In this document: in pieces, positions 1-37,194 of the stretch
Position numbering within the stretch: the stretch's first letter is position 1
Layout: every line of letters starts with the position of its first letter
Origin: an uncultured archaeon
Lineage (GTDB): Archaea; Thermoplasmatota; Poseidoniia; MGIII; CAYLMJ01
Reading direction: 5' to 3'
Length of the DNA stretch: 37,194 bases
Assembly (NCBI GenBank): GCA_964434315.1
Contig: CAYSUX010000002.1
Coordinates: 1-37,194 of the forward strand
The notes under the pieces: model-generated
The model's input: the letters and a program-made list of their open reading frames with translations, nothing else
Databases searched by the model: none
What the model was told of the DNA's origin: nothing
Translations under genes and position numbers: made by a program

Positions 1-145
1 ACCCCCGACCGGGAGAACAACATCTAATGAGGCCGGTACTGAAGAGCCATCGGAAGATGGTCTGGCCGCGATCTGGGCCACCCTGGCTGCAATCTGGACC
101 GCCCTGCCCGGCATTCAGGACCTGGAGGACCGCCTCGCCAAGGCA

Positions 146-763
146 TTGAACATCACCAGCTCCCGCGATCGTTTCATGTTCGATACCGCGTTCAATTTCA
201 TCATCATCCTGTTCGCGGCCATCATCGTCGATATGTTCTATCTGGCCATGACCCAGGATGTCAACTCCCTTTATCATATCCAGAAGCTCATCGCCAAGAC
301 CCTGGTCGCCATCCTGAAGTTCCAGGGTCTGGAGAGTGGCTATTTCGAGGTCCAAGGCGGCACCCCGGCGGTCTCCACTCCCGGGCTTACCGCTAGCTGG
401 GAGATCACCAAGGATTGCTCTGGCATCCGGGAGACCCTGTTCCTGGGCGTGCTGGTGCTCTGCTTCAGGGGCGTGCGGTGGCAGGTCCGGGTGAAATGGG
501 CCATCATCTTCAGTGTGGTCATTTTCGTGGAAAATCTCATTCGCATCCTGTCGAACTACCCCATCGAGCAGACCTACGATTTCGCGACCTGGGACAAGTT
601 CCATTACTACTGGTGGAACATCGGCCAGTATTTCGTTGTCATGACCCTCTTCATGCTCTGGGTGATATTCGTCGCCCAGAAGGACATTATGGAGCAGGAG
701 CGGGAGCTACGCCGCCGGAAAAAGGAATCCAAAGAGAAAGCGGCGTCAGAAATCCCTGAATGA
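146..763 (+). CDS. archaeosortase/exosortase-family membrane transpeptidase. The frame is open back to base 2, so the true start may lie upstream of the window.
   Basis: Polytopic membrane ORF. The family-signature Cys sits in ITKDCSGIRETLFLG, and a conserved Arg in ENLIRI follows 42 aa later, matching the Cys-Arg spacing I recall for archaeosortase A. Charged C-terminal tail. TTG at 146 is only the first start-like codon in the frame. Confidence 0.55.
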   Translation: MNITSSRDRFMFDTAFNFIIILFAAIIVDMFYLAMTQDVNSLYHIQKLIAKTLVAILKFQGLESGYFEVQGGTPAVSTPGLTASWEITKDCSGIRETLFLGVLVLCFRGVRWQVRVKWAIIFSVVIFVENLIRILSNYPIEQTYDFATWDKFHYYWWNIGQYFVVMTLFMLWVIFVAQKDIMEQERELRRRKKESKEKAASEIPE

Positions 764-777
764 TACTTTCGAATTGA

Positions 778-1368
778 TCACTCGGGCTCGCCATAAAGCC
801 AGATCTCGTCACCCACATACTGTAATGTGAAGACCGCCTTGTCCTTGGCATCCTTGCTCGCCATCGACTCCCCTTCCTGCAAGGCCCAGCCCACTGCCAG
901 GGGTTGCCGGTTCCGTTCATCGCGTACCCAAACCGGTGTGCCGGGTCTGACGTTCGCAGCGGCCCCGATGACCCCGGGCGCCATGACATGGGCTCCGTTG
1001 CTCAGATAGGGTACCGCTCCCATGTCCACCTCGACCCAGTTGTTCCGGGGCTTGAAGGTCAATACCCCCCGCACGGTCAGGCAGACGCCGGAATTGGCAG
1101 GGTCACCGGCAGCATCTCCTTCCGCTTTGGCCACCTGTTCCAGTCCGTGAGCCAGCCTTGCCCTGCCGCCCTTGATGGTCTCCCCGACGAGCAATACCAG
1201 GATACGGTTCTCCTGCAGGAGGCATTGCCAGCCCGGACCCTGGGCCACTTCTATCTCTCCGGGGCTGAAGGCCAGACCAAGATTGTAGGAGTCGTTCAGC
1301 ATCTCGGCAAAGGTGCGGGCCTCCTTCTTGTTGACCGGATGACGGTGGCGCAGGGAGATAGTGACCAT
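778..1368 (-). CDS. PUA-domain RNA-binding protein (archaeal pre-PUA + PUA type)
   Basis: The C-terminal block VDMGAVPYLSNGAHVMAPGVIGAAANVRPGTPVWVRDERNRQPLAVGWAL matches the PUA consensus (D.GA..f...GA.VM.PG...G..V.v......plAvG.a). Confidence 0.65.
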   Translation of the reverse strand: MVTISLRHRHPVNKKEARTFAEMLNDSYNLGLAFSPGEIEVAQGPGWQCLLQENRILVLLVGETIKGGRARLAHGLEQVAKAEGDAAGDPANSGVCLTVRGVLTFKPRNNWVEVDMGAVPYLSNGAHVMAPGVIGAAANVRPGTPVWVRDERNRQPLAVGWALQEGESMASKDAKDKAVFTLQYVGDEIWLYGEPE

Positions 1369-1410
1369 GGATAGGGCGAATCCGTTCCCAACTAAAGGTT
1401 AACGGCCCGC

Positions 1411-1431
1411 GACCCGAGACCCGAGACCCGC
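1411..1431. repeat. heptamer tandem repeat (GACCCGA)x3 in the divergent promoter region between the PUA gene and ugd
   Basis: Read directly: gacccga gacccga gacccgc. Confidence 0.9.
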
Positions 1432-1464
1432 AAGGGCCAAATAGCCTGTGGATATCCACCGGCC

Positions 1465-2910
1465 ATGCGCGTATCAGTCATGGGCACCGGCTACGTTGGC
1501 CTGGTTTCCGGCGTGGCCCTGGCCGAGCATGGCCATCAGGTGGTCTGCCTGGATGTCATTCCCGAGAAGATCGAGACCCTGAACAGGGGCGTCAGTCCCA
1601 TCTTCGAGCCCGGCCTCGATGAGCTACTGGACCGCCATGTGACCGCCGGGACCCTCAAGGGTTCGCTGGATATCGAAACCGAGATCGCCGCCTCGGATAT
1701 CACCTTCATCTGCGTGGGCACCCCCAGCCGACCCGACGGCTCCATCGATCTGGCCTACATCGAGCAGGCCAGCGCCAGTGTCGGTCGCGCCCTGGCCAAG
1801 AAGGCTCCGGATTCCTATCACACCGTTGTCGTCAAATCCACCGTGGTGCCGTTGACCACCGAGACCGTCGTGGGTCCGGCCGTGACCGAAGCCTCGGGTC
1901 GTGTTCCGGGGAAGAACCTGGGTCTGGTGATGAACCCCGAGTTCCTGAAAGAAGGGGCCGCCATCGAAGATGCCATGAACCCGGACCGTATCGTCATCGG
2001 CGCCGGCGACGAGCACGCCCGCAAGATAATGGATGAGCTCTATTCCCGTTTCCAATGCCCGGTGCTCCATACCGATCCGCGTACCGCCGAGTACATCAAG
2101 TACGCCTCCAACGCCTTTCTGGCGGTCAAGATAAGCTTCGCCAACGAGCTGGCTAACGCCGCGGAGGCCTGGGGCATCGACTGGCAGATCGTGGCCGAAG
2201 GTATGGGCCTTGACTCCCGTATCAGCCACAAGTTCCTGGTCCCGGGGGTCGGTTTCGGTGGCTCCTGCTTTCCCAAGGATGTCCGGGCCATCCAGGCGAA
2301 GGCCAATAGTGACGGGCATCCCTCCCGGGTCCTGGCTGCTGCCCTGGAAGTAAACGAGGTCCAGCCGGCCCGGGCTCTTGAGCTGGCTCTGGAAGCCCTG
2401 GCCGCCGCTACTGCCCCCGCCTCCTCCACCGCCCTGGTCGAGGCCGCCGCCCCGGACCCTAGCGCCACCACCGCTGACGCCACCGGCCTCAAAGGTTGCA
2501 AGGTGGCCCTGCTGGGTCTGGCCTTCAAGCCCGATACCGACGATGTGCGAGAGACCCGGGCCCTGCCCATCGCCCAGGCCCTGACCGCGGCCGGCGCCCG
2601 GGTCACGGCCCACGATGTGGAGGGCACCGAGAACTTCAAGGCCCTGGTCAGGGAGAAACTGGCAACAGATGGAAAGGCGGGCGAACTACCCCTCCGGTAC
2701 ACCGACGACCCCGAGGTCGCCCTCAAGGACGCAGAAGTGGCCATCGTCCAGGTCCCTTGGACCATCTACCGTGAACTGCCTGCCGTCAGATGGGCCGAGC
2801 TGATGTCCGGACCCAGGGCCGTCATCGACTGTCGCCGGGGACTCGATTCCCAGGCTTTCGAGGCCGCCGGGCTGGTGTATCGGGCGATCGGGTTCGGGCG
2901 GCCTTGTTAG
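1465..2910 (+). CDS. ugd: UDP-glucose/GDP-mannose dehydrogenase family protein (UDP-glucose 6-dehydrogenase-like) with an Ala/Thr/Ser-rich insert
   Basis: N-terminal Rossmann motif VMGTGYVGLVSG, catalytic-Cys motif GFGGSCFPKDV, and C-terminal GLAFKPDTDDVRE. An extra low-complexity linker (LAAATAPASSTALVEAAAPDPSATTADA) precedes the C-terminal domain. Confidence 0.88.
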   Translation: MRVSVMGTGYVGLVSGVALAEHGHQVVCLDVIPEKIETLNRGVSPIFEPGLDELLDRHVTAGTLKGSLDIETEIAASDITFICVGTPSRPDGSIDLAYIEQASASVGRALAKKAPDSYHTVVVKSTVVPLTTETVVGPAVTEASGRVPGKNLGLVMNPEFLKEGAAIEDAMNPDRIVIGAGDEHARKIMDELYSRFQCPVLHTDPRTAEYIKYASNAFLAVKISFANELANAAEAWGIDWQIVAEGMGLDSRISHKFLVPGVGFGGSCFPKDVRAIQAKANSDGHPSRVLAAALEVNEVQPARALELALEALAAATAPASSTALVEAAAPDPSATTADATGLKGCKVALLGLAFKPDTDDVRETRALPIAQALTAAGARVTAHDVEGTENFKALVREKLATDGKAGELPLRYTDDPEVALKDAEVAIVQVPWTIYRELPAVRWAELMSGPRAVIDCRRGLDSQAFEAAGLVYRAIGFGRPC

Positions 2911-3022
2911 CCCGGCTTTCCTACGGCCGGGTGGTGGTGGGGGCTCGAGGGTACACTGCTTTCCCTTTCAATTCTAGGTAATCTACATTCATCAGTATTA
3001 ATCTGCGGCTTTTTTTGCAATT

Positions 3023-3053
3023 AGACACGGATTTCACAGATTACACGGATTTT
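3023..3053 (+). repeat. array A: three phased 9-bp units (CACGGATTT CACAGATTA CACGGATTT)
   Basis: Read directly: agaCACGGATTTCACAGATTACACGGATTTt. It is a near reverse complement of array C at 4144-4172. Confidence 0.85.
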
Positions 3054-3120
3054 ATTATTTATGAGGGGAGGATTGCAAATCTAGCTTACGCTGACCTGTT
3101 TGAGGTTCTTATGGAAAATA

Positions 3121-3183
3121 AGACACGGATTTCATAGATTTAATTAAGAAAAATCTGTGAAATCAGTATGTTAATCCGTGTCT
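3121..3183. repeat. array B/B': imperfect palindrome built from forward and reverse 9-bp units
   Basis: AGACACGGATTTCATAGATTT (3121-3141), a 9-nt spacer, AAATCTGTGAAATC, a 9-nt insert, then ATCCGTGTCT (to 3183). Confidence 0.8.
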
Positions 3184-3475
3184 ATAATTCTGAAGCCTTA
3201 GCGCGTCTGCTCTGTCCAGTGGCGGCAAGCCTGCTCCGCCCAGAATAGATTAATCGGGACATGTCCTGTAAATACCTTTTAAGGCCAAGCCGAGGAGACT
3301 AGCGGAGCTTGGTAGCAATGAAAACTCCAAGCACGAAGCACGACCAAGCCATCTATAGCTCCTCCTCACAAAGACAGCTACACGGCCCTGGCGGCTTGAC
3401 CGCGTTGGGCAGCGGGGCTCACGAAGAATCCCGTGATGTTTGACACTGAAGTTTGATGAAAGTCATCCCAGCTAT

Positions 3476-4072
3476 TCATAATTGGCCCGACTCGTCTAAT
3501 TTTTCTACTAATAAACTAGCTAGAACCAAATGATGTAGGGCTCTTTCAGGACTAATAACAATGTTTTCATGTGCTTTTGGGTTTCGGATACCACTCATTG
3601 CCCCCGCAAAGAGATACATATAACCTCGCTGAATAGATTGGCCAGTTTCTGTAGTAAGGTCGTCAAGTACAATTATTGGTTTTTCAGGTTTAAAAGCTGA
3701 AAACATCAAGTCCTGACCATCCTTCTCTACTCCAGTCTTGTTACGATATAATCTCTTTACAATCATATTAATTTCTTTAAAAGATGCCTCAACTGAATCT
3801 GCGAATTCACCATTAGTGAAACGTTTTTTTGACACATCACAAACTTTCGTGTGTATTATATCCCAAACACTATTAAACTGCACATCTATTGAGTTCTTTG
3901 CGTCAATTTTTTCAATGTTTAAATTCCAAATTCGTCCGTCAGTTAAGAAATTGAAACTAGTCTCACACTTAACGCATACTCTTTGCTCTGCGATCTTTAT
4001 TCTAAGATCATTCGAGTTTTTGTAGAATCCCTGTGGAGTTCCACATTCTCGGCAATACGCTAATAATAGCAT
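3476..4072 (-). CDS. zinc-ribbon + HEPN-domain protein (TIGR02391 / Hypoth_Ymh-type), predicted RNase/toxin-like
   Basis: N-terminal CRECG...CVKCE (4 Cys). The C-terminal GAMSGIRNPKAHENIVISPERALHHLVLASLLVEKLD contains the R-x4-H HEPN motif in the sequence context of the TIGR02391 family. AT-rich codon usage. SD-like GAAGGTGG lies upstream of the ATG. Confidence 0.65.
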   Translation of the reverse strand: MLLLAYCRECGTPQGFYKNSNDLRIKIAEQRVCVKCETSFNFLTDGRIWNLNIEKIDAKNSIDVQFNSVWDIIHTKVCDVSKKRFTNGEFADSVEASFKEINMIVKRLYRNKTGVEKDGQDLMFSAFKPEKPIIVLDDLTTETGQSIQRGYMYLFAGAMSGIRNPKAHENIVISPERALHHLVLASLLVEKLDESGQL

Positions 4073-4143
4073 AGAGTTACCACCTTCATCCCTTAAAATC
4101 TTCTATGATAACGTTATAATATCTTCGATTTCATTAACACTAT

Positions 4144-4172
4144 AATCTGTGTAATCCGTGAAATCCGTGTCT
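4144..4172 (-). repeat. array C: three reverse-orientation 9-bp units
   Basis: AATCTGTGTAATCCGTGAAATCCGTGTCT, an inverted partner of array A. It lies ~70 bp upstream of the HEPN gene start. Confidence 0.85.
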
Positions 4173-4235
4173 AATTTCCCACTTACACACCAGTAAACAT
4201 AGTGTTTCAAGATTCAATGTCATTAATTTAACCGC

Positions 4236-4247
4236 GAAATCCGTGTC
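4236..4247 (-). repeat. array D: single reverse unit (GAAATCCGTGTC) just 3' of the GxxExxY gene
   Basis: Read directly. It lies 6 nt from the stop codon at 4253-4255. Confidence 0.6.
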
Positions 4248-4252
4248 AAATA

Positions 4253-4624
4253 TTAATCTAATATTTTCCTCCTCACCTCTACGGAAGGACCAAAGTTAAT
4301 CAGCAATCCTATTTCAATCCCGGTGGCTTTAAGATAATTAACCAGTTGAACCTCATGGATTTCAATTAACTGTCTGACGGCCTTTAATTCCAAAATAACC
4401 ATATCCTCAACGACAATATCAGCGATGTAATCTCCAACAACATGGCCTTTGTACTTTACAATGACTGGCTTTTCCTTTTCAGCCTTCAATCCTATAGCAT
4501 TCAATTCGATACAAAGTGCATTTTGATATACTTTTTCTAGAAAACCATAACCCAATTCATTGTGAACAGTGAAAGCTGTCCCGATTATCTTACCAGTCAA
4601 ATCCTCATGTTTTAAATCACCCAT
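4253..4624 (-). CDS. GxxExxY protein (PD-(D/E)XK nuclease superfamily, TIGR04256-like)
   Basis: Has the GFLEKVY (GxxExxY) motif and the nuclease core D-x12-ELK (DYIADIVVEDMVILELKAV). About 123 aa, typical for the family. SD-like GGAGGG lies upstream. Confidence 0.8.
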   Translation of the reverse strand: MGDLKHEDLTGKIIGTAFTVHNELGYGFLEKVYQNALCIELNAIGLKAEKEKPVIVKYKGHVVGDYIADIVVEDMVILELKAVRQLIEIHEVQLVNYLKATGIEIGLLINFGPSVEVRRKILD

Positions 4625-4937
4625 TTGCTACCCTCCACTTCAATCCGCATCTAATTCACTCCGAGATAGCCTTCGCTGGTCCGGGCACCCCTCTTATCAC
4701 TCCATCCATCAGCCACGTCAAGGGTCAATTCAGGCGTGCCGGGAACCGCAACCGGTTCGGTGGTGTTCGTAGTGGCGCCCATCGTGGTCTGGGCGCGGTA
4801 GTCGGGCATACGAGGCTGAGGAGCTGAAGAGGTCAGGGGTCAAAGGTGTTTTGGATAGCACCCTCGAAAGTTCACGATAGCTATTGCCTCTCAAGTTGGC
4901 TGATGGCAGAACAGGCGTGAGGGTGCCTTGGAATGTA

Positions 4938-5006
4938 AGACACAGATTTCACAGATGATATGGATTCTGGTTAAATATAATCTGTGAAATCCGTGAAATC
5001 CGTGTC
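4938..5006. repeat. array E/E': imperfect palindrome of forward (2) and reverse (3) 9-bp units
   Basis: AGACACAGATTTCACAGAT (4938-4956), a 22-nt spacer, then AATCTGTGAAATCCGTGAAATCCGTGTC (4979-5006). Confidence 0.85.
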
Positions 5007-5099
5007 GAAATTTCTTATTTTGTAACCGATCGACATGGCTACTCTACTCACCGGTCAGTCCAGTTTCTCCAGGTCCCGGAAGGCCTGGTACGACGGACC

Positions 5100-5648
5100 T
5101 CACTCCCATCGATGGTGGGCCGGGTGGCCCTCCTCCACCGCCACGAACAGACCTTCGCCGGTGGCCGTTATCTCGCCTTCGGCCTCCACTGCCATCTCCA
5201 CCTTCACCTTCGGGTCATCGATGCTGACGACCTTACTGGTGATACGCAAAGGCGGGCCGTAGGGCGTTGGCCTCAGGAATCGGACAGAATAATGAGCTGT
5301 GACAGTGCTGGGCATCTCGGCGTCCGGCGAATCTGTCAGGCCCCGGGCGTCCAGCAGGGCCACGGCGGCGGTCCAGTTGCCATGACAATCCAGCAGCACC
5401 CCCAGGATACCACCGTTGATGGTATCGCCAAATGCCTTATGGTGAGCCGCGGGTTGAAAATCGCAATTGAGACCCGTTCCTTCCTTTAAATATGGTTCGT
5501 CGGGAAAGCGATGACTCTTGATCCGGAGGCCCAGTTCATTGGCGGGTCCGCAACCAAAGCAGATCCCGTCGGGACCGTATCGGTCCTGCATTGACGCCTT
5601 TGTGATCGATGTCTCTTTGATCATGGACTGGAAAGATGATACCCCCAT
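5100..5648 (-). CDS. PaaI-family (hotdog-fold) thioesterase
   Basis: Has CFGCGPANELGL near the N-terminus and INGGILGVLLDCHG (the hGG...D hotdog motif). Confidence 0.7.
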   Translation of the reverse strand: MGVSSFQSMIKETSITKASMQDRYGPDGICFGCGPANELGLRIKSHRFPDEPYLKEGTGLNCDFQPAAHHKAFGDTINGGILGVLLDCHGNWTAAVALLDARGLTDSPDAEMPSTVTAHYSVRFLRPTPYGPPLRITSKVVSIDDPKVKVEMAVEAEGEITATGEGLFVAVEEGHPAHHRWE

Positions 5649-5759
5649 TTGATGGTTACCACCGATCCGGACCTCTTTTAATTATTGGTCATTCATCGAC
5701 CATCGACATCGCATCGGCCATCGACCCCAAGGCTAATAAACTAGCCATAATTTCAAACA

Positions 5760-7850
5760 GTGACCATTAACTGGCTGATGTCCATGGCCGAGTTGACAGC
5801 AGAGAACCACGAGAACGCAGAAGCCCAGTCATCCCCATCTTCTGAAGATGGTGATGGAACGGTTACCGATCTCATCGAAAATGGCTATGATGAACTCATC
5901 GAACCCGCAGTCCCGAAGCCGGAAGAACTGCTGGAAGAGACCTCCGAGAGCATGGATGGCATGGATGATGTGGAGTCCGGTTCGTCTGGTTCGTCTGGTT
6001 CGTCTGGTTCGTCTGGTTCGTTCGAGGACCTTTCGGTGGAAGGGGGAGCCTCCAAACCACTGGAGATCGAGCTTCCATCCGCAGAACCCGAAACAGAGAT
6101 GGCCAACCAAGAGGGGATTGTACCACCCGAACCGGAGCCCCTGGGACTGGCCCACACAGTGGAGGTGACCCAACAACGGAAGCGGTACGATCCCTGGGCC
6201 CGACTGGCGATCCTCGAGGAGTCCCTGTCGCTGATAGCCCTCCTGTCCATCGCCCTGCTGGCCTTCACATTCCTGATCCTGTTCAAGTTCAGTACCCATT
6301 CGAACATCGATAATTCGCTGGTGTTCAACATCATCACCATCGGTGTCAGCATGGCCTGGGCCCTGTTCGCCATCCTGGGTTGCGGCTATCTGATGTCCAG
6401 GCCCCTGCTCGAGCGGGTCGATGCCGAATGTGGCAGGCTCTGTACGAATCTGCGTCAAACCGCCCTGGTCCTGATACCTCTGGGTTTACTCCTGGGTCTG
6501 GCCGGGTTGTTCATCGAACAGGACTTTCTGGGCCCCCTGGGCTTGGGTCTGCTGACCGCGACCCCCCTTCTGGCCCTCCAGGGCCGGGGAATGATACCCA
6601 AACGGGCCTGGCCTCCCGCCACCCTGATCACCCTGGGCGCCATACTGTTGGGTCCCGGGGTCTGGGAGGCCGGAACTCTGCTGGGTTCCGATACCGCGGT
6701 GTGCGAGGCGGTCACCGCCCTCATGTTACTGACCGGGGGAGCAATGGTGATGGGAGGCGCCATAGCCATGCGCCATCCCAATGATTGTCTATTCCCCTGG
6801 GTGCTCGGTGCTGTCATCCTGGCCGGTGTGATCGGCCTGGGCATAGGAGATAATTTCGGGATCGGGACCATGCTGGCCGGAGCCGGCGGAGGCCTGTTGA
6901 TCGTCGGGGGCCTCATCGGCTGGCAGTGGCGAACCGGTGAGTTACTTCAGCGTTCAGCTATCATCGAGGCCGGAAAGGAAGCCATGAACCAGGGTAGACC
7001 CGTGAAGGCCCTAACCAATTTCGACCTGGCCTTCCGTCTGGCATCCCGGGACGGTATGTTGCTCAACGAACCCCGGCTCTGGGCCCTGAAAGGGGCTGCG
7101 CTATCACAGCAACGCAAGTACCGGCGAGCCCTGGTCTTCCTGGGTGTGGCTTTGGAGCTGGACCCCACCGATGAACTGGTCTGGTACGAGCGAGGCAAGC
7201 TATATGGCAGCCTGAAGCGATGGGAAGGGGCGATAGAATGTTATTCCAGAGCCGTTTCCTTGCGCCACGATTACGTCGAGGTCTGGCTCGCCCTGGGCGA
7301 GGCTCATCTGAAGGTCAACGCCAACCAGGAGGCCCAGGCCGCCTTTGGTCGCATAACCCAGTTGAACCCCAGGGATATCAAGGGCTGGCTGGGGCTGGGA
7401 CGGGCCAATGCAGCCCTGGGTCAGGTACGTCAGGCGGTCCAGGCCTTTGACACGGCCAGCCGGGTGGACCCCGGCGCTGTGAGCCCCTACATGGCCAAGG
7501 CCCAGGTCTACTACTCCCTCAACCTGTGGGAGAAGTCCCAGCAGGCCTACGAGATGGTCATCCACCTCGATCCGAAATCGGCCGAGGGGTGGTGGAAGAT
7601 GGCTGGCTGTTACCTGGAGTTGCAACAACCCCAGATGGCCCTGAACGCTCTCAACAATTTCATCGACCTGGAGCCAAAGAATGTGAATGGATTGCTACGC
7701 AGGGCCGCTCTACATTACGATGAGGAGGAGTATGGCGAGGCCGTTTCCGACATCCATCTGGCCATCGAGATCGAACCTGACAACGAGGCGGGCCAACAAT
7801 TGAAGAAGGTTGTTCTTAGCCACCTCGACAGCCGGGGGAAGTGGCATTGA
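5760..7850 (+). CDS. polytopic membrane protein with an acidic N-terminal region, an (SGS)n repeat and C-terminal TPR repeats
   Basis: Roughly 8-10 hydrophobic helices in the middle. The C-terminal ~270 aa contain repeated 34-aa W/Y..LG.....g....A...f..a..ldP patterns (TPR). GTG start at 5760, with alternative ATGs at 5778 and 5784. Confidence 0.6.
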   Translation: MTINWLMSMAELTAENHENAEAQSSPSSEDGDGTVTDLIENGYDELIEPAVPKPEELLEETSESMDGMDDVESGSSGSSGSSGSSGSFEDLSVEGGASKPLEIELPSAEPETEMANQEGIVPPEPEPLGLAHTVEVTQQRKRYDPWARLAILEESLSLIALLSIALLAFTFLILFKFSTHSNIDNSLVFNIITIGVSMAWALFAILGCGYLMSRPLLERVDAECGRLCTNLRQTALVLIPLGLLLGLAGLFIEQDFLGPLGLGLLTATPLLALQGRGMIPKRAWPPATLITLGAILLGPGVWEAGTLLGSDTAVCEAVTALMLLTGGAMVMGGAIAMRHPNDCLFPWVLGAVILAGVIGLGIGDNFGIGTMLAGAGGGLLIVGGLIGWQWRTGELLQRSAIIEAGKEAMNQGRPVKALTNFDLAFRLASRDGMLLNEPRLWALKGAALSQQRKYRRALVFLGVALELDPTDELVWYERGKLYGSLKRWEGAIECYSRAVSLRHDYVEVWLALGEAHLKVNANQEAQAAFGRITQLNPRDIKGWLGLGRANAALGQVRQAVQAFDTASRVDPGAVSPYMAKAQVYYSLNLWEKSQQAYEMVIHLDPKSAEGWWKMAGCYLELQQPQMALNALNNFIDLEPKNVNGLLRRAALHYDEEEYGEAVSDIHLAIEIEPDNEAGQQLKKVVLSHLDSRGKWH
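5979..6023 (+). repeat. in-frame 9-bp tandem repeat (GGTTCGTCT)x4.9 encoding SGSSGSSGSSGSSGS
   Basis: Read directly. Confidence 0.9.
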
Positions 7851-8905
7851 CCTTCCAATTGAGGGTCGTCCATCCCCTCTACATAACCGGCAGTACCGAC
7901 GGGGAGGCCATCGCCGAGCGTTTTCTTTGCGATATCGGTTACATCCCCCCCGGCACCGGGCAGAGGCTGGAAGGAGGCGCCCGGAGCTCGGCCGGATTCA
8001 AGCTCTTCTATCAATGCCTGGCAGCCTTCCCTCTTCGTAGTTGGACCGCTGCCGAACTGACTCCCAAGGTAGGCGCCACACCGGCGACCATCTATCGTCA
8101 CCTGCTCCGATTAAGGGAGTTGGGGCTTGTGGCCGAGGAGGCCCAGCAGCGGTATCGTTTCTGGCACCATTCACTGACAGAGGCCTGGGAGGGGGTCGAA
8201 TGCCACGCCCGGCTCTGCCAGCGAAACTATGGCAAGATCATCGACCGCATCGAGACCCTTATCGGTGACACTTCGGCAATTCCAGGTTCGGCCCATAATA
8301 CCCCGGATTCCCAGGATGCTCAAGATGCCTCGGATACCCCGGATACCCCGGATACCCCGGATACCCCGGATACCCCGGATAGTCCCGGTCGATCAGAAGG
8401 TCAGGAATACCCTCTTGCCGCACCCCCCGGTACCTTCAATCTCACCCTCACCGAGCTCGTTCCCTTTTCGGAGGCTCCCGTTTTAGCGACCAACGAAGCC
8501 GTAACCCTTCTGGAACGATTGCTATTGGCCTGTGGCTATCTTGATCGCAGGGGTGGCAAGGTGGCCTCGGACATCCCCTTTCGCCTGTTCAACGACTGGC
8601 TCCTGAACCGCCGCGACCGGGTCTGGACCGCCGATGAGCTGGCGGTGGCACTATCCACCAGTCGCCCCACGGTCTATCGCCACCTGAACAGATTGGAGTT
8701 GATGGGCTGGTTGGAGAAGGTCATTCTCAAGGAAGGTCATCCACGTATCACCGGTTTTCGCCTGAAGGGAGGCAGCCTGAGCCTGGCCTGGAGGAAGATC
8801 GAGGATAAATTGGAGCTGGGACTGCGGGGCTACCGAAAGGCTATAAATCAGTTGGCCGGTCTGGCTCATTCCCCACAGGAGCAACAGGAGCAAGACCATG
8901 GGTAA
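7841..8905 (+). CDS. tandem winged-helix (two wHTH modules) DNA-binding protein with a (DTP)n linker
   Basis: Internal duplication: WTAAELTPKVGATPATIYRHLLRLRELGLV versus WTADELAVALSTSRPTVYRHLNRLELMGWL (ArsR/TrmB-like recognition helices). The GTG start overlaps the upstream stop. Confidence 0.6.
   Translation: MALTFQLRVVHPLYITGSTDGEAIAERFLCDIGYIPPGTGQRLEGGARSSAGFKLFYQCLAAFPLRSWTAAELTPKVGATPATIYRHLLRLRELGLVAEEAQQRYRFWHHSLTEAWEGVECHARLCQRNYGKIIDRIETLIGDTSAIPGSAHNTPDSQDAQDASDTPDTPDTPDTPDTPDSPGRSEGQEYPLAAPPGTFNLTLTELVPFSEAPVLATNEAVTLLERLLLACGYLDRRGGKVASDIPFRLFNDWLLNRRDRVWTADELAVALSTSRPTVYRHLNRLELMGWLEKVILKEGHPRITGFRLKGGSLSLAWRKIEDKLELGLRGYRKAINQLAGLAHSPQEQQEQDHG
8332..8385 (+). repeat. in-frame 9-bp tandem repeat (GGATACCCC)x5 plus one diverged unit, encoding (DTP)5
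   Basis: Read directly. Confidence 0.9.
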
Positions 8906-9188
8906 AACCGAAACCAAGACACTGGAGTTGACCACCGGCTCGCGCTACCGGATCACTTCTTTGAGTTCCCGCGACCACGCTGTCGTCTCTTCTGGCACCT
9001 TCAAGGGTTACATCAGCATCGCATCCGATGAGGGTATGATAATGGAACTTGACGACACCCACGAGAAGCTCAAGAACAAGCAACGGGTCGTCCCGGTTCA
9101 CATGATACTGTTCATCGATATTCTGGAAGCTCTCGAACCCGAAGAGGACGAGGAATCCCGCAAGGACACCGAGCGTTACCTTTACTGA
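8898..9188 (+). CDS. small hypothetical protein (96 aa, acidic C-terminus), translationally coupled to the wHTH gene
   Basis: Its ATG overlaps the upstream stop by 8 nt. Protein-like composition. No family recognised. Confidence 0.45.
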   Translation: MGKTETKTLELTTGSRYRITSLSSRDHAVVSSGTFKGYISIASDEGMIMELDDTHEKLKNKQRVVPVHMILFIDILEALEPEEDEESRKDTERYLY

Positions 9189-9219
9189 TCCATCTCCCCT
9201 TTCCGGGGGCTGTAACAAA

Positions 9220-10617
9220 ATGACCTCAAACTCCAAGGCACCTTCAATAGAACCTGAGAATCAGATTTCGAGCCCGGACACCAAAGGGCCGATGCCACTG
9301 GAAGCTCTCCATCCGGCAGCCACAGTGGTGCCCTACCCGTTCCGACTCCTGGCAGGCAAGCGGGTGGCCCTGGGCCTCACCGGCTCCATCGCGTCGGTCA
9401 AGGGCGTGGAGCTGGCTCGAGAATTGGCCCGTCACGGAGCCGAGGTCATCTGCCTGATGAGCGAACCGGCCTGCAAGATAATCGGCACCCAGGCCATGGA
9501 ATTCGCCACCGGCCGTTCGCCTATCACCGAGATAGCCGGCCAGGTCGAGCATGTGACCCTGGCTCGCCCTGGTGGCTGTGACCTGTACCTGATAGCTCCC
9601 TGTACCGCCACGACCCTGGCTCGCATCGCGTTCGGCCTGGGCGAGGGTCCGGTGGCCCTTGCCGCCTTGGCCCTTCTGGGTGCCAGCCACAAAGAAGGTG
9701 TCACGGTCCTGAAGGATGGGCAGCCTGTCGCTCCAGATCCTGCGGGTAACGAGCCAGGAGACCCGCCGGTCCTGCTGGCATTGTCGATGGATGGCTCCAT
9801 GGCGGCCCATCCGGTGGTCAAACAGAATCTGGCCCTGGCCAAATCACTGGGTTGCCATATCATCCCCTCTTTGATGGAAGAGGGAAAGGCCAAGCTACCG
9901 GGGATCGAAACCCTGGTCGCCCATTCCCTGCGCCATGGCGGCCCCCGGGATTGGGAAGGCCGCAAGGTGCTTGTGGTCGCCGGCTCCTCGTCGGAAACGG
10001 TTGACGGTGTACGGGTCCTGACCAACCGCTCTTCGGGTCGGACCGGCATCGCTCTGGCCCTGGCCCTGTTCGACCGAGGCGCAGAGGTGGAACTGTGGTA
10101 CGGTGATTCCCCGACACCTGTACCCGAGCACCTTCTGGCCCTGCGCTTCAGCTCGGTGAACGATGTGGTCGGCCTGGCTGAACAGACTGCCACAAGCTGT
10201 GTCGGAGCCCATTGGGATTGGGTCTTCGTACCCGCCGCCCTGGCTGACTTCGTTGTCGAGGGCGCCAAAGCCGCCGCCAAGACCAAGATCGATTCCCATG
10301 AAGCCGAACGACCCGAGATCGTACTGGCACCCGCCCCCCGGCGCCGCGCGCCCCTGCGCCCCCTGGCAAGGAAGCTTGTCGGTTTCAAGTTGGAAGTTGG
10401 AATGACAAAGAAGGAGCTGATCGATCGAGCCAAAGCCAAGCTTCAACCCGATGGTCCTTGCGACCATGTCGTGGCCAACCTGGCCGGCAAGGCCCTGGGA
10501 GGCGAGCAGACCGAGGTCATCCTGGTCGGGGGTACCGAAAAGGGGATAATTGCCGAACTGAACGGTCCCAAGATGGCTGTGGCCCACGGCCTGCTGGAAA
10601 TCCTGGGTGATAGCTGA
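9220..10617 (+). CDS. coaBC: bifunctional phosphopantothenoylcysteine decarboxylase / phosphopantothenate-cysteine ligase
   Basis: N-terminal flavoprotein motif GLTGSIASVKGVELARELARHGAEV. C-terminal DFP motif LTNRSSGRTGIALA. Confidence 0.85.
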   Translation: MTSNSKAPSIEPENQISSPDTKGPMPLEALHPAATVVPYPFRLLAGKRVALGLTGSIASVKGVELARELARHGAEVICLMSEPACKIIGTQAMEFATGRSPITEIAGQVEHVTLARPGGCDLYLIAPCTATTLARIAFGLGEGPVALAALALLGASHKEGVTVLKDGQPVAPDPAGNEPGDPPVLLALSMDGSMAAHPVVKQNLALAKSLGCHIIPSLMEEGKAKLPGIETLVAHSLRHGGPRDWEGRKVLVVAGSSSETVDGVRVLTNRSSGRTGIALALALFDRGAEVELWYGDSPTPVPEHLLALRFSSVNDVVGLAEQTATSCVGAHWDWVFVPAALADFVVEGAKAAAKTKIDSHEAERPEIVLAPAPRRRAPLRPLARKLVGFKLEVGMTKKELIDRAKAKLQPDGPCDHVVANLAGKALGGEQTEVILVGGTEKGIIAELNGPKMAVAHGLLEILGDS

Positions 10618-10694
10618 TGCGCCTCGCCGTAGCCCACTCCCTATCCAACGAGCCCGGAGGTACCATAGCCGAGATAGGCCGGCGATCTCGCTAG
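10617..10694 (+). pseudogene. orphan copy 1 of the C-N hydrolase 5' end (MRLAVAHSLSNEPGGTIAEIG...stop)
   Basis: ATGCGCCTCGCCGTAGCCCA closely matches the intact gene start at 11605 (ATGCACCTCGCCGTAGCCCA). Its ATG overlaps the coaBC stop (TGATG). Confidence 0.6.
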
Positions 10695-10767
10695 ATCGGC
10701 TCCCGCCTCCTACAGCTTCCCGATGGCGGGGCCATGATCCTTAATCCCGTCCTCCTCTACAGCCCTC

Positions 10768-10854
10768 ATGTACCTCGCCGTAGTCCAGACCCCGGTGAAA
10801 CCAGGTGGTGTGGCTACAGACCTGGCCTCTGCCTCACAGGCCCAGTACTCATAA
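10768..10854 (+). pseudogene. orphan copy 2 of the C-N hydrolase 5' end (MYLAVVQTPVKPGGVATDLASASQAQYS-stop)
   Basis: Compare with the intact N-terminus MHLAVAQAPVKLGNIAANLATARQLATQ. Nucleotide similarity runs for roughly 60-80 nt. Confidence 0.65.
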
Positions 10855-10924
10855 TCGAACCATCACCACCATATTCCCTCGCCATATCTTTATTAGAGAC
10901 CCTGGAGTCTAATCCTTGAGACCC

Positions 10925-11149
10925 ATGCCTTCGATGGAGCAGATTTGGCGCGACCATCCCCGCCAGTGGCTGGCGGTAAAGGTGACCGAGGAAGACCCCC
11001 AGACACATACAGCAAAGGCCGGTGAGGTGGTGGCCGAGGCCGAAGGCTATGATGAGATCTGGGACAAGGTAGCCTCATTGAAGGTAAAGGAACTCTTTGT
11101 ATTCTTCTCGGGTCCACCCCTGAAAGAGGGTTACGTGGCGGCCTTCTGA
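10925..11149 (+). CDS. small DUF5678-like protein, partner of the downstream retropepsin-like protease
   Basis: About 75 aa with the W.a.k...g.vva.a...del pattern. Its stop lies 2 nt before the next ATG. Alternative starts are TTG 10916 and ATG 10934. Confidence 0.45.
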   Translation: MPSMEQIWRDHPRQWLAVKVTEEDPQTHTAKAGEVVAEAEGYDEIWDKVASLKVKELFVFFSGPPLKEGYVAAF

Positions 11150-11151
11150 AC

Positions 11152-11580
11152 ATGGCTTTTCCTTTCGATCCCTCAGTACCGGTAATCCTCGTGGAGGTCA
11201 CGTTCCAGGGACCAGTAAGCCGACAGCGAGCCTGGGCGGTACTCGACACCGGAGCCAGCAAGAGCCTCATCCCCTGGCGTCTGGCCGAGCAGTTGGGTTA
11301 CGACCCGGCGGCCTCTTCAAAGCGAGGCCGCATGACCACTCCCAGCAGCACTGAAAGTGTACCCTTGCTACGGCTCGAAGCTTTGGAAGCTCTGGGGCAG
11401 CGAGCCGAAAATATCGAGGTAGGGGTCCACGACCTTCCAGAGCAGGCCCAGGTCAAGGTCCTTCTTGGTCTGAACTTCCTCAATGGCTTTTCTCAACTCA
11501 TCATTGATTTCAAAAGGGGGCGACTCACCCTCAATCCATCTGGCACTAACGTCTCCCATCTCCCCTCACCAATAGGCTAA
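11152..11580 (+). CDS. retropepsin-like (retroviral-type) aspartic protease
   Basis: Active-site motif AVLDTGASKSLIP (D-T-G-A-S) plus LLGLNFL near the C-terminus, typical of single-domain clan AA proteases that act as dimers. Confidence 0.7.
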   Translation: MAFPFDPSVPVILVEVTFQGPVSRQRAWAVLDTGASKSLIPWRLAEQLGYDPAASSKRGRMTTPSSTESVPLLRLEALEALGQRAENIEVGVHDLPEQAQVKVLLGLNFLNGFSQLIIDFKRGRLTLNPSGTNVSHLPSPIG

Positions 11581-11604
11581 AACCACCACTAGCCTGCCAC
11601 CACC

Positions 11605-12627
11605 ATGCACCTCGCCGTAGCCCAGGCCCCGGTCAAACTCGGGAACATAGCCGCCAACCTGGCCACCGCCCGGCAACTGGCCACCCAGGCCCGGGAGGCC
11701 GGGGATGGCGAACTGGACCTGCTGGTCCTTCCGGAGCTGTTCATCTCCGGTTACATGTTGCGTGACGAGCTTATCAGACTGGCAGAGCCATTACCGCCCC
11801 TGCCGAGCCTGTCATTTCCACCGAGCCTGCCTGCCAACAGCGATATGGATGTCATGGCTTCCAATGTCGGCGGACAGGATGGCGGCCAGAGTGGTGGCAT
11901 GGGTGGCATGGGTGGCTTGAATGGCCGGAAGGGGGTGAGCGGCGGTGCAGGCGTGAACGGCCTTTGGGGCTTCAGCCATCGCCAACCGGTAGCTGCCTCG
12001 GATTTTTCCTTTGGACCGACCATGTCCGGCTTGTTGGAGCTGGCATCCGACGAGGGTTGCTACATCACCTGCGGCCATATCGAACATGAAGGCCGGGGAC
12101 TTTTCAACGCCGGTGTCATGGTGGGTCCTGAAGGCTATATCGGTCACTACCGCAAGATGAAGCTCCCACATACAGGACCCTTCGAGGAGCCCAGCTTCTT
12201 TGGCGAGGGCGGCCCCGACCAGAGACCGGTCTTCAGCCTGCCGTTCGGTATCGTGGGTCTGCAGGTATGCTACGACATCCACTTCCCATTGCCCAGCCTG
12301 CGATTGGCCCGGGACGGAGCCCAGCTTATATGCAATCTCTCGGCGGCGCCCAACACCTCCCGTTATGTCTTCGAGCGGTTGCTACCGGCCAGGGCCATCG
12401 AGACCTCCTGCTACTGGGCCTATGCCAACAACGTGGGAGTTCAGGAGACCATGATGTTCTGGGGCGGGTCACAGATACTGGACGCCAGGGGTGATGTGAT
12501 GGTCAAGGCTCCGTACAACGAGCCCGGTGTGGCCGTGGCTAAAATAGACCTGTGTGATGTGGAGTCCGTCCGGGGCTTTCGCCCGACCCTGATGGACGGG
12601 GCCGGGGATCGGCTGAACTTTCCCTAG
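11605..12627 (+). CDS. carbon-nitrogen hydrolase (nitrilase superfamily) with a ~80-aa Gly/Met/Pro-rich insert
   Basis: Glu-Lys-Cys triad contexts LVLPELF, HYRKMKLP and LQVCYDIHFP. The insert runs PPLPSLSFPPSLP...GGQDGGQSGGMGGMGGLNG. Confidence 0.8.
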   Translation: MHLAVAQAPVKLGNIAANLATARQLATQAREAGDGELDLLVLPELFISGYMLRDELIRLAEPLPPLPSLSFPPSLPANSDMDVMASNVGGQDGGQSGGMGGMGGLNGRKGVSGGAGVNGLWGFSHRQPVAASDFSFGPTMSGLLELASDEGCYITCGHIEHEGRGLFNAGVMVGPEGYIGHYRKMKLPHTGPFEEPSFFGEGGPDQRPVFSLPFGIVGLQVCYDIHFPLPSLRLARDGAQLICNLSAAPNTSRYVFERLLPARAIETSCYWAYANNVGVQETMMFWGGSQILDARGDVMVKAPYNEPGVAVAKIDLCDVESVRGFRPTLMDGAGDRLNFP

Positions 12628-13158
12628 GAGGGTCAATCGGGATGGCATAGGGGCGGGCGCACCATCTCCTTTAGGGTTCAGGGCCTGGCTACGGCTATGG
12701 GCGTGAGGGGCTCGCCATGGCCATATGCTACGCAAAGCGAGCCCGGCTTCGGCCTGAGCAATATCAATAATGATATTTTTTATATTTATTAAATATTGAT
12801 TTTTCACTATATATAAAGGTTTCCGACCGTGATAATGAACCTAGGTTGTCGTCGACAAACTTGGATATAAAAGGCTTGCGATAAAAAACCGATTTTTATA
12901 TATATGAGATACGTTAATAGATATATTGACACTATGTCAACCAATGCCAACGAACCTAGCCCGAAAACATCCGCGACCATGGCTTCCACCCAGCTTGCCA
13001 CATCTCTGGTCCTCTGGAGGCAGTGGCTGAACGCAATGGAGAAAGGAAGCCTCACCTTCAGGACCGAGGTCTGGACTTGAACAGTATGCTCGCCATCCAT
13101 TCAAGTTACAGGAGAGTCAGGCTGACCCGGATCGCAAACTCAGAACTGAGCGTTGGAT

Positions 13159-13512
13159 TCAATCCAACTGGCGCTTCTTCTGAAGTGGGATGGTCTCGAT
13201 ATCCCATAGGTATCGCCCCAGATCCACCTGGCCGTTATCGGTAACCTTGACGCCTTCGGTCTCCAGTTTGACCTTCTGCTCTTCAAAGAACAGGGCGTCC
13301 CTGAGGGCTATCCGGCCCCTGGCATTGACCACCCGATGCCAGGGCAGGTTGTGCTTCCGGGTCTGGGTATGCAGGATGCGAACCACCTGTCGGGCGGCAC
13401 GGGGGCTCTCGGCCAGGGCGGCGATCCGGCCATAGGACAGGACCTTGCCTTCGGGGATGCTGTCGATTATGGAAACGACCCTGTCGGTGAAGGGGCTGGT
13501 CATTGAAATCAC
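13159..13512 (-). CDS. alkyltransferase-like (ATL) protein: MGMT DNA-binding domain with Trp replacing the acceptor Cys
   Basis: The LPWHRVVN motif (PWHRV instead of PCHRV) and the ~115-aa size match YbaZ/Atl1-type proteins. Confidence 0.75.
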   Translation of the reverse strand: MISMTSPFTDRVVSIIDSIPEGKVLSYGRIAALAESPRAARQVVRILHTQTRKHNLPWHRVVNARGRIALRDALFFEEQKVKLETEGVKVTDNGQVDLGRYLWDIETIPLQKKRQLD

Positions 13513-13521
13513 TCCGGAACT

Positions 13522-13581
13522 TCAGATGTTTGATAGTCAGATGTTTGATAGTCAGATGCTTGGTAGTCAGATGCTTGATAG
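13522..13581. repeat. 15-bp tandem repeat x4 (TCAGATGTTTGATAG, with the last two copies carrying C/G variants) in the ATL/MFS divergent intergenic region
   Basis: Read directly. It begins 10 nt upstream of the ATL start codon. Confidence 0.9.
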
Positions 13582-13691
13582 GAATCTAGCTTCAAAGCGT
13601 TTGCGTCTTTTTGTGTTTGCCCTTCAATCCCCCTCATGACATTTTTACACCCATAGGACTTTGTATTCAGGCAGGGTGAGACGCCCGGCCA

Positions 13692-14990
13692 ATGGTACTC
13701 GACAAAAAACCATCCCGAACAGAAATGAGAGAACCGATACTATCCGACGGCAAAGACCCTACCGACCCTCAGCCTGAGATACCGGAGCGCCCTCTGACCG
13801 ACACTCCCAAAGCCAGGGCTTTTCGCCGCCGTGTGCTCTTCCTGGTCTCCTTGCCGGCTTTTCTGGTGCCGATAACGACGACCATCTACCTGCCCTCGCT
13901 CAATATCATCGAGAAGGACCTGGACACCTCGGCGGCCATGGTGGGTCTTACCATCAGCAGTTACGTGGCCCTCTTCGCGTTCATGCCCCTGATCTACGGG
14001 CCCTACTCCGATCGCGTTGGCCGACGTCCCATCTTGCAGATATCCCTGGCCATCTACATCTTCACCTCATTGCTATGTAGCCTATCCTGGTCCATCGAGA
14101 CATTGATCGCGTTTCGAAGCCTACAGGCTCTCGGTGTATCAGCGGCCATGGTCGTCGGAGCCGGTGCCATCACTGACGTGTTCCCGCGTGGGGAAAGGGG
14201 GCGGGCCATGGGCGTTTTCGGCGTTGCGCCGCTCATCGGACCCATCATCGGGCCACCCATGGGAGGAGTCATTGAGGCCTTTGTGGGTTGGCGAGGCATA
14301 TTCTACATCCTGGCGGCCACCGGCATAGTGATTCTGGTCGTTGTCAGCATCGGATTGCCAGAGACCCTTGTCAGGGGCCGGGCACCCGGGAGCCGCGCAA
14401 ATCCGCTTCAGCCTCTTGGCCACCTCAGGTCGCGACCGGTCGCGCTCTGGGCACTATTGGGAGCCCTGATGTTCGGCACGATGTATGCCATCATCACCAT
14501 GCTACCGGGCTATCTGGACGATGGGTATGGTCTGGAACCCTATCAGATCGGCCTGGCAATGATCCCGTTCGGCCTGGGCTCCATGACCGGGACCATTCTG
14601 GGAGGTCGCGCCGCCGACAGGGTGGGGCGCAAGCTGGCCTCCATCAGATCAGCATTCCTGCTCGTTCCAGCGGTTCTGGCCTATGCCTGGACCCTGGGGC
14701 TGAACCTGGCAATGCCCATCGCCATCACTTTCGTCATCGGTTTCTTCCTCTCCTATTCTCGCCCAGGCCTGATAACATACTGTATCGAACTGAAACCCCA
14801 CCGGGCCAGTGGTATGACCGCTTCCCTGACCACCACTTCGATGTTAGCGGCCTCGCTGGCCTCCTTCCTGGGTCCCGCTGGAGCAGAGATGGTGGGAGAG
14901 TTCTGGGTCTTTACCATCGCCGCGATGCTATGTCTCAGCGCCGCGATACTGACCAACCGCTGTGTGGTTGATGATCGTTCCAGGCCATGA
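13692..14990 (+). CDS. MFS transporter (drug/H+ antiporter-like, 12 TM)
   Basis: Motif A GPYSDRVGRRP between TM2 and TM3. Twelve hydrophobic segments. Confidence 0.85.
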   Translation: MVLDKKPSRTEMREPILSDGKDPTDPQPEIPERPLTDTPKARAFRRRVLFLVSLPAFLVPITTTIYLPSLNIIEKDLDTSAAMVGLTISSYVALFAFMPLIYGPYSDRVGRRPILQISLAIYIFTSLLCSLSWSIETLIAFRSLQALGVSAAMVVGAGAITDVFPRGERGRAMGVFGVAPLIGPIIGPPMGGVIEAFVGWRGIFYILAATGIVILVVVSIGLPETLVRGRAPGSRANPLQPLGHLRSRPVALWALLGALMFGTMYAIITMLPGYLDDGYGLEPYQIGLAMIPFGLGSMTGTILGGRAADRVGRKLASIRSAFLLVPAVLAYAWTLGLNLAMPIAITFVIGFFLSYSRPGLITYCIELKPHRASGMTASLTTTSMLAASLASFLGPAGAEMVGEFWVFTIAAMLCLSAAILTNRCVVDDRSRP

Positions 14991-15048
14991 ACCAACTTGA
15001 CACAGGTAAGAATACACATCGCTTATAATCGTCCGAAATAATCACCGG

Positions 15049-17967
15049 ATGATGTGGCAGGACCTGTCGTTGAAACAGCGCCGAAATCTTACCCTCCTGG
15101 CCTTCGCCATGAGCACGCTCTTCATAATGGCCGGGTTCATCCCTGATGTGGGACGTGAGCCTGAGGAACGGGAGGACTTCTCCTATGACAGTCATCCGGT
15201 CTGGAAGGCCACCGACAGGGCTGAGAACAATCTGGAGCCCGAGTACTGGGGTATCTTCACCTTTGCGGCCGGAAAGGGAGAAGCGAACGCGCTGGACATC
15301 GAGGTACTAAGGGAGCTCACAGTTCGTCATGACTGGGTGATGGAGGATGATGGGCTCACAGCCTACTTTGACAATACTTTCAACTGGCAGGTGCGTCGCA
15401 ACACCACTACCGGACCCTGGTCCATCGCCGAGACCGTCCGGGATATCATGGACCGGCAAAGCCCGCTGGCCTATCCCGAGGCCCATGGCGGCATCAACTG
15501 GACCGGACCTGACTTCGACAATGCCACCCAGGCCGATGTTGATGTTCTTCTCAATCGCCTGCTCGATATCACCAGGTCCGATGGCGCTTTTTCCTACAGG
15601 TCGATCATCTCGCCCGATCTGTGTGTCGTCTCGGCAAACGGTCAATGTCGCCGGCCAGAGAACGAAGGGACAGGCCGATCGATATCCATGTACGCCGATG
15701 TGGGCGAGTCATGGAGGGCAAATGGTTTCTATATCCAGACCACGGTAAACTCGACGCGCTTTTTTACGGACTACACAAAGACGGCGGGCGAAGATAATTA
15801 TTTCGAGTATTACGAACAAGACCTGGACGAATACTACGCCCCATCGCTGGGAGTCCACCAGTCCATCGAAACCTATTCGCTCTCCGCCCTGGGTCTGGAG
15901 ATCGAGGATGAGATAGAATCGACAGGGCCCCTGGTATTGGTCTCTTTCATTTTGATGTTGACCGTACTGGCCTTTTTTTTCAGGAACCTCAGGGATGTGA
16001 TGGTCAGTGCCCTGGGTCTCGGCCTGCTCATCCTCTGGATATTCGGCACAGCGGCCTGGCTTGGTTTCCCCCAGACCCAGTTATCCTCGATGCTACCCAT
16101 CCTGCTGCTGGCTCTCGGTGTCGATTTCGTCATCCACAGCCTTCGACGTTGGCGTAAGCAAACACTCCATTCATCGGACTTCGGGTCCGATCCCGAACAA
16201 GCAAGCCTGAACGCGGCCTGGGAGTCGATCCATTCCCTTTTCCCGGCCCTGGGTGTTGCTACTCTGACAACCATAATCGCTTTTGGCACAGCAACCCTTA
16301 GCAACATTCCCGACCTGCGTGAATGGGGCATACTGGCCGCCATCAATATCTTCCAGGCCTATCTGATCATGGGTATATTCATCCCGATCCTCAGGAGTGG
16401 TTGGGCGCCCAAGCCGGCCAATGAACCAAACAACAAAACAAATAACAAAGCCGGTTCCTTGGAGCCTCCCAGCGAATCCGGATCGATCCTGGTGAAGCTG
16501 GCCGAGTTCCAACACGCCCACACCCTGCCGGTACTGTTACTCTTTATCCTGATCACCTTACTGCTCTCGCCCATTATCCTGGGCAATCCCAGCTCCGAGT
16601 TCGATGTGTCTGATTATGTGGACAATGACTCGAGATTCATCCGCTCTTTCAACATTTTCAAGGAGACCTTTCCCGAGAGTGGTGAACCGGGATATTTCCT
16701 GATCGAGGGAGATTCACTTCAGGACCCCCAGATAATGGGACCCATCTTCGAGCTTGAGCGTGAACTGGATGAACGCAAGCTGGCACCGTCCTATGTTCCA
16801 AGCCTGATCTTGGCCATCCAGGCCCAGATAGATCTCACCCACCAAGGTGGCCCCGGGTTCAATGTATCCAACTCCGGGATGGATGCCACCGGCCTGCCTG
16901 TGGACCCGACCGACCTTGTCCGCATCCTGAACGATATCCAGGCCAACGGTACCCGCAACCACCTTGACCCATTCCAGGCAACCTACACGTTCGAGGCCGG
17001 AGAGGCCCGTGAGCTCTTTCAGATAGAGAACGGGAACCTGATCCGTTTGCGGGTCTGGTTCGGTGTGGAGGACGCCGGTAACTGGGATTACATGGAAGGT
17101 CTGCTTGAAGACCTGGAGGACCTTCAAAAACCCCTGAATGCAAAACCCGGAGTGGCGATCCAGGTGGCGGGCCCCAGCTTTACCCGCTATGTCTATGTCA
17201 ATGAGATAACCGACAACTTCCAGACGAGTCTGCTCATTGCCATCGGAGCCTCCTTCCTGATCCTTCTTTTTGTGTTGCGGAACATCCGCCTGAGCATCAT
17301 CGCCATCCTGCCCATTGCGGCCATCACCATCTGGCTACGAGGGGGTATGGTGCTCACCGGTACAAGCATCAACCTGGTCACGGTCCAGATCTCCAGCCTG
17401 GCCATCGGCCTGGGAATCGATTACACCATCCACGTTGTCCAGAGGGTACGGGAGGCCCGACGGTTGAACCCCGAGGCAGGCCAGCTATCATGGATGAAGG
17501 ACACCATGGATGAGACCGGATCCGCCCTGTCAGCCTCGGCGGCCACTGATTTCCTGGGTTTCATGGTCCTGACCCTGTCAGCCATGCCCCTGTTCTTCAT
17601 GTTCGGACTGATCATGGGTCTGATGATAGTGTTGTCTCTGGTTTCGGCCATCGGCCTGCTACCGCCCCTGCTGATGAGGTTCGGCAGGCTGGAAGAAGGC
17701 GCTAGGGTATGGGCCGACAGGAAAAATAAGAACGATGGGATCGCTAATCAGAATAAGAAGCGGGAACCAAATAGAGATGATATAGATTCGCCGGAACTGG
17801 ACCATGCTGATGGAGAACAGGTTCGACCCGAAATAAAAGAACAGATGCCGGAAATAAAAGATGATGGCTTGCAAGATGATGCAAAGCCGGAAATCGATTC
17901 GATAACTGTCGAGCCGAGACTTCCGGTGCCTGCCAGGCTCATATTCAACAAGGATCCTGATGAGTGA
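15049..17967 (+). CDS. RND-superfamily / MMPL-type exporter with two large extracytoplasmic domains and a charged C-terminal tail
   Basis: Two repeats of (large loop + 5-6 TM bundle). TM-bundle sequences such as LLLALGVDFVIH and SSLAIGLGIDYTIHV are typical of the RND/SSD fold. Confidence 0.7.
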   Translation: MMWQDLSLKQRRNLTLLAFAMSTLFIMAGFIPDVGREPEEREDFSYDSHPVWKATDRAENNLEPEYWGIFTFAAGKGEANALDIEVLRELTVRHDWVMEDDGLTAYFDNTFNWQVRRNTTTGPWSIAETVRDIMDRQSPLAYPEAHGGINWTGPDFDNATQADVDVLLNRLLDITRSDGAFSYRSIISPDLCVVSANGQCRRPENEGTGRSISMYADVGESWRANGFYIQTTVNSTRFFTDYTKTAGEDNYFEYYEQDLDEYYAPSLGVHQSIETYSLSALGLEIEDEIESTGPLVLVSFILMLTVLAFFFRNLRDVMVSALGLGLLILWIFGTAAWLGFPQTQLSSMLPILLLALGVDFVIHSLRRWRKQTLHSSDFGSDPEQASLNAAWESIHSLFPALGVATLTTIIAFGTATLSNIPDLREWGILAAINIFQAYLIMGIFIPILRSGWAPKPANEPNNKTNNKAGSLEPPSESGSILVKLAEFQHAHTLPVLLLFILITLLLSPIILGNPSSEFDVSDYVDNDSRFIRSFNIFKETFPESGEPGYFLIEGDSLQDPQIMGPIFELERELDERKLAPSYVPSLILAIQAQIDLTHQGGPGFNVSNSGMDATGLPVDPTDLVRILNDIQANGTRNHLDPFQATYTFEAGEARELFQIENGNLIRLRVWFGVEDAGNWDYMEGLLEDLEDLQKPLNAKPGVAIQVAGPSFTRYVYVNEITDNFQTSLLIAIGASFLILLFVLRNIRLSIIAILPIAAITIWLRGGMVLTGTSINLVTVQISSLAIGLGIDYTIHVVQRVREARRLNPEAGQLSWMKDTMDETGSALSASAATDFLGFMVLTLSAMPLFFMFGLIMGLMIVLSLVSAIGLLPPLLMRFGRLEEGARVWADRKNKNDGIANQNKKREPNRDDIDSPELDHADGEQVRPEIKEQMPEIKDDGLQDDAKPEIDSITVEPRLPVPARLIFNKDPDE

Positions 17968-18040
17968 ATGGTCACGCCTGAAAGAACTGAAATGACCGAT
18001 CCCGACTGATCTTGATTTATATACCTATCGTCGTGAAAGA

Positions 18041-18361
18041 TTATCGCAGGTCCTCTCGGACCGGATGAAAGACATCCAGCAGTCGACAGTCGGTCAAAGA
18101 GCGACCCGAGTGTCTGGCATTGGCCGGTATCACGACCACCATGCCGGGCGTAAGGACGCGGGTCTTTCCTTCCACGGTCAACTCGAATCGACCTTCCAGC
18201 ACATTGGCTATCTGCTCATGGGGATGGTCATGTTCGGGCATTGGATGTCCAGCCTTGATATCCCAGTAGACCAGGGTCATGTTGGGGCTATGGACCATCC
18301 GGGCGTTGTAGCCATCAATGACCTCCCTCGTTGGGGTCTGGCTAAGATCGATGAAGCTCAC
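18041..18361 (-). CDS. cupin-domain protein. The start is placed at the in-frame GTG (VSFIDLSQ...). The maximal ORF extends to 18532.
   Basis: Cupin motifs GHPMPEHDHPHEQI and VVVIPANARHS. The ~55-aa N-terminal extension of the maximal ORF is Ser/Arg-rich and unlikely to be real. Confidence 0.65.
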   Translation of the reverse strand: MSFIDLSQTPTREVIDGYNARMVHSPNMTLVYWDIKAGHPMPEHDHPHEQIANVLEGRFELTVEGKTRVLTPGMVVVIPANARHSGRSLTDCRLLDVFHPVREDLR

Positions 18362-18549
18362 GGGTCTCGGGTCTCCTGATAGGTCGATGTTCAGGTCACA
18401 CCGGACAACCCGATAAGATATTCGGTACCCGTCCCGGCTTCGACTCGACCTGGACCGGGAACTCGATTTGTGAAATGGAATAGGGTATGGGGAGGTGATT
18501 TCATGAGGCGAAATAATTCCAGGATAACACACGGGATGAAGCCGAGAGA

Positions 18550-18672
18550 ATGGAAAGGGCTATATAGGCTGTCAAAGGCCCGGTCGAGCTCTCTAATATA
18601 GCCAGGGCTTCTATCTAGCTTCGATGGCCGGTGTTCCATCCTAATCTCTTTTCCATCTCACCATTCAATGCG
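18550..18672. repeat. copy a of a diverged ~120-bp direct repeat (partner at 19030-19150)
   Basis: TGGAAAGGGCTATATAGGCTG...CGATGGCCGGTGTTCCATCCTAATCT versus TGGAAAAGGCTAAATAGATGG...CGATGGTCGGTGTTCATTCCTTATCT. Confidence 0.6.
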
Positions 18673-19029
18673 TTGCACCCCAGCACCCATACCTCCTTCA
18701 CCGGCCATCACCATGTCCCTTCCCGGTCGAGTGACCGGCAGAGTGGGAAACGCGGAATGAGACCCTAGTTCAGGCCTCCGGCCCATGCCAAAGGGGACCT
18801 CCGGGAGAAGATCAGGGTCGATGAAACGAAATAATGGGGCTGGTCGATCAGGCTCAGGGATCAAAACGAACAGCACGAGAAGGGCATCTAAACGGCGGAA
18901 ACATCAGCGGCCTCGCCTGCCCGCCCGCCCGCCTGCTTGCTTGCCGGTTGACCTGATAGCCAGCCAGCCCGCTTGCCCACCGGCTTGCCTACCCGCCAGC
19001 CCGCTTGCCTGCCTGCCCGCTTGCTTGCT

Positions 19030-19150
19030 TTGGAAAAGGCTAAATAGATGGTTAAAACCAGAGTCCAGCCTTCTATTATACTCAAGAGCCCTAGCTCGAT
19101 ACGATGGTCGGTGTTCATTCCTTATCTATCAACCCTTTTATTCAATTCTT
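19030..19150. repeat. copy b of the diverged ~120-bp direct repeat
   Basis: See the copy a entry. The two copies are about 480 bp apart. Confidence 0.6.
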
Positions 19151-19373
19151 CTCCAGTATAACATCACCCACCCACCGGCCATCAACCCCTTCCGGGGTAT
19201 CAACACCCAGGGCCTCAGCTCCCCGGGCTTCGACCCCCTCCACATCAACTCCCCTTGACATCGACACCCAGGCCAGGGCCTCAGTTCCCTGAGCTTTGAC
19301 CCCCTTCACATCGACACCCTCGACATGAACTCCCTTGACATTATTAACCCAACAGCGATAGCCTGGACCGGAC

Positions 19374-19988
19374 ATGGGCACCACATCCGATTTCGAAGCT
19401 GACCCGGGCCTGACCCGCTGTCCCTGGGGCAGCCATGAGACCATGCTCGAATACCACGATACCGAATGGGGAGTGCCGGTCCACGATGATAGCAAGCACT
19501 ACGAGTTCCTGGTTCTGGAAGGGGCCCAGGCCGGCCTGAGCTGGTCCACGATACTCAAACGGCGTGAAGGGTATCGCAAGGCCTTTGCCGGTTTCGACTA
19601 TCGCAAGGTGGCCGGATATGACGGGACAAAGGTGGCAGAGCTATTGCAGGACAAGGGCATCATCCGCAACCGACTGAAGGTCAACTCGGCGATAAGGAAC
19701 GCCAGGGCCTTTCTGAGAGTTCAGGAGGAGTTCGGCAGCTTCGATGCCTATGTATGGCCCTTTGTGGGCGGCAAGCCCAAGGTCAATGGCTGGAAAAAAG
19801 AGAATCAGATACCGGCCACATCGATCGAGTCGGACACTCTGAGCAGGGATCTCAAGGCACGGGGTTTCAACTTCGTCGGTTCCACCATCATCTACGCCCA
19901 TATGCAGGCTACCGGCATGGTCAACGACCACCTTGTGAGCTGCTTTCGGTATGAGATGGCCCCTTTGGAGGTCGAGTCGAGTCTCTGA
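19374..19988 (+). CDS. tag: DNA-3-methyladenine glycosylase I
   Basis: RCPWGSHETMLEYHDTEWGVPVHDD, LEGAQAGLSWSTILKRREGYRKAF. Confidence 0.9.
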   Translation: MGTTSDFEADPGLTRCPWGSHETMLEYHDTEWGVPVHDDSKHYEFLVLEGAQAGLSWSTILKRREGYRKAFAGFDYRKVAGYDGTKVAELLQDKGIIRNRLKVNSAIRNARAFLRVQEEFGSFDAYVWPFVGGKPKVNGWKKENQIPATSIESDTLSRDLKARGFNFVGSTIIYAHMQATGMVNDHLVSCFRYEMAPLEVESSL

Positions 19989-20007
19989 ACGGCTGTTCAA
20001 CTCGACA

Positions 20008-20180
20008 ACCAGGGTCGTTGTCAAAGAGCTTTTGATAGGTCCCGTCGGCAAACTCCACTATGAAGTGCAGCTTGCCTTCAGCATGGGCGGCGGGCATGGT
20101 CAGGGTCTAGCTGGCCCGGTTTGCGGCTGAACCGGCAGGGGGCAATCGCCGGGATAACGCAGGATCACCGGGCGGCACTC
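20008..20180 (-). pseudogene. degenerate duplicate of an internal purQ segment (homologous to 20486-20659)
   Basis: About 80% nucleotide identity by eye (e.g. GCATGGGCGGCGGGCATGGTCAGGGTCTAGCTGG versus GCATGGGCTGCGGGCATGGTCAGGGTCTGGCCGG). It contains a stop in the purQ frame. Confidence 0.6.
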
Positions 20181-20230
20181 AAAACTCACGATGCTCATCT
20201 CTTTGCGCATACCGGGTTACCAATCCGGGG

Positions 20231-21100
20231 TCACGCCGCCTTCTCACACAGCCATTCCACAACCGACTCGAAAACAGTGCGGCCGTCACCGGGTCCCTCG
20301 GGGTCGGCCTGGCTGCCGGTCCAGTCGCTGTGCTGCCAGCGATGGAAAGCCCGCTCGGGATGGGGCATCAGACCCAGGACATTGCCGGCGGGATTGCATA
20401 GGCCGGCGATGTTGTGGGGCGCGCCATTGGGGTTCCAGGGGTAGCTGGCGTTGATGTCGCCTGCCGGGTCCACGTACTGGAATACCACCTGGCCGCCATC
20501 AAAGAGCTTTTTATAGATCTCGTCGGCAAACTCGGCCGGGAAGAGCAGCTTGCCCTCGGCATGGGCTGCGGGCATGGTCAGGGTCTGGCCGGCCTCCAGT
20601 TTGCGGCTGAAGAGACTGGGGCTCTCGCCTGGATAGCGCAGGATCACCGGGCGGCATTCGTAGCGGGCCGAGTCGTTGGTATTCAGGATGGCCTGCGGGG
20701 TCTTTGACAGTAGACCAGGACCATCGAGACCTGGGCCGTCGAGGCCGGGAAGGGCACCCAGCTCCACCAGGACCTGGAAGCCGTTGCAGACCCCCAGCAC
20801 CGGCCTTCCCTCCTCGATGAATCTGGACAGGGGCTTTGAGAGCCCGGCGCGGCTGCGGGCGGCAAAGATGGCTCCGGCGCGGATGTAATCACCGGCCGAG
20901 AAGCCGCCTGGGAAGAAGAGCAGGTCATAGTCCAGCAGGTCTCTGTGGCGAGCTTCGGCCACCTCTTTTAGCACCTGCTTCAGGTGCACCTGCTCGGCCT
21001 GGCAACCCAGGGCGGCAAAGGCTGCCGCCGACTCGGTCTCGCAGTTGGTGCCCTCGATGAGCAGGACGCACACCTTCAGGTCGCTTGGGTCCTGGGTCAT
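20231..21100 (-). CDS. purQ: phosphoribosylformylglycinamidine synthase subunit PurQ (glutaminase)
   Basis: KVCVLLIEGTNCE, GGFSAGDY, GVCNGFQVL (nucleophile Cys), MPHPERAF. The start is placed at MTQDPSDLK because the longer ORF (to 21220) would overlap ndk. Confidence 0.85.
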   Translation of the reverse strand: MTQDPSDLKVCVLLIEGTNCETESAAAFAALGCQAEQVHLKQVLKEVAEARHRDLLDYDLLFFPGGFSAGDYIRAGAIFAARSRAGLSKPLSRFIEEGRPVLGVCNGFQVLVELGALPGLDGPGLDGPGLLSKTPQAILNTNDSARYECRPVILRYPGESPSLFSRKLEAGQTLTMPAAHAEGKLLFPAEFADEIYKKLFDGGQVVFQYVDPAGDINASYPWNPNGAPHNIAGLCNPAGNVLGLMPHPERAFHRWQHSDWTGSQADPEGPGDGRTVFESVVEWLCEKAA

Positions 21101-21158
21101 GTTCTTCACTGGGGCATGAACTTGGGTCTTAAAAGCTGCCTTCGTACACTGGGAACTG

Positions 21159-21572
21159 CTATTGCTCGGGGAAGAAAATGGGTATCTCGCGTTGACCGCT
21201 GGCGACGCTGTCGGAACCATGGACCACGTTGTAGTCCATTATCATGCCAAAGTCGCCCCGGATGGTGCCTGGCGCGGCCTGGGCCGGATTGGTGGCGCCG
21301 ATGAGCTTGCGGCACAGGGCGACGGCCCCGGGCCCCTCCCAGACGGTGGCCACGACAGGGCCGGAGTGGATGTACTCCAGCAGTTTCTCGTAGAATGGTT
21401 TGCCGACATGCTCCTTGTAGAGCTCTGTGGATTGTTCCTTGGTAACGTTCAGGTGGCACAGGGCCAGCATATCCAGGCCGGCGTCCTCGAAACGGGAGAG
21501 GATGCGGCCGACCAGGCCCCGGGCAACCCCGTCGGGTTTGATCATGACATAGGTTCGCTCGATATCTGACAT
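21159..21572 (-). CDS. ndk: nucleoside-diphosphate kinase
   Basis: ERTYVMIKPDGVARGLVG, NVVHGSDS. Confidence 0.95.
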   Translation of the reverse strand: MSDIERTYVMIKPDGVARGLVGRILSRFEDAGLDMLALCHLNVTKEQSTELYKEHVGKPFYEKLLEYIHSGPVVATVWEGPGAVALCRKLIGATNPAQAAPGTIRGDFGMIMDYNVVHGSDSVASGQREIPIFFPEQ

Positions 21573-21635
21573 AGGTTACTGCCTCCGGTTCGGGTTGAAT
21601 ATCGGACTATCGAATCATCGGATTATCGCATCGGA

Positions 21636-21821
21636 CTATCGACCGGTACGGGCCTTCTGGGTCCAATCGACCCGGGCCGGGTTACGCTTGAGCTGGATCA
21701 TGTTCTTGCGGCACTTGGATTTGCAGAAATTGAGCACCTGTCCGTTCTTGCGCACATAGATCATGCCGGTGCCGGGCATCATATCGGACCCGCAGAAGGA
21801 ACAACGTCGTGTCTCAGCCAT
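21636..21821 (-). CDS. rpl24e: 50S ribosomal protein L24e
   Basis: CSFCGSDMMPGTGMIYVRKNGQVLNFCKSKCRKN. Confidence 0.95.
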   Translation of the reverse strand: MAETRRCSFCGSDMMPGTGMIYVRKNGQVLNFCKSKCRKNMIQLKRNPARVDWTQKARTGR

Positions 21822-21837
21822 GAAATGCCTCCTGGCG

Positions 21838-22044
21838 TCAGCGCCGATCCAGCGCTCGGGCCTCGCGGGCGGTCTCCCGTAACATCAGGACATCGCCTTT
21901 CTGTATCGGTCCCACCACATTGCGTTTGATGATGCGACCCCGGTCCCGACCATCCAGGACCCGGACCTTGACCTGGGTGGCCTCGCCGGTCATGCCTGTG
22001 CGGCCCAGAAGCTCGACCACTTCGGCCGGAATGCCCTCGACCAT
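21838..22044 (-). CDS. rps28e: 30S ribosomal protein S28e
   Basis: [56 protein letters not shown]. The start is placed at the internal Met of the 127-aa ORF. Confidence 0.9.
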
Positions 22045-22055
22045 GTTCGGGCCTC

Positions 22056-22427
22056 CTACTTGGTGGCGGCCTTGATGGCCTTGACCACTTCGTCCAGGGG
22101 ACCGCTCTTCTTGCCGGTGCCGGTGATGGCCACAGCGGCGGTGGTCACCTTCAGGCCGGCGGCCCGTCCCAGTTCGTCCCGCTTGGGTACATAGGTGTAG
22201 GGTGTGCTCTTCTCCTGACATAGCATGGGGATGTGGGCCAGGATCTCCGGTGGGGTGACATCCGTTGCCATTATCACAAGTTGGGCCTGGCCACGCTCGA
22301 TGACCTTGGTGACCTCGTTGGAGCCCTTGCGCAGCTTGCCGTTCTCCAGGGCTGCCTCCACTGCCTGGTAGGCCAGTTCCTGCAATTCGGCCGGAGCGTC
22401 GTAGGTTACGTAGATGGGATCTGCCAT
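22056..22427 (-). CDS. rpl7ae: 50S ribosomal protein L7Ae (K-turn binding)
   Basis: [56 protein letters not shown] lies 7 nt upstream of the ATG at 22427. Confidence 0.9.
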
Positions 22428-22664
22428 TGTTTTACCTCCAAAGGACCGCTTCGACATCCTTTCGTCACTGACGAGAATGCAAGGCGATATCCTACTTCAT
22501 TGGTGAGGTTTGGAGTGTGGCCAGGCAGGAGGGGGTATATAAGCCTTGGAAGGAATTTGAAGGTATCACCGCAGTACATTCTCGCTTCTCTTCATGGTCT
22601 AGTCCAAAAGCTAAAAGCCCAAGGTATTTCGTTTCATGGGATCTATTGCTCCATTGCTCCATTG

Positions 22665-23039
22665 TCAATGGGCCCGGAGTTCTCATGAGGATTGCGCTAT
22701 GGGTCAGGCCCGCGATGGGGCCGGGGGCTGCCGTAGGCGTGGCGGCCCCGGCTTTGGCATAGCGGCGGGTGGGGCCGGCGTCGACATTATTGCAGGCGGG
22801 CCTGGCGGCGGCGCCCAGGCAGCGGAGGGGTCTGGCGGGGGCTATGGGTATGGGGTATCGCCAGCCCGGTGACGCGATGCCTCGGCCAAGTAGCTGGTGT
22901 GGGCCACCGCCATGAGGCATGCTCTCGAACGGCTGTTGTAAGCGGCAGGGTCCTTCGGTTGCTACATGCGCCAGGCTATGGGGCGGCAGGGAGCCGGGCG
23001 TTACGGAATGGCTGCTGACGCTGACAACGGCCCCATTGA
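22665..23039. ncRNA. candidate structured RNA of unknown class (strand undetermined)
   Basis: Very GC-rich with no protein-like ORF. Closing helix TCAATGGGCC / GGCCCCATTGA. A 13-bp hairpin lies at 22720-22752 and a 6-7 bp hairpin at 22800-22820. No RNase P or SRP signature was recognised. Confidence 0.25.
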
Positions 23040-23147
23040 TCGAGTCGTTATTCCAATGGGCTGTGGGCTGTGGATTCATGGTTAATGCTTCATGCTTCAT
23101 GCTGAAGGGTTATATACCCAAGCGGATTAGCGCCCGCCGGGATTCCC

Positions 23148-23315
23148 ATGGAAGAGTCTCTCTGTCGCATCGAAATCACTCGTGAGGACGACCGATTCGT
23201 GGGTCGCATGCATTCAGCCCTGGGCGGGAACCGGGAGTATTCCAGCCTGGCCTTCGATCGTATGCTGAACCAGTTGGTCTCCGAACTGCAGGACGAGTTC
23301 GATCTGGAAGCCTAG
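23148..23315 (+). CDS. small hypothetical protein (55 aa), below the ORF-track threshold
   Basis: MEESLCRIEITREDDRFVGRMHSALGGNREYSSLAFDRMLNQLVSELQDEFDLEA. TTATATA box at 23110-23116, ~35 nt upstream of the ATG (archaeal near-leaderless layout). Confidence 0.3.
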   Translation: MEESLCRIEITREDDRFVGRMHSALGGNREYSSLAFDRMLNQLVSELQDEFDLEA

Positions 23316-23489
23316 GCGCGGTCCCGGTGGTCCAGAGCCTCATTCTTTCTCGTTCCAGACCAGGCCATCCCCTTCCGGAACCTCGGCATCGGCTCGGTGG
23401 TCATTTCTTTTCTTATTCGAATTCGAACTCACATCGGCGATTCGTCAAGAGCCATAGCCCGGGTCAACGGTTCTGTTCACTCTGATTCG

Positions 23490-24845
23490 CTAACCTTCTT
23501 CTTCACTGGTCCGGAGTCCCTCTTCTTTGGTCCGGTCATCGTCGCTCAGGGTCATCTCATCCCAGGCCTGGTTGATGGCCTTGAGGGCTTCTTCCAGCCG
23601 GTCGCCGTACAGGGTCAGCCGATTGGGAGTGCCGGTTCTCAGATTGAAAAGCTCCAGCAGATCCAATGATGTGGAGGTGCCCACCAGCGTGTTGTAGGCC
23701 GTGGAGGGCTTGAACTGATCCGAATGGCAGCGAGGACAATCACCGTAACCCGAGGGCTTGCGGAAGGTGGCTCCACACTCCGTGCATTCCAGCCCCGAGC
23801 CTTTCTCGGACAGGATGATGGCGTGGGGGGCCTGTTTGAAGCCCTGGGTGAATAGTTCATTGTAGTTTACCCAACGGTTGGCGGGCTTGCGCATAACGAG
23901 CACCGAGCCGATGATATCGCCTTTTTCCACCACGATCTGCTGGGTGGGTCTGAGCAGCTTGAACCGGTCGGACTTCTCCTGCAACCGGTGGTATTCCCGG
24001 GTCATCTTGGCCTCCTGCTCGCCTTTGGAGAGGTACATGAGCAGGAAATTGACTATATCGTACCTGGTGGAATGATCCGCCGGGGCGGCCTGGATGGCCT
24101 GGTTGAAGAGGGTTGCCAGCGTGTGCTCTTTCCTTTTTTCACCTTCCTCTCCATCCACTCCTTTTTCGCCCTCTCCCCCTTCCCCGACGATGGCCCGTAG
24201 CAATTCCTCGTCGCTGATAAGGGAGATGGTGCTGGGCGCCGATTCGTCACAATGGAAACCCAGGGCCTCGAAATCCTGTTGTTCGCGACCCGGGTATATC
24301 TGTTTCAGGAACATCCCCCATCCCAGATGGTTGTCGAACCAGTGGAACTCGTGGCGCTTCAGGATGTTCAGGAACTTCTGGGCCGCCTTAGGGTTCCTGG
24401 AATTGACGGGCAGGTCACACAGGTAGATCTGCTCCAGTCCCGGATGGATCTGGGCGGCAGCCTCCTGAAGTCGGGTGGGGGTCGAGAAATAGATGCGGTA
24501 ATCCTGCAGGTTGTTCTCGTAAACCACCGCGGTGGCCGCCACGACCCCGCTCAGGTTACCATAGGCCAGGATGAGATTACGATACTTGTCCTCCACCGGC
24601 AATTTGGCCTTGGCGGGAGCCCTTTCCGGTGCCTTTGATCGCGGCTCATCCCTGGTTTCCCCGGATTCATCGGGTATTGGTACGCCATCCTCCAGGTCCG
24701 TGGCAGGCTCGCCATCGGCTGAGGTTCCTTCTGCCGGGGTGAGAAAATCACATTGGGCGAGGTCAATGGAATCCAACAGCTCCTCGGCTTCAAGAAATGC
24801 GAAGAGCTTGCAAATGGTGGTCAATGAACAACCGTCGCAAAGCAT
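23490..24845 (-). CDS. hypothetical protein with a degenerate DHH-phosphoesterase-like core and a C4 zinc ribbon
   Basis: LILAYGNLSGVVAATAVV (motif-I position, lacking DxD), IYLCDLPVN (motif II-like), FHWFDNH (DHH-like), APSTISLI, and CTECG...CPRCH. Acidic disordered N-terminal segment. Confidence 0.5.
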   Translation of the reverse strand: MLCDGCSLTTICKLFAFLEAEELLDSIDLAQCDFLTPAEGTSADGEPATDLEDGVPIPDESGETRDEPRSKAPERAPAKAKLPVEDKYRNLILAYGNLSGVVAATAVVYENNLQDYRIYFSTPTRLQEAAAQIHPGLEQIYLCDLPVNSRNPKAAQKFLNILKRHEFHWFDNHLGWGMFLKQIYPGREQQDFEALGFHCDESAPSTISLISDEELLRAIVGEGGEGEKGVDGEEGEKRKEHTLATLFNQAIQAAPADHSTRYDIVNFLLMYLSKGEQEAKMTREYHRLQEKSDRFKLLRPTQQIVVEKGDIIGSVLVMRKPANRWVNYNELFTQGFKQAPHAIILSEKGSGLECTECGATFRKPSGYGDCPRCHSDQFKPSTAYNTLVGTSTSLDLLELFNLRTGTPNRLTLYGDRLEEALKAINQAWDEMTLSDDDRTKEEGLRTSEEEG

Positions 24846-25087
24846 GGACTGGCTGGACCATGGTGGCGGCTAAAAACATTGTGCCCGGCCAGCCCCCAGC
24901 TCCCAGTATCCAGCCTACCTCAGCACCCAGAAGCCAGAAATCCAGAAATCCAGGAGCCAGGACCCAGAAGCCAGGAATCGCGGTGGTGGGTGGCAGCCTG
25001 TTGCTGCTTGTTGCTGCTTGTCGCGGTACTCGCTACAACCCCGGCATGGAAGGAAGCCAGGACTCCGGAGCCGGGAATCAGGGATGG

Positions 25088-25143
25088 CCATCCATCCATC
25101 CATCCATCCATCCATCCATCCATCCATCCATCCATCCATCCAT
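25088..25143 (+). repeat. perfect tetranucleotide microsatellite (CCAT)x14
   Basis: Read directly. It is preceded by ATGG at 25084 and is in frame with the DUF89 ORF. Confidence 0.95.
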
Positions 25144-25194
25144 CTATCGTTCGCTCTGACCAAAGCTTATAGTCGCCTGTTCTCCTCCACATCC

Positions 25195-26067
25195 ATGAAG
25201 ATGACACCCCAGTGTTGTCAATGCCTGGTGGGCCGGGTGGAGTATGTGGCCGAACTTGTGGGTTCCGACAAGGGGCCCGAGGCCAGAGAGGCTGCCCGGG
25301 CCTATATCGATTCCCATTACAGACCCAACGCCACGGCCAACATCCCCACAGCCTCCCAGATACATCGTCTGACCAATTCCATCATCGGTTGCGACGACCC
25401 CTGGAAGACCCTGAAAGAGCGTTCAAATCAGGTGGCCCGGTCCCTGCTGACCAGAGCCACCGAGCTGGTCGAGTCCGACGATGACCCTTTCCGGGCGGCG
25501 GTCACGGCATCGATAGTGGGCAACTCCTTCGATTTCGGTATCAAGGGTCGGGAGACCTTCCATCCCGAGACCCTGGGAGATGAGTTCGAGCGACTCATGG
25601 GCGATGGTCTGGGAGTTGATGAGACCGCCCGTCTTCGGTCGTTGCTGGAACGAGGGGGCGAGGCGCTGTACTGCGTGGACAACTGCGGTGAGATAGTCTT
25701 CGACCGATTGCTTCTGGAGCGGTTACGCGACTACCCGGTGACGGTGGTCCTCCAGGTCAAGGGCAAGCCGGTCCTGTCGGACGCCACCAGGGCCGACGCG
25801 GTGGCCATGGGCCTCGACCGGCTGGTGGATGAGATCATCGATACCGGCACCGACCATGTGGGTTGCTGGCTTCCCGAATCGGACCCTGAGCTCACCCGCA
25901 GGGTGGAGAACGCCGTCCTGATAATCGCCAAGGGCATGGGACACTACGAAGCCTTCTCCGAATGGGATTATCGCCCCATCGCCCACCTGCTACGCACCAA
26001 ATGCCGGCCTGTGGCCAGTTCGCTGGGCGTGGGCAAGGACCTCAATGTATGCCGGGTGATGGAATAG
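25195..26067 (+). CDS. DUF89 / ARMT1-like damage-control phosphatase. The ORF is open upstream to ATG 25084 and TTG 25018 through the (CCAT)n tract.
   Basis: [19 protein letters not shown] and [11 protein letters not shown] motifs. The conserved domain starts close to [14 protein letters not shown]. Confidence 0.8.
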
Positions 26068-26174
26068 GTGTCCCGGGCAAGGACGAGCGGGAAAAGGTGA
26101 TGGATGACGAATGATATGTGATGGGCGATGGATGATGCCCCTCCCGATCTCGTGGCGATGAGCCATCAAGCAGA

Positions 26175-27380
26175 ATGGAGAATGAATGGGGAATGGGGAA
26201 AAAGTTAATATCGTTCTATCATCTTGTTCGTTCTGACGATGGAGGATTCCACATCTCCTATTTTCATCTTTCGAGATACTCTAGACCCCGGAGTCTGTTC
26301 GTAGTATCGTGTCTGCTGTTCCTGACCGGCCTGCTCTTGTTCCCTTTCGCGTCTGCTTATGAAAATAGCGGGACCCTTAGAGAGGGTCAGCTATTCAGGC
26401 GCGATGTATCGGGCGAGTCCGATAGTTCTAAATATCTTGAGATCAGGATCAACTTTACCTATGGAAAACTGGGCGATGTCTATATCCTGACCCATGACGA
26501 GTATGATAATCTATCAGCGGGTCGTGATTTCGAGGCTGCAAAAGAGTTTGAAAGACGATCCTCTTTTGGTTTTTCCTGGATGCAAAAAGATGATGATAAT
26601 TATTATCTGGTCATAGATAACGCCGACAACGCGCACCCCAATGATGCCCGGCCGAACGGTGACCTTTCATTCGAGATCGAATACCATCAAGAGGATTACA
26701 AGGACGATGAGACGATCTGGCAATTATGGGCAGTGGCAATATGTACAACGATATTCATTGTCGTCGTTGTCATTGTCATCGCCAGGGTTGTGACCCGGCT
26801 CATCAGAGGCCCTGGAGAGCAGGCGGACCGTGGTGGGATGGCTTACTCTTCCATGGATGTGGATATGAATATGTACTCGAATCCCCCTCCTCCGTCGTTC
26901 GATGGTAACGACAGATACCAGTCTCCTTCCGACCGAACTCTGACCCCGCCTGGACCACCCGGTCGTGCGATGTCTTCGAACCGGGATACGCAAAGTGATC
27001 ATCGAACTCGTCCCGGGTCTCCCATCGCTGAGGAATACAAACCGCCCAAACCACCTGACGGAACCGTTGAGCGTCCCCGGTCTGCTCCCCCTCCTTTGCC
27101 AATCCCTTCACCCATAGCGGATTTCATGGATGACCCGATTACCAAGGCTCCGCCTGCGACCAAGGAAGATGATGTGTTTCCAAAGCCACCGAGTTCCAGG
27201 AAAGAGCCGGATGTCGAGAACAAATGCCCCGAGTGCCATGAGACCATTCGATCCGACTCGAAGATATTCCCACATAGCCCCACCCCCCTGAAAAAAAGAC
27301 CCACGATCTGCCCAGACTGCGGCGCTGATGTTGAGCCCGATTGGAAGGCCTGCCCCAGATGTACGGCCGCTCTGCGATGA
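26175..27380 (+). CDS. single-pass-anchored protein: signal anchor, ectodomain, TM, Pro-rich cytoplasmic linker, C-terminal double zinc ribbon
   Basis: TM segments LFVVSCLLFLTGLLLFPF and WAVAICTTIFIVVVVIVIARVV. C-terminal CPECH...CPDCG...CPRC. The 5' half is lower in GC. Confidence 0.55.
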   Translation: MENEWGMGKKLISFYHLVRSDDGGFHISYFHLSRYSRPRSLFVVSCLLFLTGLLLFPFASAYENSGTLREGQLFRRDVSGESDSSKYLEIRINFTYGKLGDVYILTHDEYDNLSAGRDFEAAKEFERRSSFGFSWMQKDDDNYYLVIDNADNAHPNDARPNGDLSFEIEYHQEDYKDDETIWQLWAVAICTTIFIVVVVIVIARVVTRLIRGPGEQADRGGMAYSSMDVDMNMYSNPPPPSFDGNDRYQSPSDRTLTPPGPPGRAMSSNRDTQSDHRTRPGSPIAEEYKPPKPPDGTVERPRSAPPPLPIPSPIADFMDDPITKAPPATKEDDVFPKPPSSRKEPDVENKCPECHETIRSDSKIFPHSPTPLKKRPTICPDCGADVEPDWKACPRCTAALR

Positions 27381-27647
27381 CCGTTGAATCCTGGTGTGGC
27401 GCTCACTGCCCCTATCGCCAGGCCTCGGATGCCATTGCCCGCAGGCAGGTCGAAGGTCCGGGCATGGTGGACGGAACGAAGGACAGCAGCAGCCGAGGGC
27501 GGTGTCGGAACCCTGACCGTATTTCTGGCCATAGCCGCCGAGGTCTTGGGCTGGGCATAATCACAATTAGGAACTCGATAATTATCAGTGATAATCAGTG
27601 GGTTCAAAAATCTTATAAAGTAGATATCATTAACTAATTAAGAAAGG

Positions 27648-27745
27648 TGGTTCGACCAGATCAGCACCCGCACCCTTACCTCCACGTCGTGTTATCGGCT
27701 TCCGGTTCATCGAGTGCGTTTTCACGGTCCAATCTGGTCGAACCA
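27648..27745. repeat. 14-bp perfect inverted repeat (TGGTTCGACCAGAT / ATCTGGTCGAACCA) enclosing 70 nt
   Basis: Read directly. It could be a MITE-like element or the closing stem of a small RNA. Confidence 0.5.
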
Positions 27746-28142
27746 AATCAGGTATTACGGGCAGGCCTAAAAAGGCTTGCCGCGATGATTGTCATAGATG
27801 ATATTCAATCGCAGAGGATACCCTCCCGCACCGATGATATGGAAGTAATCACTAACGAGTAATTACATAAAGAAAATGGAAGATTAATGCTCTCGATTTG
27901 GTGGGTTTTATCTCGACTATATATAGGGGTATTATTCCTTCAAATGAAACACTTTAAAAACAGTACATATGTCGGTGGTACCTAAAATTGCTAATTTGCA
28001 TCCGATTTGACTCGTCCAGGCCCGAAGCGTTCGTTTCAGAATATATATTTCATATGCAAGTTCAAGACCTGAATTGAACAGTTTGGCATAGTATCCAAGT
28101 CATAACAAAAACGAACCGGGAACGCCTAGGGCTTTGTCATGG

Positions 28143-28281
28143 CCGGTAGAGTGCATTCTCACTGAACCGACACAGAAAGCTTTTCAAAGCAATAGCACTA
28201 AGGTAAAGCACCGGGGGTTCGAACCCTCGTGGCGAGACGCCGACGGGTTGAAAGCCCGGCGCATTTCCACTCTACCACGGC
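28143..28281. other. tRNA-like imperfect palindrome (possible decayed tRNA / att remnant), not a functional tRNA call
   Basis: GGTAGAGTG arms at 28146-28154 and, reverse-complemented, at 28269-28277. Central GGGGGTTCGAACCCTC T-arm-like hairpin. The minus strand has an anticodon-arm-like GGG-CTTTCAA-CCC. No 7-bp acceptor or D-arm can be drawn. Confidence 0.25.
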
Positions 28282-28523
28282 ATTTGCATTTGAAGCCCTT
28301 CAATCGATAGAGCTGTCTTCTGGACCATGCTTTGTTCTTCATATTGCGGTTCCCCCATGGGCAGGCAAATACACAAAGCGGGATAATAAAGCCCCACCGG
28401 CAGACCGCCATACCTGCTATTTTATATACCATGTCCAACACCAATACGATTTCAGTCACCAAAACCTTATTTAACTAACCGGGCTCCACCGCCTCCATTC
28501 CGTTCTTTCGGAGCTGACCCGAA

Positions 28524-29042
28524 ATGGCCAAGAAATCCCCCAGCAGCATGTTCCGCAGGACCCGCTCCCAGGCCTTTACCCGCCGCAAGTACATGGGTGG
28601 CGTACCCGCTTCCCGTATCACACAGTTCGACGTTGGCAACCTGTCGGCCGAGTTCCCACTGGCTATCGAGCTTACGGTCACCGAGGCCTGCGTTATTCGC
28701 CATGTGGCCATGGAAGCGGCCCGTGTGACTGCCAACCGGGCCATCAACAAGGAGGCCGGACGTCAGGGTTACCACCTGAAGTTCCATGTCTACCCCCACC
28801 ATGTGCTGCGTCACAACAAGCAGGCCAGCGGCGCCGGAGCCGACCGTGTCTCCCAGGGCATGCGCAAGTCCTTTGGCAAGAATGTCCATTCCGCCGCCAG
28901 GGTCAGTGCCGGACAGCGGATCATGACCCTCTTCACCTCAAAGCAGCATATGGACCAGGCCAAGGACGCCCTACGCAAGGCCGGCCACAAGCTGCCCAGT
29001 CCGATCAAGGTCCGGGTCCGGGAAATTGAGACCGGGGCATAG
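28524..29042 (+). CDS. rpl10e: 50S ribosomal protein L10e (uL16)
   Basis: [49 protein letters not shown]. Confidence 0.95.
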
Positions 29043-29119
29043 GTAGCCACCGAAAGACGACCGGGGATCTCCATCCCGGGAAGGATGTAGGACCCGCTCA
29101 GGAAGTAGAACTCGCTCAG

Positions 29120-29860
29120 CTAGTTCCGGAATTCCTTGATGAGCCGGGTCAGGCCTTCCACGACGACGGTGTTCAGTTTCTCGCCCAGCTCTAACGAGGC
29201 TGCCGAGGGATCGCCCATGACCCCCGAGGGAAACCATCTCTCGGGATCGGTGACTATCCGGTAGTTATGGTGGGGAGGGAACTCGGCTTTGGCCGTGCCT
29301 TTGAGCAGGTCGGGACGGATGACCATGATACGGGAGGTCTCCATGGCCCCTGCATGACCGTCGCCGGCAGGTATCTCCGGTAGATCCCCGTCGCCGTAGA
29401 TCAGGTCCCAGTCCGAGAGGACCATGATCCTGGGTTCCCGACCCTTGTCGGGAGCCGGATCGGCCTTCCAGTCGGTCATGACCCTCTGACCCGCCAATCT
29501 GAGCGCCATCATGTGGGCCGAACCGGCATGGCCCGATAGCACCACCACCCGGTCAAGCTCCTGTCGCAGGAACTCTCGCAGGATCTCGGTGGCCAGGGTT
29601 CGTAAGGTGTCGAAACTTATTGAGATGGTCCCCGGGAAGTTGCGGGTCGATTGGGCCAGACCGTATCGCAGGGGCGGGGCCACAAGGGCGCCCGTCGTTC
29701 TGGCGGTCTCGTTGACGGTCCACTCACCCTGTATCGAATCGGTGGCCAGCGGCAGGTGTGGTCCGTGCTCCTCGGTGATACCCACCGGCCAGATGACCAG
29801 ACCGTCGGCTTTTTGCCTGGCAGTCTTGAACTCGGTCATTGTCAGTTCGTCGAAGTACAT
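29120..29860 (-). CDS. creatininase-family amidohydrolase (possibly ArfB-type formamide hydrolase)
   Basis: WPVGITEEHGPHLPLATD and VLSGHAGSAH motifs. Confidence 0.8.
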   Translation of the reverse strand: MYFDELTMTEFKTARQKADGLVIWPVGITEEHGPHLPLATDSIQGEWTVNETARTTGALVAPPLRYGLAQSTRNFPGTISISFDTLRTLATEILREFLRQELDRVVVLSGHAGSAHMMALRLAGQRVMTDWKADPAPDKGREPRIMVLSDWDLIYGDGDLPEIPAGDGHAGAMETSRIMVIRPDLLKGTAKAEFPPHHNYRIVTDPERWFPSGVMGDPSAASLELGEKLNTVVVEGLTRLIKEFRN

Positions 29861-29911
29861 CGGTCATGGTAGGGCCGGACCCTTATTTAGGACCCCTCTC
29901 CTTGGCCTCTC

Positions 29912-30466
29912 ATGGCCCTGTACACCCGTACCGGTGACGACGGCACCACCGGCCTGTTCAGCGACCATCGCACCTCCAAGGCCGATCCCAGGCTGGCGGT
30001 CATGGGCAGTGTGGATGAGCTGAATAGCGTGCTGGGGCTGGCAATGAGCCTCTATCCGCCGGCTCCGGGTCGGGTGATACAGCGATTGAAGACCACCCAA
30101 CAGCAGTTGTTCCGTCTGGGTTGTGAGCTGGCCGATCCCCTGGGTGAGAGCGGTGTCAGGCTGGCGCCCTCCACCATCAAGACCCTGGAGCAGGCCATCG
30201 ACTCCTTTGACATGCGCTTGCCGAACCTGACCGGCTTCATCCTGCCCGGAGGCTGTGCCGCGGGATCGGCCCTGCATCAGGCCCGGGCCATCTGCCGCAG
30301 AGCCGAAAGGGAGCTGGTGGTCTTCAACGAGAGCCTACCGCCCGACCAGCAACTACGCCCGACCCTTGTTGGCTACCTCAACCGACTCTCGGACCTTCTG
30401 TTCGCCATGGCCCGCTTCACCAACATGGAGCTGGATATGCCCGAGCGCAAGATAAACCTGCGTTGA
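29912..30466 (+). CDS. ATP:cob(I)alamin adenosyltransferase, PduO type
   Basis: MALYTRTGDDGTTGLF...MGSVDELNSVLG, FILPGG...ALHQARAICRRAER. Confidence 0.9.
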   Translation: MALYTRTGDDGTTGLFSDHRTSKADPRLAVMGSVDELNSVLGLAMSLYPPAPGRVIQRLKTTQQQLFRLGCELADPLGESGVRLAPSTIKTLEQAIDSFDMRLPNLTGFILPGGCAAGSALHQARAICRRAERELVVFNESLPPDQQLRPTLVGYLNRLSDLLFAMARFTNMELDMPERKINLR

Positions 30467-30531
30467 GGATCAAACCTGCATCAGGCCCGCCTGCCGACGA
30501 TGACTATAAGAACCAAACAGGGCGAGCGCTG

Positions 30532-32448
30532 TCAGTATAGCTCCAGGTATTGCTGGCAGTTGGCGCAGTAGTAGTACCGGTACTCGGGCAGGAAGGGTGC
30601 CAGGCCCGAGCAGAAGGGGCAGGTGGCCGCGGGCGGAGCCTGGGCCACGACGGCAGGAGCATTGGTGGCTGTGGCAGGCACGGTGTTCGTGGCGGTCGCG
30701 GCGGTGCCGAAGACGCCTCCGGTCGCGTAACCCTGGCCGACATCAAAGCGCTGTTCCTGACCCTGATAGGCCACCTGACCCTGGGTCTGGTAGGCGACTT
30801 GACCGGCCTGGGTCTGGTATGCCACCTGGCCCTGCGTGTATCCTGGTTGAGCCGTCCCCGGAGTGGCGATGGTCTGCTGCTGACCGGTCACAGGGGTCTG
30901 CAAGGGCTGGTCCCAGAGCTCATCGCCGGCATCATCTCCAAGGTCGCGGCGTCGGTAGGCCACGGCCCCACCCACGATGGCCAGGATTACGACCAGGGGT
31001 ATCAACAACAAAAGGAGGTTGAGCTCATCGTCATCCTCGTTGGAAGGGTCGGCCTGGACATCCGTGATGGTGAAAGTGGCCATCAGGGTCTGTGAGCCCC
31101 ACTCCAGGTCTTGCATGAAGTACAATGTCAGACCCTCGTACTCCGGATCGAAGGATATGTAGAGCTTCGAGTTTCCACTTCCCTCGCCCTGAGCTGTACC
31201 GGTTAAAAGGAGCGCGTTGAACGAACGGCCTGCGTAGTTCTTGGTAACTGCCCGGCTTACCTCGTAGCGGATGGTAAAGTCCACATCCTCTTCCGAGGGG
31301 AAGACAAAGACATCACCCGGCACCGGCACGATGGGTGAAGCGCCGTTCAACTCGGCGATATCGGAAAGGTCCAGGTCCTCATCTTCAGGTTCCGGTGAAT
31401 TCTCGGGATACTTTGAGCCCTCCTCTGTGGTATCTCCATTCTCCTTCTCTTCATATTCGAAATAGACGGTGGTGTTGGTGTACCCATCTTCCCTGACGTT
31501 CCAGTTGGTGGTGAAGTTCTCATACTCATCCCCGGAGTCGGTCCTCAAGAAATAGGAATCCTGGACCATGCAATCAAAGCTCTCACCATTGTGATTGTCA
31601 TGGTTCTCGAAGCGCACGGTCTGCTCCTCGGAATAGATCGTCCCACCACTGGTTCCCATGCTCCAGGTCCCGTCCATGAGAAAGTACTGCTCGGTGTCCA
31701 ACTTGTTCTCCTCTGACAACCTCATCCGGGTGTCACCGCTCATGCTCATCAGGCCGTCATTGTAGTCGAAGGTGCCCTCCAGATCCATGTTCATGTAGCT
31801 GTCGATGGGGATTCCCGAGGCCTCCTTGTCCATCTGGTCGGCCGTCCCGCTCATATCGATGTTGATGCCCTCATCGTTCGAGTGCATCTCAAGGGTTCCT
31901 TCCATGGTGGTCTCCTCGTACTGTTCGGTGTTCTCGATGGTGGCCGTCATATCCATGAGCATGCTCAGGGAAAAGTCATCATCGTTCTCGGCCATCTCCA
32001 TGTGCATATCATAGGTGTAAAGACCCGCTGTCGGAACGAACTCCTCGCCACTGGTGCTAAACTCCCTATCGGCCACAGGCTCACCATTGATTCTCACGGT
32101 AATCGCGTACTCCTGGTCGTCCCGGGGTTCCAGGGATGAGTTGCCTATGATCCGGCTGCCCTCCTTGTAGAGGCTGCCGTCACCGGTCATCAGGGTCTCC
32201 CGGTAACCACTGTTCTTTTCGCGAATGTCCATGGTGACCGTGTCCGGGTCAAGGTTCCCACCTTCGGTGTAGATGTACCTGAACTCCCCTTCATAGTGAT
32301 CCCAATCCAGCAGGATATCGCTCTGTGGTACGGGTAAGTCGTTGCCGTTGCCCCCTCCTGTGACCCCCGGCGTGACAAGGAGATTCACCAAAAGGAGCGA
32401 CAGGGAGATTGTCAACGCAAATAGCCATTCTCTTGATATCGAACCCAT
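30532..32448 (-). CDS. large acidic surface protein: signal anchor, ~480-aa ectodomain, TM, Gln/Tyr-rich repeat linker, C-terminal zinc ribbon
   Basis: N-terminal WLFALTISLSLLLVNLLV, TM LLLLLIPLVVILAIVGGAVAY, (GQVAYQTQ)x3, CPFCSG...CANCQ. The start is placed at MGSISREW; the maximal ORF runs to 32517. Confidence 0.55.
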   Translation of the reverse strand: MGSISREWLFALTISLSLLLVNLLVTPGVTGGGNGNDLPVPQSDILLDWDHYEGEFRYIYTEGGNLDPDTVTMDIREKNSGYRETLMTGDGSLYKEGSRIIGNSSLEPRDDQEYAITVRINGEPVADREFSTSGEEFVPTAGLYTYDMHMEMAENDDDFSLSMLMDMTATIENTEQYEETTMEGTLEMHSNDEGINIDMSGTADQMDKEASGIPIDSYMNMDLEGTFDYNDGLMSMSGDTRMRLSEENKLDTEQYFLMDGTWSMGTSGGTIYSEEQTVRFENHDNHNGESFDCMVQDSYFLRTDSGDEYENFTTNWNVREDGYTNTTVYFEYEEKENGDTTEEGSKYPENSPEPEDEDLDLSDIAELNGASPIVPVPGDVFVFPSEEDVDFTIRYEVSRAVTKNYAGRSFNALLLTGTAQGEGSGNSKLYISFDPEYEGLTLYFMQDLEWGSQTLMATFTITDVQADPSNEDDDELNLLLLLIPLVVILAIVGGAVAYRRRDLGDDAGDELWDQPLQTPVTGQQQTIATPGTAQPGYTQGQVAYQTQAGQVAYQTQGQVAYQGQEQRFDVGQGYATGGVFGTAATATNTVPATATNAPAVVAQAPPAATCPFCSGLAPFLPEYRYYYCANCQQYLELY

Positions 32449-32567
32449 ACTACCTGGTCCAGTCTCTTGGAAGGCCCGGTACGCACATGACGACCAGGGC
32501 CAACGTATCCAATCCAAGGCCTTGCCAACCTAAAAAGCCATTGCCGAAAATAAGCTCGATGAGAAGC

Positions 32568-33857
32568 TCACTTTCCGGGAACCCAACGGTAACGCAGGGC
32601 GTCCAGGATGACCCGCCTGATGACCTTGCCCTTGCGCAGGCCCCCGGGGGTGATACCCAGGAAGAGATCGGCGAACATGGTCTGCAATTGTTGGTCCTTT
32701 GTGCCATAGTAGACCAGTAGCTCGGGCCAGCGGATGGCGGCCCAGGCAAAGAAGGCCAGGTCCTTGAACTCCCGGTGGAACTCGCCACGCCAGGCCCGTT
32801 CGTAGGGCGCCAGAGTCTCGGCTGATGTGTTTCCAGCCTCAAGGGCCGCGACAGCGGTCTCCACCGCCAGCAATCCCGAGCGCATACTGTAGAAGATACC
32901 TTCACCGGACAGGGGCGAGACCAGACCGGCGGCGTCGCCCACCAGCATCAGGCCATCGGTGTATGACCGTTTGATGGGGCCGGCCAGGGGCAATGGGGCG
33001 CCCTTGTGTTCGCATACCGGCAGATCTTCGGGATAGAAGCCCTCCCGTCGCAAGAGCTCCACATAGCGGCCGAAGGTATCCTTGACGGACATGGTCCTGA
33101 TATCCCGGTTGTAACTGCCGAAGCCGATGTTCAGGGTGTCGGCCTTGGGGAAGACCCAGGCATAGCCGTCCATGTTCTCGGGTTTGAAATGAACCAGCAG
33201 TTTGTGTTCCCCATCGTAGGCCTGCTCGATGAACTCGGGTCCCACATCGACCTCCCACATGACCGCGGTGCCCATCTGCCGATCGTTCCAGGCCGGGATG
33301 CCCAGTTTCTTGCGCAAATAACGGGCGGAAAGGGCCATCGGTCCTTCGGCTCCGATGATGAGTCTGGCCTTGATATCGGCCTTGCCGTCGGGACCCCTGA
33401 CCCCCACGGTCGTCATCGGTCCTTCGGGATCGGCAACGCCACCGGCACCGGCACCGATACCCCTGCCGACAGAGTCCACCTTCACCGACGTGACCCGGGT
33501 CTGTTCATAAAGCCGGGCACCCTCGCCGACAGCCGCCTTGACCAGGGCGTGATCGAACTCCCGGCGGCGGATGTTGGATGGTCTGTTCTGCCCGAAGTGG
33601 TGGTTCACCATCCAACGGCCGCTGGGGGAATAGAGATTCACCCGGTCCGAGGTACACTCCACCACCTTGCGGATATGCTCCTCCAGGCCTGGCAGGCTGG
33701 TGAAGGTCCTGGGGGTCAGGAGGCCGCCGCAGGCCTTGTCCCTGGGGAAGGTGGCCTTGTCCAGCAGGGCTACCTTTAGGCCCGCCCTGGCACCGTAGAA
33801 GGCGGTGGCGGCTCCGGCGGGACCGGCTCCGCAGACTGCTAGGTCGAAAACGGTCAA
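32568..33857 (-). CDS. geranylgeranyl reductase family FAD-dependent oxidoreductase
   Basis: FDLAVCGAGPAGAATAFYGARAGLKVALLDKATFPRDKACGG and the LVGDAAGLVSPLSGEGI motifs. TTG start. Confidence 0.85.
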   Translation of the reverse strand: MTVFDLAVCGAGPAGAATAFYGARAGLKVALLDKATFPRDKACGGLLTPRTFTSLPGLEEHIRKVVECTSDRVNLYSPSGRWMVNHHFGQNRPSNIRRREFDHALVKAAVGEGARLYEQTRVTSVKVDSVGRGIGAGAGGVADPEGPMTTVGVRGPDGKADIKARLIIGAEGPMALSARYLRKKLGIPAWNDRQMGTAVMWEVDVGPEFIEQAYDGEHKLLVHFKPENMDGYAWVFPKADTLNIGFGSYNRDIRTMSVKDTFGRYVELLRREGFYPEDLPVCEHKGAPLPLAGPIKRSYTDGLMLVGDAAGLVSPLSGEGIFYSMRSGLLAVETAVAALEAGNTSAETLAPYERAWRGEFHREFKDLAFFAWAAIRWPELLVYYGTKDQQLQTMFADLFLGITPGGLRKGKVIRRVILDALRYRWVPGK

Positions 33858-34054
33858 GAAAATCGGGGGTTCACTGGGACTGCTCTATTTGGCACTTTGG
33901 TCGGCTGTCGGCTACCAACTATCTTTCCAGCGTTGAATGTCCCCTTTGCGGCGCGCTTCCTATGCTTCCTGTGTCTCCGACTCAGCGGCCAGGGGGTCCA
34001 GGTCCATACCAGGGCCAGAGCCTCGGGCTGGCACCTCCTGCTCGGTATCATTCT

Positions 34055-34078
34055 CCTTCCTTCCTTCCTTCCTTCCTT
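34055..34078. repeat. tetranucleotide microsatellite (CCTT)x6
   Basis: Read directly. It lies inside an 840-bp non-coding stretch. Confidence 0.9.
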
Positions 34079-34695
34079 CTCCAGGGATATCCACGGGATC
34101 GATGCCACCCCCCGGCCCAGGCCATCATCGCCCACCCGGACCGCCATATCCCTGCCCCCCGGCACCGGCTCAGCCACGGGCATATAAATCTTCTGCCTGG
34201 GAACTTCACATCGGTTATATCGAACCGGAGGTTCATGGTCTATGGTCCCGAACCTGGGTCTGCGTAGCCCAGCGGACTTCCATAAGCCTATCACACCCGA
34301 CCAGAGGAGGTATTGCCAAACCCGAATCCCGGTCTCGTTCACCCATCCCCATGAAGACCGGGTTTGCCTCTGTGACCATTTGGGCAACAGGGAGATGAGT
34401 CCCCGTGCCCGGTCGCGTAACCATACAGGGGCATCGCAGGTGTGGCGGTCGGCAAAAACTCATCAAGGGTTGGGTAAGCTCAGCGCCGATGTCGAGGAAA
34501 TGGCGTTCTTCGATGGTGCCGGGCTGCCCCTCCCACCGACTTTTTGTTGTTATAGGCCTGTTTGGTAGATTTCTTCCAATGAGTAGCCACACCGGGGCCG
34601 TCGAGGTTGGGAATCACAGACACGAGTTCCAATGGCCTCCATGCTAACCTTGGCCTGCAAAGGCGATCCATTACACTTACACGGCCCATCACAAC

Positions 34696-35061
34696 CTAAT
34701 CTTCCGCTACCGCTTCCGTCGCCCCGGCCACCCAATCGGCATAGGGTTGGTGGACTCCCTGCCATGGCAACACGACCATACAGGGGCAGTCATAGGAATG
34801 GCGGGCGGCGATGAATGCCATCAAGCGGTCGGTCAGCCCGGCGCGGGTCTTGAACAGGATGGCCACCTCGGGCTCCTGGCACAGCTTCCCCTCCCAACGA
34901 TAGACCGAATCGATGGCAATGATGTTGGCGCAGGCGGTCAGGCTTGCCTCGACCGCGGCTTTGGACAGGGTCCCCGCTTCTTCCCTGGATGAGGCGGTGA
35001 CATAGAGGGTGGCGAACTGTGAGGCAGGCGTGGGAAAAGAGGGGGTTGATGACATGGGCAT
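34696..35061 (-). CDS. cutA: divalent-cation tolerance protein CutA
   Basis: ATLYVTASSREEAGTLSKAAVEASLTACANI, SVYRWEGKL..EPEVAILFKT, HSYDCPCMVVLP. Confidence 0.85.
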   Translation of the reverse strand: MPMSSTPSFPTPASQFATLYVTASSREEAGTLSKAAVEASLTACANIIAIDSVYRWEGKLCQEPEVAILFKTRAGLTDRLMAFIAARHSYDCPCMVVLPWQGVHQPYADWVAGATEAVAED

Positions 35062-35443
35062 AACCCAGTATTGAGGGAGGTAGCTTTTAAGTGGGAGAGG
35101 TACCGAACATCAGACTGTCTACCCCGGCGTTCCGGTCCATGCGTATGGAGTTCTTCTCCATCGACACCTCCCGGCGGGCCACGGCCTGTGCCTGACATTG
35201 ATGCCCGAGGATTACCCGGAGCCTCTGGTCAACCCCCATCTGCTGGTGGACGGGGATGAGACCCCATCCTCTCGCCACCGGGCATCGTCTGTGACGGCAA
35301 CAGGGTATTCGAGTCGCCGGAATGGAACTCCAAATAAGGGCAACCCCAAATAGGGGGAGCCAGCCACCGATTTTTACAATCTCTCCCCAAACGGTCTGTG
35401 AGTGCTCTGTGAACTATGTGTTCCTGTGGAGGAAACCGATAGT

Positions 35444-35809
35444 TCAACAGAACTTGTACATCACGCCTTGACTCGCCTTCGGGTATTTCCACGTCAGGGC
35501 GCCCTCGGGACAGACGATGAGGCAGCTACCGCACTCCAGGCAGCCCTCGAAGTCCACCTTGACATTTCCCTCACCATCCAGGGTGTAGAGGTTTGCCGGG
35601 CAGATGTGAAGGCAGGGCTTGAGACTACACCGCTCCCGGCAGGCCGTCTGATCGATCTCGATGTGCGACTCCTTGTCCAGTTTGAAGACGTTCCAGCCCA
35701 GCTTTGCCTCTATCTTCATGGGCCCATTGGCAGGGGCGTCTGAGGAGGCGGGCTTGGAGGAGGCATCGGAAGCAGGGGCGGGCTCGGCTGAAGCGGGCGT
35801 TTCGCTCAT
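35444..35809 (-). CDS. fixX: ferredoxin-like protein FixX with a ~30-aa Ser/Ala/Pro-rich N-terminal extension
   Basis: CLHICPANLYTLDGEGNVKVDFEGCLECGSCLIVCP. Its ATG overlaps the fixC stop (ATGA). Confidence 0.85.
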   Translation of the reverse strand: MSETPASAEPAPASDASSKPASSDAPANGPMKIEAKLGWNVFKLDKESHIEIDQTACRERCSLKPCLHICPANLYTLDGEGNVKVDFEGCLECGSCLIVCPEGALTWKYPKASQGVMYKFC

Positions 35810-37095
35810 ACCCTCACCATCCTGAACAGGTCGGGCCAGTTGCGGGGATTCAGCCCCATGAACATCATGGTCTTTATCATCGGCCACGCAAGCCTGGGTT
35901 TGGCTCCGGAACCAACCGCCATCATATCCTCCATCATCTTGACCCCCAGCTCCGGGTACTCCGAGTACATCTTGGGGCCGGCCAGTAGCTTCGGGAAGTT
36001 CTTGAAGGTCTTCATGTCCTTCCAGATCATATGGCTCTTTAGCCGGGTCTCGTAGGCTGCCAGAGCCCCGGCCGAGTGGTTCTCGGCCTTGCCGCAATCC
36101 AGCAGGGTCTGACCCGCCAGCACTCCTGACACAAGGGCCAGATCCATACCTCTGACAATAAGCCCCAGACTCAACGAGAGCCCGGCGGCGTCTCCAGCCA
36201 GCATGAAGCCGTCCCTGACCAGATTCCCGGGGACGCCATGGATACCGCCCTCCAGGATGGCGTGGGCTCCGTACTCCAGGGGCTGGGTGTCTTTCAGCAA
36301 CGGGGCTATCTCGGGTCGAGTCTTGAACTTCTCGAAGATCTCGTGGGGCGTGATGGTCGGTTGACGGTGGGTCAATGGGTCCAGGTTCAGTACCATGCCC
36401 AGGGCCAGGCTCTCCTTGTTGGTGTAGAGGAATCCTCCTCCTGGCATACCCCTGGTCAGTTGACCGAAGTAGAGCTGGGCCAATCCCTGACCATCGAGCA
36501 GGCCGAAGCGCTCCTCGACGCGCGAGGCGTCCAGACCGTGAACCTCCTTGAAGCCCACGGCATAGTGGTGGGGGTCCCGTTTCAGCAGGCCGGCCTGCTC
36601 GCCCAGGAACGACAGGGCGCCGTCGGCGGCCACCACGGTATCGGCACCGATGGGGTCGTCGGCCGCCGAGATGCCGATAACCCGGTTATCCTTGAACAGC
36701 AGCTCATCCACCTTGTAGCCGGGAACGATCATGGCCCCGGCCTGGGTGGCCTTGTCGGCCAGCCACTGGTCGAACGTGCCCCGGATGAGGGTGTGGCTCT
36801 CGTACTCGGGAGTGGCCAGCTTGTCGCTTCGCAGCTCCATCATGGTCGAGCCTTCGGCTCCCATGGCGCAGAACCGCTCCTTGACGACCTGACGCTCGAA
36901 GGGCGCGCCCTCCAGCAGCTCACCGCACAGGGAGCGAACCGGTCCCAGGTAGAGGCGGCCTCCGGTGACGTTCTTTGAACCGGGATAGTCCCCGCGCTCG
37001 ACGACCATCACCTCGGCCCCGCCTTTGGCCAGGGTCCAGGCGGTAGCCAGGCCAGCCAGTCCGGCTCCCACCACGATGTACTGGACCTTCTCCAT
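35806..37095 (-). CDS. fixC: FAD-dependent ETF-quinone oxidoreductase FixC
   Basis: YIVVGAGLAGLATAWTLAKGGAEVMVVERGDYPGSKNVTGGRLY and MLAGDAAGL. The start is placed at ATG 37095; an in-frame GTG at 37104 is also possible. Confidence 0.9.
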   Translation of the reverse strand: MEKVQYIVVGAGLAGLATAWTLAKGGAEVMVVERGDYPGSKNVTGGRLYLGPVRSLCGELLEGAPFERQVVKERFCAMGAEGSTMMELRSDKLATPEYESHTLIRGTFDQWLADKATQAGAMIVPGYKVDELLFKDNRVIGISAADDPIGADTVVAADGALSFLGEQAGLLKRDPHHYAVGFKEVHGLDASRVEERFGLLDGQGLAQLYFGQLTRGMPGGGFLYTNKESLALGMVLNLDPLTHRQPTITPHEIFEKFKTRPEIAPLLKDTQPLEYGAHAILEGGIHGVPGNLVRDGFMLAGDAAGLSLSLGLIVRGMDLALVSGVLAGQTLLDCGKAENHSAGALAAYETRLKSHMIWKDMKTFKNFPKLLAGPKMYSEYPELGVKMMEDMMAVGSGAKPRLAWPMIKTMMFMGLNPRNWPDLFRMVRV

Positions 37096-37130
37096 GGGTC
37101 CCACTCACTCTATCTTGATCTACAGTGGTC

Positions 37131-37194
37131 CTACTCGATGTCCTTGTAGGGAATGACCACATTGCCGATGAACTCGCGCCCGATGATAAGCTTC
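37131..37194 (-). CDS. 3' end of an upstream ORF truncated by the window edge (...KLIIGREFIGNVVIPYKDIE-stop). Operon context only suggests an ETF subunit (FixB).
   Basis: Open frame running to the window edge with a TAG at 37131-37133, 26 nt upstream of fixC. The sequence is too short for a family call. Confidence 0.35.
   Translation of the reverse strand, partial: KLIIGREFIGNVVIPYKDIE

Follow-up and report, generated by a model that had tools for sequence, protein, structure and literature searches.

An uncultured archaeon carries, between its convergent genes for a nucleotide-sugar dehydrogenase (ugd) and a hotdog/PaaI-type thioesterase, an island of AT-rich DNA that contains two small ORFs and a family of palindromic repeats (Table 1). 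The window analysed here is the whole 37,194-nt stretch of contig CAYSUX010000002.1 in which this island lies. GC content is 0.423 over the island and 0.585 over the remaining window, and the drop to 0.35-0.49 runs over approximately 2900-4800, with flanks at about 0.58-0.65. A preliminary description of the locus had placed the island at 2990-5010. Its presence between the two genes is borne out by these values, but its limits are not, as blastn against relatives places the foreign segment at 2905-5095. Likewise, the AT-richness holds overall but not uniformly, with two stretches of 53-56% GC and no recognisable content inside the island (3185-3475 and 4625-4938). Both ORFs, which lie on the minus strand as originally stated, are intact, and each is preceded by a Shine-Dalgarno-like element approximately 7 nt upstream of the ATG (AAGGTGG for ORF1 and GGAGGG for ORF2); their GC contents are 0.362 and 0.366, respectively.

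Table 1. Features of the island and its flanking genes, in window coordinates.
Feature	Position	Strand	Description	Basis
ugd (host flank)	1465..2910	+	Nucleotide-sugar dehydrogenase (UDP-glucose dehydrogenase-type)	Profile matches, blastn, junction sequences
Inserted foreign segment	2905..5095	.	2.19 kb, 42% GC	blastn against relatives, GC
Degenerate arm-like stretch (tentative)	2981..3011	-	AATCTACATTCATCAGTATTAATCTGCGG; followed by T-rich spacer, then arm E	
Arm E	3019..3064	+	AATTAGACACGGATTTCACAGATTACACGGATTT...; left arm of pair around ORF1	Pattern match at 3024
Hairpin D	3112..3192	.	Complete + arm / - arm palindrome, no cargo	Pattern matches at 3122 (+) and 3152-3184 (-)
Internal GC-rich segment	3185..3475	.	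53% GC; without recognisable content	
ORF1	3476..4072	-	198 aa; zinc-ribbon domain and Ymh/TIGR02391 HEPN domain	
Arm C	4131..4176	-	Right arm of pair around ORF1	Exact 19-mer at 4153-4171
Arm B	4229..4254	-	6 nt downstream of ORF2 stop codon	
ORF2	4253..4624	-	123 aa; predicted GxxExxY (PDDEXK_3) minimal PD-(D/E)XK nuclease	
Internal GC-rich segment upstream of ORF2	4625..4938	.	56% GC; folding z = -1.3	
Hairpin A	4929..5015	.	Complete + arm / - arm palindrome, right island edge	Exact 19-mer at 4988-5006
Thioesterase gene (host flank)	5100..5648	-	Hotdog/PaaI-type thioesterase	Profile match, protein search, blastn

The segment is foreign DNA inserted at this position, as the preliminary description had supposed. 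In blastn comparisons with relatives (L129, L131 and L135), homology ends at approximately position 2904 and restarts at approximately 5096. The corresponding site is empty in four related Poseidoniales sequences, where the two genes converge without any spacer, their ends touching or overlapping; synteny is otherwise kept, and the thioesterases are 66-80% identical. These relatives were obtained by protein search and contig look-ups, a metagenome scan with the thioesterase protein having found none, and the thioesterase homologues in the protein search bear the names Poseidoniaceae or Poseidoniales, by which the host is assigned to Poseidoniales. As a result of the insertion, the C-terminal codons of ugd read ...GRPC* here versus ...GRPHSQR* in the relatives. 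Eight metagenome contigs, all from a single population, carry the island at 99.4-100% identity. At its edges, CGGCCT and CGGACCT form an imperfect, possible target duplication; the edges themselves are not repeat arms, and the outermost ~115 bp and ~85 bp of the insert are non-repeat sequence. Given this imperfect duplication, entry could have been by illegitimate recombination of a donor fragment rather than element-driven. Searches at the island found no integrase, tRNA or att features (the window's only tRNA is at 28205), and profile searches found no recombinase or transposase domain within it.

Both domain assignments made in the preliminary description hold, with profile scores above the curated cut-offs and invariant core residues. 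By its profile matches, ORF1 is a member of the HEPN superfamily, specifically of the Ymh/TIGR02391 family, and a predicted RNase. Residues 73-192 match Pfam Hypoth_Ymh (PF09509; E = 4e-26, 91.6 bits, cut-off 25), and TIGR02391 is matched at E = 7e-20 (71.4 bits, cut-off 39.45). The C-terminal HEPN domain contains the Rx4-6H catalytic motif as R163-N-P-K-A-H168, of which R163, N164, P165, K166 and H168 are invariant in a 20-sequence alignment. An AF2 model (pLDDT 92.9) is helical over residues 75-194, and its best Foldseek matches are HEPN proteins (2hsb, 1ufb, 2q00 and AbiV), with weak E-values of 0.4-1. The N-terminal zinc-ribbon domain, of the CxxC...CxxC type (C7, C10, C33 and C36), is common only to a small, mostly archaeal clade, and the closest full-length homologues of ORF1 (51-55% identity) are solo genes amid archaeal housekeeping genes. 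In PADLOC, PD-Lambda-3_B and Aga_HEPN match ORF1 through its HEPN part only. Anantharaman et al. (2013) report that Ymh proteins either stand alone or are joined to a range of N-terminal domains, in settings of conflict and restriction-modification (PMC3710099).

ORF2 matches both PDDEXK_3 (PF13366; E = 3e-42, 144 bits, cut-off 22) and the GxxExxY family TIGR04256 (E = 4e-42, 143.3 bits, cut-off 35). Its motifs are G27-F-L-E30-K-V-Y33, D69 and E79-L-K81, and G27, E30, Y33, D69, E79 and K81 are invariant in a 30-sequence alignment. Foldseek searches with an AF2 model (pLDDT 85.7) retrieve Cas4 SSO0001 (E = 1e-4), Hjc resolvase (E = 2e-3) and lambda-exonuclease-like proteins. PADLOC yields weak Cas4 matches only; with the Cas4 profile TIGR00372, ORF2 reaches 16.1 bits, far below the cut-off of 65, and no cas genes are present in the island. 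The nearest relatives alone comprise more than 7,500 sequence clusters (E <= 1e-20), and archaeal members exist, contrary to the earlier view of the family as mainly bacterial. Sequence searches found no solved structure for ORF1 or ORF2, and PHROGs returned one unknown-function family for the former and none for the latter.

The two GC-rich segments show no similarity to the window, the relatives or any fetched locus, and their interpretation as host DNA or locus copies was therefore rejected. The segment at 3185-3475 may be DNA brought along from an earlier host; its small ORFs have no Pfam match, Rfam yields no match, and RNA folding is not in excess of shuffles (z = +0.5). The second segment contains a 52-aa ORF (4651-4809, minus strand) that metagenome annotation calls as a gene. 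All other small ORFs were rejected as genes, several being mere translations of the repeat ('TDFTDYTD'), and six candidates considered as antitoxins include none with a Pfam family. A structured RNA or RNA antitoxin was likewise dismissed, as the island produced only a chance microRNA-level Rfam match (E 0.4), nothing in the whole window rises above the gathering score, and folding of both GC-rich segments is no stronger than that of shuffles. Finally, a virus or plasmid origin was rejected, given that viral contigs bearing the repeat have neither an ORF1 or ORF2 homologue nor similarity to the window.

The repeat family around which the island is organised had escaped the preliminary description. 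This 9-nt-periodic repeat, GACACGGATTTCACGGATT, has seven matches in the window, all within the island, compared with zero expected from 100 shuffles. It is built from two to three tandem 9-nt units, GA-CACGGATTT-CACGGATT-(T/A)CACAGATT, and occurs as inverted arms. Arms E and C constitute a 46-nt inverted repeat (87% complementary) that encloses ORF1 and excludes ORF2, so that terminal inverted repeats, as in inverted-repeat transposable elements (MITE or IS-like), are present. Folded as single-stranded DNA, hairpin D reaches -15 kcal/mol (z = -5.1) and hairpin A -13.8 kcal/mol (z = -3.2), and D repeats the hairpin A region in direct orientation (77-84%). No tight palindrome encloses ORF2, which is instead preceded by 310 nt of GC-rich DNA; the layout at its 3' end recurs in a close homologue (L227-L233), where an arm lies 3 nt past the stop. 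The tentative junction of minus arm, T-rich spacer and plus arm at the left of the island is found in L222 also, at 5823-5903 and 6782-6843. The island's arms do not resolve into cleanly nested units, and minus arms outnumber plus arms.

The same repeat is widespread. At least 119 genome contigs, spread over many phyla of bacteria and archaea, contain its exact 19-mer; the carriers include Verrucomicrobiota, Chloroflexota, Bacteroidota, Ignavibacteria, Acidobacteriota, Desulfobacterota, Planctomycetota and Azospirillum among bacteria, and Methanosarcinales, ANME-2 and Methanoperedens among archaea, together with 23 stretches of predicted viral contigs. In these genomes the repeat is mostly a short hairpin, and the stand-alone hairpins lie in intergenic DNA beside gene ends. 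Arms are commonly paired (71 of 132 exact arms have an inverted partner within 1.5 kb), with loops mostly of 20-40 nt. When an 8-kb piece was taken for each locus, a GxxExxY gene lay beside the arms in 8 of the 119 repeat loci. Five of these show tight bracketing of the gene, with approximately 400 nt between arms (L018 and L026 of Verrucomicrobia; L088, L125 and L127 of Azospirillum), and in the other three (L033, L042 and L105) a hairpin or arm abuts it. Conversely, each of three GxxExxY genes from an independent protein search (P0303 in L222-L226, P0246 in L227-L233 and the viral locus L257) possesses the same or a diverged CACGGAT-type arm. The repeat is associated with GxxExxY genes, which on the reading favoured below would be its usual cargo and possibly encode its nuclease. 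In the literature searched for the repeat sequence, GxxExxY, PDDEXK_3 and TIGR04256, this link is not described. In Azospirillum, the gene-bearing copy occupies an orthologous site in three species, as judged by common downstream flanks; high-copy, REP-like behaviour is not supported there at the sensitivity of the search, with only one to three arm sites per replicon in a plasmid collection. A split-gene or intron-like insertion in L222 was also discarded, as the epimerase-like ORFs on its two sides are distinct paralogues or partly duplicated copies and not halves of one gene.

The reading first proposed for this locus was that a predicted RNase (ORF1) and a predicted DNase (ORF2) cooperate as one defence or addiction module; one gene could, for instance, sense or license the other, or the two could be a toxin with a partner. 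The two ORFs are neighbours on one strand, 180 nt apart, and both are compositionally foreign and intact with their catalytic residues; moreover, the Ymh HEPN domain occurs in the known defence proteins PD-Lambda-3_B and Argonaute-associated HEPN. The pair is also kept at 99-100% identity in several samples, but this reflects just one population. Against cooperation stands the distribution of the two families: no GxxExxY gene was found near Ymh-HEPN relatives in 84 loci (395 kb), and the 119 repeat loci contain no Ymh gene versus eight GxxExxY genes, i.e., no co-occurrence beyond chance in this sample, in which many loci lie on short contigs. The closest ORF1 homologues are solo, as GxxExxY genes typically are beside their own arms in the loci examined, and in the 84 Ymh loci GxxExxY is not conserved beside the Ymh gene in the way that the cognate partner of a toxin-antitoxin or addiction pair would be. 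No PADLOC system model fits the pair; ORF1 covers only positions 143-263 of the 270 in PD-Lambda-3_B, ORF2 has no PD-Lambda-3_A match, and no Argonaute gene lies next to ORF1 in an island of two ORFs only. Finally, two repeat arms separate ORF1 from ORF2, and each gene therefore lies in its own repeat-delimited unit. Partial support can be claimed for the preliminary description overall, but one two-gene defence system is not supported, and cooperation of the two genes is very improbable.

Another explanation is that the island is a scrap of a donor chromosome, a repeat-rich intergenic region acquired passively through illegitimate recombination, in which repeats and nuclease have no role in mobility and the genes are neutral passengers due to decay. 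The insert ends, which are not repeat arms, would fit this, as would the lack of both a clean target-site duplication and a recombinase, the GC-rich segments of no recognisable origin, and the restriction of true repeat copies to the island within the window. Decay is at odds, however, with two full-length ORFs that retain their invariant catalytic residues, and remote phyla of both domains share the repeat, with arms that are almost the same and with GxxExxY cargo, which is difficult to account for unless it spreads actively or its arms are under strong constraint. Passive acquisition is accordingly judged unlikely. The arms might alternatively act in RNA around small selfish ORFs, where they would serve for processing, stabilise transcripts or terminate them, much like 23S rRNA intervening sequences with an ORF inside the stem. 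Arms enclosing an ORF would give a transcript with a long stem and the gene in its loop, and the stand-alone hairpins lie in intergenic DNA by gene ends. A precedent exists in the Coxiella 23S intervening sequence, which is reported to be a 428-nt selfish element with an ORF (PMC4990558). On the other hand, a search of the island found no terminator-like sites and no Rfam family was matched, and an RNA-level function leaves the arrival of the element in new genomes unexplained while being compatible with a role in DNA. We consider it quite unlikely that the arms act chiefly at this level.

Taken as a whole, the explanation that we favour, with modest confidence, is that the island is a horizontally acquired mosaic of small repeat-bounded selfish cassettes. 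In one Poseidoniales population, this mosaic would have inserted precisely at the point where the stop codons of the convergent ugd and thioesterase genes meet. Arms on their own form hairpins of 60-90 nt and otherwise bracket or abut cargo, and the ORF2-type GxxExxY nuclease would be the characteristic cargo of the repeat family in many phyla. We infer that ORF2 may recognise and cut the palindromic arms, or a cruciform extruded from them, and such cutting would help the element to be copied or maintained, in a manner resembling a homing nuclease or REP/RAYT. ORF1, in its own arm-bracketed unit (3019-4176), would be an independent passenger. It would be a stand-alone RNase toxin of the abortive-infection type, probably active only under certain conditions, and its zinc-ribbon domain would serve in regulation or sensing. 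The small share of repeat loci with a GxxExxY gene, the arms that do not nest cleanly, the non-repeat ends of the insert and the low number of arm sites in Azospirillum weigh against the mosaic reading.

More speculatively, GxxExxY (PF13366) nucleases and 9-nt-periodic CACGGAT-type palindromic arms may together represent a class, so far undescribed, of very small elements that move or maintain themselves, a proposal that we consider possible but doubtful. In such a class, a PD-(D/E)XK enzyme of approximately 125 aa would target the palindrome flanking its own gene. The elements would cross bacterial and archaeal phyla with near-unchanged arms, leave many cargo-free hairpins behind and at times pick up toxin genes, for example the HEPN gene seen here.

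The defence-system reading fails, and consequently no new immune mechanism is added. What remains is a testable link between the huge GxxExxY family, which is without an assigned function, and a specific palindromic DNA repeat that distantly related bacteria and archaea have in common almost letter for letter. Action of the nuclease on these arms, if real, would define a new type of minimal selfish element. Numerous intergenic hairpins and small 'orphan' genes would thereby be explained, and a very large protein family would gain a function. The passage of such elements into Poseidoniales, which are uncultured archaea abundant in the sea, would be documented as well. The insert is a good natural example, given the clean empty site in relatives.

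Several known systems share features with the genes and repeats described here. ORF2 resembles Cas4 SSO0001, lambda exonuclease and Hjc in its predicted fold and D...ExK core, and like Hjc it is approximately 120 aa in length; unlike Cas4, it has no iron-sulfur cysteines (none in its 123 aa) and no CRISPR context. ORF1 has the same HEPN domain with an Rx4H motif as Ymh, PD-Lambda-3_B and Argonaute-associated HEPN proteins, but its N-terminus is a short CxxC...CxxC domain and PD-Lambda-3 A, Argonaute and restriction-modification neighbours are absent. Integron cassettes are likewise small, often toxin-type genes separated by imperfect palindromes, and the L222 and L227 arrays include toxin-antitoxin genes in one orientation. 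The core of attC is GTTRRRY, however, and on reading the arm consensus lacks it; no integron integrase is present in the island or the examined loci, where arms are commonly single and intergenic. The 23S rRNA intervening sequence of Coxiella burnetii with S23p is reported to be a unit of ~430 nt with a stem-enclosed ORF (PMC4990558), whereas the present element lies outside rRNA and its ORF belongs to a different protein family. Like MITEs, it has terminal inverted repeats with a gene between them or a short loop alone, and it inserts in intergenic DNA. It differs from MITEs in that no known transposase family is represented, GxxExxY being the one gene that recurs between arms, no clear target-site duplication is seen, and arms are found back to back and in tandem as well. 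Finally, REP/RAYT systems combine REP sequences, which carry a GTAG motif, with genes for REP-associated tyrosine transposases (HUH/Y1). The similarities here are short palindromic repeats at scattered intergenic positions, a gene for a small enzyme between two repeats in inverted orientation, and cargo-free hairpins elsewhere. In contrast to REP/RAYT, the enzyme has a predicted PD-(D/E)XK fold rather than that of an HUH/Y1 transposase, the arms are 9-nt tandem units without the GTAG motif, and copy numbers are low while the same arm sequence spans phyla and domains.

The AT-rich island (2905-5095) was found much as the preliminary description had it, with two minus-strand ORFs in GC-richer flanks, which profile searches identify as a nucleotide-sugar dehydrogenase gene (ugd) and a hotdog thioesterase gene. 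The composition profile drops from ~0.6-0.69 to 0.35-0.49 GC at roughly 2900-4800, and direct computation gives 58.5% for the window minus the island, 42.3% for 2905-5095, and 36.2% and 36.6% for ORF1 (a zinc-ribbon HEPN protein) and ORF2 (a GxxExxY nuclease), respectively. As read from the sequence, AAGGTGG lies ~7 nt 5' of the ORF1 start and GGAGGG ~7 nt 5' of the ORF2 start.

A foreign mosaic has been placed here between two convergent genes. Thioesterase homologues carry the names Candidatus Poseidoniaceae/Poseidoniales, on which basis the host was assigned to the Marine Group II archaea. In the closest reachable relatives (loci L129-L131, L140, L135), the thioesterase shares 80%, 78%, and 66% identity with that of the window. 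These relatives keep the order TPR protein, thioesterase, ugd, PUA protein, and exosortase-like protein, with the thioesterase gene and ugd convergent and overlapping or 3-9 nt apart; comparison of the ugd-thioesterase junction, as had been proposed, shows that all of them lack the island. Blastn homology with L129 ends at window position 2904 and restarts at 5096; therefore, the window holds 2.19 kb of extra sequence, two internal stretches of which have 53-56% GC. At the empty site the sequence is ...GGTCGACCT|CACTCCCAGCGG, whereas the left and right junctions in the window are ...GGGCGGCCT|TGTTAGCC and ...GACGGACCT|CACTCCCATCG, respectively; any duplication here is imperfect and spans 6-7 nt. 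Insertion altered the final codons of ugd. The ugd product is 481 aa long in the window; relatives have 466 and 443 aa, and the L001-L003 contigs 476 aa. In each of eight metagenome contigs encoding an identical ORF1 or ORF2, the island recurs in unchanged context at 99.4-100% identity; these contigs are one population and provide no independent information. Samples holding the island include JGI 3300009008, 3300007510, and 3300013119. Within ugd, an Ala/Pro/Thr-rich stretch at 2400-2560 (AAATAPASSTALVEAAAPDPSATTADATG), part of a very GC-rich region (2200-2800), may be a variable linker.

The island is framed by a palindromic repeat found across phyla, which the preliminary description had overlooked. 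Allowing up to 3 mismatches, GACACGGATTTCACGGATT occurs seven times in the 37-kb window, always between 3024 and 5006, and in none of 100 shuffles; a looser pattern search added one weak match at 27117, which is probably due to chance. Each arm is made of two or three tandem 9-nt units (CACGGATTT / CACAGATTA). ORF1 is bracketed by arms E and C, whose 46 nt pair with 87% complementarity. Hairpins D and A repeat one another directly (77-84%) and fold as single-stranded DNA far better than shuffles (z = -5.1 and -3.2, respectively). The arms cannot be paired off so that they nest perfectly.

Features of the island, in forward-strand order, and of the rest of the window
Feature	Coordinates	Strand	Remarks
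Degenerate arm-like stretch	about 2981-3011		first in order; followed by T-rich spacer
Arm E	3019-3064	+	after T-rich spacer
Hairpin D	3112-3192		between arm E and GC-rich segment 1
GC-rich segment 1	3185-3475		between hairpin D and ORF1
ORF1	3476-4072	-	198 aa
Arm C	4131-4176	-	between ORF1 and arm B
Arm B	4229-4254	-	between arm C and ORF2
ORF2	4253-4624	-	123 aa
GC-rich segment 2	4625-4938		between ORF2 and hairpin A
Hairpin A	4929-5015		last in order
ORF in low-GC patch	12807-13100	-	97 aa; 45% GC, among genes of 57-63% GC
tRNA-Glu(TTC)	28205-28285	-	81 nt; ARAGORN

Elsewhere in the window, a second small low-GC patch (0.41-0.47) spans 12600-13100. An AT-rich, apparently non-coding stretch at 27640-28200 (0.37-0.43 GC) adjoins tRNA-Glu, contains a perfect 13-nt inverted repeat (GGTTCGACCAGAT ... 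ATCTGGTCGAACC, ~75 nt apart), and has no Rfam match; over the whole window, no Rfam family, tRNA included, reached gathering scores. Two adjacent host proteins contain low-complexity linkers, namely a GSS run (SGSSGSSGSSGSSGS) in the TPR protein (5760-7850) and a DTP run (DTPDTPDTPDTPDTPDSP) in the neighboring ORF 7841-8905.

In a scan of one genome per species, the exact 19-mer was present in at least 119 stretches, a lower bound; the counts that follow rest on the matches listed. Among these, the bacterial hosts are Verrucomicrobiota, Chloroflexota, Bacteroidota, Ignavibacteria, Acidobacteriota, Desulfobacterota, Planctomycetota, and Azospirillum, and the archaeal hosts are Methanosarcinales, ANME-2, and Methanoperedens. 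An inverted partner lies within 1.5 kb of 71 of the 132 exact arms listed, mostly at a spacing of 20-40 nt, so that most pairs amount to hairpins standing by themselves; in another, small group the spacing is 350-450 nt. On one Ignavibacteria MAG contig (L015), a 123-nt unit with one arm is repeated in 4.7 tandem copies at 95% identity (214-793), followed by a separate array of 21-nt period and 10.7 copies (931-1155).

GxxExxY genes are a recurrent cargo of this repeat. Among the matches listed, tblastn with ORF2 found such a gene adjoining arms in 8 of the 119 loci, and no other gene family recurs inside arms; other arm-adjacent ORFs are mostly of host-like composition. Enclosure is tight in five of the eight, with arms beginning a few to a few tens of nt from the start and stop codons: two in Verrucomicrobia (L018, L026) and three in different Azospirillum species (L088, L125, L127), the latter apparently at an orthologous position. 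In the remaining three (L033, L042, L105), a hairpin or arm abuts the gene. Each enclosed Azospirillum gene lies upstream of apparently the same downstream gene, which suggests vertical inheritance of the gene-bearing copy in the three species; hairpins without cargo are present at other places on Azospirillum replicons (plasmid collection: 1-3 per replicon).

Three GxxExxY genes found independently, by protein similarity, are also arm-flanked. The euryarchaeal homologue P0303 (L222-L226) lies tightly between arms in a region where arms also separate toxin-antitoxin pairs and duplicated gene fragments. For P0246 (L227-L233), a + arm lies 3 nt past the stop codon, the same layout as for arm B, 6 nt past the ORF2 stop. 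Finally, the arms of a homologue on a viral contig (L257) are inverted and diverged, with the CACGGAT core retained. On the euryarchaeal MAG contig L222 (3800-6900; also L223-L226), a sugar-nucleotide gene cluster contains arms of the island's repeat, which separate several toxin-antitoxin pairs (BrnT/CopG, DUF4258/MqsA, PIN, and MNT/HepT) as well as partial epimerase-like duplicates (a 300-nt direct repeat, 4402-4701 / 5981-6280). The junction "- arm, TCTGGGACGTTTTTTA, + arm" recurs there, and the region resembles an array of cassettes based on this repeat. In the literature searched, no paper was found that gives the repeat sequence or links it to GxxExxY genes, and neither the association nor its occurrence in both domains seems to have been described there.

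Both protein assignments made earlier were borne out by profile matches well above curated cut-offs. ORF2 matches PDDEXK_3 (PF13366, E 3e-42) and TIGR04256 GxxExxY (E 4e-42), with G27, E30, Y33, D69, E79, and K81 invariant in 30 sequences, and its model (pLDDT 85.7) matches Cas4 SSO0001 (E 1e-4), lambda-exonuclease-type nucleases, and the Holliday junction resolvase Hjc (E 2e-3). It belongs to a very large family, with >7,500 clusters reaching E <= 1e-20 among the 8,000 candidates that were scored; excluding itself, the best relatives of ORF2 share 70-79% identity. A survey of PD-(D/E)XK families had noted that PF13366 clades mix bacterial and archaeal members (PMC3424549). For ORF1, Hypoth_Ymh (PF09509, E 4e-26) and TIGR02391 (E 7e-20) match residues 73-192, and R163, N164, P165, K166, and H168 are invariant in an alignment of 20 sequences. 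Its AlphaFold model (pLDDT 92.9) combines a small beta-rich N-terminal domain bearing four cysteines with a helical C-terminal domain, and its best structural matches are all HEPN proteins at weak E-values (0.4-1). No solved structure of a sequence-detectable relative was found for either protein. Ymh proteins have been described as a HEPN family whose catalytic motif is conserved and whose members stand alone or carry a variety of fused N-terminal domains, in settings of restriction-modification and abortive infection (PMC3710099). The only full-length ORF1 relatives (51-55% identical, sharing the CxxC...CxxC N-terminus) are solo genes whose neighbors are housekeeping genes of archaea (for ribosomal proteins, eIF-2B, Cdc6, and HisRS), and the island repeat is absent near them.

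The preliminary description had joined the predicted RNase and DNase in one candidate module, a reading that the evidence does not support. No GxxExxY gene (tblastn, five diverse queries) and no true repeat copy was found in 84 Ymh loci totaling 395 kb (80 from a metagenome scan with ORF1-relative alignment plus four earlier), and ORF1 had no tblastn match among those listed for the 119 repeat loci. PADLOC returned only HEPN-domain matches for ORF1 (PD-Lambda-3_B, Argonaute-associated HEPN) and gave no partner model for ORF2. Because co-occurrence is lacking in both samples, ORF1 relatives are solo, and PADLOC offers no partner model, the pairing is unique to this island; two repeat arms also lie between the genes, and we conclude that ORF1 and ORF2 are neighbors by insertion history rather than partners. 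In the loci sampled, the HEPN gene shows no conserved link to the repeat or to GxxExxY. A real functional link between the ORFs, as the two-gene module would have it, is quite improbable, and their standing as a new defence module should be marked down.

Two further explanations may be set beside this evidence. The island could be a passively acquired donor fragment whose repeats are irrelevant to mobility. Alternatively, the stems could act at the RNA level, for which ORF-bearing 23S rRNA intervening sequences offer a precedent (PMC4990558). On balance, we lean somewhat toward separate cassettes bounded by the repeat, to which GxxExxY is tied, and rate the locus among small inverted-repeat selfish elements. 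Neither protein family is new, and there is nothing unusual in solo HEPN toxins or small selfish nuclease genes.

That the nuclease itself drives mobility is a tentative and rather doubtful extension of the cassette reading. The GxxExxY protein would probably act as a dimer, like other minimal PD-(D/E)XK enzymes, and might recognize the palindromic arms or their cruciform and cut there, whereupon the element would be copied or retained through repair or recombination; hairpins lacking cargo would represent derivatives or targets. The HEPN gene may be a passenger in its own arm-bracketed unit, and could aid persistence of the island if it encodes a conditionally toxic RNase. The repeat-nuclease association is directly testable, and the relationship proposed between GxxExxY protein and arms has its analogues in homing nucleases and in REP/RAYT.

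Follow-up and report, generated by a model that had tools for sequence, protein, structure and literature searches.

The window analysed here, a 37,194-nucleotide stretch of archaeal DNA, carries an insertion of about 2.19 kb (positions 2911-5099) between two convergent genes, a UDP-glucose dehydrogenase gene on the left (1465-2910, plus strand) and a PaaI-like thioesterase gene on the right (5100-5648, minus strand). The insertion was delimited from the GC profile and from relatives in which the two flank genes adjoin one another. Within the island, low-GC stretches (35-46% GC, or 35-48% by the composition profile) are mixed with GC-rich segments, the remaining window having a GC content of ~60%, and the presence of low-GC DNA inside a 60% GC host points to a foreign origin. 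The same two flank genes overlap by 16 bp in the related loci L204 and L205 (thioesterase 80% identical) and are 3 bp apart in L212; the block that the original prediction treated as an island is absent as a whole from these relatives, as an insertion would be. Because such 'empty site' relatives are only ~77% identical, the island junctions are imprecise. Contigs encoding an identical or 98%-identical copy of the island's GxxExxY protein belong to the same population (99.4-99.97% identity) and are all filled.

Two genes lie within the island, both on the minus strand. One (3476-4072) is a member of the HEPN-like Hypoth_Ymh/TIGR02391 family (PF09509, 91.6 bits; TIGR02391, 71.4 bits). The other (4253-4624), recognised by profile matches, encodes a GxxExxY protein of 123 aa, a minimal PD-(D/E)XK nuclease that scores 143.3 bits against TIGR04256 (cut-off 35) and 144 bits against PF13366 (PDDEXK_3; cut-off 22). 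Its residues E30, D69, E79 and K81 are invariant across 35 sequences, and the best Foldseek matches of its AF2 model (pLDDT 92.7) are Cas4 SSO0001, lambda-exonuclease-type nucleases and Hjc; no solved structure related to it by sequence was found. Judged from alignment and model, the protein has an intact PD-(D/E)XK catalytic set on a confidently modelled nuclease fold. It is a lone nuclease domain of 123 aa, has no additional DNA-binding domain and is small for a recombinase, which is a point against such a role. GxxExxY genes were found on only 8 of 72,556 plasmids. The island also holds two GC-rich segments, one that looks non-coding (3185-3475) and one with a 24-nt inverted repeat of its own (4625-4935; repeat at 4706-4729 and 4883-4906), and neither gave a match by blastn or tblastx against all loci collected here.

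Distributed among these genes and segments are phased arrays of 9-bp units, which had been predicted from the sequence and proved to be real, with block coordinates that were right to within 1-4 nt. All 14 exact matches to CACRGATTW in the 37-kb window fall within 3026-5004, compared to a mean of 0.83 (maximum 5) in dinucleotide shuffles of the whole window and a mean of 0.09 (maximum 2) in shuffles of the island alone. When up to three mismatches were allowed, a two-unit motif yielded ten matches, every one of them inside the island (0.21 expected). By eye, arrays with two or more units had seemed to be confined to this part of the window, and both an exact scan and a scan with up to three mismatches bore this out. 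At its outer end, each array opens with GA-CACGGATT.

From left to right, array A (3024-3052, plus strand) comprises three 9-bp units, GA-CACGGATTT-CACAGATTA-CACGGATTT, with its outer end on the left. It is followed by B/B' (3122-3182), a gene-less, imperfect palindrome of 61 bp with a forward arm at 3122-3141 (plus strand) and a reverse arm at 3151-3182 (minus strand), the middle unit of the latter bearing a 3-nt insertion. Array C (4143-4171, minus strand) also has three units, CACGGATTT-CACGGATTA-CACAGATTA when read on the minus strand, and is the inverted partner of A; in agreement with the original prediction, the two are near reverse complements enclosing the HEPN-like gene, with 46-nt arms that are 87% complementary and lie 1066 nt apart. 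Directly downstream of the GxxExxY stop codon is array D (4228-4247, minus strand), which consists of a single intact unit (4237-4245) and a degenerate one. The second gene-less imperfect palindrome, E/E' (4939-5006, 68 bp), combines a forward arm with decayed units (4939-4967) and a reverse arm with three intact units (4978-5006). This palindrome sits on the upstream side of the GxxExxY gene, an arrangement shared with the Desulfobacterales copies. The order of complete hairpin, GxxExxY gene and reverse array recurs in L123, L044, L126, L128, L132 and L133. D and E had been described as flanking the GxxExxY gene, and they do lie on either side of it, but both are oriented away from it; the inward-pointing canonical pair for this gene would have A or B as its left member and E' as its right one.

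Both short palindromes, whose forward/reverse pairing had likewise been foreseen, fold far better than shuffled sequences, as RNA (-20 to -28 kcal/mol, z -5.2 to -7.0; B/B' alone, -23.9 kcal/mol, z -7.0) and also as DNA. Intrinsic (rho-independent) terminators consist of a short GC-rich stem with a U-run behind it; the stems here, in an archaeal host, are AU-rich and 25-30 bp long, the A/T runs on both sides being part of the palindrome. The layout of B/B' is that of 55 close plus/minus pairs from other genomes. The best explanation for the island is a composite 2.2-kb insertion in which several array pieces are combined with two GC-rich fragments and with Ymh as a passenger.

The repeat is by no means confined to this locus. 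Among the matches listed, the exact 19-mer GACACGGATTTCACRGATT is present in more than 119 genome stretches, where ~9 would be expected for 1.19e12 positions. Its hosts span about ten phyla of bacteria and archaea, among them Verrucomicrobiota, Bacteroidota, Chloroflexota, Thermodesulfobacteriota and Azospirillum, as well as Ignavibacteria, Acidobacteriota, Planctomycetota and Methanosarcinales/ANME archaea. The 19-mer was also found in 24 stretches from tailed-phage contigs, which hold 3-5 or more copies apiece in intergenic gaps. The GxxExxY gene is absent from the hairpin-rich phage contigs, and a search for phage relatives lacking the hairpin gave back the same contigs only; BLAST of the consensus hairpin against cultured phages and plasmids returned no match, for which low-complexity filtering may partly account. 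Most copies carry no gene and are imperfect palindromes of the type seen at 3122-3182 and 4939-5006; such copies occur in over 100 species, and about 8 of the 119 exact-motif loci listed are filled with a GxxExxY gene. Exact-motif loci number two to three per MAG among the matches listed, and up to five or more per phage contig; one MAG, bin84o, contains gene-carrying and gene-less copies together (L024, L110, L112). Some copies occupy the same position in related species (gut Bacteroides; Desulfobacterales), and many are therefore old and stable. No description of the arrays was found in the literature on the motif, GxxExxY, PDDEXK_3 or IVS proteins, and repeat-bracketed GxxExxY elements apparently constitute a very widespread, undescribed family in bacteria, archaea and phages.

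The original prediction held that each island gene is a separate cassette bounded by arrays, and it proposed searching metagenomes for the motif and tabulating the gene families that it flanks. That search singled out GxxExxY as recurrent: among 117 small ORFs adjoining arrays, PDDEXK_3 is the sole recurrent cassette-like family, and tightly bracketed GxxExxY genes were identified by tblastn at L015, L024, L035, L044, L102, L105 and L123. The cassette idea did not extend to the HEPN-like gene. Among 1.5 Mb of related loci, Ymh stands beside arrays at this locus only, flanking repeats are absent from three contexts of its closest homologues (51-55% identity), and the gene is probably a one-off passenger and not recurrent cargo. 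Neighbouring arrays no more than 700 bp apart are overwhelmingly arranged as plus/minus pairs (66, versus 5 minus/plus, 6 plus/plus and 3 minus/minus). In the reverse test, which started from 73 metagenome GxxExxY genes, 73% scored higher for flanking inverted repeats than the 95th percentile set by 116 control ORFs (median scores 17.5 versus 7.0; Mann-Whitney P=1.9e-21), and at least two CACGGATT-like units were found within 200 bp in 60 of 80 GxxExxY loci. The arms, with a median length of 33 bp, sit close against the gene: median distances are 27 nt from the end of the 5' arm to the ATG and 8 nt from the stop codon to the start of the 3' arm. Two loci are internal deletion derivatives: in L105, remnants of both the N- and the C-terminal part of the gene persist between the arms, and in L020 a 3' remnant does. 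When protein sub-families were compared to unit variants, the lineage signal was weak, with CACGGAT common to proteins that are ~40% identical; as the unit consensus is shared by proteins of such low identity, the protein that binds the units could differ from the one encoded.

The manner in which the units and arms vary bears on what recognises them. The commonest distances between units are 9 bp (127 cases) and 10 bp (79 cases), and this 9-10-bp spacing holds for every unit variant, namely CACGGATT, CGCAGAT, ACAGGATT and CACAGAGGA. In the non-ascertained arm of 65 hairpins, core positions are kept at 88-98% and the inter-unit spacer at 49%. With their conserved cores and freer spacers, the units behave like protein recognition sites. 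Similarity across the arms of one element exceeds similarity to the opposite arm of the nearest relative (44 versus 13; Wilcoxon P=2e-6), showing that the two arms co-evolve, and gut Bacteroides copies display concerted changes, spacers included, together with polymorphism in unit number. Target-site duplications were sought in 120 elements (offsets 0-4, k=2-8) and none was found, the counts being in line with those for shuffled partners; no clean filled-versus-empty pair for a single element was found either. A classic cut-and-paste MITE was rejected on the absence of a target-site duplication. Plasmid iterons or origin repeats, which are direct, ~17-22 bp long and located beside rep, were also set aside, the units here being 9-10 bp and inverted, at chromosomal sites with no rep gene.

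Taken together, these observations are accommodated best if the arrays are protein-recognised, foldback-type terminal inverted repeats of widespread, small, selfish-looking elements resembling REPIN/RAYT systems, a reading to which we assign a probability of about one half. Four other accounts were weighed against it. An unlikely but substantial competitor has the arrays as operator or 'stoperator' sites, such that the units are coated by a DNA-binding protein, be it the GxxExxY protein as its own regulator or a repressor of host or phage origin, and the enclosed gene is repressed or insulated from the host operon around it, with no mobility involved; the phage copies would serve to punctuate transcription from one gene to the next. 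Conserved cores, free spacers and 9-10 bp phasing give the units just the look of protein sites, the arrays abut start and stop codons, and the phage copies sit in the intergenic gaps of structural operons. Moreover, GxxExxY genes are often found within housekeeping operons, for example in fabD-fabG or downstream of radA, where insulation would matter, and in one GxxExxY sub-family (L129, L131, L134, L135, L141) the only arrays are forward ones on the upstream side. If regulatory, the arrays would amount to a portable insulator that functions from Bacteroides to archaea. Operators leave unexplained, however, the predominance, across more than 100 species, of gene-less palindromes whose neighbours are unrelated housekeeping genes, the strict inward orientation, the internally deleted gene remnants between arms, and the occurrence of the same 19-mer in archaea, bacteria and phages despite their differing transcription machineries.

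Action at the RNA level, which we regard as quite unlikely, would have the arms pair in the transcript as a hairpin or as a stem enclosing the ORF and serve in RNase III-type cutting, as a terminator or as a stabiliser, so that a selfish ORF would be excised or insulated in the manner of 23S rRNA intervening sequences. The strong folding of the palindromes (z -5 to -7), the arms of one element changing in step down to the Bacteroides spacers, and the location of copies between co-directional genes, just past stops and just before starts, are all in keeping with this. Selection on RNA pairing was nonetheless rejected: mismatches between arms, read on the sense strand, comprise 59 G·U versus 73 A·C along with 233 transversions, showing no wobble bias, and the spacer of the 65 hairpins is unconstrained relative to the cores. 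A stem would need neither tandem 9-10-bp units nor a core sequence conserved across phyla. A structured-RNA family was likewise rejected, as the arrays have no Rfam match at gathering thresholds and permissive settings yielded bantam alone (E=0.34), which is at chance level. Improbable, in our judgement, is the notion that the palindromes pre-exist as landing pads, with a GxxExxY protein of the homing-endonuclease type cutting the palindrome centre and its gene being copied in, making the arrays the target rather than the ends of the element. It fits with the gene always lying in the 'loop' between the arms, with gene-less copies far outnumbering filled ones, with the lack of a target-site duplication and with a fold that is Hjc-like in size. 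Against it, empty forms descend from filled ones in at least some cases, as is evident from the deletion derivatives, arm and unit variants track the lineage of the enclosed gene, and landing pads are silent on what spreads the palindromes across phyla. As for integron-type attC sites bounding independently mobilisable gene cassettes, which the original prediction had favoured as one possibility, what would recommend them is that imperfect palindromes sit where genes meet in a small island with defence-type content, and the evidence otherwise makes them highly implausible. No tyrosine recombinase is present among the window ORFs examined or the neighbouring gene calls, the ends read GACACGG...CCGTGTC and are devoid of GTTRRRY/RYYYAAC boxes, arrays stand inverted on both sides of the gene where attC would be one site at the 3' end, primary sequence and not structure is conserved across phyla, and Ymh is not a recurrent cassette.

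The foldback-type element reading builds directly on the observed anatomy of the arrays, their association with GxxExxY genes, their breadth of distribution and the status of the island as an insertion. Each arm consists of two to four tandem 9-10-bp recognition units (GA-CACGGATT-n in this window) with the GACAC end outermost, and in a full-size element of ~0.45-0.5 kb the GxxExxY gene stands between a forward and a reverse arm. The copies without a gene, 3122-3182 and 4939-5006 among them, would be foldback- or MITE-like derivatives reduced to the arms. We infer that individual units are mobile and that the phased units of both arms are bound by a sequence-specific protein, likeliest the GxxExxY nuclease working both in cis and in trans. 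The bound protein would pair or fold the arms and cut at or near them, and the element would then be copied or moved without target-site duplication, either by homing or recombinational repair or by processing of a hairpin or cruciform.

More tentatively, and at less than even odds, GxxExxY proteins as a whole may be the nucleases or recombinases of an unrecognised foldback-type class of mobile or selfish elements in bacteria, archaea and tailed phages, with inverted 9-10-bp arrays of CRCnGAT core as their recognition sites. A survey lists the function of GxxExxY/PDDEXK_3 as unknown and describes a phylogeny with multiple transfers (PMC3424549); the element reading would offer the first functional handle on this family of thousands of members. 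It would also define a new class of repeat that breaks assemblies and sits in conserved operons and phage structural modules, and a 19-mer identical in two domains of life and in viruses is unusual among dispersed repeats. Should the nuclease prove to recognise short phased units and to act on folded DNA, it would be a new, minimal enzyme for DNA manipulation, with a target that is defined and looks programmable.

Several known systems share part of this anatomy. Like integron attC sites, the imperfect palindromes adjoin small accessory genes, but they come with no integrase and no R/L core sites, end in GACACGGATT...AATCCGTGTC, form a two-sided, inverted bracket and are conserved in sequence and not in structure. 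Free-standing homing endonuclease genes and the ORFs of 23S rRNA intervening sequences are tiny ORFs wedged between conserved genes or inside a stem, flanked by inverted repeats and without promoter space of their own, much as in the elements described here; these, in turn, have no defined homing site or intron/IVS context and carry arrays of tandem units. MITE termini had also been suggested for the arrays, and the comparison holds in part: as with MITEs derived from TIR insertion sequences, short non-coding palindromes in intergenic DNA have the same ends as a parent element that carries a gene, the two kinds are found together in one MAG, and L105 and L020 represent internal-deletion intermediates. 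It fails in that no target-site duplication was detected in the 120 elements and the parent lacks a gene for a DDE or any other known transposase. Eukaryotic Foldback transposons (Drosophila FB, Tetris; PMC4079207) resemble the elements in having long inverted ends built of short tandem sub-repeats in variable number, and in occurring as many arms-only copies alongside some with a coding 'loop'; they are, however, much larger, use MULE-type transposases, usually generate target-site duplications and are homologous to the present elements neither in sequence nor in protein.

REPIN/RAYT systems (REP doublets and REP-associated tyrosine transposases; PMC3116915; PMC3337134) likewise have one small gene between inverted copies of a short repeat that is also scattered through intergenic DNA as hairpin-forming inverted doublets without a gene; target-site duplications are lacking, and many copies are apparently old and vertically inherited. 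The differences lie in the gene, which here is of the PD-(D/E)XK type with no Y1_Tnp match and not an HUH/Y1 transposase of the IS200/IS605 type; in the arm, which is a series of tandem 9-10-bp units in place of one palindromic REP; and in the distribution, the unit being common to phyla and domains and present also in tailed phages, whereas REPs are lineage-specific. Were GxxExxY proteins indeed the enzymes of these elements, the gene-less palindromes would constitute a cross-domain analogue of REPINs, kept by a PD-(D/E)XK rather than an HUH enzyme.

All 14 CACRGATTW units in the 37-kb window lie within 3026-5004, compared with an expectation of 0.83 in shuffles of the window and 0.09 when the island alone (the ~2.19 kb at 2911-5099) was shuffled. 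A unit scan arranged these repeats into arrays A (3024-3052), B (3122-3141) and E (4939-4967) on the forward strand and B' (3151-3182), C (4143-4171), D (4228-4247, essentially one unit) and E' (4978-5006) on the reverse strand. Since every array begins at one end with GA-CACGGATT, its outer end and direction are defined. B/B' and E/E' form imperfect palindromes of 61 and 68 bp, and A and C, as 46-nt arms that are 87% complementary, enclose the gene at 3476-4072. Unit scan, inverted repeats and folds agree with the arrays described in the original prediction, including the palindromes at 3121-3183 and 4938-5006, which fold far better than shuffled sequences. D and E had also been described as flanking the GxxExxY gene; both face away from it and not towards it.

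Family-model matches identify two island genes on the reverse strand, encoding a Hypoth_Ymh/TIGR02391 protein (Ymh; 3476-4072) and a GxxExxY protein (TIGR04256, Pfam PDDEXK_3; 4253-4624). GC content is low at 2950-5030 (35-48%, compared with ~60% for the genome), and none of the window ORFs that were scanned was identified as an integrase or transposase. The island is flanked by genes for a UDP-glucose dehydrogenase and a PaaI-like thioesterase; homologues of the latter carry the source label Poseidoniales/Poseidoniaceae (marine group II archaea). Because these convergent genes overlap by 16 bp in one of two relatives (L204/L205, in L204 at 5997-6016; thioesterase 80% identical) and are 3 bp apart in the other (L212), the whole of 2911-5099 is, judged by this synteny, an insertion in the window lineage. 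No convincing duplication was found at its junctions, which are not precisely readable at the ~77% nucleotide identity of the relatives. At the borders (2904-2910 and 5096-5100), both flanking genes of the window have altered C-terminal ends (GFGRPC versus GFGRPHSQR before the stop). Contigs with an identical or 98%-identical GxxExxY protein all belong to one population.

Two GC-rich segments within the island (3185-3475 and 4625-4935) are host-like in composition and non-coding in appearance, lack matches among the loci compared and are missing from syntenic relatives; the latter bears its own 24-nt inverted repeat (4706-4729/4883-4906). Read in gene orientation, the island runs from the E'/E hairpin through a GC-rich segment, GxxExxY, D, C, Ymh and the other GC-rich segment to the B'/B hairpin and A, and the layout of hairpin, GxxExxY and reverse array recurs in Desulfobacterales copies. 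A second low-GC dip of the window (27400-28500, ~1.1 kb, 42-48% GC), without a convincing ORF, surrounds tRNA-Glu(TTC) at 28205-28285 and holds one perfect 14-nt inverted repeat (27648-27661/27732-27745) and none of the 9-bp units.

More than 119 stretches of a one-genome-per-species collection (1.19e12 positions) contain the exact 19-mer GACACGGATTTCACRGATT, a lower bound, compared with ~9 expected by chance. Hosts among the matches listed are mostly Verrucomicrobiota, with further bacteria (Bacteroidota, Chloroflexota, Thermodesulfobacteriota, Azospirillum, Ignavibacteria, Acidobacteriota, Planctomycetota and Poribacteria) and the archaeal Methanosarcinales/ANME/Methanoperedens. Most listed matches are gene-less imperfect palindromes (GACACGGATTn CACGGATTnn CACGGATT, loop, inverse), which are intergenic and next to unrelated housekeeping genes; neighbouring arrays at most 700 bp apart are oriented +/- (pointing inward) in 66 cases versus 5 -/+, 6 +/+ and 3 -/-. 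The motif also occurs in 24 IMG/VR stretches (L214-L237) from real tailed phages (portal, capsid and terminase genes; also Mu-like proteins), whose contigs have 3-5 or more palindromes each between structural genes, in short gaps directly after stops and before starts (e.g. L217, L218, L232), and no GxxExxY gene.

Other arrangements were also seen. Four near-identical 123-bp tandem repeats in an Ignavibacteria MAG (L011 340-735) each consist of the 19-mer and then a GC-rich hairpin (GTCATCCCCGC...GCGGGGATCC), an architecture unlike the palindromes. Azospirillum copies (L007, L033, L047, L070, L073, L088, L100, L104, L107, L114) have a distinct layout, in which a conserved ACAAGAT(C/G) precedes the 19-mer, a second copy of the 19-mer follows 2-5 nt later, and loops are long and GC-rich; among Azospirillum copies, only L102 has the GxxExxY gene. 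In Verrucomicrobiota (L010, L012, L030, L040, L042, L046, L067, L117), CACGGATT palindromes are nested within outer inverted arrays of a second, CACGAAT-/CACGGAA-like unit type (e.g. CATTCGTGTCCATTCGTGTTCATTCGTGG). Back-to-back (-/+) arrays with a ~18-bp A-rich spacer (…AATCCGTGTCTGGAAAAATAAAAAGACACGGATTT…) in Methanosarcinales/ANME (L072 896-968, L085 267-338, L095) may be junctions of adjacent elements, and a TGGRAA motif similar to this spacer lies just outside window arrays B, C and E.

Among 117 small ORFs adjoining arrays, PDDEXK_3 was the only recurrent cassette-like family. At seven loci located by tblastn (L015, L024, L035, L044, L102, L105, L123), GxxExxY sits closely between a forward arm on its upstream side and a reverse arm on its downstream side. 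The cross-genome survey proposed with the original prediction did return this family as recurrently flanked. In the reverse direction, scanning metagenome contigs with a GxxExxY alignment yielded 80 loci, 60 with two or more CACGGATT-like units no further than 200 bp away; the majority of the others have analogous inverted arrays of the variants ACAGGATT, CGCAGAT/CGCTGAT, CACTGATT and CACAGAC. The median best inverted-repeat score between flanks was 17.5 for the 73 GxxExxY genes with enough flank versus 7.0 for 116 control ORFs from the same loci (P=1.9e-21, Mann-Whitney), and 73% of the former lay above the control 95th percentile. Unit spacing peaked at 9 bp (127) and 10 bp (79), independent of unit sequence. 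Gene-carrying elements measure ~0.45-0.5 kb, with a median arm length of 33 bp, the 5' arm ending 27 nt ahead of the ATG and the 3' arm starting 8 nt past the stop (both medians). The gene is inserted into conserved operons, co-directional with its neighbours: in Sphingomonas parapaucimobilis (L241 1501-1929) it lies between fabD and fabG, and in Bacteroides finegoldii (L240 1486-1860) it follows radA, with a gene for an FAD-dependent protein on its other side and inverted 9-bp CACAGAGGA-type units flanking it; only 8 of 72,556 plasmids carry it. A GxxExxY sub-family ending in KRRIFGYD (L129, L131, L134, L135, L141) has forward arrays upstream only, some of its genes standing in tandem with TTAGACACGGATTTACACAGATTAACACTGTT before each and no reverse arm.

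Ymh adjoins arrays only at the window locus among the loci examined, and its nearest homologues in other archaea (51-55% identity) have no flanking repeats. The proposal that each island gene is its own cassette thus fails for Ymh, which is most readily viewed as a passenger of an insertion that is composite and probably nested.

The window GxxExxY protein (123 aa; E30, D69, E79 and K81 invariant) has a confident predicted fold (pLDDT 92.7), and no solved structure of a relative was detectable by sequence. Its nearest Foldseek matches, Cas4 SSO0001, lambda-exonuclease-type nucleases and the similar-sized Holliday-junction resolvase Hjc, reach TM-scores of only 0.45-0.57. On this model, the protein is a predicted minimal PD-(D/E)XK nuclease without a separate DNA-binding domain.

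In 65 hairpins found via one arm, conservation on the other arm is 88-98% at the unit cores and only 49% at the inter-unit spacer. Mismatches between arms on the sense strand of 57 gene-carrying elements (59 G·U versus 73 A·C; 233 transversions) show no wobble bias. Together with the 9-10-bp phasing and the single core across phyla, these patterns favour a sequence-specific factor recognising each unit over a plain stem of RNA or DNA. Arms of one element resembled each other more closely than they resembled the opposite arm of the nearest relative in 44 versus 13 cases (P=2e-6), and in gut Bacteroides copies both arms change in concert, with unit number polymorphic within species; arms in step would fit co-evolution with a single binding protein, homogenisation of the arms or some need for them to pair. 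Human-gut contigs (L169, L174, L177 and L186 versus L181) share an insertion site within and between related species, with 2 or 3 units on either arm within one species and a change from CGCGGATTa to CACGGATTt on both arms between species.

We favour, at a probability of about 50%, the reading of the arrays as foldback-type terminal inverted repeats of a selfish element, built from phased protein-recognition units. The full form would carry GxxExxY and the short form would be a bare palindrome; GxxExxY would bind and cut the arrays, and single elements would move. Gene-less forms can arise by internal deletion, as indicated by L105, with only N- and C-terminal gene remnants between its arms, and L020, with a 3' remnant; one MAG (bin84o) holds a gene-carrying copy together with gene-less copies. 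Two observations speak against simple transposition: a search of 120 elements detected no target-site duplication, and related species share the position of several copies.

Operator or insulator arrays, which per-unit recognition would also suit and which would not account for the inward orientation or the gene remnants between arms, are an unlikely but serious alternative. RNA stems for processing or termination, a role matching the strong folds and opposed by the mismatch pattern, are somewhat less probable, and we consider it improbable that the palindromes are homing targets, a role compatible with a nuclease gene between arms and ill matched to the deletion remnants. The attC-like sites originally suggested share the folded, inverted architecture, and we regard them as very improbable, given Ymh and the lack of an integrase among the window ORFs scanned.

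Full-text literature searches (motif, GxxExxY, PDDEXK_3/PF13366/TIGR04256, IVS proteins) returned no description of the arrays, although curators' family descriptions may hold something similar, and Rfam has no matching family. One survey lists PDDEXK_3 as being of unknown function and as having passed between bacteria and archaea on multiple occasions (PMC3424549). For the favoured selfish element, the closest working analogy is REPIN/RAYT (PMC3116915, PMC3337134), which has an HUH protein, whereas the elements here have a PD-(D/E)XK protein; their tandem-unit arms are like those of eukaryotic Foldback elements (PMC4079207).

Follow-up and report, generated by a model that had tools for sequence, protein, structure and literature searches.

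Copies of a C-N hydrolase gene start mark apparent repeated insertion of DNA downstream of coaBC in an archaeon

The window (the whole 37,194-nt stretch of DNA, from a marine archaeon, that was analysed) carries three copies of the start of a C-N hydrolase gene between coaBC and the functional hydrolase gene, together with a promoter-bearing gene pair (Table 1). The explanation that we prefer, to which we give somewhat better than an even chance, is that DNA entered the hydrolase start at least twice by homology-anchored recombination, with copy A displaced by an older event and copies B and C produced by the insertion of a younger cassette. Exactly three exact matches to ATGNNCCTCGCCGTAGYCCA were found, all on the + strand, at 10617 (A), 10768 (B) and 11605 (C), compared to a mean of 0.10 matches in shuffles, of which 0/100 reached 4. 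C is the real hydrolase start, and A and B are orphan starts. The preliminary description, made from the letters alone, had reported these three copies, the TGATG at 10615-10619 in which the TGA stop of coaBC overlaps the ATG of A, and open reading frames of 25 codons for A (10617-10694) and 28 codons for B (10768-10854), all of which were confirmed.

Table 1 Features of the coaBC-hydrolase junction (positions in the window)
Feature	Position	Strand	Evidence
coaBC (phosphopantothenoylcysteine decarboxylase/synthetase)	9220..10617	+	Pfam DFP 4.5e-31, Flavoprotein 9.8e-20; synteny with L003, L008 and L012, hydrolase directly after
Copy A, orphan hydrolase start coupled to coaBC	10617..10640	+	19/20 vs C, then similarity lost
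A-B interval, putative scar of older event, possibly hydrolase 3'-end remnant	10641..10737	+	suggestive only
Copy B, ~19+ upstream nt (probable) and hydrolase codons 1-24/28, terminal TAA at cassette edge	10749..10854	+	73% to C, HMM E=0.006
Inserted cassette: TATA-like box, 74-aa gene, protease gene	10855..11573	+	promoter alignment, homologous pair elsewhere
74-aa DUF5678-like partner protein	10925..11149	+	conserved upstream of protease in 68 loci
Retropepsin-like aspartic protease, LDTGAS motif	11152..11580	+	Pfam Asp_protease_2 1.5e-14, PADLOC PDC-M08B 1.6e-7
Copy C, 32-nt spacer and functional hydrolase 5' end (right-hand repeat)	11573..11690	+	spacer-L104 orthology, repeat D1
Functional C-N hydrolase (nitrilase superfamily)	11605..12627	+	Pfam CN_hydrolase 5.1e-49; orthologues 59-63% identical

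Over the first 20 nt, A and C share 19 positions, B and C 18, and A and B 17; 17 of the 20 positions are invariant across all three copies, and the same stretch encodes the best-conserved part of the hydrolase protein. The resemblance of copy A to the hydrolase 5' end is gone beyond ~24 nt. Copies B and C align over 67 nt (repeat D1), with 30/34 identical positions over nt 1-34 versus 18/32 over nt 35-66 (p=0.005). An HMM of the hydrolase family, from which the protein of the window had been left out, was searched against the six-frame translation of the interval and matched B at profile positions 1-24 (E=0.006). By the shuffles of ATGNNCCTCGCCGTAGYCCA, the three copies are statistically real. 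The codon differences between B and C comprise 4 synonymous and 10 non-synonymous changes, a 4:10 ratio that fits neutral decay in situ as well as a displaced native end and thus weighs against our preferred explanation.

The similarity had also been described as beginning exactly at the ATG in all copies, which does not stand for B and C. The sequence that precedes the hydrolase in a relative, L104, aligns with ~19 nt or more on the 5' side of B (shuffle p ~0.03) and is itself a clear orthologue of the sequence upstream of C (25/32, nt 1-32 of L104 against the 32-nt spacer), while the direct comparison of the B-upstream and C-upstream sequences was not significant (p=0.91). The B/C repeat therefore probably reaches ~19 nt or more 5' of the ATG, as judged from these alignments. 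Because the spacer upstream of C is common to the diverged L104, at least one insertion event is old.

In four related Poseidoniia-type lineages coaBC and the hydrolase gene adjoin without an insert, with a 1-nt stop/start overlap in L003 and L008, a 5-nt gap in L012 and a 54-nt gap in L016, and the position of the real hydrolase start in the relatives is held by copy A in the window. Given these four lineages, the 988-bp interval is a lineage-specific insertion, and the uninterrupted junctions bear out the earlier suggestion of an ancestral coaBC-hydrolase coupling; neither the triple arrangement nor A/B-type ORFs were seen in the relatives. A scan of genome contigs yielded one distant relative only. 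The insertion uncoupled this conserved translational unit in the present genome, and the hydrolase now probably depends on the cassette promoter. The arrangement is not an assembly artefact: at least five independent metagenome sources share it at 99.7-100% identity with all junctions covered, among which L002 (ENA), L108 and L109 (JGI) and Logan contigs of runs X1-X3 span the junctions. No joints of an empty site or an excised form were detected in four DNA runs (contigs only, depth 2-5x), the locus was absent from the RNA runs, and Rfam detected no RNAs within the interval, the sole tRNA being distant, at 28205.

The younger part of the interval (~10855-11573) is a promoter-bearing pair of genes encoding a DUF5678-like protein of 74 aa and a retropepsin-like DTGA protease. 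A conserved TATA-like box lies at ~10889-10896, and the promoter region aligns with those of the L018, L022 and L023 cassettes. A candidate fourth repeat at 10867-10886 (CACCACCAT...CCTCGCC) was rejected, its pattern being not above chance and the stretch belonging to this conserved promoter region. The protease scores 54.9 bits against Asp_protease_2 (cut-off 24.3 bits) with LDTGA invariant in the alignment, as expected of clan AA, and carries a 14-aa C-terminal extension reading into the flank; its residues 1-125 correspond to positions 1-123 of the 127 in the PADLOC PDC-M08B profile PDLC04405. The 74-aa protein gave nothing in PADLOC at E<=1, leaving the second component of PDC-M08 unmatched, and the window copy has no Pfam match even at E<=10, while DUF5678 (PF18929) is matched by 4 of its 24 aligned homologues (best E=1.8e-5). 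The pair named in the preliminary description is thus upheld for the protease, and for its partner through these family members and not through the window copy itself. The partner protein has a conserved GY(A/V)AAF tail at its C-terminus. A single-sequence structure model of the 74-aa protein (pLDDT 59) was too poor for structure searching. Natural fusions of the two genes occur (P0323 and P0327), and by analogy the module appears to be a selfish cassette of a toxin-antitoxin-like or defence-like kind. The literature search turned up no work on DUF5678/retropepsin pairs or on PDC-M08.

Homologous pairs (47-61% amino-acid identity) are present at other loci in related archaea, and cassette copies that are 91-99% identical over 705-745 nt occur in non-homologous flanks at several loci (L050/L063, L040/L056/L078, L027/L029 and L056/L094); by these comparisons, the pair behaves as a discrete mobile cassette of ~0.72-0.75 kb. 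The search for the same insert elsewhere, which the preliminary description had proposed, returned no near-identical copy of the window's own cassette, so that recent mobility is shown for other subfamilies only and not for this cassette, a point against our preferred explanation. The neighbours of the cassette family include MNT/HEPN, PIN and MazEF modules, and L060 and L078 have an array-like appearance.

Homeologous orphan gene ends recur beside the cassette family. At an RM locus, a homologous pair lies between 168-203-nt repeats derived from the 3' end of a gene, and family-wide, flanking direct repeats with a score of >=20 were found in 17 of 33 independent contexts, compared to 3 of 44 shifted pseudo-positions on the same contigs; in cross-locus controls the 95th percentile of the score was 13.5 and the highest value 24, and in inverted orientation no score exceeded 15.5. 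Some of the repeats are multi-copy intergenic elements and not gene ends, and roughly half of the contexts lack a flanking repeat; both observations count against our preferred explanation. In the repeats of six loci, codon differences are 50 synonymous to 23 non-synonymous (p=8e-7 versus 40% synonymous), a bias which means that the orphans were once functional homologous ends and not in-situ duplicates decaying neutrally. In L056, an orphan gmd start (~30 codons, 27 aligned) is followed by the cassette, a MazEF-like pair and then the intact gmd, and all 11 differences between orphan and intact gene are synonymous (11:0). L111, a related archaeal contig, holds three copies of the 3' end of a membrane-protein gene, with a 3-kb island between copies 1 and 2 and the cassette between copies 2 and 3. 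A regenerated gene with a displaced fragment was seen for the hydrolase in the window, gmd in L056, guaA in L090, an amidohydrolase gene in L077 and the membrane-protein gene in L111, a recurrence that supports the earlier proposal of repeated insertion regenerating a gene end. In three contexts, however, the cassette boundaries nearly coincide, and a defined site-specific mechanism would account for this more readily than illegitimate joining, which speaks against our preferred explanation.

As an alternative that we consider rather unlikely, the hydrolase gene and a few flanking bases may have been duplicated in tandem in situ, once or twice, with no gene-end targeting, after which the interior of copy 1 would have been lost to leave A as a 5' end joined to a 3' end, the cassette would have replaced most of copy 2 to leave B, and copy 3, the sole survivor, would be C. 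This would account for the resemblance of the A-B interval to the hydrolase 3' end in order and spacing, as 10646-10680 match 12516-12550 at 71% in a collinear alignment reaching 10733, CCCGATGGCGGGGCC resembles CCCTGATGGACGGGGCC, and the peptide NEPGGTIAEI of the interval resembles NEPGVAVAKI of the hydrolase, its EPGGTIAEI part matching the family motif EPGGAVAEIDL in P0008. Moreover, a lineage-specific GTA valine codon is common to A, B and C, the nearest relative of B is the window's own hydrolase, and the B-C codon changes appear neutral. However, the 3'-end similarity is not formally significant: out of 1834 window segments the interval comes within the top few, with an unrelated segment scoring the same (p ~0.01-0.03), the HMM comparison of the interval with the hydrolase 3' end gave no significant match, and the comparison with L104 gave p=0.07. 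The A-B interval as a hydrolase 3'-end remnant is therefore suggestive only, and such a remnant, if real, would agree equally well with a history of duplication and deletion and with an att site. Tandem duplication also leaves the synonymous-biased orphan ends at six other loci and the triple in L111 unexplained, and the spacer upstream of C and B shows no significant similarity to the DNA downstream of the hydrolase, contrary to the prediction for a tandem unit. The weak 3'-end likeness of the interval, taken by itself, favours duplication of the gene followed by deletion over our preferred explanation.

It is improbable that the copies derive from integrase-borne elements with an att core within ATGNNCCTCGCCGTAGYCCA, which would have accreted in tandem and decayed to CIME-type remnants, with A, B and C as the attL, internal att and attR of a tyrosine or serine integrase. 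The conservation of the first 20 nt in all copies, the higher B-C identity over nt 1-34 than over later nt, the loss of similarity in A just past the putative core and the sharp cassette boundaries common to three contexts would all be consistent with such an origin, and a regenerated target with a displaced fragment is the hallmark of integrase-borne islands (PMC4383910). The preliminary description had likewise read the junction as the footprint of site-specific integrative elements, of which no integrase remained. The latter point agrees with the Pfam scans, which covered 37 window ORFs and the cassette and detected no Phage_integrase, resolvase or transposase, but the footprint itself found no support, with no integrase, no shared core and no conserved termini. 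The 144 neighbouring ORFs at 80 related loci had no integrase in their 25 commonest families, where DDE_Tnp_1, with 2 members, was the only transposase family. No core motif common to the repeats of 10 loci was found, the termini differ between subfamilies with neither conserved ends nor conserved inverted repeats, and viral contigs and plasmids yielded no cassette relatives. Furthermore, the B-C conservation gradient equals the protein-conservation gradient of the orthologues (MxLAVAQAPVK), so an att core is not needed to explain it; B keeps hydrolase homology past the putative core, where an element arm should be unrelated, and the core would lie on the 5' side of the repeat, whereas a 5'-end target should have it on the 3' side.

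The reading frames of A and B each begin with an ATG, and that of A is coupled translationally to coaBC, as might be expected of real small genes or leader peptides (uORFs) regulating the hydrolase or the cassette. This is very unlikely, given that the relatives have no such ORFs, the A/B sequences are hydrolase fragments, the B-C changes are mostly non-synonymous and Pfam gave no matches. Although repeats can mislead assemblers, the probability of an assembly or chimera artefact is practically negligible, because ENA, JGI and Logan assemblies of different samples show the same structure and single contigs span the junctions.

The data show the anatomy of the junction, its ancestral state, the mobility of the cassette and the recurrence of homeologous orphan gene ends, while the order of events and the recombination machinery are our inference. 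In the entry of DNA by homology-anchored recombination, an ancestral operon with coaBC translationally coupled to the C-N hydrolase would have received DNA at the hydrolase start at least twice, the recombination being anchored in the conserved first hydrolase codons. The incoming DNA would bring, or make, its own copy of the gene start, and therefore the resident start would be displaced upstream as an orphan while the gene remained intact downstream. The older event would have left copy A, still fused to coaBC, with a scar of ~100 nt and the 32-nt spacer, and the younger event would have introduced the ~0.72 kb promoter-bearing module, with B as its left-hand flank and the regenerated start C as its right-hand flank. 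The cassette, which encodes no recombinase, could carry along a short stretch of host DNA as a 'handle', in most cases the end of a gene, and integrate via host homologous recombination, either through homology-facilitated illegitimate recombination or through a single crossover of the Campbell type; the use of a recombinase provided in trans would be less likely. We tentatively suggest, as a possibility that falls short of being probable, that the pair represents an undescribed class of recombinase-less mobile cassettes in archaea and bacteria, with a gene-end homology handle and stacking insertions. In a bolder variant, one of the two cassette proteins would join in the DNA transaction.

A long-standing gap concerns the movement of small toxin-antitoxin and defence modules between genomes where neither a transposase nor an integrase is involved. 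This locus and the 80 related loci provide a concrete, testable footprint, a unit of ~0.75 kb in unrelated contexts, often bounded by a homeologous gene end. If the handle model is true, the ends of guaA, gmd and C-N hydrolase genes would be landing pads across lineages, and orphan gene ends could be used to map such insertions systematically.

Among known systems, e14 and phage 21 integrate at icd and supply a replacement gene end, and most classical gene-end insertions target 3' ends. The tRNA/tmRNA islands catalogued by Islander (PMC4383910) similarly regenerate the target and leave a displaced fragment. The present loci share with gene-end islands and prophages the regenerated target, the displaced fragment at the other border, the mostly synonymous differences and the several copies resulting from repeated insertion. 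Unlike them, the cassette is only ~0.75 kb, has no integrase and no common core that was found, and targets many protein genes (at 5' or 3' ends) as well as intergenic repeats. CIMEs and tandem accretion, known from the ICESt1/ICESt3 family, involve integrase-less DNA bounded by att-like direct repeats, to which the three repeat copies around two adjacent inserts are similar; here, however, neither a parent ICE nor an integrase was detected, the older 'element' measures just ~130 nt and the repeats have diverged to 73-95% identity.

Integron gene cassettes, too, are small and recombinase-less, comprise one or two genes that often form toxin-antitoxin modules, and are arrayed between repeats. 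Here, in contrast, no IntI/attI was detected among the window ORFs scanned, no RYYYAAC/GTTRRRY pair of attC R/L boxes was recognised by eye in the L060 repeat or the window, the cassette has its own promoter, and the repeats in the window and at several loci are housekeeping gene ends and not attC. The pair resembles type II toxin-antitoxin systems, by analogy, in its two small overlapping genes, own promoter, TA-rich neighbourhoods and natural fusions, and resembles PADLOC PDC-M08 in the full-length match of the protease to PDC-M08B, while its partner has no PADLOC match. Homology-facilitated illegitimate recombination and Campbell-type single crossover are laboratory phenomena, and no natural cassette family is, to our knowledge, described as moving routinely by either of them. 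Both would lead one to expect variable boundaries, whereas the cassette boundaries here are fairly sharp, yet a one-sided anchor of this kind would explain the orphan native end, the hybrid regenerated end and the lack of an element-encoded enzyme.

The 5' end of the C-N hydrolase gene occurs three times in the window, as the preliminary description had claimed: exact matches to ATGNNCCTCGCCGTAGYCCA lie at 10617 (copy A), 10768 (copy B) and 11605 (copy C, the real hydrolase start), against a chance expectation of 0.10 matches in sequence shuffles. The TGA stop of coaBC at 10615-10617 indeed overlaps the ATG of copy A at 10617, and the reading frames opened by the orphans A and B end after 25 and 28 codons, respectively, again as first described. 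Copies A and C are identical at 19 of the first 20 nt and unrelated beyond; B and C agree at 30/34 positions over nt 1-34 and at 18/32 over nt 35-66. Copy B was also matched in a six-frame translation of the interval by a profile of the hydrolase family from which the window's own protein had been left out (positions 1-24, E=0.006). An ENA scaffold (L002), two scaffolds from JGI (L108 and L109) and Logan contigs from three runs show the triple structure at 99.7-100% identity, and single contigs span each junction. The three-copy observation is real, and an assembly artefact is ruled out by these independent assemblies.

The similarity, however, probably does not begin exactly at the ATG, contrary to what had been proposed. 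In L104, a diverged relative with a related hydrolase (~72-76% nucleotide identity), the 32 nt 5' of the hydrolase ATG match those 5' of copy C at 25/32 positions, and at least 19 nt 5' of copy B align to the same upstream sequence (shuffle p ~0.03). Because both upstream sequences align to that of L104, the B/C repeat probably starts at about -19 or -30 and ends at about +70 or +90 relative to the ATG; compared directly, the sequences upstream of B and C displayed no significant similarity (p=0.91). The spacer upstream of C predates the window/L104 split.

Its hydrolase relatives place the organism among Poseidoniia-type (Marine Group II/III) archaea. The window is collinear with its relatives from ~780 to 12627. 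None of four relatives (L003, L008, L012 and L016) carries an insert at the coaBC-hydrolase junction, in line with the expected coupled arrangement: coaBC stop and hydrolase start share 1 base in L003 and L008 and are separated by 5 nt in L012 and by 54 nt in L016. This uninterrupted junction marks the 988 bp that separate the two genes in the window as a lineage-specific insertion, with copy A at the former position of the real hydrolase start. Most likely, the hydrolase start underwent two nested events. The first would have given copy A (the native start, its coaBC coupling kept), a scar of ~100 nt and the spacer upstream of C, while the younger would have brought the cassette and left copy B behind, C being the regenerated start 24 nt past the protease open reading frame (ORF), with which the hydrolase is probably co-transcribed. 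No excision products appeared at the limited sequencing depth available. Alternatively, a tandem hydrolase duplication followed by internal deletion would fit the A-B interval, which shows weak similarity to the hydrolase 3' end (10646-10680 vs 12516-12550, 71%, then a second collinear block) and encodes a peptide, EPGGTIAEI, similar to EPGGAVAEIDL of the protein P0008, but the similarity to the 3' end falls below formal significance. Copy B may also be a mere decaying duplicate, given that its codon differences from C comprise 4 synonymous and 10 non-synonymous changes.

Features annotated in the window
Feature	Coordinates	Strand	Remarks
Hypoth_Ymh gene	3476-4072	-	
PDDEXK_3 nuclease gene	4253-4624	-	
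coaBC ORF	9220-10617	+	DFP and Flavoprotein domains
Compact inserted module	~10855 to 11573		TATA-like box conserved with homologous modules; carries the 74-aa and protease genes
74-aa gene	10925-11149		
Retropepsin-like protease, 142 aa	11152-11580		Asp_protease_2 1.5e-14, LDTGAS motif
C-N hydrolase, 340 aa, opened by copy C	11605-12627	+	CN_hydrolase 5e-49

Other features were observed in the window. The hydrolase contains a Gly/Met/Pro-rich insertion of ~44 aa (11787-11971) not found in 296-aa orthologues, and a different insertion at the same site in L104 suggests a hypervariable loop. Synteny stops just past the hydrolase stop (12628-13100), where the relatives carry HAD, AhpC and tRNA-deacylase genes on the minus strand and the window continues with AT-rich sequence containing a doubtful 97-aa ORF and then with MGMT-like DNA-binding, MFS and MMPL genes; a 15-nt unit, TCAGATGTTTGATAG, stands in four tandem copies between the MGMT-like and MFS genes (13522-13581). 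A second small island, at 2910-5070, is missing in L008. Its Hypoth_Ymh and PDDEXK_3 genes each lie between copies of a palindromic element that combines GACACGGATTTCACAGATT with its complement and is accompanied by AATCCGTGA repeats of 9-nt period, at 3023, 3121-3190, 4136-4177, 4232 and 4938-5012; two 37-nt repeats among them, 4141-4177 and 4976-5012, share 92% identity.

The window 74-aa protein has no direct Pfam match, and 4 of 24 members of its family matched DUF5678; a family member lies upstream of the protease in 68 loci. The protease is a full-length match to the PADLOC candidate PDC-M08B (1.6e-7) and has lost the stop codon of its homologues, reading 14 extra codons into the flank. 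Two natural single-chain fusions of DUF5678-like and retropepsin domains, P0323 (203 aa) and P0327 (196 aa), argue that the two proteins interact. In both, the small protein's conserved GY(A/V)A(A/M)F tail immediately precedes the protease domain, hinting at a propeptide, inhibitor or substrate relation. Automatic gene callers missed the protease ORF in three public assemblies, and the protease of this population is thus missing from protein databases; a 63-aa antisense ORF was called instead in L002 (924-1115) and L108 (3965-4156), corresponding to window ~11368-11559 on the minus strand.

The closest homologous pairs (47-61% amino-acid identity) sit at other loci in related archaeal contigs. 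At a restriction-modification locus, such a pair is flanked by direct repeats of 168-203 nt (79-82% identical); the adjacent gene ends in one of these repeats, and the other is an orphan copy of that gene end. The contigs L017 and L018 are identical through the cassette and orphan repeat and diverge totally at the orphan's far end (5575), beyond which L018 has an HsdR-like gene and L017 a 1001-aa gene; this point is a recombination breakpoint at the repeat. The related archaeal contig L111, which comes from the same samples, has three copies of a membrane-protein gene's 3' end (…GGEHFPVWFDNGEARCYRFVP*) at 746-827, 3886-3939 and 4733-4814, one functional copy and two orphans bounding an integrase-less 3-kb island and a homologous DUF5678-like/retropepsin cassette, an arrangement that mirrors the window triple.

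Flanks were also surveyed in 80 further loci encoding protease relatives. Direct repeats scored at least 20 in 17 of 33 independent contexts (dereplicated, at least 500 nt available on both sides) and at least 25 in 15; in cross-locus controls the 95th percentile was 13.5 and the highest score 24, no inverted-orientation score was above 15.5, and pseudo-positions shifted within the same contigs reached 20 in 3/44 cases. In tight cases the small gene starts 60-160 nt after the end of the left repeat, the right repeat begins 0-25 nt past the protease stop, and the repeat-to-repeat spacing is 700-960 nt (837 nt in the window). All-against-all locus comparison revealed shared cassettes in non-homologous flanks: L056/L094 (99.3%, 705 nt), L050/L063 (97.4%, 721 nt), L040/L056 (96.6%, 737 nt), L056/L078 (95.8%, 743 nt) and L027/L029 (90.8%, 727 nt). 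Such near-identical cassettes in unrelated flanks are direct sequence evidence that a unit of ~0.72-0.75 kb moves.

Some flanking repeats are multi-copy intergenic elements and many are gene ends, including the final 12 codons of guaA in L090, the final ~40 codons of an amidohydrolase gene in L077, the end of a transporter gene in L033, a methylase-like tail in L018 and the first ~30 codons of gmd, encoding GDP-mannose dehydratase (L056). L056 mirrors the window, with an orphan gmd start (3594-3683), the cassette, a MazEF-like pair and the intact gmd (start at 5749-5841); the two starts have 11 differences in 27 aligned codons, all synonymous. Repeats at six loci together gave 50 synonymous and 23 non-synonymous codon differences (p=8e-7 against 40% synonymous). 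This excess is far from the expectation for duplication in place followed by neutral decay of one copy; the orphan and in-gene copies are therefore homeologous and were both functional gene ends before meeting. Such ends are the classical mark of insertions that regenerate a gene end, as in the Islander description (PMC4383910). The flanks of L060, L078 and L056, cassette-rich loci of one sediment-genome group, contain 9-nt periodic repeats (AAACCAGAG AAACCAGAT…, AGACGCAAT AAACGCAAT…), and a ~30-nt multi-copy motif ending CAACGTCCCC adjoins their cassette borders.

The repeated gene-end insertion with a regenerated 5' end was therefore supported and seen at further loci, but the proposed integrase/att mechanism was not. 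Neither integrases nor transposases were detected in the cassette, among 37 window ORFs scanned or in the families most frequent among 144 neighbouring ORFs, which were instead toxin-antitoxin genes (MNT/HEPN, PIN and the like) and housekeeping genes; nor did the repeats of different loci share a motif that could serve as the suggested att core. Since, in addition, no cassette relatives were found on viral contigs or plasmids and no termini are conserved across subfamilies, we favour recombination by host functions in which a homologous handle serves as the anchor. A site-specific enzyme acting in trans may instead move the cassette, and the sharp boundaries common to three contexts speak for some defined mechanism. 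A further case of insertion with gene-end regeneration is e14/icd. Overall, this is a defence-like or toxin-antitoxin-like cassette without a recombinase of its own, and its insertions show the same footprint as integrative elements.
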